A model generated the notes under the pieces. That model was given only the letters and a program-made list of their open reading frames with translations, ran no database searches and was not told the origin of the DNA. Shown here one piece after another: positions 1 through 64,000 of a stretch of DNA of 64,000 nt (position 1 is the first letter of the stretch; each line of letters opens with the position of its first letter). A program made the translations under genes and the position numbers. The stretch comes from Spirochaetia bacterium (GTDB lineage Bacteria > Spirochaetota > Spirochaetia > DSM-27196 > Salinispiraceae). The stretch lies in contig JBBRCZ010000005.1 in the NCBI GenBank assembly GCA_038204425.1, positions 32,001 through 96,000 on the forward strand. Direction: 5' to 3'.

Positions 1-618
1 CAGCGCAAGAAACCTGCCCTATTTGGCCTGATCCTGACGGGAGGAAAATCGCAGCGCATGGGCAGCGACAAGGCATTGTTGCCGTACCATGGCCAAAGTC
101 AGATAAAACGAGCCGCAGCGCTCTTGGAGCAGACCTGCCAAGAGGTTTTTGTTTCGTGCCGTGCTGACCAAGAGCATGACCCTGTTAGGAGCAAGTACGA
201 AAGCATTGCGGATAGCTTTGCAGCTATGGGACCAACATCGGGCATACTTTCGGCACTGCGTTTTGGCAATGAGCGCGCCAAGCAAACTGCGGGGTTGCCG
301 CCTGCTTGGTTGGTCTTGGCTTGCGACTTGCCCAAGGTGGATGCTCATGTTTTGGCCCAATTGACCCAAGCGAGAGATTTTTTTCGCTTTGCGACTGCAT
401 TTTACAACAGCGATGGTTTGCCAGAACCGCTTTGTACCATCTATGAGCCCAAGGCCTACGGCAGACTATTGCAGTTTATTGCCCGTGCTTATGAATGCCC
501 AAGAAAGTTTTTGATCAATAGCCGCATCAAGACTTTGGCGCCACCAAGCCCAGATTGCCTCGACAATGCCAATTCTCCCGAGGACTACCAAAGGATTAGC
601 CATGATCTCAGTAGCTGA
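1..618 (+). CDS. mobA: Molybdenum cofactor guanylyltransferase (5'-partial; frame is open from base 1)
   Basis: Frame 1 reads ...FGLILTGGKSQRMGSDKALL (MobA LAGGxSxRMG motif), GPTSG, LACDLP, EPLCTIY; first gene of a Moco cluster. Confidence 0.9.
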   Translation, partial: QRKKPALFGLILTGGKSQRMGSDKALLPYHGQSQIKRAAALLEQTCQEVFVSCRADQEHDPVRSKYESIADSFAAMGPTSGILSALRFGNERAKQTAGLPPAWLVLACDLPKVDAHVLAQLTQARDFFRFATAFYNSDGLPEPLCTIYEPKAYGRLLQFIARAYECPRKFLINSRIKTLAPPSPDCLDNANSPEDYQRISHDLSS

Positions 619-1843
619 AGCCGACGCAGTTATCAGCAAGGCTGTAAAAGAGAGTTATGCTGAGCGAGTTTACGTCCAACCCTATCAAAAAGTCTCACTT
701 GAGTCTTCATTGGGAAGAACTATGACCGAGGACTTGCTTGCAGACCGAGACCAGCCACCTTTTGACAGGGTTGCTATGGATGGTTTATCCATCAAGTTCG
801 ATCCTGCCGTTTTGGACCAAACACTCAATAAAGTTGCATATCTGCAGGCTGGAAGCCCAAACATTTTTGGTTCACCATGGACGCAAGCTAATGATGCACT
901 GGAAGTAATGACGGGTGCCGCCTTAATAGAGCCATGGAATACCATCATCCCGTGGGAGGACTTGGACCAAGTCGGCACCGACAACCTTGGTAGTTGGCGC
1001 ATTAAGGCAGGACTTAGGGTCCGTGAGGATCAACACATTCATCATCGCGCTAGTGATTATGCAGCCGGACAAAACTTGCTGCAGTCCGGCACTACCATCG
1101 GACCTGCACATATTCACTTGCTAGCAAGCAACGGCGTAAGCAACGTAAGTGTCTACCGCCAGCCTCAAATTGCACTTGTATCTACAGGTGACGAGCTTGT
1201 GGCGGTGGAAGATACACCCTTGCCCCATCAAATCCGGCGCAGCAACCTAATAGCGATAGCCGCCGCCTTACACCGCCTTGGCCTAACGAGCAAGTATAAC
1301 GCTCATGCCATTGATGAGCGGGAAGACTTACATACCAAGCTGGCTCTTGCCCTCCAGACCTGCGACATTGTGATTGTTTCTGGTGCCGTTTCAATGGGCA
1401 GTTTTGACTTAGTGCCTTCCATCTTGCAAGAACTGGGCTGCTCGTGCCTCTTTCACAAGATTGCGCAAAAGCCAGGCAAGCCATTATGGTTTGGCAAAGG
1501 GCCACACGGCCAATTGATTTTTGCGCTTCCTGGCAATCCTGTTTCTAGTTTAGTATGCTTTAGACGCTTGGTTCTTCCTTGGATATGCCCCGCTTTAAAT
1601 GCTGCCAACATGCTTCACCTTCCCTTGGCAGAAGACTGCAATCCTGCTCACAGTGGCTTTACCCGTTTTGCACCAGCATGCCTTGTGGATCAAGGATTTG
1701 GCCCGAGCCAACTCAGCCTAGGCAAAGCACAAGGCTCAGGAAACTTTTTTAGTTTGATACCCAGTGATGGAATAGTAGAAATTCCGCCAAATGATAAACC
1801 CTACCCGGCGGGAAGCGTCGTTCGCTTCTTTCCTTGGTATTAA
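602..1843 (+). CDS. moeA: Molybdopterin molybdotransferase MoeA
   Basis: PPFDRVAMDG, VSTGDEL, SGAVSMGSFD, QKPGKP and ALPGNPVS motifs; start placed at ATG 602 (MISVAEAD). Confidence 0.93.
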   Translation: MISVAEADAVISKAVKESYAERVYVQPYQKVSLESSLGRTMTEDLLADRDQPPFDRVAMDGLSIKFDPAVLDQTLNKVAYLQAGSPNIFGSPWTQANDALEVMTGAALIEPWNTIIPWEDLDQVGTDNLGSWRIKAGLRVREDQHIHHRASDYAAGQNLLQSGTTIGPAHIHLLASNGVSNVSVYRQPQIALVSTGDELVAVEDTPLPHQIRRSNLIAIAAALHRLGLTSKYNAHAIDEREDLHTKLALALQTCDIVIVSGAVSMGSFDLVPSILQELGCSCLFHKIAQKPGKPLWFGKGPHGQLIFALPGNPVSSLVCFRRLVLPWICPALNAANMLHLPLAEDCNPAHSGFTRFAPACLVDQGFGPSQLSLGKAQGSGNFFSLIPSDGIVEIPPNDKPYPAGSVVRFFPWY

Positions 1844-1853
1844 GGATACAGCT

Positions 1854-2093
1854 ATGACCGTTCGTCTTCGATACTTTGCGGCATTTAGAGAAATCTGCCA
1901 ATTGGACCAAGAGACCTATTGCGGCCAGTTTAAAACTGTGGCCGATCTATATGAGCTTATTTGCAAAAAATATCAGTTTACGCTGAATATGCAACAAACT
2001 CGTCCTGCGATTAACGACCGTTTTTGTGCTTGGGACAATGCTCTTCAAGAAAATGACTTGGTAGTGTTTATTCCTCCTGTGGCTGGAGGCTGA
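1854..2093 (+). CDS. moaD: Molybdopterin synthase sulfur carrier subunit
   Basis: 79 aa, YFAAFRE near the N-terminus, C-terminal PPVAGG; AAGGA RBS upstream of ATG 1854. Confidence 0.93.
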   Translation: MTVRLRYFAAFREICQLDQETYCGQFKTVADLYELICKKYQFTLNMQQTRPAINDRFCAWDNALQENDLVVFIPPVAGG

Positions 2094-2095
2094 GT

Positions 2096-2554
2096 ATGTC
2101 ACTACAAAACGAGGCCAACACTCGGGCCAAATTTATGTTGAGTCAAGGCCCTGTACATTTAGAGTACCAGCATTCTTGCAGTCCAGAATCGGGCGCCTTA
2201 GTCAGCTTTGATGGTTTAGTTCGCAACAACAACGAAGGCAAAGACGTCTTACGACTTGAATACTCGGCCTATGCCGAACTAGCCCTGCACGAAGGTAGTC
2301 TGATCGTTAAAGAGGCTGTTGACTGTTTCGCTTTGCAGGCCGCCCTTTGCAGTCACGCTCTTGGTGTACTTGAAATAGGCCAGCTTGCGGTCAGCATTAG
2401 GGTTTGGGCCTCGCATCGCGGTGAGGGCTTTGAAGCCTGCCGTTGGATTATTGACCAAGTAAAGTCTCGCGTCCCTATCTGGAAGAAAGAAAGCTACACC
2501 GACGGGACATGCGAATGGGTCTTGTGCCAGCATGTGGGACACCATGGACACTGA
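2096..2554 (+). CDS. moaE: Molybdopterin synthase catalytic subunit
   Basis: GALVSFDGLVRN, LEYSAY, HR, and KSRVPIWKKE motifs. Confidence 0.93.
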   Translation: MSLQNEANTRAKFMLSQGPVHLEYQHSCSPESGALVSFDGLVRNNNEGKDVLRLEYSAYAELALHEGSLIVKEAVDCFALQAALCSHALGVLEIGQLAVSIRVWASHRGEGFEACRWIIDQVKSRVPIWKKESYTDGTCEWVLCQHVGHHGH

Positions 2555-3653
2555 CGAAGCGCCCTCCAGCCAACGCTATCAACGCCACTTTGGCCTCGAA
2601 GGCTGGGGTTCGGCTGGTCAGAAAAAGCTAGGCAAGACCAGAGTATTGATTGTTGGACTGGGCGGACTTGGTTGTCCGGCCGCGCGCTATTTGGCGGCCG
2701 CTGGCGTCGGCACTCTGATCTTGATGGACCCTGACAAGGTAGAACTGAGTAATCTTCAAAGGCAAGTTCTCTACGATGATGCCGACTGCGGCTCGACCAA
2801 AGTCAGCGTAGCCGGCCACAAGTTGCGCGCACAAAATCCCTTAATCAAGGTCGTAGAAATAAAGGACTATTTTAGAGCAGACATCGATCCAGATTTTGTT
2901 GCGTCACTTGACCTAGTTCTTGATTGCACCGACAATTTTGCAAGTCGCTTTGCAATTCATGATATTTGCAGACAATTTTCAATCAACCTTGTACAAGCTG
3001 CCCTCTACACATGGGAGGGTCAACTGGCAGTTTTTGACTTTGGCGAACAGACGCAAGGTCCTTGTCTACGCTGCCTGTGGCCAGAGCAGCCGCTCGACGG
3101 TTGTGTTGGAACTTGTGGTGAACTTGGCGTAGCCGGAGCCCTGGCAGGTGCGCTCGGAAGCCTTCAGGCCTTAAGTGGACTACGTATTTTGCTCGGCCTG
3201 CCATGCCAAAAGCGCGGCGAGCTCTTTATTCTCGATGGACGTAACATGCAAAGTCGCATCTTAAACTGGGAAGTCTGCACCACATGCAGCTGCCAACGAG
3301 TCGCCAAGTACGATAAAGCGCACGTCCTGGCAACACACCCGACCAGCGACTTTGATCAATTGAACCAGAAAGTGATACTCGATATTCGAGAAACCCACGA
3401 AATCGGCCTGGATGACTACAGCATCTTAGAAAATTATGGCGCTAGCCGCATCACCCACCTTTCCAAAAGCAAACTGGTGAGCATGTCAGCTCAAGCCATT
3501 GCTCAACACTGCGGTCCCAACAATGAGCCAGTCACTATCATCTGCTCCGCCGGAGTGCGCAGCGCCATAATAGTCGACTATCTAAAAAAAAACGGTTACC
3601 AGAACTTTGTTTCTTTGGATGGGGGCATGATGGGTATCAAGCAAAGGCGCTAA
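2544..3653 (+). CDS. moeB: MoeB/MoeZ-type adenylyltransferase with C-terminal rhodanese domain
   Basis: RYQRH, GLGGLG, SNLQRQ, DCTDNF, CLRC/CTTC zinc ligands; C-terminal rhodanese ICSAGVRS...SLDGG. Confidence 0.9.
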   Translation: MDTDEAPSSQRYQRHFGLEGWGSAGQKKLGKTRVLIVGLGGLGCPAARYLAAAGVGTLILMDPDKVELSNLQRQVLYDDADCGSTKVSVAGHKLRAQNPLIKVVEIKDYFRADIDPDFVASLDLVLDCTDNFASRFAIHDICRQFSINLVQAALYTWEGQLAVFDFGEQTQGPCLRCLWPEQPLDGCVGTCGELGVAGALAGALGSLQALSGLRILLGLPCQKRGELFILDGRNMQSRILNWEVCTTCSCQRVAKYDKAHVLATHPTSDFDQLNQKVILDIRETHEIGLDDYSILENYGASRITHLSKSKLVSMSAQAIAQHCGPNNEPVTIICSAGVRSAIIVDYLKKNGYQNFVSLDGGMMGIKQRR

Positions 3654-3660
3654 TGGAACC

Positions 3661-3699
3661 TTGACTCACCAGTCAATATATGTACATATGTACATATAT
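3661..3699 (+). promoter_or_regulatory. Putative ars promoter/operator: TTGACT -35 and a perfect 24-bp palindrome
   Basis: TTGACT at 3661-3666; ATATATGTACATATGTACATATAT at 3676-3699 is its own reverse complement and overlaps the likely ATG at 3698. Confidence 0.6.
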
Positions 3700-4576
3700 G
3701 CACTCTTTCAGCTACTTTCAGGCACTTTCCGACGAAACGCGACTGCGTTGTTTTAGGGTTTTGGCTTCTAGCCCAGTAAGTCTATGTGTAGCTGAGTTGG
3801 TCGATATAGTGCAGAAAGCTCAATACAGCATTAGCCATTCACTGGCCGAACTTCGTAAAGCAGAGCTCGTGCTTGAAGACCGTCAAGGAAAACTAGTTTT
3901 TTACTCACCAAACTTTAACGGTGCCACAGGTGCCGCCATAAAAGAACTCTCTCGTTGGGTAATCAATCACTGTGAATGCCATGACTTAAGCCAGGCTGCT
4001 AAAAACAAGAACAATGACGGCTCGTCGCGTCCTGGCAACAAAACGTGTGGCTACGACCATGAGCGACTGCAATGGCGGCTGGCGATGCGAAACGACGGAA
4101 ACGTTGTATACACTTACCGTCAGCAGAGTTCTCTCACAAAAACGGCCACCTACAAAGCTAGGGTACTGTTTGTTTGCACTCACAACGCTGCCCGCAGCCA
4201 GATCGCTAGCGCCTACTTACGTCAACTTGCCCCAGATTCATTTGAGGCACAGAGCGCTGGAATAGAACCCGGCCAACTCAACCCTTATGTGATTAAAGTT
4301 CTCGCCGAACAAAGTATCGACATTTCTGCCAATAAGCCGCGCTCGGTCGCCGAAGTCTATCAGAACGCCAATACTTACGATTACGTGATAACTGTTTGCA
4401 GTCCGGAAGCCGAGGCCGACTGCCCGGTCTTTCCTGGGCCTGTCCAACGCCTTTCTTGGCCTTTTGCCGATCCGAGCAAATTTACTGGAACTGAAGAAGA
4501 AATTATGCAAGGCGTTAGGTCGCTTTGCCACAAGATAAAAGGCAAGATTGAGGAGTTTATTGATGAACAAAGTTAA
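3698..4576 (+). CDS. ArsR-family regulator fused to thioredoxin-type arsenate reductase domain
   Basis: N-terminal FQALSDETRLR..LCVAEL..ISHSLAELRKAELV wHTH; C-terminal CTHNAARSQ P-loop, CSPEAEADCP and FADP; start 3680 or 3698. Confidence 0.85.
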   Translation: MHSFSYFQALSDETRLRCFRVLASSPVSLCVAELVDIVQKAQYSISHSLAELRKAELVLEDRQGKLVFYSPNFNGATGAAIKELSRWVINHCECHDLSQAAKNKNNDGSSRPGNKTCGYDHERLQWRLAMRNDGNVVYTYRQQSSLTKTATYKARVLFVCTHNAARSQIASAYLRQLAPDSFEAQSAGIEPGQLNPYVIKVLAEQSIDISANKPRSVAEVYQNANTYDYVITVCSPEAEADCPVFPGPVQRLSWPFADPSKFTGTEEEIMQGVRSLCHKIKGKIEEFIDEQS

Positions 4577-5648
4577 GCCCTCGGGCGCGGGGATCAGTTT
4601 TTTTGAACGCTACCTAACTTTATGGGTTTTAATCTGTATGGCAGCCGGCATTGCTATCGGCCAGTTTTTGCCGAGCATACCGCGCTTTCTTGGACAGTTT
4701 GAGTACGCCAAAATCTCGATACCAATCGCTATACTTATTTGGGTGATGGTCTACCCCATGATGATGAAGGTAGACTTTAAAAGCATCTTAAATGTCGGCA
4801 AAAACCCTCAAGGATTGTTTGTCACATGGATTGCCAATTGGGTCATCAAGCCGTTTACCATGTTTGGTATTTCGGCCTTCTTCTTCTATGTAGTATTTCA
4901 GGCGCTAATTCCACCGCAACTGGCCAAAGACTATTTGGCTGGAGCTGTCCTCTTGGGTGCGGCACCGTGCACTGCCATGGTCTTTGTCTGGAGTCATCTA
5001 ACCAAAGGAAACCCAGCTTATACGGTAGTGCAAGTTGCCACCAATGATCTTATCATTTTGGTCGCCTTTGCACCGATTGTAGCCCTACTGCTTGGTGTTT
5101 CAGGCGTTCCAATCCCCTGGGATACCTTGCTCTTGTCAGTTTTACTTTTTGTCCTCATTCCCTTGAGCGCTGGCATAATTACTCGGCTGGCAATTGTAAA
5201 GAAAAGTGGCCTCGACTTCTTCCAGAAAGAATTTTTGCCAAAGTTTAACAACGTCACCATAATTGGCCTGCTACTAACTCTGGTAATAATCTTTTCCTTC
5301 CAAGGAGAAGTGATTCTCGCCAATCCGCTACACATACTCTTAATTGCAGTTCCTCTGATTATTCAAACAGTGCTAATTTTTGCCCTTGCCTATGGGGCCT
5401 GTAAAGCACTCAAACTGCCACACGACATCGCCGCTCCAGCCGGCATGGTGGGAGCTTCTAACTTTTTTGAACTCTCCGTAGCAGTTGCAATCGCAATCTT
5501 TGGCCCAAGCTCACCAGTGGCCTTGGCGACTATCGTAGGCGTTTTAGTGGAAGTTCCGGTGATGCTTGGCTTAGTTAAGTTTGCCAATCGAACCAAAGCT
5601 TGGTTTCCACCAAGTCAACCGCAATCAAAAATAGAAGGAGCACAATGA
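4563..5648 (+). CDS. acr3: Arsenite efflux pump Acr3
   Basis: FFERYLTLWV, GAAPCTAMVFVW, GASNFFELSVAVAI and GVLVEVPVML motifs; GAGGAG RBS. Confidence 0.95.
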   Translation: MNKVKPSGAGISFFERYLTLWVLICMAAGIAIGQFLPSIPRFLGQFEYAKISIPIAILIWVMVYPMMMKVDFKSILNVGKNPQGLFVTWIANWVIKPFTMFGISAFFFYVVFQALIPPQLAKDYLAGAVLLGAAPCTAMVFVWSHLTKGNPAYTVVQVATNDLIILVAFAPIVALLLGVSGVPIPWDTLLLSVLLFVLIPLSAGIITRLAIVKKSGLDFFQKEFLPKFNNVTIIGLLLTLVIIFSFQGEVILANPLHILLIAVPLIIQTVLIFALAYGACKALKLPHDIAAPAGMVGASNFFELSVAVAIAIFGPSSPVALATIVGVLVEVPVMLGLVKFANRTKAWFPPSQPQSKIEGAQ

Positions 5649-6076
5649 TGGACAAAAAACGAGTAATATTTATCTGCATCCACAACTCCGGTCGCAGCCA
5701 AATTGGCGAAGCATTTTTGCGCCACATGGCCGGCGATCGCTTTGAAGTGCATAGCGCAGGTATAGAAGCTGGTAAACTCAATCCCTTGGTCGTCAAGGCC
5801 ATGGAAGAACGCAAGATCAGCATGGAAGGACATTTTGCCAAAAAAGCAAGTGACTATATTGAGCGAAGCGAACAGTTTGACTACATCATTACGGTTTGTG
5901 ACGAGATCAACGCCGAACGCTGCCCAGTTTTTCCAGGAAAAGCAAAACGCCTGCATTGGGGATTTCCAGACCCCAGCGCGCTTGGCGGCAGCGATATCGA
6001 AAAGTTGGCCGCCATTCGGCCAATACGAGACAACATTGAAGCCAAGATTAAAGAATGGATCAGTGATCCAGTTTAA
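5645..6076 (+). CDS. arsC: Arsenate reductase (thioredoxin-coupled, LMWP fold)
   Basis: CIHNSGRSQ, TVCDEINAERCP, HWGFPDP; ATGA overlap with acr3. Confidence 0.92.
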   Translation: MMDKKRVIFICIHNSGRSQIGEAFLRHMAGDRFEVHSAGIEAGKLNPLVVKAMEERKISMEGHFAKKASDYIERSEQFDYIITVCDEINAERCPVFPGKAKRLHWGFPDPSALGGSDIEKLAAIRPIRDNIEAKIKEWISDPV

Positions 6077-6105
6077 AAAAAGCGCCCCGCTAGGCGCTTT
6101 TTTTT
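6075..6105. terminator. Rho-independent terminator, likely bidirectional
   Basis: A7-GCGCC-ccgcta-GGCGC-T8 immediately after the arsC stop. Confidence 0.85.
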
Positions 6106-6149
6106 GCTTATTCTTGTCAACTATTCATTAATTTTTTTACAAAACCCTC

Positions 6150-6202
6150 TTTACAAACATACTATACGGGTTTACATTGTAGTTAGGTTTATTCTATAAA
6201 CC
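6150..6202 (+). promoter_or_regulatory. sigma70-like promoter with downstream inverted repeat (candidate operator)
   Basis: TTTACA (6150)-17 bp-TACATT (6173); GGTTTAT-tct-ATAAACC at 6186-6202. Confidence 0.5.
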
Positions 6203-6219
6203 AGTTTATGGAGGAACAA

Positions 6220-6906
6220 ATGAACGAAAATGACCAGAACCCATCAAAAGAGGCGCTCCTAAAAGACCTTTTACTCATTAAAGAAGCTGCCCAAAAAAGC
6301 AACAACCTGTTTAGGTATTTATCCCTGGCTCAGGGAATAAAAAAGCTGGCCTTGTGGGGAACTGGTCTGGTGGCTGTAAGTTGTGGCATCGTTATTTGGC
6401 TACCCCAAAGCCCGTCAATCGAAGCCAGCCAAGAGCTTGCCGTTCAGGTTCTGCTTTACTCACTGCTTGCCGTAAGTGTCGTATTGCTAGGCATCTATAA
6501 AATTCGCCTATTTCTCAACCTTGGTAGAGCCTATCGCAAAGACATCACCTTTTCTCAACTGATGCATGCAGCATTCAGCAAACCGCTCTTGCGCCACTTA
6601 ATTCCGCAAGCTCTTGTCATGATTGCGTTGATAATCTTTTTTTCCTGGCGCGGTGAGCATATTTTTATAGTGCCAATTGTCACGCTCTTTTTTTCGATCA
6701 TCATATTTTCGATGATTGCCCACCTAGGCATGCGTGAGCTCTTTGGCTTTGCATTTTGGCTCTTAATTAGCGGAATTGCAAGTCTGTTTCTCGCTCCCTA
6801 TCTGTCCACGCCACTAATGATACTAAGCAACTTGGGCATTGGAATGCTTGCGCTTTACTTCGGTGCACTTGTGGTAAGCCGCCGACAAAACCGGGGCCAA
6901 AAGTGA
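6220..6906 (+). CDS. Multi-pass membrane protein, unknown function
   Basis: About 6-7 hydrophobic segments; GGAGGA RBS; GTGA overlap with the downstream regulator. Confidence 0.75.
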   Translation: MNENDQNPSKEALLKDLLLIKEAAQKSNNLFRYLSLAQGIKKLALWGTGLVAVSCGIVIWLPQSPSIEASQELAVQVLLYSLLAVSVVLLGIYKIRLFLNLGRAYRKDITFSQLMHAAFSKPLLRHLIPQALVMIALIIFFSWRGEHIFIVPIVTLFFSIIIFSMIAHLGMRELFGFAFWLLISGIASLFLAPYLSTPLMILSNLGIGMLALYFGALVVSRRQNRGQK

Positions 6907-7223
6907 ACAAGAAACCTGAGCATGGGCTGGACAAGGTCATACACGAACGCGCTCGACTCTTGATTATGACCAAACTATCCAGCAGTGACGAGCCCAAGGT
7001 GAGTTTTAACGAACTCAAATCTTCACTCGAGATGACTGCTGGCAACTTATCGGTCCAGCTCGCCAATTTGGAAACTGCCGGCTACGTGTCTATAGAAAAA
7101 CAGTTTGTGGACAAAAAGAGCTCCACCTGCGTGTCAATCACTATGGAAGGTCATCAAGCTTTTTTGTCCTATCTTGACGCGATGGAGCACCTTATTCGAA
7201 GCATAAAGGAGACAAAAGAATAA
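6903..7223 (+). CDS. Winged-helix transcriptional regulator (HTH_34 / MarR-ArsR-like)
   Basis: LDKVIHERARLLIM..SFNELK..MTAGNLSVQLANLETAGYV signature. Confidence 0.88.
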   Translation: MNKKPEHGLDKVIHERARLLIMTKLSSSDEPKVSFNELKSSLEMTAGNLSVQLANLETAGYVSIEKQFVDKKSSTCVSITMEGHQAFLSYLDAMEHLIRSIKETKE

Positions 7224-7418
7224 TGTTTGACGTTAAAGATTTGCAGTTTCGTTACGCAGGTGCCAAAGAAGACACCATTAAAGGAAATAGCTTTTCGTTT
7301 CAAAAAGGTGAAATTCTTTGAGCTAATCAAAAAGCAGCCCATTCAAACTATACATAGTGGCGAAACAACGCTCGACGAGATCTTTATTAAGGTCACGGGG
7401 GTACAACCCAATGAATAA
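7223..7418 (+). pseudogene. ABC exporter ATP-binding subunit with most of the gene deleted
   Basis: ATG 7223 gives MFDVKDLQFRYAGAKEDTIKGNSFSFQKGEIL* (pre-Walker A N-terminus), joined out of frame to FFELIKKQPIQTIHSGETTLDEIFIKVTG (typical C-terminus); no Walker motifs left. Confidence 0.8.
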
Positions 7419-7740
7419 CTTCTTTGTCCTAATTGCCGGCGACCTAAAACGGCTTCGTCGCTACGGCATCTTCTGGGCGAGCTTGGCCGTTAGCCTCTTG
7501 TGGATAATTTTTATCCAAATTGTTGACCTTAAGAATCTGTCGCAGTTTTTTGGGCTCTTTGTGATGGCCGATGCCACGCTGATGTCGTTTTTGTTGGTCG
7601 GCGTTTCGATAATCTAAGAAAAATAAGAGCACGCTCTCAAGACACTCTTGGTAAGTCCGATTAGCGCCGTCGGCTATCTCGGTTCAAAAATCGCTTTTAC
7701 CATCGCTTCAGCGCTAAGTTCTTTGCTTATCCTATATGGC
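7411..7740 (+). pseudogene. ABC-2 type permease 1, nonsense-mutated and truncated
   Basis: One frame reads ...LLVGVSII*EK*EHALKTLLVSPISAVGYLGSK, i.e. the permease motif interrupted by two in-frame TAA codons. Confidence 0.75.
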
Positions 7741-8392
7741 TGGCTTTTCATTGCTCTTGGCGCTTATTGTGCGCTTGCTGGTTCCCTATTTGGAAACCCA
7801 GCTATCGTACTCACTTGCACCTTGGTACCAAATTATCGTCCTAGGGCTTATTCTGCTTGGAACAAGCATCAGCGGTGGCATGGTTGGCTTTTCTATCATA
7901 GACGATAGAGACGATCAGATACTGCAAGCCATCGAAGTTTCGCCGGTCAGCTTTGAGCTTTTCTTGGACATACGGCTTGGCCTGTGCATAGTGCTCGGCT
8001 GGGTCATGGGCATCTTGATTCCGCTTATTGCCCAGCTTGGCGATATCCCATTTCACGTGCGCTTTTTGGTTCCCATTTCGGCCGGCTTGTTTTCTAGTTT
8101 ATGTGCCATGCTGGTCAATTTTTTTGCAAGCAATAAAGTTGAGGGCTTTGCAATGATGAAGGCAGTCGGCTTTATCGTGGCCTTTCCTATTGCATCACAG
8201 TTCTTTAGTGACTTTAAGCAGTATTTTTTTGCCATAGAACCAAACTTTTGGACGGCCAAAGCATTCTCACTTTCGCTCACTGAACATGTCGATTCCGGCG
8301 AGTTCTGGTTCTTTTGGGCGGTAGGAATCGTCTATTTGCTCTTACTAAACTTGCTTGTTTTCAAAATCTTTAAGAAGAGAATCACACGATGA
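7736..8392 (+). CDS. ABC-2 type permease 2 (fluoroquinolone-export-permease-like), probably missing its N-terminus
   Basis: GFSIIDDRDDQILQAIEVSPVS and ASNKVEGFAMMK motifs; no RBS, abuts the truncated permease 1. Confidence 0.7.
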   Translation: MAGFSLLLALIVRLLVPYLETQLSYSLAPWYQIIVLGLILLGTSISGGMVGFSIIDDRDDQILQAIEVSPVSFELFLDIRLGLCIVLGWVMGILIPLIAQLGDIPFHVRFLVPISAGLFSSLCAMLVNFFASNKVEGFAMMKAVGFIVAFPIASQFFSDFKQYFFAIEPNFWTAKAFSLSLTEHVDSGEFWFFWAVGIVYLLLLNLLVFKIFKKRITR

Positions 8393-8411
8393 TTCACCAA
8401 GGAGGAATGAT

Positions 8412-8549
8412 ATGGAATGGTATTTTTGGGTACTGATTGTGCTGGCGGTAGCTTTGATTGGATTCCTTAAAGTTAAGTTCTTTAAGTCAATTATTGCCAA
8501 AAAGCACAGAAAAAAGACGACGTCTAGTTCTAATGATGGCCAAGGCTAG
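8412..8549 (+). CDS. Small single-TM protein (45 aa)
   Basis: AAGGAGGA RBS; MEWYFWVLIVLAVALIGFL helix followed by a Lys-rich tail. Confidence 0.7.
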   Translation: MEWYFWVLIVLAVALIGFLKVKFFKSIIAKKHRKKTTSSSNDGQG

Positions 8550-8585
8550 CACTGCAAGATCTGCCTTGGCCATGTCTTTGGCCAT

Positions 8586-9155
8586 TCAGCTAGGCACGGA
8601 ATTATAAAAGACCCTTGTGTCAAAGGGCTGACGGTCGCGGGGCCCCACTTCACTGGCGCGGTGCTTGTCGCTCAAATAGGCTGACTCATCACGATATGAC
8701 AACGCTATTACACAAGCGATCACCCAATCAGATGGAATAGAGAGTTTTTCACGCAATCCAGGCGCGTTAAAACCAGCCATTGGATGGGCAACCACTTCTT
8801 CGTGACTAGCCTGAACCAAGAGGCTCATTACAGCCAATCCAGCGTCAAACATAGCATAGGCTCGGTCATCATCAAGGTTGCAACTTTGACGCCGGTCTGC
8901 GCATGCCACAACAAATACGGGCGCCACTTTGGCCCAATAATTGCCGTCACTCAAACAGGAAACCACGGTTTCGCGCATTGGATCTTCACTGGCGACTACA
9001 AAACGCCAGGACTGCTTGTTGGCACATGATGGCGCAATACTAGCTGCAAATAAAATTCGTTGCACAAGCTCTGGTGCTAGGCTCTTGTTTGACAGTGCAC
9101 GGTACGATTTTCGCTTGGCAAGTACGGGAATCAAGCTCTCTTCGTCAATATCCAT
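8586..9155 (-). CDS. Nitroreductase family protein
   Basis: KRKSYRA, APSCANKQSWRF, FDAG and HPMAGF motifs. Confidence 0.9.
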   Translation of the reverse strand: MDIDEESLIPVLAKRKSYRALSNKSLAPELVQRILFAASIAPSCANKQSWRFVVASEDPMRETVVSCLSDGNYWAKVAPVFVVACADRRQSCNLDDDRAYAMFDAGLAVMSLLVQASHEEVVAHPMAGFNAPGLREKLSIPSDWVIACVIALSYRDESAYLSDKHRASEVGPRDRQPFDTRVFYNSVPS

Positions 9156-9295
9156 CTACAAACCCTCCACAATGGCCTCGATAGGCACCTATAGTTTACC
9201 AAATTTTTGGTGCATCGACTGTACTTATGTAGAGTAAAAAGTGATTGTGTAAAAAACATTTGAACAACGCTTGGCTTTTAAACTATCTTTAAGGC

Positions 9296-9892
9296 ATGGC
9301 CGACGACGTGCTTAACAAAAAACCAATTAATCTCACTGGGCACTTTTTGGTTGCCGAAGCCGAACTGGGCGACCCAAATTTTAGCGAAACTGTGGTGCTT
9401 ATCATTAGTCATGATGACGAAGGTGCCTTTGGTTTGGTGGTCAATCGACGTTCGGACATAAGTCTTGGTCAAGCTGCAGAGCCTTATACAAATTCGCCCT
9501 TTGCTGGTCTTCCGCTGTTTGTAGGCGGCCCTGTAGAACAAGAGTTTCTGTTTTGCTTGCATAGCGGCCTGCCAGATGGCAACGATAGTCCTTATGTTAT
9601 CAAGCTCACCAGCAATCTAGTGTTTGAACCGCAGTTTGTAGCTTTGGAAACCCACATCCTAGCCAACCCCAAGCTAAAGCCCCCTGAGATTAGACTCTTT
9701 GCTGGATATTCGGGCTGGACCGCCGGTCAGCTTGAGTCTGAGTTGGAAGAAGGCGCTTGGATGACCATGCCAGCCAGTTCGGATCTTGTCTTTAATCCCC
9801 ACCCACAGGGTGGCTGGAAACAGGCCCTCAAACGCAAGGGCGGAGTCTATTGGCTGGTAGCAGAAACCGGCTACAAGCCATCACTCAATTAG
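9296..9892 (+). CDS. YqgE/AlgH family protein
   Basis: DPNFSETVVLI, GAFGLVVNR, GGPV, FAGYSGWTAGQLESE. Confidence 0.9.
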   Translation: MADDVLNKKPINLTGHFLVAEAELGDPNFSETVVLIISHDDEGAFGLVVNRRSDISLGQAAEPYTNSPFAGLPLFVGGPVEQEFLFCLHSGLPDGNDSPYVIKLTSNLVFEPQFVALETHILANPKLKPPEIRLFAGYSGWTAGQLESELEEGAWMTMPASSDLVFNPHPQGGWKQALKRKGGVYWLVAETGYKPSLN

Positions 9893-9905
9893 CCCTATCG
9901 TCGGC

Positions 9906-10820
9906 CTAGACCCACTTTTCTTCCAAGAGCTTGCCGTCTAAACTCAAAACCGCCAGCTTGAGCGGAACCTTTCGTTCGGCCTGAGCGACAGCTTTCTGAG
10001 CAAGTTGCAATAGACCGCGGCAACAAGGCACTTCCATAATCAGCACGGTAATGGTATTAATTTTGGATTGATCTATCATGGCAACAAGCTTAGTAGCATA
10101 TGAATCTTGTCCATCGTCGAGTTTTGGACAGGCTATGGCCAAGGTTTTTCCCTTAAGAAACTGGGCATGAAAGCCACCGGCAGCGTAAGCGCTACAGTCG
10201 GCAGCCAGGAGCAAATCGGCCCCGGAAAAATAAGGTGCTTGCGGATTAAGTAAGTGCAGCTGCACCGGCCACTGGCGCAGTTCACTGCTTTGGCTAGCTG
10301 GTCCATCTGACCTTGATTCTGTTGTTTGCATTGTTTGAGCTGCTGGCGCAAGACTGCGTGCCATCGCACCCGGACATCCCCCTTGGTGGCTGTGGACTGA
10401 AGCAGCACTAACATGGCCAGCATCTGCCGTATGGATAGCTATTGGTTTTAAGTTGGCGTTCTTAGTAGGCATTGGATTGTCGATTCCTTTCTGTTTGAGA
10501 ATATCTAAAGCTTGAGCCAAATAAACATCTTGCTTGTGCTGTTGTAAGTGTTCTAGATGAGCTCTAATGACGTTGTTGCCACCAGCAATGATTTTTTCCA
10601 TAACCTGCGCTTCGTCATAGGCTTGGGCCTCGCGTTTGGAGACACGCATAGCACCAGTTGGACAATGGCCAACGCAAGCACCCAATCCTTCGCACATCAA
10701 GTCAGAAAGCAAGCGAACTTTTCCGTCGATTATTTGCAGTGCGCCTTGGTGGCAATTTGGTACACAATTACCACACCCAACACAGAGTTCTTCGTCAATT
10801 TCAATTATATCTCTCAACAT
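9906..10820 (-). CDS. 2x[4Fe-4S] ferredoxin-domain protein
   Basis: CVGCGNCVPNC and CEGLGACVGHCP; C-terminal QWPVQL, AADC, ACPKLD and MEVPCC. Confidence 0.9.
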   Translation of the reverse strand: MLRDIIEIDEELCVGCGNCVPNCHQGALQIIDGKVRLLSDLMCEGLGACVGHCPTGAMRVSKREAQAYDEAQVMEKIIAGGNNVIRAHLEHLQQHKQDVYLAQALDILKQKGIDNPMPTKNANLKPIAIHTADAGHVSAASVHSHQGGCPGAMARSLAPAAQTMQTTESRSDGPASQSSELRQWPVQLHLLNPQAPYFSGADLLLAADCSAYAAGGFHAQFLKGKTLAIACPKLDDGQDSYATKLVAMIDQSKINTITVLIMEVPCCRGLLQLAQKAVAQAERKVPLKLAVLSLDGKLLEEKWV

Positions 10821-10866
10821 GCTTTGGCTCCTATTACTAAGCTAACATAGTGAGTGACAACTACCA

Positions 10867-10880
10867 TTGACTTAGGTCAA
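10867..10880. promoter_or_regulatory. FNR/Crp-family-like box upstream of the Fe-S protein gene
   Basis: TTGAC-TTAG-GTCAA, a 5-4-5 inverted repeat resembling TTGAT-N4-ATCAA. Confidence 0.5.
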
Positions 10881-10909
10881 CAGAAAGTACATCCGGTCAG
10901 TAAGCAGGC

Positions 10910-12004
<1,095 letters not shown>

Positions 12005-12143
12005 TCAGCATAGACGGTAAATCTTCATTTTTCAAGTTGCAGATAGTACTGAATCACCAATCACCGCAATCGATGTGTGCAAGAGACCCGCTTGGCTATT
12101 TGCCAAGGATTCAAGTACAATTTAGACGAATGGGAGAACTATT

Positions 12144-13982
12144 ATGGTAAAAAAAATAGCACTATCGATAGTGGCTTTCTGTCTGTTTGGCCTAGGCGCA
12201 GTTTTTGCCCAAGGCTCGAGCGCTTCGCCAGGCATAGAGCTTGTGCTAGTGCCTCAGACAGCTACAACCGAGGACAAGAATCAGTACTGGTTGGAAGCTC
12301 ATTTTACCCTGCCCGAAAAGCTCCATCAAACATTGCAAGAAAAGTACTTTGGACTGGTCATAAATCAAAGCGCTTTGCCCGCTGGAGCAGTGCTCGGAAA
12401 GTTGGTCTACCCACCATCAGAGAAGAAAATTTTGGACATACTTTCTTACGAAAAATTTGTACTAATCAAACAAGCGATTAGTTTTAAACAGATACCACCG
12501 TCCAATTTTGAAATTGAAGGTAGCGTATTTTGGCAGCTGTGCTACGACGATGGCGTCTGCTTGGTGCCGCAAAAAAAAGACTTCATCTTTACCGTGCAGA
12601 GCCAGGCTGGCTTGCTAGGCAGTGCAAAGACCAACATAAATCGCTTGGTCCAAGATGGCAGCGGTCAAACCTCACTTGGCTCACCCTTTGCGCTAAGTGA
12701 CGCTCAAGAAGCACCTGCAATTGAGCAACAAAGCCCTAACGACGAGGAGAGACTCGATTTTGCAGGTGTTCTTTTAATCCTACTTTTTGCCTTTTTGGGT
12801 GGCGCCATTCTTAACTTGATGCCTTGCGTTTTGCCTGTGCTTTCTATAAAGGCACTTTCCTTAATCAAAAACGCCGGTGAGAACCCCAAGCGCCGCTGGG
12901 CCCATGCCTGGATGAGTGCTGCCGGCATTGTAAGCTCCTTACTTGCCTTGGCACTAATCTTGGTCATCCTGCAGTCGGCCGGGCTATCAATAGGTTGGGG
13001 AATACAGTTCCAAAACCCTTGGTACATGCTAGGCTTGGTGGTTCTTGTCTTGGGTTTTGCTCTTTCTCTATTTGACATTTTTATTTTGACTGCGCCGTCG
13101 GTCAAACAAAACAAAAGAACAGGCCTTAGCGGAAGTTTTTTTTCGGGTTTCTTGACGGTTGTTTTGGCAACTCCTTGTACCGCCCCTTTCTTAGGCACTG
13201 CCCTTGGCCTAGCCTTTAGTAGCCCTTGGTGGGTCATAATTTTAGTCTTTGGCTTTATCGGTATAGGACTCGCACTACCTTTCTTCTTACTCACTGTCAT
13301 ACCCGGCGCACTTAGGTTTTTGCCAAAACCAGGCAAATGGATGGAGACCTTCAAGGGCGTCATGGCATTCGCACTAATCGCTACCGGTATCTGGCTCTTA
13401 ACCGTGCTTAACACGCAACTTGCCACTGACAGCTTCAGCAATGTGCTGTGGTTTTTGGGCAGCTTCTTCTTTCTTGCATGGATCTGGGGTCTCGTCCAAC
13501 GCAGCGCTCTGGGCGGCCTCAAACGTAAGCTTGCCCAGTTCCTGGTTCTTGCTCTATTGGTCGCAGCCGGTTGTGCCTTCTTGTCCTTGTCACCTCGCAC
13601 CAGTGCAACAAGTCAGGACTCATCGGCCAAGCTACCGGATGGTTGGCAGGTCTTCTCGGAGCAAGCAGTGGACACCGCGCTTGTGCAAGGCAAGACTGTT
13701 TTTGTGGACTTTACGGCCGACTGGTGTCTCACCTGCCAAATCAATAAAGCTGGACCGCTCGCGGATCCGAGAGTCTTGAATGCCCTTAATGAGTCGAACG
13801 TCGTCAGACTACAGGGAGACTATACCAATGCCGATCCGATAATCGCTGCTTGGCTCAAACGATATAAACGAGCAGGGGTTCCCTTTAATGCTTTCTTGCG
13901 CGCAAACAAAGCCACCCAAGTTCTGCCGGAAATACTCACTAGCGATGGTGTGCTGGCCGCGCTCACCACTATTAGTTTGTAA
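12144..13982 (+). CDS. dsbD: Thiol:disulfide interchange protein DsbD
   Basis: Signal peptide, CYDDGVC (alpha domain), NLMPCVLP and ATPCTAP (beta), WCLTC thioredoxin (gamma). Confidence 0.92.
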   Translation: MVKKIALSIVAFCLFGLGAVFAQGSSASPGIELVLVPQTATTEDKNQYWLEAHFTLPEKLHQTLQEKYFGLVINQSALPAGAVLGKLVYPPSEKKILDILSYEKFVLIKQAISFKQIPPSNFEIEGSVFWQLCYDDGVCLVPQKKDFIFTVQSQAGLLGSAKTNINRLVQDGSGQTSLGSPFALSDAQEAPAIEQQSPNDEERLDFAGVLLILLFAFLGGAILNLMPCVLPVLSIKALSLIKNAGENPKRRWAHAWMSAAGIVSSLLALALILVILQSAGLSIGWGIQFQNPWYMLGLVVLVLGFALSLFDIFILTAPSVKQNKRTGLSGSFFSGFLTVVLATPCTAPFLGTALGLAFSSPWWVIILVFGFIGIGLALPFFLLTVIPGALRFLPKPGKWMETFKGVMAFALIATGIWLLTVLNTQLATDSFSNVLWFLGSFFFLAWIWGLVQRSALGGLKRKLAQFLVLALLVAAGCAFLSLSPRTSATSQDSSAKLPDGWQVFSEQAVDTALVQGKTVFVDFTADWCLTCQINKAGPLADPRVLNALNESNVVRLQGDYTNADPIIAAWLKRYKRAGVPFNAFLRANKATQVLPEILTSDGVLAALTTISL

Positions 13983-14004
13983 ACATCAGACAAATCAAGA
14001 GCAA

Positions 14005-14042
14005 CATTAAGCCACCCACTCGCGGATGGCTTTACTATTTTT
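14005..14042 (+). terminator. Possible terminator after dsbD
   Basis: AAGCCA..TGGCTT stem followed by a T-rich run; imperfect. Confidence 0.4.
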
Positions 14043-14209
14043 CGTGCATGATCAAAGGAAAGAACGAGGAGGTTTTGCCAGCGTCAACGTGTAACGATGC
14101 TCATGTCTAAGTTAAGCAGACTGGATTCTGCGCCAGAATTGAACTTGCAAAGTGTTTGTTGGCGCCCTCTACCCGCGATGCAATATTGACCGCATGACCC
14201 ACTCTTGGC

Positions 14210-14430
14210 GTGGTCAAATATGATACCCGACATAAACTCCAAGTAGCTGTTGAAAAGTTTTTCCAATTCCAGCGGCGCAAAGCTCTGAGCCAAACCGCAA
14301 AAGCTTTCTGCGTAGCTGGATTTTATTTCCAGTTCCAATAGTTAGCGGCCGCATGTTCTGGCCTCCCAAAAAATCGGTTATCCCGTGTAAATTTTTGCAG
14401 CACTTGCTGGATTAACCGCTTCGTTGGACG
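14210..14430 (-). pseudogene. Possible eroded adenylate/guanylate cyclase remnant
   Basis: LAQSFAPLELEKLFNSYLEFMSGIIFDH resembles the class III cyclase helix (LSPEEVVxLLNxYFxxMxxII); no intact ORF in this 750-bp gap. Confidence 0.35.
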
Positions 14431-14821
14431 TAATGGTTTGTAAACCTGCCTTTGGTTGGAACGCTGGACTTGACCTAAGAGACTATTTTAAATAGCGAAG
14501 GTGCGCCGCGCCTCGGATTGCAAGCTGTTTACTCAAGTAAGAATTCGCTATTTCCGATTCCACTCAATGCTCTGGATCAAAAACTACCCATTTTGGAGCA
14601 AGCACAATTGAAGCCGTAGGATTTGACCAAGCTTTGGCGCAGTTTAGTCTCAAGTTTACTTGGTAATTTGACTCGCATACTTGGTTTTTATCTTGATTTT
14701 AGTTTGACGAGAAAATTACGAATGATTATCATTACATTGCAGAGGAATTTATTCGGTCAAGGTGCAACGAAGAGGAGCGTCCCAATATGAGAAAATCTAC
14801 AGTTCGCGTAGTTTCTGTATT

Positions 14822-15796
14822 TTGAGTATACTTCGTCGTTGTAAGCCCTGGTTATTCCAAGGCTTACGTAAAAAAAACACCTACTTTGAGGGCTGGTACT
14901 TTAAGATTAGCGACCAAAACCAGCGTTCTTTTTCATTTATTCCTGGCATCAGCCTTAGTGCCAACGACAGTCACGCATTTATACAATTTATAGACGGCTC
15001 TAGCGCCTCCACGACCTACCATCGTTTTGAATTGGAAGAGTTTTCTACCAGCGACGAGCCTTTTTTTATAAAAATTGGCAAGAACTATTTTGGCCAAGAC
15101 TCGCTCAACGTTGACTTGGAACAAGATGGCTTCGTCTGTAAAGCCAAGCTCCAGACAAGCACTTGGACGCCCTACCCGAGTGGGCTTTTTAGGCCTGGCA
15201 TTATGGGTCCATTTGGTTTATTGGGTTTTTTGGAATGCTACCACGGCATAGTTAGCGCCAATCACACTGTTTCTGGCGACTTTGATATAAATGGCATTAA
15301 ACAATCGATTGAAAATGGAAAGGCCTATATAGAAAAGGACTGGGGTCATTCCTTTCCGCAAGACTATATTTGGACCCAAGCAAACTCTTTTGCCGATCGG
15401 CAAACCAGCGTCTTTGTGTCCATGGCAACCATACCATTTAAGGGGCTTGAGTTTCCGGGCTTAATTGCTTTTGTTCACTTGCCCAAACGCAGCTACGTGA
15501 CCTTTGCTACTTGGAACAGAGCCAAGATTCTCCACTTGTCTAACCAAAATGGAGGCTTTTCTGCCGAAATAAAGCGCGGCGCCTACCTTCTCAAAATTAA
15601 GGTGCGCGAGTCTCGCAGCGGCTCGCTGGCTGCTCCACGACTGGGCACTATGGATAGAATCATCAAAGAAAGTGTAGATGCCGTGCTCGACTTTGAACTC
15701 TTTGAACACGGAAATCCAATTGCATCGGGTAGTTCGGCAGCTGCTGGACTAGAAATGTCGGGAAACCTAGATAAGTTAAAGCCTAAGAACAACTAA
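14822..15796 (+). CDS. Tocopherol cyclase family protein
   Basis: YFEGWYFK, FIPGIS, GIMGPF..LECYHG, YIEKDWGHSFP..YIWTQ; start uncertain (14762 or TTG 14822). Confidence 0.85.
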   Translation: MSILRRCKPWLFQGLRKKNTYFEGWYFKISDQNQRSFSFIPGISLSANDSHAFIQFIDGSSASTTYHRFELEEFSTSDEPFFIKIGKNYFGQDSLNVDLEQDGFVCKAKLQTSTWTPYPSGLFRPGIMGPFGLLGFLECYHGIVSANHTVSGDFDINGIKQSIENGKAYIEKDWGHSFPQDYIWTQANSFADRQTSVFVSMATIPFKGLEFPGLIAFVHLPKRSYVTFATWNRAKILHLSNQNGGFSAEIKRGAYLLKIKVRESRSGSLAAPRLGTMDRIIKESVDAVLDFELFEHGNPIASGSSAAAGLEMSGNLDKLKPKNN

Positions 15797-15839
15797 AGAC
15801 TCGCTTGTTCACTTCTGGGTGCCTTGCTACTATCGAGTG

Positions 15840-18308
15840 ATGTTTGACCTCAATTTACCCTTTACCAACCCAGTTGCAGTTTTTGCTGTTCTGATAGGGC
15901 TTATTCTGATAGTCCCACTTATATTCAAACCACTTCGCATTCCAGTAGTAGCAGGATTGATACTTGGGGGCCTTTTGATTGGGCCACACGGTTTGGGTTT
16001 ATTGGTGCGTGGCGAAACACCTCAACTGCTCGGAAAAATCGGCATTATCTATATTATGTTTTTGGCTGGGCTAGAAATAGATCTACACCAACTGTCCAAG
16101 CGCAAGGGTCAAACTATCCTATTTGGTGTTTTGACCTTTCTTGTTCCATTGGGCATGGGCTTTGCTGGTGCTTTTGGCCTTTTTGGCATGGCTGCAGTAC
16201 CGGCTTTACTCTTGGCCTCTATGTTTTCGTCACACACTTTGTTGACTTACCCAGAAATTAGCCGATTTGGCCTTAGTCGTAACCGCGCTGTTACCGTGAC
16301 CATCGGCGGAACCATGATCACCAATCTATGCGCTCTCTTGATCCTTGCACTTAGCGCAACCTGGGCACAAGGCAAGCTTGACCAATGGTATTTTGTACGC
16401 TTGGCTATTTCACTCTTGATCTATTGTGTGGTGGTTTTTGCTGTAATACCGTTTATGGCACGACGTGCTCTCAAGAGTTTGTCTGCTGACGGCGATATTC
16501 AGTTCCTGTTGATTTTCTGCATCATGTTTATCTCGGCTGCATTGGCACAGCCTGCAGGACTTGAGCCAGTTATTGGTGCATTTTTGATCGGGATCGCCCT
16601 CAACCGCCTAATTCCTGATAGCAGTGTACTTATGAACCGACTCAACTTTGTTGGCAATAGTCTATTCATTCCACTTTTTTTGGTAGACGTTGGTTTAATC
16701 ATTAATCCAAGTCAGTTTTTTGGCAATATACAGTCCTGGTTTTTTGCGGCTTTTATGGTTTTTGTAGCCATCGTCTCCAAGTGGATTCCAGCCTGGGTCT
16801 CCCAGAAGGCTTTTAAATTTAGCCCGGCCGAGCGAGGCATAATTTTTGGTCTGTCGGTCAACCAGGCTGCGTCTACTTTGGCGGCCGTCTTGGTGGGTAG
16901 GGAACTGGGCCTGTTTGATGACATTGTCGTAACGGCTACTGTCGTCATGATTTTGGTAAGCTGTATTGTTGGCAGTGTAGTCAGCGAACGTAGCGCACGC
17001 AAACTCAAAATGGCCTTTGCGAGCGTTAGTCATGACGAAAAAGAAGAATCAATTCGGTTGATGGTGAGTCTATCAAATCCTGAAACGGCTCCTGCCTTGG
17101 CCGAACTTGCCACCTATCTAGTTCCAAAAAATAGCAGCGAAGCCATTTATCCTACCGTTATGGTGCAAGATGGCACTCATGTCGAAGAAGACTTGGCCAA
17201 GGCCGAATCAGTTATTGCGCTAGCGATGACGCGAATTTTGCCCTTGGGCTTAAAGGCTATTCCCGTTTCTAGTTTGGATGTTAACATTGCAAGTGGTCTT
17301 CTGCGAGTTTCTAAAGCACGTCGTATTCAAGTCATGCTCTTGGGCTGGAACGGGCACTTTGGTGTCGGGCGGGCCTTGTTTGGTAGCATCCTAGATCAGC
17401 TAATCAGCAACAGCCCCTTGAGACTGGTAGTCGCCAGACTGTTTGGTTCTATTTCAGAGGTCAAACGAGTGGTGTTGATCCTTCCGCCATTTATCGAACA
17501 CCAGCAAGATATCTGGCCGAGTCTTGGAATTGTGTTTGACTTAGCCAAGCGACTTGGTCTTAAAATACTGCTGCTAAGTCAAGCTCTCACTTTAGACAAC
17601 CTGTCAAAGAACATAAAGGGTCTTCACCAATCACTTGAAACCGTAGAACTCAAGGACTGGTCAGATTTGTTGCCTAGCATGACTAAGCTGAGCAACAAGA
17701 CTGACCTGATTGCTTTGGCTCATGTCCGCAAGCACCAATTGGCTTGGCGACCCAGCCTAGATAGGCTACCAAAGAGCCTCAGCGAGACCTTCCTTGACAA
17801 CAACCTTTTGATTGTCTATCCGGGCACAAAACCGGACACCAAACGACAGCATTCTATAGCAGATGATTTGTCTGATAACGCAAGCCACTATGACAGTCCA
17901 GCAGACCAAGCACCTATTTCTTACGCACGCTACTTTGAAAGAACCAGCAAACCGGAACAAGCAATTCTAGAAGTCCTCGCTCAACAATTTGACGAACACA
18001 AAGCCTTTAGACTCCTTCATACTTTTAGCCCCGACGGAAAGTTGCAGGGGGTAGAACTCAAACCCGGTGTCATTCTCTTGCACCACCATGATGAAAACGT
18101 GGAGCAGTTTTGGATTGGCTGCGCTGTCTACTCAGACCTAGGACGACCAATCGACAGCGAGAATCCAATAGACTGTATTGTTCTGTTGGTGAGTCCTGCC
18201 CAAAAGGCGGCAGAAGAACACTTGGTGGTTCTATCTCGGATTGCGCGCTGGGTTGGGCAGGATGACTTCAAAAAAACTATCACTAGCTTGTGTACGAGCT
18301 TTTCTTAG
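15840..18308 (+). CDS. Cation:proton antiporter (CPA2/KefB-like) with USP-like domain and C-terminal PTS EIIA-like domain
   Basis: About 12 TM segments, MFLAGLEID, IGAFLIG, LFIPLFLVDVG; USP-like LLGW..LFGSILDQL; C-terminal ILLHHH..LLVSP..EEHLVVLSRIAR. Confidence 0.85.
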   Translation: MFDLNLPFTNPVAVFAVLIGLILIVPLIFKPLRIPVVAGLILGGLLIGPHGLGLLVRGETPQLLGKIGIIYIMFLAGLEIDLHQLSKRKGQTILFGVLTFLVPLGMGFAGAFGLFGMAAVPALLLASMFSSHTLLTYPEISRFGLSRNRAVTVTIGGTMITNLCALLILALSATWAQGKLDQWYFVRLAISLLIYCVVVFAVIPFMARRALKSLSADGDIQFLLIFCIMFISAALAQPAGLEPVIGAFLIGIALNRLIPDSSVLMNRLNFVGNSLFIPLFLVDVGLIINPSQFFGNIQSWFFAAFMVFVAIVSKWIPAWVSQKAFKFSPAERGIIFGLSVNQAASTLAAVLVGRELGLFDDIVVTATVVMILVSCIVGSVVSERSARKLKMAFASVSHDEKEESIRLMVSLSNPETAPALAELATYLVPKNSSEAIYPTVMVQDGTHVEEDLAKAESVIALAMTRILPLGLKAIPVSSLDVNIASGLLRVSKARRIQVMLLGWNGHFGVGRALFGSILDQLISNSPLRLVVARLFGSISEVKRVVLILPPFIEHQQDIWPSLGIVFDLAKRLGLKILLLSQALTLDNLSKNIKGLHQSLETVELKDWSDLLPSMTKLSNKTDLIALAHVRKHQLAWRPSLDRLPKSLSETFLDNNLLIVYPGTKPDTKRQHSIADDLSDNASHYDSPADQAPISYARYFERTSKPEQAILEVLAQQFDEHKAFRLLHTFSPDGKLQGVELKPGVILLHHHDENVEQFWIGCAVYSDLGRPIDSENPIDCIVLLVSPAQKAAEEHLVVLSRIARWVGQDDFKKTITSLCTSFS

Positions 18309-18490
18309 ACGACCCGACTACTATTCGATCTGTTGCTGAAATTTACCTACGTATTAGTTGCCTCTTTTTTATATAACTACGCTTTTGTATATTTATGGTG
18401 AACAAGGGCTGGCAAAAATCTGCTGGGATCCATCAGGAAAGTCTTAAGCTGTCGGTCTTTAAGCCAGACGTCACTGAATCGACATCAATC

Positions 18491-18507
18491 TTGGCACGAT
18501 TATTGCA
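18491..18507 (+). promoter_or_regulatory. sigma54 (-24/-12) promoter
   Basis: TTGGCACGATTATTGCA matches TGGCAC-N5-TTGCA exactly, 22 bp upstream of ATG 18530 and its GAGGT RBS. Confidence 0.85.
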
Positions 18508-18529
18508 TGTAATTGGTAGAGGTAAAAAA

Positions 18530-18895
18530 ATGAAGTTGCTAATCGTAGACGACTCCAACATCATGCGCCGGGCCATAGAAAAATATCTAACAGATTTTAA
18601 TCTCGAACTGGTAGGAACTGCCGGTGACGGCGAAGCAGCACTTCAACTCTTTAAGGCTCATCTTCCTGAATTGGTTACGCTTGATATCACCATGCCGCGC
18701 ATGGACGGCTTGGCTTGTCTTGATGAGATTATGCGTTTGCGCCCTGAAACTAAGGTCTTGGTAATTAGCGCTCTAAAGGACCCGTCTACTGGTCTTCAGG
18801 CTTTGCGCAAAGGTGCTAAAGGATTCTTGGCCAAGCCTTTTTCTCCAGAAGAAATACGTAGTGAAGTTCAGCAGATCCTTGGGCTATCATCATGA
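18530..18895 (+). CDS. Single-domain CheY-like response regulator
   Basis: LIVDDS, LDITMPRMDG phosphoacceptor, ISA, AKPF; 121 aa from ATG 18530. Confidence 0.92.
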   Translation: MKLLIVDDSNIMRRAIEKYLTDFNLELVGTAGDGEAALQLFKAHLPELVTLDITMPRMDGLACLDEIMRLRPETKVLVISALKDPSTGLQALRKGAKGFLAKPFSPEEIRSEVQQILGLSS

Positions 18896-19338
18896 CTGAA
18901 GTAGAACTAAAAGCATTTACTCGTGTTGTTACTCAATACTTTAACAACGTCACCGGTACAGCGGCTCAACTTGGGCTACCCTACATCAAAGGAGAACGCC
19001 AAGAAACCTTTGATTATACTGGCGTGATTGGCATTTCTGGCTCCCGCAAGGGTGGTGTTTATTACACCGCTGGCAAACAGCTTTTAGAAGCATTGGGCGC
19101 CTTTATCCTTGGGGATGAGCCACTCGATGATGAAGCGCTTTACGATTTGGTAGGCGAGCTTACCAACACTATTGCTGGCAACATGCGAGAGATTTTTGGC
19201 TCCAACTTTTTGATTTCGGTCCCAATCATCATGAAGGGTAAAATTGATGATATCGTTATCAAACTCAAACCACCAGTCTTTATAATTCCAATAATCTGGA
19301 ATGGCATGAACAGTCACCTAGCGATTGGCCTGGAGTAG
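18892..19338 (+). CDS. cheX: CheX phosphatase
   Basis: TGVIGISG..KG, GELTNTIAGN (ExxN motif), ISVP; ATGA overlap. Confidence 0.9.
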   Translation: MTEVELKAFTRVVTQYFNNVTGTAAQLGLPYIKGERQETFDYTGVIGISGSRKGGVYYTAGKQLLEALGAFILGDEPLDDEALYDLVGELTNTIAGNMREIFGSNFLISVPIIMKGKIDDIVIKLKPPVFIIPIIWNGMNSHLAIGLE

Positions 19339-19341
19339 AAC

Positions 19342-22080
19342 ATGGAACATTCAATGCTCGACATAATGTGGGTGATAATGGCTGCAAGCTTGGTTTTTGT
19401 TATGCAGGCCGGCTTTGCCATGGTAGAATCTGGCCTTACTCGCTCCAAAAATAGTATCAACGTAGCTATAAAGAATCTGACAGATCTTGGCGTCTCTTTG
19501 ATCGTATACTGGCTAGTGGGCTTTGGCCTCATGTTTGGACTGAGCTTTTCTGGCATTTTTGGCACTAGCGAGTTCTTCTTTGACAGCGGCGACGCCTGGC
19601 CAATGGTCTTTTGCCTTTTTCAGGCCGTGTTCTGCAGCACTGCTGCCACCATCGTGTCGGGCGCAGTGGCGGAGCGCATGCGCTATATTTCGTACATCTT
19701 TGCCACCATACTTATGGCGCTGGTGATCTACCCAGTATTTGGCCACTGGGCCTGGGGCGGCGCCTTGCAAGGGTCAGCAAGTGGTTGGCTGGCTAAGCTT
19801 GGCTTTGTTGACTTTGCAGGGTCTACCGTTGTGCACAGTGTGGGCGCTTGGGTAGCGCTGGCGATTCTAGTTATTATTGGACCTCGCGCCGGTCGCTACA
19901 AGAGCGATGGAACGGTTGCGCCCTTGAGCGGTAGTAACATCCCCATGGCAGTATTGGGAGTAATACTCTTGTGGTTTGGTTGGTTTGGCTTTAACGGCGG
20001 AAGCACTCTGGCAGCGAGTGAAAACGTAGCGGGGATAATCCTTCGCACTTGTTTGGCCGGTGCGGCTGGAATGCTATCTGCATTGCTAATCGGTTGGCCA
20101 CTACTCAAAAAACCCGACGTCAACTTAGTCATCAACGGCGCATTGGCTGGACTTGTTGCCATCACCGCTGGCTGCCACGCCGTCAGTGCGCCTCAGTCAA
20201 TCTTGATTGGTCTGGTTGCTGGCGTGCTGATGTTCGCAAGTAGCATTCTTCTCGACAAATTGCGCATAGATGATGCGGTTGGTGCAATTCCTGTGCACTT
20301 GGTAGCCGGCATCTGGGGTACCTTGGCGGTTGCAATTTTTGGCAATCCAGACATTTTAGGAACCGGCTTGAGCCCATTAGAACAGCTTGGTATACAGGGC
20401 TTAGGTATAACAGTTTGTGGTATGTGGTCGTTTGGCGTGGCTTGGTTAGTTGTAAAGCTTATCAATGCTATCACGCCAATTAGAGTAAGCCAAATAGACG
20501 AAGCCAATGGACTCAACAAAGCAGAACACGGAGTAAGCACCGAGATCTACGATCTATTCTCAGTATTGGATCAGCAAGCAAAAACGGGCGATTTGAGCCT
20601 ACGCGCGCCTGAAGAACCATTTACTGAGGCCGGACAAATTGCCGGGATGTACAACAACGTTATGAGCAAACTGGAAGCCGATACTATTGCCAAAGATGAA
20701 TACTTGCAGATACTGCACAATGTCAGTGACGGTCTTTTTTTGCTGGACCAAGATGGGGTTATTGGGCCGTATTACGCCGCTTCGCTCAACAAGATATTTG
20801 AAACAGATCAATTAGCAGGCCAAAAACTCAGCGCTGTTCTGGCACGTTTTGTGGCCGAAGAAACACGTGCAGTAGCCGAAGACTTTTTGCAGTCCTGCTT
20901 CGATTCAAGAATTGCTTGGCGTCATTTAGAAAAAATGAATCCATTGCTGGACGCCATGGCCTATTTTGACAACGGACAAGGTGATTTTTTGGAAAAAAAC
21001 TTGCAGTTTCTTTTTAGGCGCCTGGAAGACGGTAGTGTCGTTAAACGATTGTTAATTTTAGTACGTGACACAAGTGCCGAGAAAAATCTAAGCGAAGAGA
21101 TAGAAAAAACGCGCGAACTAGGCAAGCAGGAAATGGAAATGCTGTATCGCGTAATGCACGTTGAACCAAAGACTTTGCAAGAATTTCTTGACGGTCTACA
21201 TCGGGATCTTGAAGCTATAAATGGCCAGTTTAGGGCTGGAGAAGGCAATGTTCACGAAAGGCTCAGCCAGGTTTTTCGCTTAACACATGCCATAAAAGGT
21301 GACGCTGAGCTACTTCAACTTGATTTTATTGGTGGCAAAGCAGAAGAACTAGAGAATCGTGTGCGAGAACTTTTGAAGGTTTCTGAGCCCGGCGGAGAAG
21401 AATTTTTGGCACTGACCCTGCTGTATTCGGAACTTGCTTCGGCATCTACCAAACTGAGAGAACTTTTACAAAAATGGACTGGCTTCCAAGCGCAAACTCA
21501 GTCTATCGGATTTGATGGTTACTTGCGCCAATCTTTGGCCAGCATGGCCAGCCGTTTGGCAAGCCGCTACAACAAAGAGGTAAGTCTAGATGCAAGCGGC
21601 CTCAGTTTGCAGTTTTTGTCACCGCAACTGCGAAAGCCCATCAAAGATATCCTGGTGCAGTTTGTCAGAAACGCAGTGTTTCACGGTTTTGAGACGCCCG
21701 ATGTGCGTGGGAACCAAGGAAAGGCTAGCGCCGGCCTTATTCAAATTAGCGGGCTCCGCCAAGATAAAATGCTAGTTGTACGTTTTAGGGATGATGGCAA
21801 GGGACTTGACACGGGCGCACTACGACAAGAAGCGGTAAAAAGAGGCTTGATGGACAGTGCCAAAGCTAGTGCTATGAGTGAACGCGATGCACTGGGCTTA
21901 ATCTTTCAAAGTGGCTTTACCACGGTAGCGGTCGCAGATTCGGTGGCGGGCAAGGGTATAGGCATGTCACTGGTTCGCAGCTTGGTCAAGGAAACTGGTT
22001 CTAGCCTGAGTATGCGTACCAAAAAGGGTGCCTACACTGAGTTTGTTCTAAGTATTCCGTTGTCGGGAGCCAAGCAATGA
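19342..22080 (+). CDS. Ammonium transporter fused to HAMP, PAS, Hpt and CheA-type HATPase domains (no CheW domain)
   Basis: Amt: MQAGFAMVESG, FQAVF, GAVAER, DFAGSTVVH, GWFGFNGGS, DDAVGAIPVH. HAMP: GDLSLRAPEEPFTEAGQIAGMYNNVM. PAS: ILHNVSDGLFLLD. Hpt: FRLTHAIKGDA. HATPase: VRNAVFHG, DDGKG, IFQSGFTT, GKGIGMSLV. Confidence 0.92.
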   Translation: MEHSMLDIMWVIMAASLVFVMQAGFAMVESGLTRSKNSINVAIKNLTDLGVSLIVYWLVGFGLMFGLSFSGIFGTSEFFFDSGDAWPMVFCLFQAVFCSTAATIVSGAVAERMRYISYIFATILMALVIYPVFGHWAWGGALQGSASGWLAKLGFVDFAGSTVVHSVGAWVALAILVIIGPRAGRYKSDGTVAPLSGSNIPMAVLGVILLWFGWFGFNGGSTLAASENVAGIILRTCLAGAAGMLSALLIGWPLLKKPDVNLVINGALAGLVAITAGCHAVSAPQSILIGLVAGVLMFASSILLDKLRIDDAVGAIPVHLVAGIWGTLAVAIFGNPDILGTGLSPLEQLGIQGLGITVCGMWSFGVAWLVVKLINAITPIRVSQIDEANGLNKAEHGVSTEIYDLFSVLDQQAKTGDLSLRAPEEPFTEAGQIAGMYNNVMSKLEADTIAKDEYLQILHNVSDGLFLLDQDGVIGPYYAASLNKIFETDQLAGQKLSAVLARFVAEETRAVAEDFLQSCFDSRIAWRHLEKMNPLLDAMAYFDNGQGDFLEKNLQFLFRRLEDGSVVKRLLILVRDTSAEKNLSEEIEKTRELGKQEMEMLYRVMHVEPKTLQEFLDGLHRDLEAINGQFRAGEGNVHERLSQVFRLTHAIKGDAELLQLDFIGGKAEELENRVRELLKVSEPGGEEFLALTLLYSELASASTKLRELLQKWTGFQAQTQSIGFDGYLRQSLASMASRLASRYNKEVSLDASGLSLQFLSPQLRKPIKDILVQFVRNAVFHGFETPDVRGNQGKASAGLIQISGLRQDKMLVVRFRDDGKGLDTGALRQEAVKRGLMDSAKASAMSERDALGLIFQSGFTTVAVADSVAGKGIGMSLVRSLVKETGSSLSMRTKKGAYTEFVLSIPLSGAKQ

Positions 22081-23171
22081 ATAACCCTGACGGTCCAGTC
22101 TGCAATCACGAGCGCTGCAAGCTCAACCAGTTTTTTCACCACTCTCGAGAAGCCATGTTCATAACCGAGCGGGATGGCAGCTTTGTAGATGTCAACCCGG
22201 CTTTTGAGGATTTACTTGGTTACTCGCGTAGCCATCTTTTGACCAGTCAAGTCAGCTTGGTGCTAGCAAACGAAGATGATAGAGTCGACTATCAACGCAG
22301 CATCGAAACCGATGGTGTGGTACATGACTACCCAATAGCCCTGCGACACCAAGATGGCACACTCTTGTTTGGCATGATTGACGCCATTGTATGGCGCTCC
22401 AATGGACGAATAGCTGGCTACCACGGCATAATCCGCACACGCGCTGCACTTATGGAGTCGTTTCGCAGCTATCTCAACCGACTCAAAGCTGAGAAACATC
22501 AAGTGAGGCAAGAGCGCCGCAATCTCATTTCTGATACGCAAATGCTGACCCGCTATTTGACTGATGACTTGATTGAATACATCAAAAAAACTGGCCGCAA
22601 TCCACTAGAAACCAGCCAACAAAGGGTGAGCGTCTTGTTCTTTGACATTCGCAACTCAACCGGAATTGCCGAAAAGCTTAGCCCGGATCAGTTTGCTTCT
22701 TTTTTGAGTGACATCCTGACCGACATTATGGATCTAATTTACGGCTGCCAAGGCTCGGTTAATAAAATACTGGGCGACGGCATTATGGCTACCTTTGGTG
22801 TGCCACTCTCTACAGGTACCGACTCTTTTCATGCTGTTGAGGCGGCTTTGCACATTCGGGACTACCTCAAGACTTTTAACGATGTTAGGCCCGATTTTCT
22901 CATACAACCAGTTGCTGCCGGCATTGGCATTGCAACCGGAACGGTCTTCGCCGGTGTTATTGGATCGGTTAGACGGCAAGAATACACCGTACTTGGTGAC
23001 GCAGTAAATATCGCTAGTCGATTGGAGTCTCTCACCAAACAAGCAGGAGAAACTATACTACTCGACGAAACCACTTTTCAAGAGGTGCGCGAAACCTATG
23101 CCTGTCGCCCGGTTCTGGAAGGTCGCCTGCGGGGTCGAGAAGAAGAAGTGCGTATTTACGGCATAAGATAG
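22077..23171 (+). CDS. Soluble PAS-domain class III adenylyl cyclase
   Basis: PAS (VNPAFEDLLGY), coiled coil, FFDIRNST, NKILGDG, EYTVLGDAVNIASRLE (Lys/Thr specificity pair); ATGA overlap with the Amt kinase. Confidence 0.9.
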   Translation: MNNPDGPVCNHERCKLNQFFHHSREAMFITERDGSFVDVNPAFEDLLGYSRSHLLTSQVSLVLANEDDRVDYQRSIETDGVVHDYPIALRHQDGTLLFGMIDAIVWRSNGRIAGYHGIIRTRAALMESFRSYLNRLKAEKHQVRQERRNLISDTQMLTRYLTDDLIEYIKKTGRNPLETSQQRVSVLFFDIRNSTGIAEKLSPDQFASFLSDILTDIMDLIYGCQGSVNKILGDGIMATFGVPLSTGTDSFHAVEAALHIRDYLKTFNDVRPDFLIQPVAAGIGIATGTVFAGVIGSVRRQEYTVLGDAVNIASRLESLTKQAGETILLDETTFQEVRETYACRPVLEGRLRGREEEVRIYGIR

Positions 23172-23261
23172 TTTCTTGCATAGTTAAATTGGCAACATTC
23201 GCTTGCCAAAATGTAAAGCTTACCTTACATTTTAGCGTATGCACTTGGGGGTGTTATAGGA

Positions 23262-24563
23262 ATGATCAAGCGAAGCAGACTCTCCATATATACGTTTATT
23301 GCGGTATTTAGTTCTATCTTAATCGTTGGCACGCTTGCGATGCCTTTGGCCTTGGATAGTATTCAAAAAAACTACATTTCCATCCAAGCAGACGTTAACG
23401 CCCGTCAAGCAAAAGCTATGGCTCAGTTTATTCGCTCACGCGTGGCTCAAGGCGTAAGTCGTGAGCAGGTGATCGAGGACTTCCAAGCAAGCATCCAAGG
23501 CAGTGCCACCGAACGTGGTTATGTCTGCATTGTGGACCGCATAAGCACCAATTTTTTGTGTCATCCCATGACTTCGATGCTTGGCCAATCGGTGGCGGTT
23601 AAAAAAGCGGTCTTTGACCGTAGTTTTAACCGCAATCAATTTGAACCTTGGGAACAAGCTATCACGAACCCGCAAAGTGGGAGCGGACTTTTGGCTTTTG
23701 ACAACTTTAAGGCCGAGGAAGTTGTCCACTCAGAAGTTATTGAAGAACTTGGTTGGGTTGTAAATTCTCATGAGAACACAGAACGAGTCCAAACCGAAAT
23801 AGCAAACATCCGCACCTATGTTGTCATCGGCGCTGCTATTTTTGCTTTTCTTTTGGCGTTTCCAATTTCGTTTGCTGTGCGATCGGTTAGCCGCAGATAC
23901 GAAAGACAAATCGAACATAGCAACATGCTGATTGCTGCAGAACAAGAAAAAGCTGACAACTTGCTGCTTAACATCTTACCTTCTTCTATTGCTCGTCGTA
24001 TGAAAGACGGCCAAAAAATTATCGTCAATCACTTTGAAAAAGTAGGCATCCTGTTTTGTGACATAGTCAACTTTACGCGATTTTCTGCGCGCACTACGCC
24101 AGACAACGTGGTTCGTTTGCTCAATCGCATTTTTTCTGACTTTGACGCCCTGTGCAACAAATATGGCATAGAAAAAATAAAGACTATCGGCGACGCCTAC
24201 ATGGCAGTTGGCGGACTACCGCTCGCGAGTGACAGGCCCTTGCAAAGACTGGCCGACCTTGCTTTGGAAATGCTTACAGTTGTTGAGAAGCTCGACCTAA
24301 ACGTGCAAGTGCGTATCGGTTTGCACGTTGGAGATGTAGTTGCAGGAGTAATTGGTACCAACAAGTTTAGCTACGACCTTTGGGGCGACGCGGTCAATGT
24401 TGCATCAAGACTAGAATCCAGCGGTCAAAAAGGCCGAGTGCACGTTAGTCAAGAAGTCAAAGATGTACTTGGAGACGCGTATAGCTTTGTAGACAATGGC
24501 TTAGTTGCGCTCAAGGGTAAAGGCAAACTCCAAACCTGGTTTTTAGAAAAGAAACCAGTTTAA
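23262..24563 (+). CDS. Membrane class III adenylyl cyclase with periplasmic Cache-like domain
   Basis: 2 TM segments around an extracytoplasmic domain (GYVCIVD..FLCHP); LLLNILP, FCDIVNFT, IKTIGDAYM, YDLWGDAVNVASRLES (Lys/Asp pair). Confidence 0.9.
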   Translation: MIKRSRLSIYTFIAVFSSILIVGTLAMPLALDSIQKNYISIQADVNARQAKAMAQFIRSRVAQGVSREQVIEDFQASIQGSATERGYVCIVDRISTNFLCHPMTSMLGQSVAVKKAVFDRSFNRNQFEPWEQAITNPQSGSGLLAFDNFKAEEVVHSEVIEELGWVVNSHENTERVQTEIANIRTYVVIGAAIFAFLLAFPISFAVRSVSRRYERQIEHSNMLIAAEQEKADNLLLNILPSSIARRMKDGQKIIVNHFEKVGILFCDIVNFTRFSARTTPDNVVRLLNRIFSDFDALCNKYGIEKIKTIGDAYMAVGGLPLASDRPLQRLADLALEMLTVVEKLDLNVQVRIGLHVGDVVAGVIGTNKFSYDLWGDAVNVASRLESSGQKGRVHVSQEVKDVLGDAYSFVDNGLVALKGKGKLQTWFLEKKPV

Positions 24564-24623
24564 GGTCGCTCTTTTAAAAGCCACACTTCTGCCGGCGCGG
24601 TAAACAAGGCAAGAGGTGGATTT

Positions 24624-25508
24624 ATGTTTCTAAAGTTTTGTCGCCGTGTAGCGGCGCTCTTGGCACTCAGCATGCTGAGCATGGTCTCTGGGTCGTGTGG
24701 CGGACCCAATCTGGTTCCAATTGCAACAGGCGAGATACCAACAGTCTCTACAGGCATTGCCATCACCATTCAGAGCACTAGCTCACGAGCGGTGCTGGTT
24801 CCAGAGCAGTCTTCTATTCTAGCCAACACCTGGGAAGTCATTATCTTGCAAAACGAGATTATTGTCTTTACTACAGCATTGGAGGCTGGTAGCAACTCGA
24901 TTGTGGCACTCGAGCCTGGACTTTATGATTTGGTTGTACTGGCAGGCTATCGCAAGTCAAGCAGCTCTAGCACTACAAGTCTATTGGGCAGTGCGTCCAC
25001 CGACAACCAAGTCCAAGTGATTGCCGGAGCAGTAAGCACTGTTTCATTGGCACTGAAAGCAATTGATTTTGAATTTGCTGTTCCAAGCCAAGTCGACCAG
25101 GGCTCACAACTTAGTCTCAGTGTAAGCGGTCAAAGCCGTAACTACCGGCTTGGTATGTGCCTGACTGGTTCTACAAGCGAACGCCCGCGGCTTCGCTCTA
25201 GCTACCTTTGGAACGGCTACCAGGACTTCATCTCAGTTTCTGGAAGTCCAAGTGACTGGGTGGCTACCACCAGTCTTGCGCTGAACAAGCCAGCTGGCAT
25301 CGCCGACCTCGACTTTAATGGAGCCTACATTAGTTTATGCAACTCAGGCGCAGCTGACGGCTCACTATATCAACGTACGCGCTACATCTGGAAATGGCTC
25401 AATCGCTACGACATGGCGGACGACGGCCCACTGACCAGCCTTGTTTCGCGGCAAATACAGATCAATCCGCCGTCGACCGGCGTCAACATAGGCATAGGAT
25501 GGGAGTAA
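24624..25508 (+). CDS. Hypothetical lipoprotein, beta-rich
   Basis: Basic N-terminus, hydrophobic core and SGSC lipobox; 294-aa ORF. Confidence 0.7.
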   Translation: MFLKFCRRVAALLALSMLSMVSGSCGGPNLVPIATGEIPTVSTGIAITIQSTSSRAVLVPEQSSILANTWEVIILQNEIIVFTTALEAGSNSIVALEPGLYDLVVLAGYRKSSSSSTTSLLGSASTDNQVQVIAGAVSTVSLALKAIDFEFAVPSQVDQGSQLSLSVSGQSRNYRLGMCLTGSTSERPRLRSSYLWNGYQDFISVSGSPSDWVATTSLALNKPAGIADLDFNGAYISLCNSGAADGSLYQRTRYIWKWLNRYDMADDGPLTSLVSRQIQINPPSTGVNIGIGWE

Positions 25509-25541
25509 AAACAGCTGTGCAAGACAGGGGAATAAGGTCAA

Positions 25542-25920
25542 CTACAAGATGTTGAATGCATTGACTCTACTGGCTCCCGACACCACTAAACTTGTCGCTG
25601 CTGTTTCGTTAGAGCCATTTGCGTTGACCGAGCTTGCGTACATCAAGATAGGGCAGAAAATTTTAGTCAACAACCATTTCTTCCGTGCTTTTATTTGATT
25701 AACTAATGTTTGCGGCAATGGCACTGGAAATGTTTATTCTGTCGAAGGAACCTAAGTTATAGTCTTGCCTAACTACAACGACGCTCGGCATAACTGCAAA
25801 TAGGCAAGAACTCAGACTGGTAAAAAATACTAGTCCTAACAAAGCCAAACGAAAAATTGCCTGGCGGTTTAAACCGCCGGACTGATTTCTGCCCGGCGCG
25901 CCTTTTGCATTTTTTCTCAT
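25542..25920 (-). pseudogene. Fragmented lipoprotein resembling DUF2807/GIN-domain proteins
   Basis: LSSC lipobox, RQDYNLGSFDRINISSA*, then out-of-frame SVNANGS..LVVSGASRVNAFN. Confidence 0.5.
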
Positions 25921-25945
25921 TGTAACCATACGTAAGTCCTTGGCC

Positions 25946-26098
25946 CTCGTTGAGGGTCACTTTGCCGTCACCATTGGCATCTGCCGCACCGTCCAAGTCC
26001 TGCATTAAACTACACCTACGGCGCGCGTCATTTATGGCCCACAAGAGCCGTTGTCGTTCTTGCCCACCATTGTTGGCACCAACAAAAAGCGCGATTCT
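25946..26098 (-). pseudogene. Caspase-family (peptidase C14) gene with catalytic core deleted
   Basis: RIALFVGANNGGQERQRLLWAINDARR (N-terminal motif) runs straight into DLDGAADANGDGKVTLNE (C-terminal motif). Confidence 0.7.
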
Positions 26099-26103
26099 CT
26101 CAA

Positions 26104-26425
26104 CTATTCCGCTGGACTCAGATTGAGCTTAAAGTGGTCTTCGAGTTTCAATTGCCAGTTTGACCGTTTGAGAATGCTAGTAATCTGCAAACAAGTTTGA
26201 TCGACCGGGATTTCGCTACTGGCAGTAATAAAGTAGAAATTTTCAAAACCTGGTTCGTCATCAAACTGATAGGCGTACGGCAATAGAACTGAACCTTGCT
26301 GCTTGCCTTCACTCGTTGTATGTAGTGTTGATGGATAGCGTAGTGTCATATGCTGACTTCCATCAATGGAAATAATGATGCCAAATGGGCTACCATTTGC
26401 GACATACAATACTTGCCGCTTGTCT
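26104..26425 (-). pseudogene. DUF4384-like domain of an anti-sigma-type gene, N-terminus missing
   Basis: DKRQVLYVANGSPFGIIISIDGSQHMTLRYP..LLPYAYQFDDEPGFENFYFITAS. Confidence 0.6.
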
Positions 26426-26509
26426 ACGCTCTACTTGGACAAAGACCTCTTGCATGGTGTCCATCAGTGCTTCCTGATCCTTGAGCAAAAACTTACAACG
26501 CCGCAGCAC
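26420..26509 (-). pseudogene. ECF sigma factor region-2 fragment
   Basis: VLRRCKFLLKDQEALMDTMQEVFVQV (DxxQEVF motif) after a GGAGGA RBS; the rest of the gene is absent. Confidence 0.65.
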
Positions 26510-26654
26510 CCTAGTTCCTCCGGAATCTGTCAAGACTGGTTTTACCCGCTTTCTTTGAGTACCAAAAACGTATATCTTATGTTCTGATCGTTGGTTTGAT
26601 GGAAAAACTACGGTTTGATTAGCGTCCCCAAAATCACGGATAGGAGATTCTCAG

Positions 26655-27641
26655 GTGCGAAAAGACTTTCTTCTCAAAGACAACAAGATGACTGCCTGTG
26701 CTGCAAATGAATCCACAGTAATGATATTTACTAATCCCGACACAAACGAAAGAGAATGGCTGGCCGAGGCTTTTGACATTTCTGCTCATACACTTAGCTC
26801 AGCAATCGATCATGACGAGCAAGGTCGCCTTGAGGTGGGCCCAAATCACATTTCGCTTATTCTCAAAATACCAAAAAACTATTGCTCAGAAGACAATTTT
26901 GTTTTTAGAGTTTTATCGTTGGGCATGTTTCTCTTTAAGGATCGGCTCATCATCGTTTCTCCCAACGAGAACGTCCCTTTGGACGAAAGCTCTTCGATAC
27001 ACGTCATCAATGACCCCATAGATATTGTACTTAGAGTCTTTGGTGGCACCATTTCCCATTTTTTGGGGCACCTAAAGGTCATCAACCTTTTGTCAGAAGC
27101 CCTTGAGAAAAAAGTCACCAACTCTATGGCAAATGAGCATCTCTTGGATATGTTCACTATAGAAAAGAGCTTAGTCTACTACCTAAACGGCCTGGGTTCT
27201 AATCAAAGCCTAATGGAAAAGTTTAAACTCAACGCTAAGCGCATTGGACTTGATGATGACCACCTAGAGTTTTTGGACGACATCATCATCGACAATGCGC
27301 AGTGCAACAAACAAGCCGAAATTTATTCCAATATTTTAACCGGACTAATGGAAGCGCGTGGATCAATTGTAAGCAACAATCTCAACTTGTTGATCAAACG
27401 ACTAACCATCGTCAACGTGGTTTTTATGCCACTCAATCTGATTGCCAGCATGGGCGGAATGTCTGAGTTCTCTCAAATGACCCTCGGGGTCCCCTTTTGG
27501 ATCAGCTACCTGCTTTTTGCTTTTGGTATTACCATTATTGGCTTTTTTACCTTTTTTTTGGTCAGACGCTATTCGGGAGATAACAAGGTTCAGCGCCATA
27601 GGCCCAAACAGCACAATCTAAGACGACGAGCGCGGGATTAG
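26655..27641 (+). CDS. corA: CorA-family Mg2+/Co2+ transporter
   Basis: NNLNLLIKRLT..FMPLNLIASMGGMSE (GMN variant) and two C-terminal TM segments. Confidence 0.88.
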   Translation: MRKDFLLKDNKMTACAANESTVMIFTNPDTNEREWLAEAFDISAHTLSSAIDHDEQGRLEVGPNHISLILKIPKNYCSEDNFVFRVLSLGMFLFKDRLIIVSPNENVPLDESSSIHVINDPIDIVLRVFGGTISHFLGHLKVINLLSEALEKKVTNSMANEHLLDMFTIEKSLVYYLNGLGSNQSLMEKFKLNAKRIGLDDDHLEFLDDIIIDNAQCNKQAEIYSNILTGLMEARGSIVSNNLNLLIKRLTIVNVVFMPLNLIASMGGMSEFSQMTLGVPFWISYLLFAFGITIIGFFTFFLVRRYSGDNKVQRHRPKQHNLRRRARD

Positions 27642-27642
27642 T

Positions 27643-28593
27643 ATGCCAGTGCAAATAACTGATCCGCAAAATCTAAGACCACTGTCTTGGCCTTCCTTTA
27701 TGCCGGAAACCTTACCAGACTACGAAGCGCTATTGGCATCAATTCCTGAACACCGATACCAAAATATTAACGACTATCGCATAAGCCTCTACAGTTTTGG
27801 CAGGGAAAATGCGCCAATCACGCTGCTATTTCTGCATGGTTTTGCAGGGCAAGGTGCAGAGGCCTTAAGTCTTGGTCGACATTTGTCAGCTGATGGTCAA
27901 ATTAGAGTGCTTGCACCAGACTATCCTGACTGTGGCTTTTCACAGCTCTGTCAGACCAGCCCTGGCATGGATGGATTTGTTGCTTTTACCCAGAGCTTTA
28001 TTGACTGGGCAGCAGCATTGGCCAAAAAGAACAAAAGTCGCTTGGTGCTCTCCGGCCATTCAACAGGGGTGCAGATGATCTGCAATGCATTACTAGACAC
28101 TAGCTATCAAGCTCCCTCAATCCACAGGCTTATTTTTGTGGCACCAAATGGTTTGCAAGGGGAGGAAGGCCCAATGCTCAAGCTACGAGCTCGCTGGCTC
28201 ACCAAACTTGCAAAACCTTTTTTTAACCATGGGATCTATCGAAGTCTTGCAAAATTTAGGGTCTACTACCAGATCAAAAATGTTGATCCAGTCATTCTCC
28301 AGTTGGGACTTGCCAGTATGTTTAGACCCGGTGCTTGGGAAGCCTCCGAGAACTACCTACTCGATACTATTGGTCACGATCCACTCGACGGCCGATTGGC
28401 TGCCCTCGACCAAGCCACGCTAATTTTGTGGGGCCGCAAAGATAAAGTGCTCAACTTCTCGTATTCTCAGACCTTTTTGGCTCAACTGCCCAACGCCAAG
28501 CTAGTAAGCGCCGATAAAACTGGCCATGGCCTGCACAGTGAAGCAGCCGCATGGGCAGCAAATCAGATCAAAGATTTTCTATTTAAAAGCTAG
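27643..28593 (+). CDS. Alpha/beta hydrolase
   Basis: FLHGF, APDYPDCGFS, GHSTG nucleophile, WGRKD, GHGLH. Confidence 0.88.
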   Translation: MPVQITDPQNLRPLSWPSFMPETLPDYEALLASIPEHRYQNINDYRISLYSFGRENAPITLLFLHGFAGQGAEALSLGRHLSADGQIRVLAPDYPDCGFSQLCQTSPGMDGFVAFTQSFIDWAAALAKKNKSRLVLSGHSTGVQMICNALLDTSYQAPSIHRLIFVAPNGLQGEEGPMLKLRARWLTKLAKPFFNHGIYRSLAKFRVYYQIKNVDPVILQLGLASMFRPGAWEASENYLLDTIGHDPLDGRLAALDQATLILWGRKDKVLNFSYSQTFLAQLPNAKLVSADKTGHGLHSEAAAWAANQIKDFLFKS

Positions 28594-28655
28594 TCTTGGG
28601 GCTACTTTTGTTTTTATAAAGGCAAGTAAACTTTTGTATTCCCGTCCTCTCAACT

Positions 28656-28955
28656 TCAAAGATTTAAAACGGAAACTTCTTGACCTTTCGCAGGCATTTC
28701 TGCTAACAGTGGCATAGCCTCTGAGATGAGTTTTCCAACACCTTCTACGGCGAGAGATGCCTCGTGATCTTCTTTTGTTTCCCAAATCTCCGTGATGAAG
28801 ACCGCATTGACATCAGCGTTACTATGTCCTACAGCATACATCTCACAACCCTTAGCTTTTGCCCGCATTAGTTCTGAGGCTTTAAGCATTATGGTTGTTA
28901 GCTCATCCAGCATACCTAGCTTTGCGGTCAATTTTCCTTGTAGCAAGTATTTCAC
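28656..28955 (-). CDS. Antibiotic biosynthesis monooxygenase (ABM) family protein
   Basis: GCEMYAV, VFITEIWETKEDHEASL; GTG 28955 with GGGAG RBS. Confidence 0.85.
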   Translation of the reverse strand: MKYLLQGKLTAKLGMLDELTTIMLKASELMRAKAKGCEMYAVGHSNADVNAVFITEIWETKEDHEASLAVEGVGKLISEAMPLLAEMPAKGQEVSVLNL

Positions 28956-29020
28956 AGCCTTTTCTCCCTTTCCAATCGGCTGCCTTGATTTTGATTTCCA
29001 GCAACGCAATTCTTTAGTCG

Positions 29021-29049
29021 AATGTAGAATCAGCTTATTTTGCTGTCAA
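29021..29049 (-). promoter_or_regulatory. sigma70-like promoter for the ABM gene
   Basis: Minus strand TTGACA-17 bp-TACATT. Confidence 0.55.
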
Positions 29050-29238
29050 GATTTGAATTCCCAGAAAAGGTAGAATCTCACAAAGGTTTGTTACCTCCAT
29101 AACCAGAAACCAAACAGTTCCTGCTCGGCCATCTGCGAAAAAAATTAAAGTTTGCACCACACCTAAGATGGAGTTATCTTCTACGTTGACACTGCATCAG
29201 CGAGCAGTGAGACAGTACAATTAGCTAAGGAAGCAACT

Positions 29239-30621
29239 TTGCCAAGACCCAACCGTCGCATAACAGACTCTTCGTCTATCGAACTTAAACTACCCCCCGT
29301 TCAGATGGCTAAGGCAACCTTAGTTGTGCTGCTCGGATTGGGTACAGCGTTAATTGTGCTGCAATTGTTAAACGTCATGGTTATGGTTTTTGTAGCGTTG
29401 GTCATCGCCACGACCGTACACCCCCTACTCGCAACGTTGCAGAGGATTAAGATTCCCAAACCACTTGCAGTTCTGATCATTTATCTATTGGGCTTTGGAG
29501 TATTGGCTGCCCTTTTTGTCTTGGTTATTCCCGTTTTGATTACCCAAGGAAGCGAATTGATTCAGAACTTGCCCCAGATATACGCAGATTTGATAGCCTC
29601 ATTGCAAACAAATAGCAACGAATTTATGCGCGATCTTGCCCAGCGCTTACCCAATGCAGACCAATTAGCGACGCAGATACAAACTCTCAGCGGGGCCATA
29701 TTGACCGGTGCTGTAGGTATTGGAGCGAGCGTACTCGGCTTTTTGGCGCAGGTCGTCAGTATAGTGGTGTTGAGTATTTATCTGACCTATAACCAGTCCA
29801 AGCTTGAGCGATTTTGGGTCTCGTTAGCGCCCCCAAAACGAAGAAGCGAAGTTTTAAACGTGTGGAGAGCCATGGAAGCCAAATTGGGCGGCTACGTTAG
29901 AAGCGAGCTCTTACTTATGGCTTCAGTTGCCGTGTTAGCAAGCGTTGGTTACGCTATTATGGGCCTACCCTACGCTATCGCTTTGGGAGTTTTGGCAGGC
30001 CTCTTGGAGTTTGTTCCAATAGTAGGCCCCATCTTAGGCGCAGTACCCGCTCTGCTGGTGGCACTTTCAATTTCTCCCACGGCGACAATATCTGTTTTGG
30101 TCTATTCGCTTGTCATCCAAGTGCTAGACAATGCGTTTTTAATACCTCGACTGATGGGAAAATCAGTAGGCGTTAGTCCGATAACCGTCATTGTCGCGGT
30201 GTTTGCTTTTTCTACCCTAATGGGGTTAACTGGAGCATTCTTAGCGATACCTTTGGCGGCCATTATCCAAGTTTTAGTCGATCACATGGTTACCAGTGCT
30301 GGCAAGAAAGGCAACGTAAATGCCGTGCTTTCGCCCGACAGTGCAACGGTCAGAGCTCGTATTCAACTTTTGCGGTCAGAGGCTCAATCAAGGTTGCGCG
30401 GTGGATCAAAACGAATAGCCCTAGTCCATGGCGATGCCGACGATCTGGATTTCCAAGCAGATCAGCTGCTAAGCAAGGCGGAGCAAGAGCTGTCAGGCGC
30501 AGATGCGACAGCCCTAACCGATACTGAAGAAGTACACAGCGAACGCTTGGCCGCCGTAGAAATTTTGATCGCGCAGGCAGCAGAAATGGTGGCAGTGGCG
30601 GTAAAGGAAAACAAATCCTAG
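29239..30621 (+). CDS. AI-2E (PerM) family transporter with acidic helical C-terminal extension
   Basis: LGGYVRS, LAGLLEFVPIVGP, IQVLDNAFLIPRLMGKSVGVSP, GAFLAIPLAA. Confidence 0.88.
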   Translation: MPRPNRRITDSSSIELKLPPVQMAKATLVVLLGLGTALIVLQLLNVMVMVFVALVIATTVHPLLATLQRIKIPKPLAVLIIYLLGFGVLAALFVLVIPVLITQGSELIQNLPQIYADLIASLQTNSNEFMRDLAQRLPNADQLATQIQTLSGAILTGAVGIGASVLGFLAQVVSIVVLSIYLTYNQSKLERFWVSLAPPKRRSEVLNVWRAMEAKLGGYVRSELLLMASVAVLASVGYAIMGLPYAIALGVLAGLLEFVPIVGPILGAVPALLVALSISPTATISVLVYSLVIQVLDNAFLIPRLMGKSVGVSPITVIVAVFAFSTLMGLTGAFLAIPLAAIIQVLVDHMVTSAGKKGNVNAVLSPDSATVRARIQLLRSEAQSRLRGGSKRIALVHGDADDLDFQADQLLSKAEQELSGADATALTDTEEVHSERLAAVEILIAQAAEMVAVAVKENKS

Positions 30622-30666
30622 CCGCTGCAACTGCAACTGCAAAATAGACCCGGCACCAAGGCTGGT

Positions 30667-32187
30667 TTACAAGAGCCCGCGTTTAAAGACAATAAAGACT
30701 GTCATAGTGATGGGCAGCAGTATTAACATAAAGAGCTCGCGGTTGAGGTTGGCAAATAGCAAACGTCTGTCAAAGTTATGTAAGAAGCTGAGTTTGGGCC
30801 AAAGGTAGCGGCCCACCAAAATTGCAGCTGCTATGACCAGCAAATCTATTGCAAGGTCCAGCAGGGATAGGCCAGGATTTGCAAGCAGTGAGTGACCAAA
30901 AAGCATCAGATAGAGCGCGCCAAAGACAAGCACCGCCAAGACTGGCCAGAATCGCTTGCCCAAAGCTTTACGCAGTCCGAGTCTATGTTTGGCAAATGCT
31001 GCCACAACAAAGAACGACATACCGAACAATAAGACCTTGTAGACGGACTGACCAGACAAAAAGGCCTGTTTTAAAAAATAAACTGGGCTTGCAAAAAGCC
31101 CAGCCATTGAAAAAATAGCCAAACCTATAATTGGAAGACTGAGTCTGCGCACAAGATAGCGTCCTCCGCGCTGAGAAAGGTCTTCATAACTATAGAACAT
31201 AATACTCTTGTGAAGTGCGTGTATTGGCATATACAAAAATGCAAGATCGTAGTTTTTAAACGAACACATTAAGCCAACCAAACCTACCGTCACCAAGGTG
31301 TTGTGTGCAATAGTTCGTTTTAGGTCGGTTTCAAAAAACATACACAGCGCACCGACAATCATAGTTGCCAACGAGAGATACCTTAGCAGTTCAAAAAATT
31401 CCATCATACCAGCTCGCTCGGCCGGTACTAAGACAAATATATAGAAACCTCTTATGCCGGAAAAAACAGTGAATGAAGCTAGGAAAGACGAAACCAAAGA
31501 ATTGGTCGCCCCATGACAGCTGGCCACCCACCCGGACGCTGGAAAGAGTGCTGCTTTGATCGCAAATGCAATGGCGCACAAAAGCAATCCGAGATCTAAC
31601 CATGGTCGCGCAATTATCTCATGACTTGGATCATAACCAAAACCCATTCCAGCGCCGCCCGCATAGAGCACAATTATGCCAGCCAAGAAGAACAACGAAC
31701 TTATCCCGCCAGTTAGCATGTATTTGATAGAAGCGCCGTAGTTTCCTTTTAGGCCAATTAAGACGTAGGCAGCCATAATCATCAGCTCGTAAAAGACAAA
31801 AAAATTAAAGATGTCTCCAGTAACCAAAAGTCCGATACTACCAGCCAAGAAGAAAAGAAATACCAGCCTAACATTGATTGAGTCCAAACTCTTTAATCGG
31901 AACAAGGCGAAAGCCATAGGAATAAAGAGATTGGCCATAAAAAAAATCTTTTCTTGGCTAAAGTGAAACTGGATGGAAAACGGAAGAGCACTGAGTGCAA
32001 CCAGATAGTTGCCTTCAATTGGCCGAGTAAGAAAGTAAATTACGACAAACGAAACTATTTCTAATATCAAAACCAAGGCCACAACAAATGCCGAGCAGTC
32101 TCGCCGCAAAAGAAAACTGACGCTCAAAATCACCAAGACTCCCAATAAGGGAAAAAAGGCAACTAGCATCCACAAGGCGTCAAACAT
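30667..32187 (-). CDS. Antiporter-like proton-conducting subunit (MrpD/MbhH-like), divergent
   Basis: TGDIFNFFVFYELM, ASIKY, AIKAALFP..W, ETDLKR, HALHKS. Confidence 0.85.
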   Translation of the reverse strand: MFDALWMLVAFFPLLGVLVILSVSFLLRRDCSAFVVALVLILEIVSFVVIYFLTRPIEGNYLVALSALPFSIQFHFSQEKIFFMANLFIPMAFALFRLKSLDSINVRLVFLFFLAGSIGLLVTGDIFNFFVFYELMIMAAYVLIGLKGNYGASIKYMLTGGISSLFFLAGIIVLYAGGAGMGFGYDPSHEIIARPWLDLGLLLCAIAFAIKAALFPASGWVASCHGATNSLVSSFLASFTVFSGIRGFYIFVLVPAERAGMMEFFELLRYLSLATMIVGALCMFFETDLKRTIAHNTLVTVGLVGLMCSFKNYDLAFLYMPIHALHKSIMFYSYEDLSQRGGRYLVRRLSLPIIGLAIFSMAGLFASPVYFLKQAFLSGQSVYKVLLFGMSFFVVAAFAKHRLGLRKALGKRFWPVLAVLVFGALYLMLFGHSLLANPGLSLLDLAIDLLVIAAAILVGRYLWPKLSFLHNFDRRLLFANLNRELFMLILLPITMTVFIVFKRGLL

Positions 32188-32497
32188 TGCCAAGCTCCGA
32201 GACCAAGACAGTCCCTGTCTGACGATAGAGCCTGACTATGACCGCGCATGCCAAGGCATTAAAACACATTCCGATAACAATTGCCGTCAACATGAGGGCT
32301 TGCGGTACAGGATCTACAACAACACGCTGGCTAACATTGAGTATGGGAGCTGCGCCACTGGCAACAAATCCAATCTTTAAAAACTCAAGGATTAACATGC
32401 TTTCTACTATCGAAAGGCACATTACTTTTTTGATCAAATTGTCCACCACAATCAAGCCCCAAACAGCCACAAACAAAAGCCACAGATCAAGATTCAT
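32180..32497 (-). CDS. MrpC/MnhC subunit
   Basis: NLIKKVMCL, VDPVPQALMLTAIVIG; ATGA overlap. Confidence 0.9.
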   Translation of the reverse strand: MNLDLWLLFVAVWGLIVVDNLIKKVMCLSIVESMLILEFLKIGFVASGAAPILNVSQRVVVDPVPQALMLTAIVIGMCFNALACAVIVRLYRQTGTVLVSELGNV

Positions 32498-33213
32498 GTG
32501 CACTTCCCAAGATGCTTCATACCCACTACGGTTAAGACTACAACCATTGCTTCCATCATGGTGTCAAAAACCCTTGGTCCTAGATAAACAAGCGTTACCA
32601 CATTGTTTATTCCCACATGCTGAGCAAGATCGAGCCAAGCTTGCTTATCAGCTCGAACACTAACCTGGCCTGGACTCAAGAAGTAGACAATGAGCATTAT
32701 TGCAAGCAAAAGTAAGCCCAAAACGATGCCGGTAACGCAGCGCTCAATACGACGCCAAGATAAGTTATTTTTTGCCAGAACTATTGGATTAAGTTTCGGG
32801 GCTTGATCCCAAAACAAGAAATTTCTAAAAATTAGCACCATCGACCCCGAGACTTCAAGAAAAATCGCCAGAGAAAGAATAGGAAAAACCGCGTTTGACC
32901 AAATTAGACCTTCAAGTCTCAACTGATAAAGGCCGCCAAACGGTCTTCCTGCAAAAACAAAACCTGCTATTGCTAGAGCAAACAAGACAACAATTCCGCT
33001 CAGTTCTATCTTTTGAAAAACCATGTCCGAGTACATACGGCGCTCCATAACCAACTCCACCACTACCATAATCGATCCAAGCATAACGCCAGCCTGAAAA
33101 CCACCACCGGGAAACGACGCACCATAGGACGCCACATACAGAGAAAAAACTACCGCAAAGGGAAATATCTTGCCCAAAGTAGTCGTAAAAATTGGCGATT
33201 CTCTCAAGTTCAC
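32494..33213 (-). CDS. MrpB/MnhB-domain protein with an MbhE-like segment at its C-terminus
   Basis: PGGGFQAG in the N-terminal half; GINNVVTLVYLGPRVFDTMME at the C-terminus; GTG 33213 overlaps the upstream stop. Confidence 0.8.
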   Translation of the reverse strand: MNLRESPIFTTTLGKIFPFAVVFSLYVASYGASFPGGGFQAGVMLGSIMVVVELVMERRMYSDMVFQKIELSGIVVLFALAIAGFVFAGRPFGGLYQLRLEGLIWSNAVFPILSLAIFLEVSGSMVLIFRNFLFWDQAPKLNPIVLAKNNLSWRRIERCVTGIVLGLLLLAIMLIVYFLSPGQVSVRADKQAWLDLAQHVGINNVVTLVYLGPRVFDTMMEAMVVVLTVVGMKHLGKCT

Positions 33214-33551
33214 AAACTGTCTCCGTTGCTTCCATCGTAGATTTGACAAGGAAGCGTCATTAGACAAGCTTTTTCTGGGTTGGAAAAATCGATGCCTTCT
33301 TTCTGACAAATATGGAGAAATACTTTGATGTCGCGCGCATCGCCGACCGGAATAAACAACGTTCGATTGTAGCTGTACTCTTTCCCAAACAGCGACTTAA
33401 ATGATGCAAACAGGGGCAGTCCTTCGTCGCTAAGGCTTTCTATGCTCTCGCCGTCTAGTACCGAACTATCAAAAAGACCAACTTCCAGGAGGATGGACGA
33501 AATTCTATCAAGCAAACTTTCATCCTTTAAAATAATAATCATTAGCTTCAT
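33210..33551 (-). CDS. Small P-II-like protein
   Basis: 113 aa; MKLMIIIL..ILLEVG..SSVLDGE..PLFASF..YNRTLF pattern suggests a GlnB-like fold. Confidence 0.55.
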   Translation of the reverse strand: MKLMIIILKDESLLDRISSILLEVGLFDSSVLDGESIESLSDEGLPLFASFKSLFGKEYSYNRTLFIPVGDARDIKVFLHICQKEGIDFSNPEKACLMTLPCQIYDGSNGDSL

Positions 33552-33554
33552 GGT

Positions 33555-34040
33555 TTAGGCACTCTCAAAGGCGCTAATATAGTCGATTATGATTTTTGCG
33601 CATTCGTTGCTTTCACCAGCTACAAGCCTATCACGAGCCTCTTGAAAAACTTCTACGGCATCTTCTTGGTTGAGCAAGCGCCCAAGCCGCGCCAAAAGAC
33701 TCAAGTACATTCTACTTTTTGCGTTCGGGAGGATGATACAAAACAGCGCTTGCACCAAATCACCTTTTATCAAATGGATTGCTTTTGGTAAAAGACCCAA
33801 ACTCATTGTGATGTCTGACGCCTCGTCACTGCGAGCATGCACCAGCGCAAAACCCTTGCCAAGATTGATGTCCTGGGGTGCATTGGTGCGGCTTGACGCT
33901 TTGATACTTTGCAAAACATTGAGTTCCAGCTTGGCATTTCCGGCGCACAAACTAACTGCCTGCTTTAGTATTGATTCGTAGCCACTAGCATCCAATAGAA
34001 TAACTCGATCTGGCTTTAAGTAGTCCAAGAGATCAACCAT
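33555..34040 (-). CDS. Stand-alone PTS EIIA (Fru/Mtl/Ntr-type) domain protein
   Basis: LGKGFALVHAR (GxGxAxPH-like His), YLSLLARLGRLL; GGGGAGG RBS. Confidence 0.8.
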   Translation of the reverse strand: MVDLLDYLKPDRVILLDASGYESILKQAVSLCAGNAKLELNVLQSIKASSRTNAPQDINLGKGFALVHARSDEASDITMSLGLLPKAIHLIKGDLVQALFCIILPNAKSRMYLSLLARLGRLLNQEDAVEVFQEARDRLVAGESNECAKIIIDYISAFESA

Positions 34041-34344
34041 GGTCCCTCCCCTTATCTTTTTGTGTATCGCCGCTTTTTTTGTCTTGGTCCTTTTCGGCAG
34101 CAGCATGACCATGGGTAAACTTAATTGCCGTCAAAAACACTAGGCTCGACAAGCCAGCACCAAGTGCTGCTTCAGTTATCGCTATGTCTGGAGCTGAGAG
34201 CAAAAGATAACGCACGGTCATTATCATACCAAAGGCACTCAGCCACATTAATGACCGCAACAATTGCTTGCAAGCCAGAACACCACAAATACAAGCGCCC
34301 GTGAATATCGTCATCAGGACATCAAACACTATCATCGTTATCAT
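34033..34344 (-). CDS. DUF4040 / MbhD-like small subunit
   Basis: LLLSAPDIAITEAALGAGLS motif. Confidence 0.88.
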   Translation of the reverse strand: MITMIVFDVLMTIFTGACICGVLACKQLLRSLMWLSAFGMIMTVRYLLLSAPDIAITEAALGAGLSSLVFLTAIKFTHGHAAAEKDQDKKSGDTQKDKGRDHG

Positions 34345-34633
34345 CTCGCACTCTTTCGTCCATGCGTGAGACTGCCAGGACGTGGGCAACAATCGGAGCG
34401 GTAAAAACCAAAAAAATTACGATCACGACAAACTTCAAAGAAAAGTCAGTCTGCCGTGCGCCAAGGGCCAAACCAATAATGATCGAAATAGAACCCGAAA
34501 CACCGCATTTGGTCGCGGCATGAAACCTTTGAAACAAGTCTGGCAAAATTATGCTGCCGAGACTTCCAAAAAACACAAGAACAAGGCCGCTAATCAGAAA
34601 GAAGCCTTCTAATATTTGCAGTAAAATAGTCAT
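34322..34633 (-). CDS. MrpG/MnhG subunit
   Basis: LPDLFQRFHAATK, TAPIVAHVLA. Confidence 0.88.
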   Translation of the reverse strand: MTILLQILEGFFLISGLVLVFFGSLGSIILPDLFQRFHAATKCGVSGSISIIIGLALGARQTDFSLKFVVIVIFLVFTAPIVAHVLAVSRMDERVRDDNDDSV

Positions 34634-34893
34634 TCTTTTACTCGATCTTGCATGAGTTTGCGAATACGTACAAACGCGACAATTTCGCCAAAGGCCAACA
34701 AAGCATAGACCATTGCAATATCGAGGTAATAACTGGCATTTTCGATCACCGCAAGCGTGCATAAGATTAAGACAATACCAGACGACACCAACGACAAAGC
34801 CATTAAACGATCCTGAAAACTCGGCCCCCTCAGCAAGCGAAAACTAGACATCAAAGTTATTAACCCAAGCACAACCAAAAAAAAATGCATCAT
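34630..34893 (-). CDS. MrpF/MnhF subunit
   Basis: RLLRGPSFQDRLMAL, YLDIAMVYALLAF. Confidence 0.9.
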   Translation of the reverse strand: MMHFFLVVLGLITLMSSFRLLRGPSFQDRLMALSLVSSGIVLILCTLAVIENASYYLDIAMVYALLAFGEIVAFVRIRKLMQDRVKE

Positions 34894-34897
34894 TCTG

Positions 34898-35386
34898 CTA
34901 TCCCAAGACCCGCAGAATCACCGACTCAATCGTGTCTTTGATTTGCCGCCCAGCCTCAACACTGTGGCGAGACTTGAGATCAAAACAATGTACATAAAGA
35001 TAACGACCACTTAACCAAAGCGTTATGGTTCCAGGCACCAAGGTGATACTGTTAGCAAGCATTATTCGCCCCATCGGTGACCTAATTCGCGTCTTGATAC
35101 GCACTACTCCTGATTTGTACTTGCCACCTAACATTCGCCAAATCAAAGAAAAACTTGCTTGGTAGTTTTGGACAATCAAGAGAATAAAATAGATAACAAT
35201 CAAGTCAATCCGGTACAATAGACGACCATGCTTAAGCGTGTTACCTTCCCAAAAAATTCGCCAAGAGAATATGCTTACCAATGCACTGAGCACCACACCC
35301 CAAAGTAGGGAAGTCAAGATCAACTCTTGTGAAAACAAGAGCCATGCCAAAAACAATGCGAACCACAAGCTCAAAAAACGCGCCAT
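34898..35386 (-). CDS. MrpE/MnhE subunit
   Basis: LANSITLVPGTIT, LYVH. Confidence 0.9.
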   Translation of the reverse strand: MARFLSLWFALFLAWLLFSQELILTSLLWGVVLSALVSIFSWRIFWEGNTLKHGRLLYRIDLIVIYFILLIVQNYQASFSLIWRMLGGKYKSGVVRIKTRIRSPMGRIMLANSITLVPGTITLWLSGRYLYVHCFDLKSRHSVEAGRQIKDTIESVILRVLG

Positions 35387-35522
35387 AGTACCTCGTATTC
35401 TCGATTTTCCGCTGCCTGCAGGCTTATGTCAAGCACAGACCGGTCTTCACCATATATCGGTGTATCACGAAGCATTGATATAACCTTGCGCCGGCAGTAT
35501 ACTGCTGCTAGGAGACCCAAAT

Positions 35523-37025
35523 ATGCCACAAACTAAGCCACAAAAAATTATGGGCAAAACTATTGATTATGCAGTTCGAGACCTCGCACTTGCCGAACTT
35601 GGTCGCAAGGAAATAGAAATCGCCGAGCACGAAATGCCAGGGCTTATTGCCACCAAAGAAAAGTATGGACCCAAAAAGTCCCTGGCTGGCGTAAGAGTTT
35701 CTGGCAGCCTCCACATGACCATCCAGACTGCGGTTTTAGCAGAGACACTTGCCGCCCTAGGCGCCAATGTGAGGTGGGCCAGTTGCAATATTTTTAGCAC
35801 CCAAGATCAAGCCGCTAGTGCCATTGCTGTAGGACGACCAGAATCGGGCGGCAGTATCGCCCAACCAAAAGGCATTCCAGTCTTTGCTTGGAAGGGCGAA
35901 AGCTTAGAAGAATATTGGGACTGTACACTCGACGCCCTAACCTTTCCTTCCAAAGATGGCAGTTTTGCACCCGGCAAGACGCTCGGACCAGAGCTGGTAG
36001 TAGACGACGGCGGTGACGCTACTTTGCTCATCCACAAGGGATACGAGCTTGAGAATGGATCTGGCTGGGTCAACGAAGCCTCCGATCGCCACGAAATTGC
36101 GGTCATTAAAGCACTATTAAAACGAAAGCTTGCCGAAGACAAAACCTTTTGGCATCGCGTAGTTGCCGATTGGAAGGGAGTGTCCGAGGAGACTACCACA
36201 GGCGTAAAGCGCCTTTACAAAATGGCAGCAGAAGGCACTCTCTTAGTGCCAGCAATCAACGTAAACGACTCAGTCACCAAGTCCAAATTTGACAACCTCT
36301 ACGGATGCAGAGAGTCCTTAATTGACGGCATCAAACGCGCCACCGACGTCATGCTCTCCGGCAAAGTAGCAGTAGTTTGCGGTTATGGTGATGTTGGAAA
36401 AGGTTGTGCCCAAAGTTTAAGAGGACAAGGTTGCCGCGTGGTCGTAACCGAAATCGACCCCATTTGTGCACTGCAAGCCGCCATGGAAGGCTACCAAGTT
36501 TTAACCATTGAAGACACGCTCGGCTGGGCCGACATCTATGTAACTACCACCGGCAACTGCGATATCATTACGCTCGACCATCTACGTAAAGTCAAAAACC
36601 AAGCAATAGTCTGTAATATTGGCCACTTTGATGATGAGATTCAGGTCGACAAACTCAACAAGGCCAGCGACATCAAACGTGTCAATATTAAACCTCAGAC
36701 CGACAAGTACACCCTGCCAAACGGCAACGAGTTCTATCTGCTGGCTGAAGGTCGCTTAGTCAATCTTGGCTGCGCCACCGGGCACCCAAGCTTTGTAATG
36801 TCCAACAGCTTTACTAACCAAACCTTAGCCCAGATTAAGCTCTGGACCGAACGCGCAAGCCTAAAACCTGGCGTCCAAACCCTACCCAAAGACCTTGACG
36901 AAGAAGTAGCTAGATTGCACTTGGCAAAAGTCGGCGTCAAGCTCACCACCCTGAGCAAGGCCCAGGCCGACTACCTCGGCATCCCCGTACAAGGCCCCTA
37001 CAAACCAGATAGTTATCGTTATTGA
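35523..37025 (+). CDS. ahcY: Adenosylhomocysteinase
   Basis: [49 protein letters not shown]. Confidence 0.97.
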
Positions 37026-37029
37026 TATT

Positions 37030-37119
37030 GGTGGGGGCGAGCCCGCCCCCTGGAGCGCACGCAGTTGCGCTCCACCCCCACCTACGGGGGTCTACGAAAA
37101 GCCAAAATGTTGACCCCCG
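37030..37119. repeat. GC-rich multi-hairpin palindromic element
   Basis: GGTGGGGG/CCCCCACC, GGGGGCG/CGCCCCC, TGGAGCGCA/TGCGCTCCA and CGGGGGTC/GACCCCCG inverted repeats. Confidence 0.6.
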
Positions 37120-37179
37120 GACCCCATTTTGTTCGCTTAATCGAGTAATTGGTTATTTCTCTCTTGATAGTATAAACTA

Positions 37180-38781
37180 ATGTCTGTGGATAAAGAGACT
37201 GGGATAGAACCCCAAGTAGAACTTGACAGACTGACAAAAGCTCTAAAAGACCGAACGACGCACCTAGACAACCTGCCTTACTTGGTTTACTCGGTAGCGG
37301 TGGAGACAGAAAGAGGCGGCAAACTACGCTTTCCGTTTGTATATGTTAACCTTGCCCATGTTGCCACCGTCGGGGCAGACAAACAAGCTGATCTTATCGG
37401 CAAGACGGACTTTTCAATCTTCAAAAAATCCTCAGCCAGTAAGGCTTATCTTGACTATTGTTATGTGGTGACCCACGGCCAAGCTGTCGAAAAAGAAGAA
37501 ACACTCGCAGACCAAAACGGCAAACAGCATGTCTTTCAAGTAAGCAAAAAGCCTGTTTTGGACGACCAGGGCAAAGTAACGCGTATTGACGGGGTTTCTA
37601 TTGATATCACCCACGAAAAAGAACTTGAGGCCGAACTCGTCTACCACCAAGCCTTGACCAGCGCCGCCTACCTCAACAGCCCTGATGGCATTGTTCAAAT
37701 TGACTACGAGACCGGCGACATAATTTTGGCAAACAAGCGTTTTCATATAATGAACGAATATTGTGTCGAGCTCAAAGGCGTCAAGCTCAGCCGAAAAGCT
37801 TCTCAATTTTTGATGGGTTCACAGGGCATGGATTGCAGCAAAACGGGAGAATACTCCAGAGTTTTTTTGACGCCCTTAGCCACAAGAGTGGAACTCGATG
37901 GTTTGCTCTCCTACGTAAAAGACGAGGAAAAGCCTCTCTTTGTCTATGCCTTTGATTTGGTTCAACACGATGACTACCGATTGATTGGCAATCCAATCTC
38001 AGTTATCAATTTGCACAATGCCAATCTAAGTGACAGGAAGAAGTACTTGAGGCAGCTTGAGGACGGACCGCTCTGCTCGGATATTCAACACATTACTAGA
38101 ACCAAACAAATTATCTTAGTGCGGTCCAATCACCATATTGTAAATTTGCGCGCTAAGAAGATTGTCATCGGCAATGACCGCGATATCACCCAACAAGAGC
38201 ATGACCGTGATATGTTAGAACGCAAGACTCGCGAACTCGCTGAGGCCAATAAAAAACTGGAACAATTGGCATTGCAGCACCCCGTTTCGGGCCTGCCAAA
38301 CAGGCGTTTGTTGGAAATTAATGCCTGCAATGCACTCAATGGTGCCAAACGTTCACGGGACTCGGCGGTCTACGTAGGGTTGATCTTTATGGACATGGAG
38401 CATTTTAAAGAGGTAAACGACAACCACGGCCACGAGGCTGGCGATATAGTGCTCAAAGAAATTGGGCGCCGTTTACAATCTGTCATCAAACGTAAAACTG
38501 ATACCGTGGCGCACCTAGGCGGTGACGAATTTTCCATTCTCTTGCCCGACTTAAAAAACCCCGCACTCTTGCTTAGTCTTGTAAACGAAATCCGGAACAC
38601 AATAGAAAAAACACCCTATGACATTGGGGGCAAGACCGTTCGTCTGGGCGTTAGCATTGGCACTAGCGCCTTCACCGTTGATGGCGAACATCCTCATTCT
38701 TTAGAGCGCTTTAGAGAGCTCTTAAACATCGCCGACCAACGAATGTATACTGACAAACAGACTCGGCGAGTTTCTGAGTAA
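37180..38781 (+). CDS. PAS-domain diguanylate cyclase
   Basis: PAS/PAC segments, SGLPNRR, VNDNHGHEAGD, RKTD I-site, LGGDEF. Confidence 0.9.
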   Translation: MSVDKETGIEPQVELDRLTKALKDRTTHLDNLPYLVYSVAVETERGGKLRFPFVYVNLAHVATVGADKQADLIGKTDFSIFKKSSASKAYLDYCYVVTHGQAVEKEETLADQNGKQHVFQVSKKPVLDDQGKVTRIDGVSIDITHEKELEAELVYHQALTSAAYLNSPDGIVQIDYETGDIILANKRFHIMNEYCVELKGVKLSRKASQFLMGSQGMDCSKTGEYSRVFLTPLATRVELDGLLSYVKDEEKPLFVYAFDLVQHDDYRLIGNPISVINLHNANLSDRKKYLRQLEDGPLCSDIQHITRTKQIILVRSNHHIVNLRAKKIVIGNDRDITQQEHDRDMLERKTRELAEANKKLEQLALQHPVSGLPNRRLLEINACNALNGAKRSRDSAVYVGLIFMDMEHFKEVNDNHGHEAGDIVLKEIGRRLQSVIKRKTDTVAHLGGDEFSILLPDLKNPALLLSLVNEIRNTIEKTPYDIGGKTVRLGVSIGTSAFTVDGEHPHSLERFRELLNIADQRMYTDKQTRRVSE

Positions 38782-38879
38782 GACGAACGCAAACGGCGTC
38801 ATTAACATTTTTACCAATGGGTAGACAAACAAACTACTTCGATTTTCAGCTTCTGCTGCTTCGCTCAGCGTTTTTGTAA

Positions 38880-39425
38880 CTATGGCTTAGGCGGTAAGTC
38901 AAGTAGGTCGAGCAGCTCAAGCGGGTCGTCGTGAACATTGAGCAATGAGCGAATTTCTTGTTTCATAAAGTCTTCTTCAACCATACGATCAAACATAGCG
39001 AGCAGCGGATCAAAATAGCCAGCAATGTTTAAGAGTCCCATAGTTTTTCCGTGATACCCCAATTGCCGCCAAGTAAATACCTCTGCCATCTCGTCCAGAG
39101 TACCGATGCCTCCCGGCAAGACCAAAAAGGCGTCTGCCCGTTGGTACATCAAGGCTTTGCGTTCGTGCATACCGGGCGTCACCACCAGCTCGCTCAGTTC
39201 TTCGTGGCTCACTATGTCGCGCAAGCGCTCGGGAATAATGCCAGCCACATGGCCGCCGGCAGCCATGACCGTGTGGGACAAAATACCCATCAGACCTTGG
39301 TTGCCACCACCGTAAATTAACTGGACGCCACGCCGAGCAAGTTCCAAACCCAGACTTTTTGCTGCCTGAGCATATTCAGGTTTTTGGCCCAAATTGGCAC
39401 CGCAAAATACGCAAACACTAGCCAT
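38880..39425 (-). CDS. LOG family nucleotide phosphoribohydrolase (TIGR00730-like)
   Basis: VCVFCGA, YGGG..GLMG, MHERK, PGGIGTLDE. Confidence 0.92.
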   Translation of the reverse strand: MASVCVFCGANLGQKPEYAQAAKSLGLELARRGVQLIYGGGNQGLMGILSHTVMAAGGHVAGIIPERLRDIVSHEELSELVVTPGMHERKALMYQRADAFLVLPGGIGTLDEMAEVFTWRQLGYHGKTMGLLNIAGYFDPLLAMFDRMVEEDFMKQEIRSLLNVHDDPLELLDLLDLPPKP

Positions 39426-39429
39426 ATAT

Positions 39430-40674
39430 TTAGTCGTCAAGTCCAGGTACTTTAAAGTCTTGGCACAAATCTGCAACTTCAGTTGCTATTTGTGCCAAAC
39501 GTTGTTCGTCCTCTGTTTTAGCAACTACTTCGTCCATCCAAGCTGCTATCTTGACCATTTCGCTCGGTCCAAAACCACGGCTTGTAACCGATGGCGTTCC
39601 GAGTCTAATGCCCGATGGATCGCTGGCCTTACGGGTTTCCCCGGGTACGGTGTTGTAGTTGAGCACTATGCCCGCTTTTTCCAAGGCTATCGAAGCCACT
39701 TTGCCAGTTACGCCCTTGTTGCTCAAATCCACAAGCATCAAGTGATTGTCGGTACCACCAGACACTAAGGAAAAACCTCGGGCAACTAACTCTTTGGCAA
39801 GCACCTGCGCATTTTTAACCACATTGTGGGCATAGTCTTTAAACTCTTGGCTGGCAGCTTCCTTAAGTGCAACTGCAATACCTGCAGTGGTTGCGTTGTG
39901 TGGACCACCTTGTAGTCCAGGAAAAACAGCCTTGTCGATGGCCTTAGCGTGGACTTCTTTACACAATATTATGGCGCCACGTGGACCTCGCAGGGTCTTG
40001 TGCGTAGTAGTGGTAACAACGTCGGCATAGGGGATAGGACTGGGATGGGCTCCACCGGCAACTAGTCCGGCAAAATGAGCCATGTCTACCCAGAGTATGG
40101 CGCCACATTCATCGGCAATAGCCCTAAACTTTGCAAAGTCCAACAAACGGGGATATGCAGAATGTCCAGCAATTAAGATTTTTGGCTTGTGTTCAAGAGC
40201 CAATCGTCGAACTTCTTCGTAGTCAATCAAACCTGTTTGCGGATGCAAATTGTAATGTACTGCGTTAAACCATTTACCCGTGGCGCTTACTTTTGAGCCA
40301 TGCGTTAGGTGACCACCATGGCTTAAGTTGAGGCCCAAGACGGTATCCCCGGGTTTGGCAAAAGCAAGGTAAACAGCAAGATTGGCTGGTGAGCCAGAAT
40401 ACGGTTGTACGTTGGCATGTTCTGCCCCAAAAAGTGCCTTTGCTCGCTCAATCGCCAAAATTTCCACACCATCGCAGTTAATCTGGCCTTGATAAAAACG
40501 AGCACCGGGATACCCTTCAGAATACTTGTTTTGAAAAACAGTGCCGCAGGCTTCTAGAACTGCCTTGGAAGTGTAGTTTTCGCTAGCGATAAGGCGGATA
40601 GTTGCCCTTTGATAAGCTTCTTCAGATTTGACTAAGCTATAAATTTCTGGATCTTTGTTTTGTAAGGCACTCAT
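39430..40674 (-). CDS. glyA: Serine hydroxymethyltransferase
   Basis: LIASENY, NKYSEGYPG, GGHLTHG, TTTHKTLRGPRG. Confidence 0.97.
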   Translation of the reverse strand: MSALQNKDPEIYSLVKSEEAYQRATIRLIASENYTSKAVLEACGTVFQNKYSEGYPGARFYQGQINCDGVEILAIERAKALFGAEHANVQPYSGSPANLAVYLAFAKPGDTVLGLNLSHGGHLTHGSKVSATGKWFNAVHYNLHPQTGLIDYEEVRRLALEHKPKILIAGHSAYPRLLDFAKFRAIADECGAILWVDMAHFAGLVAGGAHPSPIPYADVVTTTTHKTLRGPRGAIILCKEVHAKAIDKAVFPGLQGGPHNATTAGIAVALKEAASQEFKDYAHNVVKNAQVLAKELVARGFSLVSGGTDNHLMLVDLSNKGVTGKVASIALEKAGIVLNYNTVPGETRKASDPSGIRLGTPSVTSRGFGPSEMVKIAAWMDEVVAKTEDEQRLAQIATEVADLCQDFKVPGLDD

Positions 40675-40698
40675 GGGCTGCTCCTAGCATGGATAGTT

Positions 40699-40770
40699 TG
40701 CCCAGACGCGCGGCGAGTGCAGGTTTTGCACTCCCCCGAGGTGCTCCCCGTGTGCGTCAGTCATGCAAAC
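40699..40770 (-). ncRNA. ZMP/ZTP (pfl) riboswitch
   Basis: Minus strand UUGCAUGACUGACG..GGGGAGCACCUC-GGGGGAGUGCAA..GCCGCGCGUCUGGGCA: conserved UGACUGRCG and GCCG..CGYCUGGGC, GACG/CGUC pseudoknot, directly upstream of glyA. Confidence 0.85.
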
Positions 40771-40849
40771 CATACTAACTATAGCATACAAGGTCAGGCT
40801 ACGTACACAGTAAGCAGCTCTATTTTTTGGGCAAGGCAGCCTCGGGACT

Positions 40850-41130
40850 GGCAAACAAACTTTTTGCCCAAAGAGTCTAGGGTGCTATCAAAACGAGCCA
40901 CAAGCTGACCCTTGTCCATTAGGATGGATGTTTTTTCCGGTAACGTCGATTCTTCTAAACATTGGAAAATTGACCCTGTATTGAGTGGTGCAAAATTCCT
41001 CAATGGCTGCCTTGTCACTATACTCCTTCCCCAGAAAGTTGTCGGGTGGAAACCCTAATACCACCAGACCAACGTCTTTGCAACTTTCTTACAGTGACAA
41101 TTGTTTGGGGAACTTGCTCATTAAGCCCAA
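40850..41130 (-). pseudogene. Glutathione peroxidase pseudogene
   Basis: LSL*ESCKDVGLVVLGFPPDNFLGKEYSDKAAIEEFCTTQYRVNFPMFRRIDVTGKNIHP, then out-of-frame LMDKGQLVARFD; N-terminus with the catalytic Cys is missing. Confidence 0.8.
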
Positions 41131-41235
41131 GCGAAAACCCAAAAGAGTTCTCCTTAACTATAGCTTTATCTTACGAGTGAAAATAAGATATCACAAAGCT
41201 TGTTTTCGGTGTTTTTGCTCCCTATACTTACTAAT

Positions 41236-41667
41236 GTGGAAGACCTTAGTTCAAAAACAATACTGCTTGTCGAAGACGATCCGATAATGGGAATGCTGGA
41301 AACTCGGCACCTAAAACGGGCTGGTTTTGGCGTGATTCATCTACTGCAGGGACAAGAAGCAATCGACTTTGTATTCTCTGAGCAAACTAAAGTTGACATA
41401 GTTTTGATGGATATAGATTTGGGCCGTGGTATTGATGGTATCGAAACAGCCCGTGAGATTTTGGCCAACGCTAGGATCCCGATCGTGTTTCTTAGCTCGT
41501 ACGGTGGCAGCGAGGTTATTGAGCGTAGCAAATCGGTGAAATCCTACGGCTATGTGATCAAAAACAGCAGCGAGAAGGAATTGGTTTACATTATCAAGTT
41601 TGCACTCAATGAATTTGCAGCTGAACTGGTTTCATTGGAATCTGGCATCGCCAAACCAGGCGCTTAG
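41236..41667 (+). CDS. Single-domain response regulator
   Basis: LLVEDD, VLMDIDL..IDG, FLSS, YVIK; start uncertain. Confidence 0.85.
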   Translation: MEDLSSKTILLVEDDPIMGMLETRHLKRAGFGVIHLLQGQEAIDFVFSEQTKVDIVLMDIDLGRGIDGIETAREILANARIPIVFLSSYGGSEVIERSKSVKSYGYVIKNSSEKELVYIIKFALNEFAAELVSLESGIAKPGA

Positions 41668-42767
41668 GGGTGCTCCTGTTCAGGTCTTAGCGCCTCAATT
41701 CTAGACAAAATATAGTCCAGAGACTCGCGCCTCAAAATAAAGCGCCAGCTTTGTTCGCCAACTAATGTGGGTTCTTTGTACTCGTTAAAGTCAAGATGTC
41801 GCCCAACTCTCTTGGTGTCTGACCAAAATACCAAATAGAGCTTCTCTTTTTTGAACTCAAGCATGGTAATGCCACGTTTGCCGATTCCGCAACCAGAATT
41901 AAAGAGGCAAGGAGTCAAGACTTCGCCATAGATGCTGTCAGCAATAGCGGGCTTATGTTTGCCCGTAATTTTAAGAAAATCGTGGCGTAGCACCTGGATG
42001 CTATCCCTGATTCTCTTCCGACGATCGTCGCTGGCTTTGGAGTAAAGACGGCACAGCCTTTCTATCTGGAAACCAAGTGACTCTCGTTTTGAAATTGATT
42101 CAAACAGTGGTCTATGCGTGTGTCCGATTATGGACAAAAGATTGTTGTGGCGCGCAAACTCGTAGACGGCTTTTTCTATCTTAAGTTTCTTTACCGAGTC
42201 TTGGGCTACCTCGTAGTTGCCTATGCCCAAAGCGTTGGCAAAAACCCGCAAGCCCCAACCAATCCAAGCGTTTTGCGAACCATTGTTGGCAGTGCCTGCT
42301 TGGTGACCGTGAAAAATTAAGAGCTTTCTTTTTTTCCAATTGAGGCAAAGAGACTCCCCATCAAATTGATCATTGTAGTAAGGGTCTTCTGCCTTGTCAG
42401 GACGTACTTCGTGGTTGCCGCGCAACCAAAACAGGCGTTTTTTGGCTCTAAACTGGTCAAAAATATCATAGAGCTGCTGCCAGTTTTCCACAATCTTCTC
42501 CCGCCTAAACCGCAACAACTCTTCGATATCACCGTTAAGAATTAAAAAATAACCTTTGGGCAAATAGTAATCCCGTAGTGATTCAACAAGCAATGGGCCG
42601 TTATGCTTAAAGTCATCGTTGCGACTGCCATCGCCCATGTGAAGGTCGCTAAGTATGAGAAGCTTGTCATCACTGTTAAGAGTCTTCTGAGCGGCGTCAT
42701 CGAGCAGAGCCTGCAGTTGAACCAATATTTTTGGTCGGACGCCGTTGATCGTGTTATTTGATTGCAA
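41664..42767 (-). CDS. Calcineurin-like metallophosphoesterase
   Basis: SDLH, NGD, RGNHE, FHGH and GHTH motifs. Confidence 0.9.
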   Translation of the reverse strand: MQSNNTINGVRPKILVQLQALLDDAAQKTLNSDDKLLILSDLHMGDGSRNDDFKHNGPLLVESLRDYYLPKGYFLILNGDIEELLRFRREKIVENWQQLYDIFDQFRAKKRLFWLRGNHEVRPDKAEDPYYNDQFDGESLCLNWKKRKLLIFHGHQAGTANNGSQNAWIGWGLRVFANALGIGNYEVAQDSVKKLKIEKAVYEFARHNNLLSIIGHTHRPLFESISKRESLGFQIERLCRLYSKASDDRRKRIRDSIQVLRHDFLKITGKHKPAIADSIYGEVLTPCLFNSGCGIGKRGITMLEFKKEKLYLVFWSDTKRVGRHLDFNEYKEPTLVGEQSWRFILRRESLDYILSRIEALRPEQEHP

Positions 42768-43122
42768 AAGGTGTATCTCTATTTAACATAGCTGCAAAAG
42801 TATTTTTTGGTAGCCAATTGCTAGCCAAGATAAGCTCACCTTTATGAAAATAGCGCAGGTAGGGGACTTCAAAGTTTTTGAACGTCGTTTCTTTAAAACT
42901 CATAAGTTTCTGAAAATCTTTGCGAGTATTGTAAACAAGAAGATAAATCTTTGCTTGAGAGCTAAACGAATCTATCCAAGTCTGCATTTCTTTCCACTGC
43001 GAGCACCAGTCTTGCGTCAAGATAAAGACAACTTTTTCCGCCGAATTTCTTAGGGCCACAGGTAAATCGTTCCCATGCAAAAACTGCTCAATCTCTTCCT
43101 CGGTTAACGTTTCAATTGCCAC
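42754..43122 (-). CDS. Thioredoxin-fold-like hypothetical protein
   Basis: TQDWCSQW single-Cys motif and EVPYLRYF; GAGG RBS. Confidence 0.6.
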   Translation of the reverse strand: MAIETLTEEEIEQFLHGNDLPVALRNSAEKVVFILTQDWCSQWKEMQTWIDSFSSQAKIYLLVYNTRKDFQKLMSFKETTFKNFEVPYLRYFHKGELILASNWLPKNTFAAMLNRDTPFAIK

Positions 43123-43263
43123 TTTTAGACCTCACCTTCATCCATCCATGGTACCTGAAAAATCTGACCATTGACCAGAGCGCCAAGGCATGAGGAACTA
43201 TATTTGGCTATTTGCAGTGGAATTTGTTATGTACCTTGTTGCATGCCACCTAATGCTTGGGCC

Positions 43264-43300
43264 AAAAAAAGCGCACGACGATAGCTCAACTTCGTGCGCT
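43264..43300 (-). terminator. Rho-independent terminator after the GH130 gene
   Basis: Minus strand AGCGCACGA-13 nt-TCGTGCGC then T7. Confidence 0.65.
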
Positions 43301-43322
43301 CGGATCCTAAAAAGGATAGAAC

Positions 43323-44270
43323 TTATGCGTTTTCAATACAAGCTTGAACAATTTTTGACAAAGAACCGGTAGCTAGACAAACTCTGGTGTCGGCCGCACC
43401 GTAGTAGATGTACAGTTCGTCCTTGTCGGGAAATGCTAATGCACCTGTTGGGAATACGACGTTGTTAACTTGTCCCAGAGCTTCATAAGGCGCTTCTGCC
43501 GCCAAGAGGTAGCTTCGTGTCTTGCCGATAATCTTTTGTGGATTGTTGGCGTCAAGTAACATTGCTGCAATAAAATAGTGCATGCTGTTGTCGGGCTTGT
43601 CCATGCCGTGCACGATCACCAACCAGCCTTCTTTGACCTTAATTGGTGGTGTTGGCCCAATCTTTAGGCCGTTCCAGATCGAGTAGCCTGGCGCCAAAAG
43701 TGGGCGATAGCATCCCCAATGCACGAGATCAGGCGATGAAGAAATCCACATGCCGGATTTAGTGTCACCCTCGCCAGGTCTGTCGATCTTGTAATATTTT
43801 CCGCCAATCTTCTCGGGAAATAGTGAACAACCACGCTGATGTGGCAGTGTCAAAACTTCGACAAATTCTACTTTTTTAAAGTCCTTGGTCTTATAGAGAA
43901 CACCTACACATCCACAATGTCCAACTTCCCAGGTTCCTTGCGGGCTAATCACGTAGTACCAATCGTCAATTTTGGTAATGCGGTTATCGATGATGCCGCC
44001 CATAGCTCGGACAACTTCGTCAGAAATGGTGCTGCGGTCCACAAAGGGCTTGTCTGACAAGCTAAACTTTACGCCGTCTTCGCTTGTTGCCAAGTAGGTC
44101 TCGCGAAAATTATGCGCGGGGTCAATGCTGGTCGTCGAAACCAAGAGGCAAATTTTGCCATCTAAAATAAAGGGTGATGGATTAAAACAGGCGACTTTAC
44201 CGGGGTAGTCTTCTGGTTTAATCAAAGGATTGGCTGGGTGCCTCTTGAGAATGGTACGGGGATCTATCAT
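43323..44270 (-). CDS. Glycoside hydrolase family 130-like (mannoside phosphorylase/hydrolase)
   Basis: NPLI, CFNP, DNRITKIDDWYY, LFPEKIGGKY..DRP, SPDLVHWG, NVVFPTG, YYGAAD. Confidence 0.85.
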   Translation of the reverse strand: MIDPRTILKRHPANPLIKPEDYPGKVACFNPSPFILDGKICLLVSTTSIDPAHNFRETYLATSEDGVKFSLSDKPFVDRSTISDEVVRAMGGIIDNRITKIDDWYYVISPQGTWEVGHCGCVGVLYKTKDFKKVEFVEVLTLPHQRGCSLFPEKIGGKYYKIDRPGEGDTKSGMWISSSPDLVHWGCYRPLLAPGYSIWNGLKIGPTPPIKVKEGWLVIVHGMDKPDNSMHYFIAAMLLDANNPQKIIGKTRSYLLAAEAPYEALGQVNNVVFPTGALAFPDKDELYIYYGAADTRVCLATGSLSKIVQACIENA

Positions 44271-44427
44271 TTCCTACTTCCTTGGGAATTATGCTAACGT
44301 CTGCCGTCAATTAAGACACAGGCGCGCAATAGTAACACAGTCAATCTGAGCCTTCAAGCCAAGAGCTCTCATTGCAAATTTGATTTTTGGGGTGGTTTAC
44401 CGATACTTTTACTCTGAGGTGTCTGCT

Positions 44428-46581
44428 ATGGTGTTTGACGTTAGTACCGGTGTAAAAATTCAAACTGGTCAAGATTATTCAGTACTCTTTGGTTGCCCGC
44501 CTGAGGTGATCAAATTTATCATAAACAAAGGTATGGTTTTTCCAGACTACCTTGTTATTCCCGATACAATTGAACGTTTTGGCATTCTGCAAAACTGCAC
44601 CGAGTTTCCGCTCTACTATTTCTTGTTTGTGCTGGGTCAGTTTTTTAAAGGCAAAAAGCTGACAATTATTGGCAACGCTGATGAGCTCCAACGTAATCGA
44701 GAACTGCTCAAACTCACTTTACTTGGCCCAAGTATGGACGAGTATCGCGCCATTGATCCCAAGAGCCAGTATTTTGAAGAACTGTATAAAGAAAGCAGGT
44801 TCTGTGCGGTCAAAGACAAAAATGGCAATGAGATTCCTATCGACGGCTTCATTGACTTTGTGCCTTTTGACGTTTCTGGTATTGCCCAGACTAAGTACTT
44901 TACCGTTAAACACTTAGGAACTGACAGCTACGAAATTGCTGGCGAACACATTGATATTGCATTTGAACAAGCCCAGTACCCTGCCTATGATCTCAAAACC
45001 CAGTTTATTCCTTTGATACCCCAGCGCTTTGGCATAGACGTACTCGGTGGCGGTTCTGGATTTACCCCGTTAAAGCCAAGCTCCGCGGTCATTCTCAACT
45101 ACAACTCAGATTGTATCTTGGTTGACTGTATGGCTTATGTTGACCAACACTGCGAATCACGCGGCATTGCCAAACGTCAGATAAAGTCACTTTTCTTGAC
45201 CCACATTCATGATGATCATTGCAACATGTTTCCACTAGTTCGCTATGGCGATAAGATCAAGTTTTTGGGAACCAAAGAGATTTACTGGATGGCCATGAAA
45301 AAACTGGCCTTGCAAACCGATCTACCTATCGAAGAATTTATGGCCTACTTTGATTTTTGCGAGCTTGTGCCCTTTGATCACAATGATTTCTTTGGCTTGG
45401 ACATTGTCCCCCACTATACCGTCCATTCTATCCCAACTATTGGAGCCACTTTTAGCCTCAAACATCAGGGAAAAAACCACTCGGTTGGGTATGGTGGTGA
45501 TAATAAGTCGCGTAAAGACATTGACGACATGTGCGCTAAGGGCATAGTAAGCCAAAAGAAGTCCGACTATCTGCGCCAACTTTACAACAACCACTACGAC
45601 TTATTTTTTGCTGATGGTGGACTGGGCATACTCCATGGTGATCCCGAGGACTCTCTCAAATCGCATGCTGAACGAATTATCTTTTTGCATCTCGAAAACC
45701 TGCCAGCCAAGTTTGATGCTATTTTTTCTATGGCAGAAGGCGGCAAACGCTACACCTTAGTTGAGGCCGACTCAGATGCCTACATCATCAAAACTATGGA
45801 GATATTGCGCGAGCAATTTCCGGGCATGTCACCTGATTGGTCACGCACGCTTTTGTCGAGTTTGCAAATCGTTACCTACAATGCAGGGGACGTCATCTTC
45901 CGCCAAGGTAGCCCTCGCAATGGCTCGCTCTATGTTATTATCACGGGAATTTGCTCAGTCATGTTTCACGATGGTAAACAGTTGCGCGAGATCGCTCACA
46001 AAGAAGCCGGTGGCATAATTGGCGAAATGTCACTCATTCGTGACGAAGCCACACGAAGCGCATCGGTCGTTGCCAAGACCCCGGTTACCTTGTGTAGTTT
46101 GGAGGAACAACTTTTTTTGTCTTTTGTTGCGGCCGAAGACAGAGTCAAACAGCTAAAAAAGATGTGGGAAATTCGTAGCGCCCTTGAGAAACACTACCCA
46201 TTTTCCTTTTTTTCTGATAACGTCAAAGATCGCCTTGCGCGCAACTCTGTAACCAAAAATGTTAAGATCGACACTATTTTCTCGCCACTTGAAACGTCGC
46301 TCGAACATGCCTTTATTCTTCTTTCCGGTTCAGTCGCCATGAAATCAAGTGACGGATACGAAGCTATTATTGACCAAGCAGGTTCTTGTTTTGGTAGCTT
46401 GGGTATCAAAGACGCTCACGAGCGCTTTTCCCAAGCAGAATACCGATCTCTTACCGATAGCCAGATTCTTGTCGTACCTCTTCATGCCTTTGAGAAGATC
46501 ATCAACAAAACCCCAATTCTGCGCTATTATATCTATCGGATGCTTAAGAGGCACTTTAAGAACCCACACATAATAATTTAG
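44428..46581 (+). CDS. Metallo-beta-lactamase-fold protein with C-terminal cyclic-nucleotide-binding domain(s); putative cNMP phosphodiesterase
   Basis: THIHDDH, HSIPTIG, ILHGD; cNMP domain IFRQG..IGEMSL..RSASV plus a degenerate second repeat. Confidence 0.8.
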   Translation: MVFDVSTGVKIQTGQDYSVLFGCPPEVIKFIINKGMVFPDYLVIPDTIERFGILQNCTEFPLYYFLFVLGQFFKGKKLTIIGNADELQRNRELLKLTLLGPSMDEYRAIDPKSQYFEELYKESRFCAVKDKNGNEIPIDGFIDFVPFDVSGIAQTKYFTVKHLGTDSYEIAGEHIDIAFEQAQYPAYDLKTQFIPLIPQRFGIDVLGGGSGFTPLKPSSAVILNYNSDCILVDCMAYVDQHCESRGIAKRQIKSLFLTHIHDDHCNMFPLVRYGDKIKFLGTKEIYWMAMKKLALQTDLPIEEFMAYFDFCELVPFDHNDFFGLDIVPHYTVHSIPTIGATFSLKHQGKNHSVGYGGDNKSRKDIDDMCAKGIVSQKKSDYLRQLYNNHYDLFFADGGLGILHGDPEDSLKSHAERIIFLHLENLPAKFDAIFSMAEGGKRYTLVEADSDAYIIKTMEILREQFPGMSPDWSRTLLSSLQIVTYNAGDVIFRQGSPRNGSLYVIITGICSVMFHDGKQLREIAHKEAGGIIGEMSLIRDEATRSASVVAKTPVTLCSLEEQLFLSFVAAEDRVKQLKKMWEIRSALEKHYPFSFFSDNVKDRLARNSVTKNVKIDTIFSPLETSLEHAFILLSGSVAMKSSDGYEAIIDQAGSCFGSLGIKDAHERFSQAEYRSLTDSQILVVPLHAFEKIINKTPILRYYIYRMLKRHFKNPHIII

Positions 46582-46641
46582 TGGCTTTGGCAATTCGGTC
46601 CAATGTGGTCCTTTATTGATCACTTTAGGAGAGGAAGTTCT

Positions 46642-48240
46642 ATGAAACCTACCAAGCACCGCGCCTTAGTTTTGTGTGCCATCGGTGTTTTATTGTCGCT
46701 CACAAGCATGGCTTGTGGACAAGCAAAGAAACAGACTGGCGTCCTAGGTTTTAGTTGGTACATTGCCTACGATTGGTTTTCTCCCCCCAACGCGTGGGGT
46801 GCCGATGTGGTTTCTGGCTGGATAAAAGAGAATAAAAACGTTGATATTGAGTGGGTCTACCCTAGCGGTTCGGGCAGTCACAAACTCAACTTAATGATCG
46901 CCACTAAGGAATTACCTGACGTGATTTGCATAGACCGTGGCGCCCGAGTCGAGAGCCTTATTGATGCAGGAATGCTGCTTCCACTCGATCCCTACCTAGA
47001 TCTACTACCCAACTTCAAAAAGTGGGCCGGCAAGACCAATTTAGATCTTTTACGACATAGCGACGGCAAACTCTATCAGTTGCCCAATTGGTACTTTAGT
47101 CCAGACTACAGTATCGGCAATGGCAACTCTGGCTGGGCGGTCAATTCTCAAATCTATAAACAACTCGGTTCCCCTATACTCAAAACTTACCAAGACTTAG
47201 AAGCCTACCTTATCAGAGTCAAACAGGCTTATCCCGACGTTATCCCGCTGGAAGCAGGGGACAGTTTTCAGACCATCACTTTGGTATTCCGTGGCATGGC
47301 TGAGCAGCTTTCCGACTACATGGGAAACCTACTTGGAACACCAAAGAACGGCAAGTTTACCAAGGTTTTTAAGGACGAGAACGTTCGCGCAACGCTGGTT
47401 TTCATAAACCGCTTAATGCGGCAAGAACTGATCACGCAAGATGGGTTTACGCAGACACGCGATCAAGTGATGGAAAAACTCATTAACGGGCAGGTGGCCG
47501 TAATGGCAACTTGGGACGTGGGGGCATTGATAACCCCGGCAAACGACAACAATAAAATTGACCCTTTGCTCTACCACATAATTTGGCCACCGGTTGCACA
47601 AGGTGTTGATCCAAATAAGGTTGCTCTTAGCGGTTACTCAACCATCGGTTGGAACGTCAATGTTTTTACAACCGCTGCCGAATCTAAAATTAGACAAATT
47701 CTCTCGTTTCTTGACTGGGCAACCGGCGAGGATGGACAGCGAGTGCTCATCTATGGTCCTCAAGGTTACTTTTGGGACGACAAGGATGAGTTTGGTATCC
47801 CGATTTACAACCAACGCTATGCCAAGGCCAGTCAACAGGATCGCAACCAAGCTCGCTTGTACAACTGGGACTGGGTGGGCAATGCATCTTGGGTAAACAT
47901 GACCAAAGGCGTGGCCAACGACCGATTGGCACCCGAAGAGCGCGATGGCATGATTGAGTTCCAAACTCAAATTTTATGGAAGACAGTCAAGAACGAAAAC
48001 GAGTTTACCTACAACAAGCCAGCGCCAGATAGTGAGCTGGGAATGACCAACACTCTGATAGCTGACTACTACGACGAAGCTATTGCTTCGGCCCTGTTTG
48101 CATCGGATCAAATGACGCTCTTGAAAATCCTTGACCAAGCGCAGGCCGAAATGGACCAGATTGGATACGATTTGTTCTTGCAGTACCACAATAGAGAGTG
48201 GCAAAAGAAACGTGCTCAGCTCAAAAAGCTTAGTCAATAA
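46642..48240 (+). CDS. Carbohydrate ABC transporter substrate-binding lipoprotein (orphan)
   Basis: LTSMAC lipobox, KLNLMIATKELPD, DGKLYQLPNW; AGGAGAGG RBS; no adjacent permeases. Confidence 0.88.
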   Translation: MKPTKHRALVLCAIGVLLSLTSMACGQAKKQTGVLGFSWYIAYDWFSPPNAWGADVVSGWIKENKNVDIEWVYPSGSGSHKLNLMIATKELPDVICIDRGARVESLIDAGMLLPLDPYLDLLPNFKKWAGKTNLDLLRHSDGKLYQLPNWYFSPDYSIGNGNSGWAVNSQIYKQLGSPILKTYQDLEAYLIRVKQAYPDVIPLEAGDSFQTITLVFRGMAEQLSDYMGNLLGTPKNGKFTKVFKDENVRATLVFINRLMRQELITQDGFTQTRDQVMEKLINGQVAVMATWDVGALITPANDNNKIDPLLYHIIWPPVAQGVDPNKVALSGYSTIGWNVNVFTTAAESKIRQILSFLDWATGEDGQRVLIYGPQGYFWDDKDEFGIPIYNQRYAKASQQDRNQARLYNWDWVGNASWVNMTKGVANDRLAPEERDGMIEFQTQILWKTVKNENEFTYNKPAPDSELGMTNTLIADYYDEAIASALFASDQMTLLKILDQAQAEMDQIGYDLFLQYHNREWQKKRAQLKKLSQ

Positions 48241-48293
48241 TTGTTAAGGCCTACACAAAAAGTCAGGCCACCGGTTAGCTGTTGCAAGGATAG

Positions 48294-48947
48294 CTACCTG
48301 GTGGAAAGCTCCACCAGCACTTCGTCGAGACTGACCTCAGTAGCTGCCAAAAGCACCATAAGGTGATAAAGCAAGTCCGCCGCTTCGCTTTTGATTTCTT
48401 CTTTGCTCTGCGCCAGAATCAATTCCACCGCTTCTTCGCCAGTTTTTTTGCGAATTTTCGAAAGTCCAGCCTTAAACAAATGGCTAGTATATGAACCTTC
48501 GGGCATGGTTTGCTTTCGTTCTGCTACCAATGCCTCCAGCTCGTGCAGGACGCTCGAGCTCCTCTCAGTCAAAGTACGCGCAGTTGCTTGCTTAGTTCCC
48601 TGTTCAGTTTTTTGCATAGTGCCGGCCTTGCCCGGCGAGTCTCGCAAAAATAAAATAGGGTTTGCTAGGCTCGTCAGTACTCGACTGTAGGCAAGATAAA
48701 GCTGATTGGGCCCATTTAGTCGTACCATTTCAATGCTATCTAGATATTTTTTGCGTGGAAAGCGTTCATCATGGTCAGCTAGCGACAATAGTTTGCCGGT
48801 CTTGTTGTCGAGTGCCCAAATTTCGCCTTGTTCAAGGGATTTTTTATAACCCTTCTCATTGGTTATGCCTGCCCAAATTAGGTGCTTGTCGAGAGTCAGT
48901 AGGATTAGGGGCAAAACCTGTCCGTCTTCCTTACGTGTTTCCATCAC
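48294..48947 (-). CDS. hisE: Phosphoribosyl-ATP pyrophosphatase with a degenerate HisI-like N-terminus
   Basis: EGSYTSHLF..KKTGEEAVE..EAADLLYHL; N-terminal part lacks the HisI Asp/Cys motifs. Confidence 0.88.
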   Translation of the reverse strand: MMETRKEDGQVLPLILLTLDKHLIWAGITNEKGYKKSLEQGEIWALDNKTGKLLSLADHDERFPRKKYLDSIEMVRLNGPNQLYLAYSRVLTSLANPILFLRDSPGKAGTMQKTEQGTKQATARTLTERSSSVLHELEALVAERKQTMPEGSYTSHLFKAGLSKIRKKTGEEAVELILAQSKEEIKSEAADLLYHLMVLLAATEVSLDEVLVELSTR

Positions 48948-48962
48948 AGTCCTCTTTTGTCA

Positions 48963-49709
48963 TCAACTTGTCGTTTGACGCTGTGGGTATCGATCGCACA
49001 GTTCTTTGAGGTCTATCCTATCCTCGTACCAAGCTTTGCCAATTATTACACCTGCTATACCCGCTGAAGATAGGTCCATGACGCGATGGACATCATTCAT
49101 TGAACCAATTCCGCCCGATACGATAAGTCCAAGCTTGCCCTCATCCGCAATACGCAGGCAAGCGTCAATATCAGGACCGGTTAGCGTACCGTCCCGACTT
49201 ATGCTGGTATAGACGACAGCCGAAAAACCCAAACTTGCAGCCAACCGTACCGCGTCAGTGTCAGACATTGCTGCATCAGCTTCCCAGCCGGCCACCTTAA
49301 CTTTGCCTTCACGCGCATCTATTCCGGCAATAAACTTTTGTGGTGCCAAAGAAATCCAACTAGCCACTTCATCCGGATTCTTCACCAGAGCTGTGCCTAC
49401 AATCAAATAGTGCAATCCTTGGTCGAGCAGTTGTTTGACGTCTTCCCTGCTTCGAATGCCACCACCCAACTCTATCTCGCAGGAGCTCTGCTTACAAATA
49501 CTGCCTAATACCGCTCTATTGTTCTTCCCTTGCCCGCGTGCTGCATCTAGGTCGACAATATGAATTCTACGCACTCCCTGCTCTTCAAGACGTTTAGCCG
49601 TCTCCAGTGGATCATTGTCATAAACGGTGACCTGCTCATAGCTGCCCTGCAGCAGCCTAACCACTTTGCCATCGAGGATATCGATTGCAGGTATCAAAAT
49701 TTTGTTCAT
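48963..49709 (-). CDS. hisA: ProFAR isomerase
   Basis: IPAIDILDGKVVRL, HIVDLD, GGGIR, SRDGTLTG, SGG. Confidence 0.95.
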   Translation of the reverse strand: MNKILIPAIDILDGKVVRLLQGSYEQVTVYDNDPLETAKRLEEQGVRRIHIVDLDAARGQGKNNRAVLGSICKQSSCEIELGGGIRSREDVKQLLDQGLHYLIVGTALVKNPDEVASWISLAPQKFIAGIDAREGKVKVAGWEADAAMSDTDAVRLAASLGFSAVVYTSISRDGTLTGPDIDACLRIADEGKLGLIVSGGIGSMNDVHRVMDLSSAGIAGVIIGKAWYEDRIDLKELCDRYPQRQTTS

Positions 49710-49717
49710 GATTGACC

Positions 49718-50749
49718 CTATTCTACTAGCTTCCAAGCCAATGTTTGACCTGCGGCCAAAGGTACGATGTTGTCGATGAGTTCTGGAACTTGCCAGGGTT
49801 CTTTGACCAGTTGTACCTCGCGCCCCTGTGGAGCCGGTATTCCATAAAAGCGAGCGCCGTGACTGGCAACAAAGCCGGGCATCAAATCAAGCTCGCCTGC
49901 AGCATCAAAGAATTGAGCCAAAAGAGCCAAGGCTACCGGTGCAGAATATATTCCAGCCGCGCCACAACAACTTTCTTTTTGATCAACTTCGTGCGGAGCA
50001 CTGTCAGAGCCAAAGAAAAACTTATGGTCGCCTGAAAGTACTGCCTCTGCAATTGCTTGCCTGTCTTCTGGGCGTTTGAGTAGTGGTTTACAGTAAAGGT
50101 GGGGATTAAGATGCTTACCTGCCATATCATCCAAAGTAAAAAGCAAGTGATGCACGGTGACGGTAGCTGCCACATTCCTGCCCTGACGACGAACCCAGGA
50201 TACTGCGTCAGCACTAGAAACATGCTCGAGTACAATTTTTAGCTGTGGAAAAGTTCTTACTATTCGATCTAGCTGAGGCAAAAATGCCTTCTCGCGTTCC
50301 ATAACAAAAGCTTGTGGATCTTCACCATGAATCAAAAGCAGCAAGCCTTCTTGTTGCATTGCCTCAAAAAGTGAGAACAATTCTTCGATCTCGCTTACAC
50401 CATCTTCTGAGTTGGTTGTTGCGCCAAGTGGATAGAGTTTACCGGCCACAGCACCGGCCTTCTTTAGCTCCTGCACTTGTTCAAGAATTTCTTGTTTGCT
50501 TAAGCCTTTCTCCGGAGCAAATACCTTAAAGGTCATTAAGGGCTCAAAGTCAGGGTTAACAGTATTTGCAGCCTCTTTGATCTCTTGGCAATACGCGAGC
50601 AATTCGCTTGCCGTTTTGATCGGTGGCAAAGTATTGGGCATAATCAGAGCTCGACCAAACGAGCGCGCAAGGGTTCGCACATAGTCTTTGAGAACTGCAC
50701 CTTGTCTGACGTGAACATGAAAATCATCGGGTAAAGGAAATTTCAACAT
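49718..50749 (-). CDS. pyrC: Dihydroorotase (type II)
   Basis: DDFHVHVRQ, MPNT, KLYP.GATTNS, HGE, GSDSAPH. Confidence 0.95.
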   Translation of the reverse strand: MLKFPLPDDFHVHVRQGAVLKDYVRTLARSFGRALIMPNTLPPIKTASELLAYCQEIKEAANTVNPDFEPLMTFKVFAPEKGLSKQEILEQVQELKKAGAVAGKLYPLGATTNSEDGVSEIEELFSLFEAMQQEGLLLLIHGEDPQAFVMEREKAFLPQLDRIVRTFPQLKIVLEHVSSADAVSWVRRQGRNVAATVTVHHLLFTLDDMAGKHLNPHLYCKPLLKRPEDRQAIAEAVLSGDHKFFFGSDSAPHEVDQKESCCGAAGIYSAPVALALLAQFFDAAGELDLMPGFVASHGARFYGIPAPQGREVQLVKEPWQVPELIDNIVPLAAGQTLAWKLVE

Positions 50750-50824
50750 AGGAAATTAGTATAGCAAAAATCACTTGCCTACCAAAGCCCCCGATCGTTA
50801 GAATATAAAAATATGGAGGTAAAT

Positions 50825-51529
50825 ATGTCTAACCTTAATGAATTTGCACTTAATCGAAGCGCTAGCATGCAGCGCAACATACTAAGAAATGTCTATGTTT
50901 GGATGACTCTTGCGATTGCGATAACCGCTACGGTTGCATACGTTGTTTCACAAAATGAGGGTTTGGTTGAATATCTTTTTCTTTCCAACCTTATTTGGCC
51001 AATTATTATAGTCGAAGTCATAATGGTGTTTGCACTGTCCGGCTTTGTAATGAAGATGAGTCCCTTGGTGGCAATAGTAGTTTTTGCCGCCTACTCGATT
51101 CTCAACGGACTTAGCCTCTCGTTTATCTTTTTAATTTACGATGCCTCAGCGATTCTGCGCGCTTTGGTGATTAGTTCTGGCCTATTTGCTGCTATGAGCA
51201 TCTATGCGGTTACCACAAAGCGTGACCTTTCTGGTTGGGGACATTATTTGATCATGGGCGTAATTGGGCTTTTGATCGCTGGCGTTGTCAATATTTTTGT
51301 TGCCTCATCCGCTTTTGACTTTTTGATAAGCATCGCTGGTGTCGTAATTTTTACTCTACTGACTGCCTATGATACTCAAAAAATTAAACGCTTGAGCGAC
51401 CAATTAGGCAGTGATATTGTCGAAGCCGACTATATTAGGCTTTCAATTGTTGGCGCATTGTCTTTATACTTGGACTTTATCAACATTTTCATCTTTCTTC
51501 TGCGCTTTTTTGGTGGCAGTCGCAACTAA
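50825..51529 (+). CDS. Bax inhibitor-1 / YccA family membrane protein
   Basis: VYVWM, TKRDLS, AYDTQKIK, ALSLYLDFINIF; GGAGG RBS. Confidence 0.92.
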   Translation: MSNLNEFALNRSASMQRNILRNVYVWMTLAIAITATVAYVVSQNEGLVEYLFLSNLIWPIIIVEVIMVFALSGFVMKMSPLVAIVVFAAYSILNGLSLSFIFLIYDASAILRALVISSGLFAAMSIYAVTTKRDLSGWGHYLIMGVIGLLIAGVVNIFVASSAFDFLISIAGVVIFTLLTAYDTQKIKRLSDQLGSDIVEADYIRLSIVGALSLYLDFINIFIFLLRFFGGSRN

Positions 51530-51550
51530 AGTCCGATTTCGGGCAGATAG

Positions 51551-51580
51551 AAAGCCGTCCTCAAGAGGGCGGCTTTTTTT
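51551..51580 (+). terminator. Rho-independent terminator
   Basis: GCCGTCCTC-aa-GAGGGCGGC followed by T7. Confidence 0.85.
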
Positions 51581-51667
51581 GCGGACAGATTGGCGTATAT
51601 CGACTATAGTTCGTGCATGACAGCGAGTATTTTTGCCAGAATCAAGTATTCTGACTTTACCGATAGA

Positions 51668-53479
51668 ATGAATCAACTCTATCCGGCCAGCATAGCACCA
51701 AACAAAGGTATCACTCTTGCTCAGAACAAGATCAGACAGCTAAGTCCTATTGAAATTACTCAACTCAATAGCCAAGGCAACTGGGCTCAGGACTGGAGCA
51801 CCGTTTTGGTTAGCCATGATTTTGTGGCCGATAGAATCAGAAATTGCAGTTTTTTCGGTTATTGTTTGCTCGCTAGTTTTAATGGACCAGAAATCAAGAC
51901 TCCTGACGGAAGCATTTATCTGCCTGGCATATATTCCAGCACGTTGCGCGATTGCCAGATTGGCAAGGATGCTGCCATACATCGTTGCGATCTTTTGCAA
52001 AACTACGTCATCGCCAGCAATGTTGTGTGTGCTTCGTCGAGCTTAATCGCTGGTCACGAGCTCAATTCGTTTGGTAACGGTAGCTGGATAGATGTCGGCA
52101 TAGAAACTGGTGGGCGTTCTAGTCCAATCTTTGCCGACATTTCACTTGACATGGCTGAACACATATTGCTCAACCCCGGCGACAAAGAAATAATCAAACT
52201 GGCCCAGGACTTTGTTGAGAACTACGTTTCAAAAATATCACGATGTTTTGGCGTAGTTGACGAAGGTGCAATGGTTACCAACTGTCAGAAGATTGTCGAC
52301 AGCTACATTGGTCCTTGCGCTCAGTTAAATGGCGCGACATTAATCGAAAAGACTAGCATAATTAGTACCTGTGATGATCCTTGCCTTGTGGGGTCCGCGA
52401 GCATCATCAAGAAATCAATCATCCAAGAAGGCGCCTCCATACTTGACGGTGCCATTGTAGAGAACTCAATGCTCTTTGAGCATAGTCATGCAAGTCAGCA
52501 TGGAAAAGTAGTGCAGTGTTTGGTCGGCCCAAACTCAGGAGTCAGCAAAGGCGAAGCAACATCCAGCTTTTTGGGCCCATTTGTGGGCTTCCACCATCAG
52601 GGGCTCTTAATAGCCGCACTTTGGCCTCGCGGACGTGGGAACATAGGTTACGGCGCCAACGTAGGCTCAAACCACACGAGTCGTGTACCAGACCAAGAGT
52701 TTTGGCCCGGTGAGGGAACTTTTTTTGGTCTTGGTTGTACCATCAAGTACCCATCCAACTTTAAGGAAGCGCCCTATACAATCGTTGCCGCTGGGGTGAC
52801 CACGCTTCCACAGAAGATTTCTTACCCATTTAGTCTTATCAACGAACCGATAGGCTACTACTTGGAGGTCCCGCCCGGCTACAACAACCTTATTCCTGCT
52901 TGGTGCCTGACAGAAAACCTCTATATGTTGCAAAGAAACGAAGGAAAATATATCGCCCGCAACAAAGCCAAGCGCAATGTCTTTGAACTCGATGTTTTTA
53001 GGCCCGAGATTCTGGACTATATGCGAGAAGCTATTCGCAATTTGCGAGATATTGAAGAGAGAAAAACCATCTATTTGCCTGGCGACTTACCTGGTATTGG
53101 TAAGAACATGCTTACTGACGAAAACCGTCTAAAGGCAATTGAGGCCTACCATTTTTTTATCGATCTTGCCACTTTTCGCAAGGATAAAACTGCAATCCTC
53201 GAGCTTCGCGATGCCAAAGCAGGTGAGACTCTTGATGACCCAGAACGCCGACGCTTGATTGGGCATATGTCCAGACTAAAAGAAATGTTACCAAGTCTCG
53301 TTCAAAAAGTGGAAACCTCGCGTTCACGGGACTTTGAACGCGGTGCAGCTATTATAGATGACTATCATAAGACTCACGGCGCAGTTAAGGACGATACTTT
53401 TGTCAAGCAAACCAAAAAGGAAATAAAAGCAGAACTATCCCAGGTCCAAGAGGCATTGCGTTTTCTTCAGCAGGCTTAA
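51668..53479 (+). CDS. DUF4954 family protein (beta-helix-like)
   Basis: GNWAQDW, LGPFVGFHHQ, GYGANVGSNH..PDQE, GEGTFFGLG, PFSLI; start uncertain (51590-51668). Confidence 0.75.
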   Translation: MNQLYPASIAPNKGITLAQNKIRQLSPIEITQLNSQGNWAQDWSTVLVSHDFVADRIRNCSFFGYCLLASFNGPEIKTPDGSIYLPGIYSSTLRDCQIGKDAAIHRCDLLQNYVIASNVVCASSSLIAGHELNSFGNGSWIDVGIETGGRSSPIFADISLDMAEHILLNPGDKEIIKLAQDFVENYVSKISRCFGVVDEGAMVTNCQKIVDSYIGPCAQLNGATLIEKTSIISTCDDPCLVGSASIIKKSIIQEGASILDGAIVENSMLFEHSHASQHGKVVQCLVGPNSGVSKGEATSSFLGPFVGFHHQGLLIAALWPRGRGNIGYGANVGSNHTSRVPDQEFWPGEGTFFGLGCTIKYPSNFKEAPYTIVAAGVTTLPQKISYPFSLINEPIGYYLEVPPGYNNLIPAWCLTENLYMLQRNEGKYIARNKAKRNVFELDVFRPEILDYMREAIRNLRDIEERKTIYLPGDLPGIGKNMLTDENRLKAIEAYHFFIDLATFRKDKTAILELRDAKAGETLDDPERRRLIGHMSRLKEMLPSLVQKVETSRSRDFERGAAIIDDYHKTHGAVKDDTFVKQTKKEIKAELSQVQEALRFLQQA

Positions 53480-53489
53480 GTTATTCTGC

Positions 53490-54803
53490 CTAAGATAGAT
53501 GTTGGTCCAGCCAGTTCACCAGATCCTGTTTGCTCGATCCAACTTTGTCGGCCATTTTTTGTCTGCGGGTGTACTCCGCAAGTCGTTGCGGAATATTTGC
53601 GGGTCTACCGCTGGCTTCCAAAACTATCTCTGAAAACTTGCCTGGATGCGCCGTGGATAGATTGATTACGATACCCGCTCCATCTAAGCCACCCGCCAAG
53701 AAACGCTCAGATGCAAGTACGCCTACTGCTGTGTGCGGACATATTTGTAAAGAATAGTCCTGGTCATAGCGTTTCATAGTTGCAAGAATATCGACATTCT
53801 TGACCACTTCTGGATAGAGCATGGCCTGCATTTGCAACAAATCGTTGGCGAACAAAGCTTGAAGTCTTTCAAAGTTTGACGGATTGCCTACGTCCATAGC
53901 GTTGGCGGGAGTGCTTACCGACGGCCGACTTGTAAAAATACCATTTTTTAAATATTGTGGAACCACATCGTTCTCGTTGGTAGCTGCAATAAAACCACTA
54001 ACAGGTAAGCCCCAGCGCCAAGCCAAAACACCTGCTGTTAGGTTGCCAAAGTTACCGCTTGGTACACAAAAATATATTTCTCCAGATGTCTTTTCTTTCA
54101 ATTGCGCAAATGCCCAAGCATAGTAGAATGACTGTGGAATCAATCGCCCGAGGTTGATGGAGTTGGCAGAGCTCAAAGGATAGCGTTCTCGCAATTCATG
54201 ATCCAAAAACGCTTCTTTTACCATGCGCTGACAATCATCAAAGCTACCATCAACTTCTAAAGCATGCACATTGCCACCAACCGTGGTCAATTGCAACTCT
54301 TGGCTTGGACTCACTCGGCCAGATGGATACAAAATTACGACATCTATGTTTTCTTTTCCAAAAAAAGCTTGTGCAACGGCACTTCCAGTATCACCGGATG
54401 TAGCCGTAAGAATAATGGCGTGTTGCTTATCACTCTTGAGATAGTGTTCCATCATGGTGGCAAGAAAGCTGGCACCAAAATCCTTAAAGGCACATGAGGG
54501 TCCATGGTAGAGCTCCATATCAAACAATCCTGGTCTAAGTGCAGTCAGAACTGGTACAAAAGGAAAGGCCTGCTCACAAATCTGGCTACAGGTCTCAGAA
54601 TCAAACTCATCACCAAAAAAACCATGCATAATCTCAGCTGCCAAACGAGGAAAGGACCAACTACTGTCGGCTCGCATAAACAACGAGCGCAGATCAGGCT
54701 CGGTAACTGGTAAGTAGAGGCCACCATCAGGTGCCAGTCCTTCAAAAAGAGCTTGTTTAAAGTCAACAAGACGCTCAGGATCTCTTGTAGAAGAAAATTT
54801 CAT
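53490..54803 (-). CDS. thrC: Threonine synthase
   Basis: GLAPDGGLY, HGPSCAFKDFG, ATSGDTG, ANSIN, PSGNFGN. Confidence 0.96.
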   Translation of the reverse strand: MKFSSTRDPERLVDFKQALFEGLAPDGGLYLPVTEPDLRSLFMRADSSWSFPRLAAEIMHGFFGDEFDSETCSQICEQAFPFVPVLTALRPGLFDMELYHGPSCAFKDFGASFLATMMEHYLKSDKQHAIILTATSGDTGSAVAQAFFGKENIDVVILYPSGRVSPSQELQLTTVGGNVHALEVDGSFDDCQRMVKEAFLDHELRERYPLSSANSINLGRLIPQSFYYAWAFAQLKEKTSGEIYFCVPSGNFGNLTAGVLAWRWGLPVSGFIAATNENDVVPQYLKNGIFTSRPSVSTPANAMDVGNPSNFERLQALFANDLLQMQAMLYPEVVKNVDILATMKRYDQDYSLQICPHTAVGVLASERFLAGGLDGAGIVINLSTAHPGKFSEIVLEASGRPANIPQRLAEYTRRQKMADKVGSSKQDLVNWLDQHLS

Positions 54804-56225
54804 TTAAACCTCCGGAAAAAAAGCAGCATGCAGCACGTTAAGTGCTTGATGATGGTCTTTTTGCTCAATCACAAAAGACACATTCATTTCAGATGAACCT
54901 TGCGCTATTACCAAGACATTGATGCCAGCTAGGCCAAGCGCAGCAAATATTTGTCCGGCGACTCCCGGTAGCCCGCGCATATTGGCCCCGATCACGGAAA
55001 CGATTTCAACCGATTTGACCCACTCAACCGAACTAACAAGTTTGCCTTCCAAAAGGCTAGCCAGTTCGGTTTTGAGCGTTGCAACTGCCTTAGCGCATTC
55101 ATCTTCTCGCAAGACCACGCAGATGCTGTGCTCGCTTGAGGCTTGGGAAATCATAATAATATTTACGTCTGCTTTTGCAAAGGCCACAAATAACTTTGCT
55201 GCCACACCCTTGGTGCCCATCAGCCCTCCGCCAACGATATTTATTATGCCGACGTTCTGCATGCTGGCCAAACCTGTTATGCTGCTTAAGCTTGTTGGCA
55301 CTCCGGCCGCAATGCGCGTGCCGCGCTTTTGTGGATCAAAGGTGTTTTTGATCCAAATAGGTATATTTTTTTCTACGGCCGGAATGATGGTATAAGGGTG
55401 CAAAACTTCCGCGCCAAAATAACACAGTTCCATCGCTTCTTCGACCGACAAATCTGGAATCACAAAGGCCTTTTTTACCACACGCGGGTCGGCAGACAAA
55501 ACACCATCAACATCAGTCCAGATTTCAATGTCACTGGCCTTGAGTGCCGCACCAAAGATCGCCGCACTATAGTCGGAACCATTGCGACCAAGGGTGGTTG
55601 TAATGCCTTCTGCATTGGCCGCTACAAATCCAGTTACCAAGGCAACCTTACCCTTTCGCTCATGCCCCCAATGCCGATGAAAAAAAGATTGGATAGTATC
55701 ATACGTTCGACCAAAGTCCACAACAGCGCTACCAAAACTATCATCAGTTGCAATCAGTTCCCGCGCATCAACAAAAACCGCATCCAAATCAACCGTTCTA
55801 AAATACGCGGCTATCAAGGTGTTGTTTAGTCGCTCACCAAAACTCATCATTAGGTCGAGACTGCGTAAACTGCACTCCCGAATCAAAAAGACACCGTTGC
55901 AGATTTCTTGCATTTCACGGTACATGCTGGAAAGTAAGCCTTGAGCGGCAAGTTTGGCTTCCTTTTGATTCATGCTGGTCCCAGCAAAAAGATCATCAAG
56001 GGCCTCTTGTTGACGCTTCCATATTGACTCAAGCAGCTTTGCATAACTGAGCTCACCTGATTCGGCCAAGGTGGCGGCCTTTATCAAGTCGTCAGTAATT
56101 CCCTTCATCGCAGAACACACGACCACAAGGCCTTCAGTTAGATCCTGAGTCCTAACAATGGCTTCAACCGCTCTAATACGGCCGGCATCTTTGACAGAAG
56201 TGCCGCCAAATTTCATCACTTTCAT
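54804..56225 (-). CDS. Aspartate kinase (ThrA-like kinase plus two ACT domains, no HSDH domain)
   Basis: KFGGTSV, TTLGRNGSDYSA, WTDVDG, ISQASSEHSI, IAQGSSE. Confidence 0.93.
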   Translation of the reverse strand: MKVMKFGGTSVKDAGRIRAVEAIVRTQDLTEGLVVVCSAMKGITDDLIKAATLAESGELSYAKLLESIWKRQQEALDDLFAGTSMNQKEAKLAAQGLLSSMYREMQEICNGVFLIRECSLRSLDLMMSFGERLNNTLIAAYFRTVDLDAVFVDARELIATDDSFGSAVVDFGRTYDTIQSFFHRHWGHERKGKVALVTGFVAANAEGITTTLGRNGSDYSAAIFGAALKASDIEIWTDVDGVLSADPRVVKKAFVIPDLSVEEAMELCYFGAEVLHPYTIIPAVEKNIPIWIKNTFDPQKRGTRIAAGVPTSLSSITGLASMQNVGIINIVGGGLMGTKGVAAKLFVAFAKADVNIIMISQASSEHSICVVLREDECAKAVATLKTELASLLEGKLVSSVEWVKSVEIVSVIGANMRGLPGVAGQIFAALGLAGINVLVIAQGSSEMNVSFVIEQKDHHQALNVLHAAFFPEV

Positions 56226-56329
56226 AATGCTCTATACTGCTACAAAGTTCGCCAAGAGTACAAGTGACCTTTGTCGCGACTGGACCCTTTCAGATTGACA
56301 TAAGGCTAAAAAGCAGAGAAACTCGGCAC

Positions 56330-57616
56330 ATGTACAAATACCATATAGAAGGCGGTTTTCCGATCAAGGGAACCATTAGAGCAAGTGGCAACAAAAACGC
56401 AGCTCTGCCCTGTATTTGCGCCTGCATTCTGACGGATCAAGAAGTGACATTGCGCAACGTACCCGACATTGAAGACGTTCACGTCCTCTATGACATAATC
56501 CGCTTTTTGGGTGGTAGCGTAGACAAGGGCAAGGTTCACGGCGAGTGGCACATTAAAGCAAGCGAAATCAAGACCCATGAAATCCCTATCGAGATGGCAA
56601 GAAAAATTAGGGCTTCAATCTTGCTAGCCGGCCCGATGCTGGCTAGGACAGGCAAAATTTCATTGCCGCCACCTGGTGGTGACGTAATTGGAAGACGCCG
56701 ACTAGACACTCACTTTCTCGCCCTGATGTCACTCGGCGCGCGGGTAGAAATTGACGGACAATACAAGATCAGCGCCAACAAACTGGTTGGCCTTGAGATG
56801 TTTTTGGATGAAGCCAGCGTTACAGCTACCGAAAATGCCATCATGGCCTCTGTTTTGGCCGAAGGTGAAACCATAATAGAAAACGCTGCCAGTGAGCCTC
56901 ATGTTCAAGATTTGTGCACTATGCTCAACCAAATGGGCGCTTCAATCTCGGGAATCGGCTCCAATATTTTGCGTATTAAAGGTGTCAAAAAGCTGGGTGG
57001 AACTGAGTTCAGAATCTCCGCTGACTTTATGGAAGTGGGAAGTTTTATTGGTCTGGCGGCCGTGACTCGCAGTGAACTGACCATTGAGGATGCTGCTCCA
57101 CACAACCTCAAGATGGTCAAACTCGGTTTTGGCAAGTTGGGTATCCATTGGGAAACCGAAGGCAGCACTATCCACATTGGCGCCAATCAATTGATGCGCG
57201 TAAGCCCAGACCTTGGCGGCATGATTCCAAAGATTGATGACGCGCCATGGCCCGGATTCCCACCTGACTTACTTTCGATAATCATAACCGTAGCTACTCA
57301 AGTAGAAGGCACCGTTCTTATTCACGAAAAGATGTTTGAGTCGCGTATGTTCTTTGTGGACAAGCTGATTGGCATGGGTGCCAAAATTATCCTTTGCGAC
57401 CCACATCGTGCGGTAATAAACGGCCCCAATCGCTTGAGCGGTGCCGATCTTGTCTCGCCCGATGTCCGAGCCGGCATGGCAATGGTTATAGCGGCCCTAT
57501 GTGCACAAGGCGAGTCAAATATTCAAAATGTCTATCAGATCGAACGAGGTTATGAGCATCTTGCGTCGCGGCTCCAGTCTTTGGGCGCGCGCATCAAACG
57601 AATACCTAAGTCTTAA
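56330..57616 (+). CDS. murA: UDP-N-acetylglucosamine 1-carboxyvinyltransferase
   Basis: SGNKNAALP, RASIL, PGGDVIGRR, SVTATEN, PGFPPD, DVRAG, IERGYE. Confidence 0.96.
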   Translation: MYKYHIEGGFPIKGTIRASGNKNAALPCICACILTDQEVTLRNVPDIEDVHVLYDIIRFLGGSVDKGKVHGEWHIKASEIKTHEIPIEMARKIRASILLAGPMLARTGKISLPPPGGDVIGRRRLDTHFLALMSLGARVEIDGQYKISANKLVGLEMFLDEASVTATENAIMASVLAEGETIIENAASEPHVQDLCTMLNQMGASISGIGSNILRIKGVKKLGGTEFRISADFMEVGSFIGLAAVTRSELTIEDAAPHNLKMVKLGFGKLGIHWETEGSTIHIGANQLMRVSPDLGGMIPKIDDAPWPGFPPDLLSIIITVATQVEGTVLIHEKMFESRMFFVDKLIGMGAKIILCDPHRAVINGPNRLSGADLVSPDVRAGMAMVIAALCAQGESNIQNVYQIERGYEHLASRLQSLGARIKRIPKS

Positions 57617-58260
57617 AGTGCAGATAGGCCACTAAACCACTTGTCCGCGTAGCGATCTAGTGATTGTTCAACAATCGGTGAAGGAAAATTCCTTGCCGAT
57701 TGTTTTTTTTTGCCGGTGCTAAGTGATCGAACAATGGCTTGTTTGTAGCTTCGTGGGGACAAAACAATGCCTTGAGCCAGGTACTCCAGTCTCTTGAGAA
57801 CCAAAACATCGTCGTCCTTTGCGTAGACCAATGTTACGTAAAGAACTTGCTCAAACAATCTTTGCTTCTGTTTGTCGCCCAATTGTTTTACGGGAGCCAA
57901 TAGCGCGTCATCTCCCGCGCTCTTTGCCAAAAGATGGCGACTAGCGTCAACAAGCTTTTGAAACATCAGTGGAAATAGATTTAGAAAAAACAGTTTTCTT
58001 TTGATCTTTGCCAGTTCCTGTATACGTTCCAAATCAGTTAGTCCATGTGGTTCCCTAAAAACTAACAACAAATAACGGTATACCCAAGCCACGAGACGAC
58101 CAAATCCAAAGTAGACACCTTTACCTTGATAAAATCGGGTGATGGTCTTTTCCCAAATCCAGAAAAAAAGAACCTGATCCAAGAGAAAACCACCGACTAA
58201 ACCCAGTACTCTACCTGGAATATCAAAGACTGCGCCAACGAAAAAAAGAACTATAGTCAT
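57613..58260 (-). CDS. Hypothetical membrane-anchored protein
   Basis: 215-aa ORF with N-terminal hydrophobic segments; last gene of a three-gene minus-strand run. Confidence 0.65.
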   Translation of the reverse strand: MTIVLFFVGAVFDIPGRVLGLVGGFLLDQVLFFWIWEKTITRFYQGKGVYFGFGRLVAWVYRYLLLVFREPHGLTDLERIQELAKIKRKLFFLNLFPLMFQKLVDASRHLLAKSAGDDALLAPVKQLGDKQKQRLFEQVLYVTLVYAKDDDVLVLKRLEYLAQGIVLSPRSYKQAIVRSLSTGKKKQSARNFPSPIVEQSLDRYADKWFSGLSAL

Positions 58261-58280
58261 TATTTCTAACAGAGGCCGCG

Positions 58281-60077
58281 CTAAGCCGATCGGCCAGCAA
58301 GATAAACGAAGGCCACAAAAGTCTGAAGTGTCTGTACGATTATAATGCCAACTATTGCTGCCACCATGCCCAGTCCCGTGAGCAAGGCCATATTAATTAT
58401 GCTCATTATGCCAAAATAAGCAGCGTTCATAAAAATGGTCATAATTGGAACCAAAACTAGCAAAGCTAAACTCGGCAACAATGGTCTGCTTAGATAACGA
58501 CTACGGTTGGACCATGCCCAAGCAATACCAAAAATACCCAAACTAACCATAGAAAGAATTTTTACCAAGTACATCAACAAAGACCTTTGCACGGGTCTAA
58601 GATCCAAATCTGCTTCTCTAACGATGTCCAATATGCTAATCAGCTCAGCTGCAGTCATAATAGACCATGAGCCCTGACTCTCCGCCAACGAGTAGAGCGT
58701 ATTGCCTTCGTATTTTATGGCCACATGATTCTGAATCTCTGGTGCAAATTCACCCTTCAGTATCCGAACCTCCGAGACATTCAATGGGTCTTGCTTGTCA
58801 ATGCTTCGCATAAGCAACTTCGATCCTATAATTTTGCCGCGTTCGGATACACGATGGGCGACAATTTTGCCTGCTTTGTCAAACGTAATTACTTCTGGTT
58901 GAATCAAATACCAGGAATATGCGCCGGGCACAACTGCCTTAGCGTACAAATATTCTACTAGCTCAGCGTTGCTAGCGTTCTTGACTAACAAAGAATTAAG
59001 ACTCCTGCCTTCTATTGCCCCTAAGAGCTCTTCAGAAAAGAAAACTTGTTTGTTTAACGCCTCAAGAACCAATGGCATCCACTCTCTAACATCCATGTCT
59101 AGGTAATCACCTAAGGGGCCTGCACGCTGACCCTTAATGTTATTTTTTTTGACAAACAGCTCAACGTCGAGCAAAGTATAGTAGGCTTCTTCAAAGCGCC
59201 CAGAAGGAAAGTCGGTCAAAATCGCTTTGTTTTTCATTCTATACAACTGTTTTGAGTAATCGTCATCTTTTTCAGAAACCTGATTGGCTAACTTGGTCTC
59301 AAGCAGGTTGCGAATCATTGAAACCTCGATGTCTTTCTGTGGACTAATTCTCTCCGCCAGTTCAATAAAGTAAAGTGCCGAGTAAAAGTCGTCTTGATCC
59401 ACGTACTGTTTGGACTTTTGAATAAGAGCCGCAAGGTCCATGCCAGCTTTCTCAATTGTAGTAACGCTGGCTTGGGCACTCGAACCTGCACCTACGAGAC
59501 CACTTTTTGGGATAGTTGCCGGACTAGTTGAAATCGCCGGCACCTTGATGCTCAGAACGATTGTATCTCTCAATTTCTTAAGTGACTCATTTTCAGGTGA
59601 CAATCGAATTGCCTCTTGTACATCTTGCTTTGCTTGCTTGGAGTTTCCGATCTTTTGGTTCTCGTTGGCAGATTTGATTAACTCCACTAGCCGAAGAGAA
59701 TTGGACTGCGCCAGTTGGTAACTGTTCCTTATTGGTCCATCAAGAAACGCCAAAATTAAAACATAGCCCACTGTCAACAGCACAAGAAATTTAAGACTGT
59801 TGGCAATCGCTGTGACAAAGTTTCCTGTTCCTGCAAAAGCGGATTTATAATTTTGGACGTTTACTAGACCAGAAAAAGCTAGAATAAAGGCAGAAATGGT
59901 TATAGGAAGGTAATATTCAACCCACAACGAAAACACCCTACCTAGTATCCAGGAAAACTGAAAATCCGGATGTATTGAAGCCGATGGAGTTATAAGTGTA
60001 AGAGCCAAAAATAGTGCCAGCGAAAGCAAATGAAACACTAGTACCAAGACAAACACTGACCGGTTTAGGCCTTTCAT
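58281..60077 (-). CDS. Membrane protein with large TPR-like extracytoplasmic domain
   Basis: 3 N-terminal and 3 C-terminal TM segments; TPR-like AIRLSPEN and AERISP. Confidence 0.7.
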   Translation of the reverse strand: MKGLNRSVFVLVLVFHLLSLALFLALTLITPSASIHPDFQFSWILGRVFSLWVEYYLPITISAFILAFSGLVNVQNYKSAFAGTGNFVTAIANSLKFLVLLTVGYVLILAFLDGPIRNSYQLAQSNSLRLVELIKSANENQKIGNSKQAKQDVQEAIRLSPENESLKKLRDTIVLSIKVPAISTSPATIPKSGLVGAGSSAQASVTTIEKAGMDLAALIQKSKQYVDQDDFYSALYFIELAERISPQKDIEVSMIRNLLETKLANQVSEKDDDYSKQLYRMKNKAILTDFPSGRFEEAYYTLLDVELFVKKNNIKGQRAGPLGDYLDMDVREWMPLVLEALNKQVFFSEELLGAIEGRSLNSLLVKNASNAELVEYLYAKAVVPGAYSWYLIQPEVITFDKAGKIVAHRVSERGKIIGSKLLMRSIDKQDPLNVSEVRILKGEFAPEIQNHVAIKYEGNTLYSLAESQGSWSIMTAAELISILDIVREADLDLRPVQRSLLMYLVKILSMVSLGIFGIAWAWSNRSRYLSRPLLPSLALLVLVPIMTIFMNAAYFGIMSIINMALLTGLGMVAAIVGIIIVQTLQTFVAFVYLAGRSA

Positions 60078-61042
60078 AATCCGACCTCTTTCTGCCAGTC
60101 TTTAACGGGCTGCAAAAACAAGTTCAGGCTCCAAAAGAAGAGTCCAAATAAACTGAGAACTAGCGGACCTGTATAGGTCAATACTGCATCTGGTAGAAAG
60201 GAGAAGTTAGCCAAGTTTTGGCTCATGGATAGCCATGCAGTCAATTGAAATAGTACCAAGAGCATAGCTAATGCACAAAAAAAGTTAAAGAGTGGCCATC
60301 TGCTCAGCCTAATAAAAAACCATAGCGAATGTAACGCCAACGACAGTGCGCTCGACCACATCAGAATTTGCAGCAAATTGAGCGTTTTAACTGACGAGGT
60401 CAACGAAGTCCTGATGGCGGTAAATGACTCAATAAACCATTCTACCATAAACCAGCCTGACTCTTGTTTACCAGGCGCTGGATCGAGACTAGAAAGTTTG
60501 ATGCTTTGAGCCCTTTGAGGCAGCAATAGTGCGCTTCCGTCATCAGATACCCTCATATCTTCAACTGGCTGCATTACACTGCCACTAAGGCCTTCGTGAA
60601 TATACCAAGCCTCTTTTTTTTCGTCGGTGGAATTTACTCTCAGCAAATAACCGCCTTCATATTTTAAAACCGATGACCCAGGAAGACCAGCTTTTTGAAG
60701 CGGAATACTAAGCATAGATACCGATGGAATGCTGTTAGAAATTACGCTGAAGCAAAAGAAGCCAAGAGCCCATACTATCGCATTCACCAGAAGTGCCCCA
60801 TAGCGATATTTTTGCAAATGAAGAACTCTAAACATCATTACAAACCATGTAATAACAAGCGCAGGCAACAATATATCAACAAATAGTGCAATGAAAAATA
60901 GAAAAGGCTCTAAGCTCAGCTGCAGTCCAATCCACGTTGCGTTGAAGGAATACAGCCACAGCAAGCGTAGCCCTGACAAGAGAACAATCGCTCCAATTAG
61001 AGATAGACAAAACTGCAAAGGTAACAAGAATAATTTTTTCAT
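60074..61042 (-). CDS. Hypothetical multi-pass membrane protein
   Basis: TM clusters at both ends around a soluble domain; ATG 61042; ATGA overlap with the next gene. Confidence 0.7.
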   Translation of the reverse strand: MKKLFLLPLQFCLSLIGAIVLLSGLRLLWLYSFNATWIGLQLSLEPFLFFIALFVDILLPALVITWFVMMFRVLHLQKYRYGALLVNAIVWALGFFCFSVISNSIPSVSMLSIPLQKAGLPGSSVLKYEGGYLLRVNSTDEKKEAWYIHEGLSGSVMQPVEDMRVSDDGSALLLPQRAQSIKLSSLDPAPGKQESGWFMVEWFIESFTAIRTSLTSSVKTLNLLQILMWSSALSLALHSLWFFIRLSRWPLFNFFCALAMLLVLFQLTAWLSMSQNLANFSFLPDAVLTYTGPLVLSLFGLFFWSLNLFLQPVKDWQKEVGL

Positions 61043-61108
61043 TACCACAAAATCGTAACACGCCCGCAAATACTTGGCAAGGAAGGTTACTAGATCATTT
61101 TGCCTAAT

Positions 61109-61352
61109 GTATCCCCATGTTATCCACAATCAAAGCTCGGTCTCTCAAGTGCAGAAAATTGAAAATCTCCATTACGATATGTAAAGCCAGAATTCTCCAA
61201 AAAAATCGATCCTATTTAAATCGTTATATTAAAACAAATTATACGGACAACCAGCAATCAAATTTTCTTTAGCAAATCGCGAGTTCGTCTCTGCTATAGC
61301 GTAATTGTATTCCATACAGGGATGTGCGTGATTTATACCCAAGTTATCCACA
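61109..61352 (+). promoter_or_regulatory. DnaA-box cluster in AT-rich intergenic DNA (candidate oriC or DnaA-binding locus)
   Basis: Perfect TTATCCACA at 61120-61128 and 61344-61352, each preceded by a degenerate box with a 2-bp gap. Confidence 0.6.
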
Positions 61353-61375
61353 ACAGAATTCGATGGCTAAATTTA

Positions 61376-61984
61376 CTATTTTATTATGGAGTAACCTTTT
61401 CTGCTATGCGAGACAATAATGTCGCATCCGATGCCCGCGGAGAAAGGCTTTAGCTGCTTCCTGATATTTGAAATCTGCACATCAACTAGCCTAGAATGCA
61501 GGTTTCGCATACCGATGACCAGCTTCAAGTGCTCGCGCAAAATAGGTCTCCCGCAGTTCCTTAAAAGGCACTTAAACAACAAGGCAGCTTGCATGGGTAG
61601 ATCGAGATTGAGTCGGTCTACAGAAACAGTGCTTTCGCCAATATGGACGACACCCCAGGTAAAGTAAATACCTTGAACGCCAAGCACTTTTTTGCTTCGT
61701 GCCACAAGTTCGCTCATGGAAAAGACATTTCTAAGGTATTCAGCTGCACCTGCCAAGAAACAGCTGTCCATATCATCCCCGTCACCATATGTCATAATCG
61801 GTGAGTTGACCTTGTAGAGCAAATCAGTAATAAAAAACGAAGGGCAAAGGTAGAGATCTCCATCTATAGCAAAGTGGTCGAGGTCGCACCATTCAAAGTT
61901 CAATTCATCAAATTCTAAAAGTGGGTAGCGCAGCCTGTCAACAAAAGGCGCCTCAGATAAGCAAATGACGCGGCATTTTCTCAT
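61376..61984 (-). CDS. OmpR-type winged-helix regulator with degenerate receiver domain
   Basis: AGAAEYL..FSMSELVAR; SRLVDVQISNIRKQL..RKGY; canonical DD/D/K receiver residues not evident. Confidence 0.75.
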   Translation of the reverse strand: MRKCRVICLSEAPFVDRLRYPLLEFDELNFEWCDLDHFAIDGDLYLCPSFFITDLLYKVNSPIMTYGDGDDMDSCFLAGAAEYLRNVFSMSELVARSKKVLGVQGIYFTWGVVHIGESTVSVDRLNLDLPMQAALLFKCLLRNCGRPILREHLKLVIGMRNLHSRLVDVQISNIRKQLKPFSAGIGCDIIVSHSRKGYSIIK

Positions 61985-62020
61985 GAGCTTCCAAAAACAT
62001 CCATAGTAATAGCGGCCGGA

Positions 62021-62572
62021 CTACCCTAAAAAGATCTGCCCGCTATTGTCTATTGCCAAAATTGTCTTGCAGTTAGAACACCTAAATCGGCCAGCTTTGG
62101 AGGCCTTCAACTTAGTGGCACAAATAGGGCACTTAAAAATTCGAGGAAATATTGACCCTGTTTCGGGTTCAGCGCCTTTTACGAAGAAGCCAGTCGCCTC
62201 GTCGAGATTTTCTTTGATGTTGAAAAACTGAGAGAATCCAAGTAGTTGAAATACCTCATATACTTTGGGTTGAATTTCCAAGAGAACGAGATCACCACCT
62301 CTTGGCTTTACGGCTTTTAGAAAGGCGGTAAATGATCCAATACCTGTACTTGAAACGTAGTTCAAACTACCACAGTGGAAAATAAGGCGGGTAAAGCCTG
62401 ATTCTATAGCCTTGTTGACCCTTTTTTGGAAAAAGTTAGAATTGTACGTATCAATATACCCAGTGAGATACATTACTAGGCAGCCATCGGCGCCATCTAT
62501 TTTTTGAAGACGAATCTTGAGACTTTCGTCTTTCTCTTCGTCAAATCCGGGTACAATCTCGTTGTTACTCAT
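62021..62572 (-). CDS. STAS-domain anti-sigma factor antagonist with C-terminal zinc ribbon
   Basis: LTGYIDTYNS, YVSSTGIG, VFQLLGF; CPIC..CSNC. Confidence 0.9.
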   Translation of the reverse strand: MSNNEIVPGFDEEKDESLKIRLQKIDGADGCLVMYLTGYIDTYNSNFFQKRVNKAIESGFTRLIFHCGSLNYVSSTGIGSFTAFLKAVKPRGGDLVLLEIQPKVYEVFQLLGFSQFFNIKENLDEATGFFVKGAEPETGSIFPRIFKCPICATKLKASKAGRFRCSNCKTILAIDNSGQIFLG

Positions 62573-62670
62573 AGTTCACCTTCGTATCCTGGCATTATTC
62601 ACCCATCATAAGAGATACTTAAGATAGTATGCATTGGTTTTGTCTTTGTCAAACACGTGTTTTACTTTTT

Positions 62671-63417
62671 TCATGATAAATCACTCAAAGATGTCAATAT
62701 CGCTCCATTTACTACCTTGGCCGGAACAGCTAGCATTATCTCTATCATTTTAGCCCAATCCCCAGGGTTTTGCAGGGTTTCGACTGCTTTTTTTTTCTGG
62801 GAACCTTTAAACTCTTCTTTAGTATAATACTCTGTTTCAACATATGCTGGGCATAATCCAATGATTTGTACATTACTGCGGCCAAATTCTCTAGCAGCAC
62901 TTTTAATCAGCACGCTTAATCCGGTTTTGGCCGAGGCGTAGGCTGCTGTTTGTCGATATGACCGAATAGTGTCAGAGTTACTGGAGCCAAACACAAATAT
63001 CTTTCCGAATCCTCGTTTGGCCATATGTGGCGCGTAGGTGCTAATTAAGGCGCCTGGCAGCGCAAGGTTAGCACTAGCCATCCATTCCCAATCGGCGGGA
63101 CTAGTCTGAGCCAGCGATCCATAGAGTACCGGTCCAAAAGATATAACTAAAATATCTGGTTCGAGCTTTGGAATTGCCTCTATAAAGTCAGTAGCTCCAC
63201 TAAAAGGCCTAAAAATACCTTGAGTTTGACATTTTCCACTGTTGAGTTGTTTTGTGAGTTCATCTAGTTTTGCCAGATCTTGCCCACCATGGATCCAAAG
63301 CTTCTGACAGTGTTTGGCCAAAGTACGAGAAACGGCGGCGCCAATGCCACCACTACCCCCAATTACTAAGGCGGTGAGTTTTTCTTGACCAGAGACTGAC
63401 AACATCATATCATCCAT
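62671..63417 (-). CDS. Short-chain dehydrogenase/reductase
   Basis: GGSGGIG, S, YASAK catalytic motif. Confidence 0.9.
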   Translation of the reverse strand: MDDMMLSVSGQEKLTALVIGGSGGIGAAVSRTLAKHCQKLWIHGGQDLAKLDELTKQLNSGKCQTQGIFRPFSGATDFIEAIPKLEPDILVISFGPVLYGSLAQTSPADWEWMASANLALPGALISTYAPHMAKRGFGKIFVFGSSNSDTIRSYRQTAAYASAKTGLSVLIKSAAREFGRSNVQIIGLCPAYVETEYYTKEEFKGSQKKKAVETLQNPGDWAKMIEIMLAVPAKVVNGAILTSLSDLS

Positions 63418-63433
63418 AGTTGAGAGGTTAAGA

Positions 63434-63892
63434 ATGAAATTATTTTTGTCAATGTTAATGTTCCTTTTTGTTGCTGCCGGCCTGAATGCCGATCTCTACT
63501 CTGACTTTAGGGCCTTGGTTGATCTTAACGCAAGCATAAAGAGCCTTGCTAGCCAACCCGAACAGATTCGCAAAGACAAAATATACCTTTTAGAAGGCAC
63601 GATTGCCAGTCTCCAGGTTGTTGATAAAGATCCACAACGATTCTACGCCGAAGCCGTTTTTATTAGCGCAGAATGGAAAGACAAGAAGCAGCTCTTTGGT
63701 TACAAGGTAAGTCTAATCTTCAACCGGAACGAGTTTTCTAGCCGTATTTTTAATAGACCTCAAGGAGCGCAAGACGAGATTGTCTCCAATAGTCGTGGTC
63801 TGGCACTGGTAAAGTATGAAGAAACAATCACTTTGCCTGACGGAAGTCGCTCTCCAGTTTTTTCGGTCTATGACTTTAAGCTGTTAAAGTGA
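63434..63892 (+). CDS. Hypothetical secreted protein
   Basis: GAGAGG RBS; signal peptide MKLFLSMLMFLFVAAGLNA. Confidence 0.75.
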   Translation: MKLFLSMLMFLFVAAGLNADLYSDFRALVDLNASIKSLASQPEQIRKDKIYLLEGTIASLQVVDKDPQRFYAEAVFISAEWKDKKQLFGYKVSLIFNRNEFSSRIFNRPQGAQDEIVSNSRGLALVKYEETITLPDGSRSPVFSVYDFKLLK

Positions 63893-63912
63893 GCTTCCCA
63901 CGATTCGTTGGG

Positions 63913-64000
63913 TTAAAACAGCGCGGAACCACGTAAGTAAAGTTCTAGTTCAACGAGATTTCCCGGCCATTTATGTTTAAAAAGCGCTTTCCAATCTATG
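63913..64000 (-). CDS. 3' end of a gene resembling the sigma54-activator AAA+ lid (partial)
   Basis: IDWKALFKHKWPGNLVELELYLRGSALF* contains WPGNxxEL; not in the supplied ORF track. Confidence 0.55.
   Translation of the reverse strand, partial: IDWKALFKHKWPGNLVELELYLRGSALF

What the first reader, a model, noticed from the sequence alone, without database searches (positions are those of the whole stretch)
18530..22080. Ammonium transporter fused to a CheW-less CheA-type kinase, with its own CheY and CheX: candidate ammonium-sensing pathway
Seen: one 912-aa ORF with a complete Amt domain keeping the twin His (VVH, PVH), Phe gate (FQAVF, WFGF), Trp/Ser site and DFAG Asp. It continues through HAMP, PAS, Hpt (HAIKG) and CheA-like N/G1/F/G2 boxes and ends with no CheW domain. 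It is coupled to a single-domain receiver and CheX (ATGA overlap, 3-bp gap). No glnK, MCP, cheW, cheR or cheB is nearby. Known: sensor-Hpt-HATPase with receiver and CheX defines class III histidine kinase systems; characterised Amt sensors include Ks-Amt5 (classical HK) and Sd-Amt1 (diguanylate cyclase). I know of no characterised Amt-class III kinase. Inference: ammonium sensed or transported by Amt sets CheY phosphorylation without chemoreceptors.
Basis: partly seen in the sequence, partly recalled or inferred. Interest (0 to 1): 0.92.

Follow-up and report, generated by a model that had tools for sequence, protein, structure and literature searches.

The report
Ammonium receptor fused to mini-CheA kinase
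A conserved spirochaete operon joins an ammonium-channel-like membrane sensor directly to a stripped-down chemotaxis-type kinase with its own CheY-like switch and CheX reset enzyme, probably reporting outside ammonium to a target other than the flagellar motor; none of this has been tested in the lab.

Summary
The finding is real, not a chimera. cheY (18530-18895), cheX (18892-19338) and a 912-aa Amt-HAMP-like-PAS-Hpt-CheA-type ATPase (19342-22080) are followed, with an ATGA overlap, by an intact PAS-adenylate cyclase (22077-23171).

The fusion occurs in 19 of 400 other genomes of the phylum. cheY+cheX flank 33 of 34 assessable kinase loci but 0 of 10 kinase-less relatives. The Amt keeps the ammonium-binding ligands of the receptor Sd-Amt1, though glnK-linked stand-alone Amts do too. 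The kinase has class III architecture, but pilT was found in 0 of 20 genomes.

The CheY differs from chemotactic CheY at three FliM-contact positions (the Lys119 equivalent is Glu in 36/40, Arg in 20/20 controls), which argues against motor control. The next gene is often a cyclase (9 of 15 catalytically dead) or a CBS-SpoIIE phosphatase.

Best reading: an ammonium-receptor kinase with a dedicated, probably non-motor, phospho-CheY output. Ammonium control and the target are inferred. I found no paper on it, but two key papers were unavailable. The scan noted this system before on other genomes (e1-1246477, e1-6373157). New variant of known kinds; interest 0.62.

The parts
18530..18895 (+). Single-domain CheY-like receiver, 121 aa (D7, D8, D52, S80, F99, K102; G88, A101 and E112 at FliM-contact positions)
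   Evidence: homologues begin at this ATG
18892..19338 (+). CheX phosphatase, 148 aa, E89-x-x-N92
   Evidence: ExxN in 35 of 35 CheX hits from related loci; the motif's catalytic role is recalled
19342..22080 (+). 912-aa Amt-HAMP-like-PAS-Hpt-CheA-type ATPase sensor kinase
19342..20535 (+). Amt domain (aa 1-398) with pore residues and N1/N2 site equivalents Q22, E29, K44, N45, D48, T103, S106, Y118, plus F25 and N265
20542..20682 (+). HAMP-like helix-connector-helix (aa 401-447)
   Evidence: model secondary structure; alignment to the Sd-Amt1 linker; no Pfam or fold hit of its own
20704..21069 (+). PAS domain (about aa 455-576), part of the shared kinase core
   Evidence: fold searches; profile hits covering PAS plus Hpt without Amt
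21166..21486 (+). Hpt bundle with the phospho-acceptor candidate His649 (codon 21286-21288)
   Evidence: H649, K652 and G653 in 66 of 66 fusion sequences
21541..22065 (+). CheA P4-type ATPase domain; the protein ends 4 residues later, so there is no CheW domain
22077..23171 (+). PAS-class III adenylate cyclase, 364 aa, full catalytic set D190, K230, D234, T304, N311, R315; accessory fourth gene
   Evidence: residue roles are recalled

Best explanation
An ammonium-receptor two-component system built on a class III-type kinase. NH4+ passes the Amt selectivity path into an N1/N2-type pocket (inferred from Sd-Amt1 and Ks-Amt5). The change passes through the HAMP-like helices, which may supply the dimer contact that the missing P3 domain cannot, and through the PAS domain to the CheA-type ATPase. 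The ATPase phosphorylates His649 of the Hpt bundle, the phosphate moves to Asp52 of the operon's own CheY, and CheX removes it. With no methylation enzymes, the output would track absolute ammonium rather than gradients. CheY-P most likely acts on a target other than the FliM peptide (about 65%). The leading candidate is the co-encoded enzyme: here a PAS-adenylate cyclase, so cAMP; elsewhere a dead cyclase or a CBS-SpoIIE phosphatase (about 35-40%). Shown: architecture, residues, conservation, gene linkage. Inferred: ligand, phosphotransfer, direction of regulation, target.
For: The closest solved structures are the receptors Sd-Amt1 and Ks-Amt5. E29, K44, D48, T103, S106, Y118 and N265 are present in 66 of 66 fusion sequences, Q22 and N45 in 58 of 66. 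The Amt domain groups with other signal-fused Amts (34 rows, support 100), apart from the 3 glnK-linked Amts tested. The genome has two separate amt-glnK pairs for uptake. Kinase residues are near-invariant. cheY+cheX lie upstream in 33 of 34 assessable kinase loci and 0 of 10 kinase-less Amt-HAMP-PAS loci; the 9 kinase-less proteins placed in the tree fall in two groups, one sister to a full-length kinase. At the E. coli I95, V108 and K119 equivalents (FliM contacts), 40 Amt-linked CheYs have G/A/S 40/40, Val 0/40 (Pro 17) and Glu 36/40, against V, V, R in 20 of 20 chemotactic CheYs. The next gene is a cyclase in 15 and SpoIIE in 7 of 26 assessable named loci.
Against: The N1/N2 set is not diagnostic: the genome's glnK-linked C4 Amt matches even the strict published pattern, while this protein and 65 of 66 fusions do not, and the paper notes transporters in the same cluster. 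The fourth gene is accessory: absent in 8 of 17 assessable handle loci, including both same-family complete genomes. In G171 the closest cyclase relative lies on another contig. 9 of the 15 neighbouring cyclases lack catalytic residues, so cAMP cannot be the universal output. Many receiver-cyclases of this subfamily stand alone. FliM with its N-terminal peptide is present in 20 of 20 genomes. Thermotoga CheY has Ala at the K119 position, so a basic residue there is not universal. Kin share gene order, so the counts are not independent.
Confidence: 0.6

Rival explanations
1. Same ammonium-receptor kinase, but CheY-P acts on the flagellar switch, giving array-free, non-adapting ammonium chemokinesis beside the normal Che system.
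For: The receiver's best structural relatives are chemotaxis CheYs and it groups near canonical CheY in the tree. CheX gives fast reset. FliM is present in 20 of 20 genomes. There is no DNA-binding regulator in the operon, and the three-gene core often stands without a fourth gene.
Against: Three FliM-contact positions differ consistently from chemotactic CheY, one by charge reversal. This genome has FliM and two CheW-bearing CheAs, and 5 of 5 further genomes tested have CheW-domain genes. No adaptation enzymes lie nearby.
Confidence: 0.25
2. A transceptor: the Amt still conducts ammonium, and the kinase reads flux or an internal cue through the PAS domain.
For: All pore residues are intact. 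N1/N2-positive transporters exist. glnK-linked Amts share the signature and N265. Ten relatives keep Amt-HAMP-PAS after losing the kinase.
Against: Both characterised N1/N2 fusions bind rather than transport. Two amt-glnK pairs exist in this genome. The PAS is common to the kinase core whatever the input, so it looks like a transmitter.
Confidence: 0.12
3. Assembly chimera, or chance neighbours with no shared function.
For: The genome appears to be a metagenome assembly (the stretch is held by metagenome runs), and no single contig of the runs laid spans the whole 5 kb.
Against: Dozens of full-length homologues with the same gene order, and two runs bridge the junction.
Confidence: 0.01

Closest known systems
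Sd-Amt1 of Shewanella denitrificans (Amt-HAMP-GGDEF ammonium receptor; PDB 8QJ3/8QJ4/8QPF; PMC11152129)
   Same: 47% identical Amt domain, TM-score 0.95 to the target, N1/N2 ligands, F25 and N269 equivalents, alignment continues into the HAMP linker
   Different: The output is a PAS-Hpt-CheA-type kinase with CheY/CheX, not a diguanylate cyclase; L49 and a 53-residue spacing miss the strict signature
Ks-Amt5 of Ca. Kuenenia stuttgartiensis (Amt-DHp-CA kinase; PDB 6EU6; PMC5764959)
   Same: Amt fused to a histidine kinase; 44% identity in the structural alignment
   Different: Ks-Amt5 has a classical DHp kinase, no HAMP or PAS, and no identified regulator; here the His lies on an Hpt bundle and the regulator and phosphatase are co-encoded
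Class III histidine kinases (Adebali et al. 2017, J Bacteriol 199:e00218-17; not held, known from two citing passages and recall)
   Same: Sensor-Hpt-CheA-type ATPase, no dimerisation or CheW domain, single-domain receiver and CheX; the ATPase groups with other such kinases apart from CheA
   Different: The input is an 11-helix, presumably trimeric Amt; pilT in 0 of 20 genomes; no soluble chemoreceptor nearby; frequent cyclase or SpoIIE partner
CheA-CheY3-CheX chemotaxis core of spirochaetes
   Same: P4-type ATPase (30% to the genome's own CheA), Hpt His, CheY and CheX families
   Different: No P2, P3 or P5 (His to N-box 127 residues against 390-464 in six CheAs); no MCP, CheW, CheR or CheB; altered FliM face

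Membership tests
Ammonium receptors (AmR) | N1/N2 ligands Q22, E29, N45, D48, T104, S107 with K44 and Y119 | tested here: met
   all present; also present in glnK-linked stand-alone Amts, so not specific
Ammonium receptors (AmR) | Strict published pattern QX6EX15NX2D[F/T]X54-60TX2[S/T] | tested here: not met
   L49 (not a listed ligand in Sd-Amt1) and a spacing of 53; 1 of 66 fusions match, 58 of 66 match a relaxed form. Filed as AmR-like
Ammonium receptors (AmR) | Phe25 in place of Tyr, and Asn269 narrowing the exit | tested here: met
   F25 in 65 of 66 (1 gap), N265 in 66 of 66
Ammonium receptors (AmR) | NH4+ binding without transport, and NH4+-modulated output | not testable with these tools
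   needs SSM electrophysiology and kinase assays
Class III histidine kinases | Own sensory domain in front of Hpt and a CheA-type ATPase, with no CheW domain (recalled) | tested here: met
Class III histidine kinases | No dimerisation domain (passage in PMC6963811) | tested here: met
   no H-kinase_dim hit; 127 residues from His to N-box; Hpt helix runs into the ATPase in the model
Class III histidine kinases | Single-domain receiver and CheX in the operon (recalled) | tested here: met
   33 of 34 assessable loci
Class III histidine kinases | Genome carries pilT (passage in PMC6501615); a genomic correlate behind the proposed pilus function | tested here: not met
   TIGR01420 over its cut-off in 0 of 19 genomes and not in G000 (95.6% complete); the controls ring in 5 of 14. 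Filed as class III-type by architecture only
Class III histidine kinases | Unorthodox soluble chemoreceptor nearby (recalled; optional) | tested here: not met
   no MCP domain among 63 window ORFs; related loci were not scanned for it
CheA | CheW (P5) and dimerisation (P3) domains (PMC10542144) | tested here: not met
Motor-binding CheY | FliM-contact residues equivalent to I95, V108, K119 | tested here: not met
   G88, A101, E112; Thermotoga CheY also lacks the basic residue, so this is suggestive only
Class III adenylate cyclase (fourth gene) | Two metal Asp, Lys and Thr for adenine, catalytic Asn and Arg (recalled) | tested here: met
   D190, D234, K230, T304, N311, R315

The most novel reading that the evidence does not exclude
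A spirochaete ammonium-signalling pathway in which a trimeric Amt receptor drives a kinase with no dimerisation domain, and a CheY that has left the motor docks on a cyclase fold (active, or retained as a pseudo-enzyme) or on a PP2C phosphatase. This would give class III kinases a first defined ligand and a first output, neither tied to pili.
Probability: 0.3. Interest if true: 0.82.

Novelty: new variant of a known kind. Interest (0 to 1): 0.62.

Why it matters
By my recall, class III kinases have no demonstrated ligand or output, and Ks-Amt5 was described with its regulator still unidentified. Here a strongly predicted ligand, the kinase, its receiver, its phosphatase and a candidate effector sit in one short operon, so both open questions can be tested in vitro. 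It also asks how a trimeric receptor activates a kinase without a dimerisation domain, and its occurrence without pilT challenges the pilus-control proposal for this kinase class.

Tried and rejected
Viral contigs: no relative among 3 pattern matches. Literature: no paper on this architecture in searches, nor in 2 Sd-Amt1 supplementary files for Hpt, HATPase, CheA, Spirochaeta or Treponema. Figure 7B of that paper is an image I could not see. Adebali 2017 was not held and Tremblay and Hallenbeck 2009 was not seen; either may list this architecture. The complex prediction (CheY with the cyclase dimer) was not available, so there is no verdict on binding. No RNA holder was listed. The promoter and terminator scan was at chance level. 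The HAMP region got no fold match of its own because PAS filled the list: inconclusive. Nitrogenase link: only weak partial NifH-family hits in G000, best E 4e-8. The idea that the cyclase subfamily is exclusive to these kinases was rejected: of 20 further cyclase loci fetched, none had a class III-type kinase match and one lay near a CheA-like gene. The second cyclase gene (23262-24563) is not counted as part of the system, since no full-length relative appeared in the loci. Corrections: the gate Phe was first mis-picked as F215 and is F217; the label noCheYX on L012 is wrong; the length count (14 of 31) came from a faulty pattern, and one search shows all 31 ORFs at 687 aa or more.
Full report
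Observation. A fourth gene, a PAS-adenylate cyclase at 22077-23171, overlaps the kinase stop by ATGA. The window is G000:C5:32001-96000; named homologues are Treponema, Spirochaetales and Spirochaetia. A model from 64 sequences (mean pLDDT 87) shows Amt, a helix-connector-helix, a PAS-like sheet, an Hpt bundle and an ATPase domain. A second model confirms PAS. HAMP is supported only by secondary structure and by alignment to the Sd-Amt1 linker. The fusion is genuine: 53 other listed proteins carry Amt, Hpt and HATPase (120 of 166 hits listed), and contigs from runs X2 and X3 bridge the junction.

Distribution. A phylum sample gave 32 of 401 genomes, G000 included, with a match at E 1e-40 or better. 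I fetched 20 loci for the longer matches; 19 loci, from 19 genomes, hold the Amt fusion. All 18 with upstream DNA have cheX and cheY (17 by script, L011). The 16 shorter matches fetched are the same kinase core with other inputs. Of these, 49 match through the PAS region (47 named as spirochaetes, 2 unnamed); 31 from other phyla match only the Amt-linker junction, and the 9 of them scanned end in kinase, GGDEF/EAL, MCP or PAS modules. Of the 49, 38 have the kinase half, 1 is cut by a contig end, and 10 are kinase-less; cheY+cheX lie upstream in 33 of 34 assessable kinase loci and 0 of 10 kinase-less loci. The handle set and the named set overlap, so their counts must not be added. One cluster with an extra PAS has a member labelled Bacteroidota, so the design may not be confined to spirochaetes.

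Input side. Sd-Amt1 and Ks-Amt5 are the nearest solved structures. The N1/N2 ligands described for Sd-Amt1 are all present and mostly invariant over 66 fusion sequences. Against over-reading: the strict published pattern fails here, the genome's glnK-linked C4 Amt passes it, and two other glnK-linked Amts carry the same residues. Better support for sensing is indirect. The domain sits in a clade of signal-fused Amts (those rows were selected through the junction, so this is partly circular), and uptake is covered by two amt-glnK pairs.

Kinase. H649, N777 and the G2 glycines are invariant in 66 of 66 sequences, D818 in 65. The ATPase is CheA P4-like but groups with other sensor-Hpt-ATPase kinases, apart from CheAs (support 99, FastTree). 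His to N-box is 127 residues against 390-464 in six CheAs (one further CheA gave a spurious 217 from a second pattern match). The PAS-Hpt core is a large family: 818 clusters at E 1e-30 or better, with PilJ, Cache, CHASE4, GAF, 7TM and propeller inputs among the 28 scanned. Amt-HAMP is therefore one swappable input. The genome has two more CheW-less kinases of this build with CheX. pilT, said to accompany class III kinases, is over its cut-off in 0 of 20 genomes, whereas FliM is in 20 of 20.

Output. The 40 Amt-linked CheYs aligned differ from 20 chemotactic CheYs, chosen by an adjacent chemotaxis-type cheX, at FliM-contact positions taken from two papers. The I95 equivalent is G/A/S in 40/40 against V in 20/20; V108 is never V (Pro in 17) against V in 20/20; K119 is E in 36/40 against R in 20/20. 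The mapping uses a constant offset of 7 from E. coli numbering. Thermotoga CheY has Ala at the last position, so this is a hint, not proof. The next gene in 26 assessable named loci is a cyclase in 15, a CBS-SpoIIE in 7 and neither in 4; in 17 handle loci it is 5, 4 and 8. Six of the 15 cyclases are intact (PAS or receiver N-terminus); nine have lost the first Asp and catalytic Asn/Arg yet keep a TxN(D/E)VR loop. Fourth-gene type largely follows kinase clades, so these are few independent events. A dead cyclase fold kept beside the kinase suggests a protein-contact role, but this is inference and could not be modelled.

Mechanism and odds. Ammonium-sensing kinase with dedicated CheY and CheX: about 85%. 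Output not through the FliM peptide: about 65%; through the co-encoded cyclase or phosphatase: 35-40%; motor: about 25%. Dimerisation of two of three HAMP domains is borrowed from the Sd-Amt1 model and is untested here.

Literature seen. PMC11152129: parts 1-5 of 11 and a term search of 2 supplements. PMC5764959, PMC10542144, PMC6501615, PMC12918730, PMC8396549, PMC6963811, PMC6600141, PMC3774744 and 10.1101/781468: passages only. Adebali 2017: not seen; recalled, plus two citing passages. Tremblay and Hallenbeck 2009: reference line only. Searches found no description of this architecture, but the library lacks most subscription papers.

Verdict. A real, conserved and apparently undescribed joining of two known modules: AmR-like input and class III-type kinase. 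The scan noted it on two other genomes. The comparative results obtained here are the co-loss of cheY/cheX with the kinase, the absence of pilT, the altered FliM face and the dead cyclases. New variant of a known kind; interest 0.62.

Noticed in passing
L125, L128, L130, L131, L136-L141: Amt-HAMP-PAS proteins of about 584-656 aa with no output domain and no cheY/cheX, apparently from two separate kinase losses (L140 is split); two lie beside amt-glnK genes.
   Followed up: partly
L116, L118, L119, L120, L121; P0047, P0048, P0051, P0053, P0054, P0056, P0058: A clade with Q22R and N45V in the ammonium pocket; its four loci with downstream DNA all carry a dead cyclase. Possible change of ligand or loss of sensing.
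   Followed up: partly
L105, L106, L111, L112, L116, L118, L119, L121, L126: Pseudo-adenylate cyclases, mostly with two PAS domains, forming one clade (97/96) directly behind the kinase.
   Followed up: partly
L037:5108-9807 and L038:5419-7693 (own genome): Two further CheW-less Hpt-ATPase kinases with CheY and CheX; the first has a MASE6-like input and a HAMP-adenylate cyclase upstream.
   Followed up: partly
L021, L022, L026, L029, L030, L031, L032, L036: 8 of 16 non-Amt class III-type kinase loci also have an adenylate cyclase nearby, often with a receiver domain.
   Followed up: partly
P0247: 4858-aa protein with HAMP, 19 Hpt stretches and one terminal ATPase, sharing the PAS-Hpt core.
   Followed up: no
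L087:3461-8445: Five receiver genes in a row followed by a cyclase of the same subfamily.
   Followed up: no
window:23262-24563: A second, more distant class III cyclase with an N-terminal membrane and sensor region, 90 bp downstream; not seen in related loci.
   Followed up: partly
window:15819-18308 and 30667-35386: CPA2 antiporter with USP and EIIA-like domains just upstream, and a split Mrp-type Na+/H+ antiporter cluster that includes an EIIA-like gene.
   Followed up: no
L099:3196-4722: The one kinase locus without cheY/cheX has a sigma-54 response regulator upstream instead.
   Followed up: no
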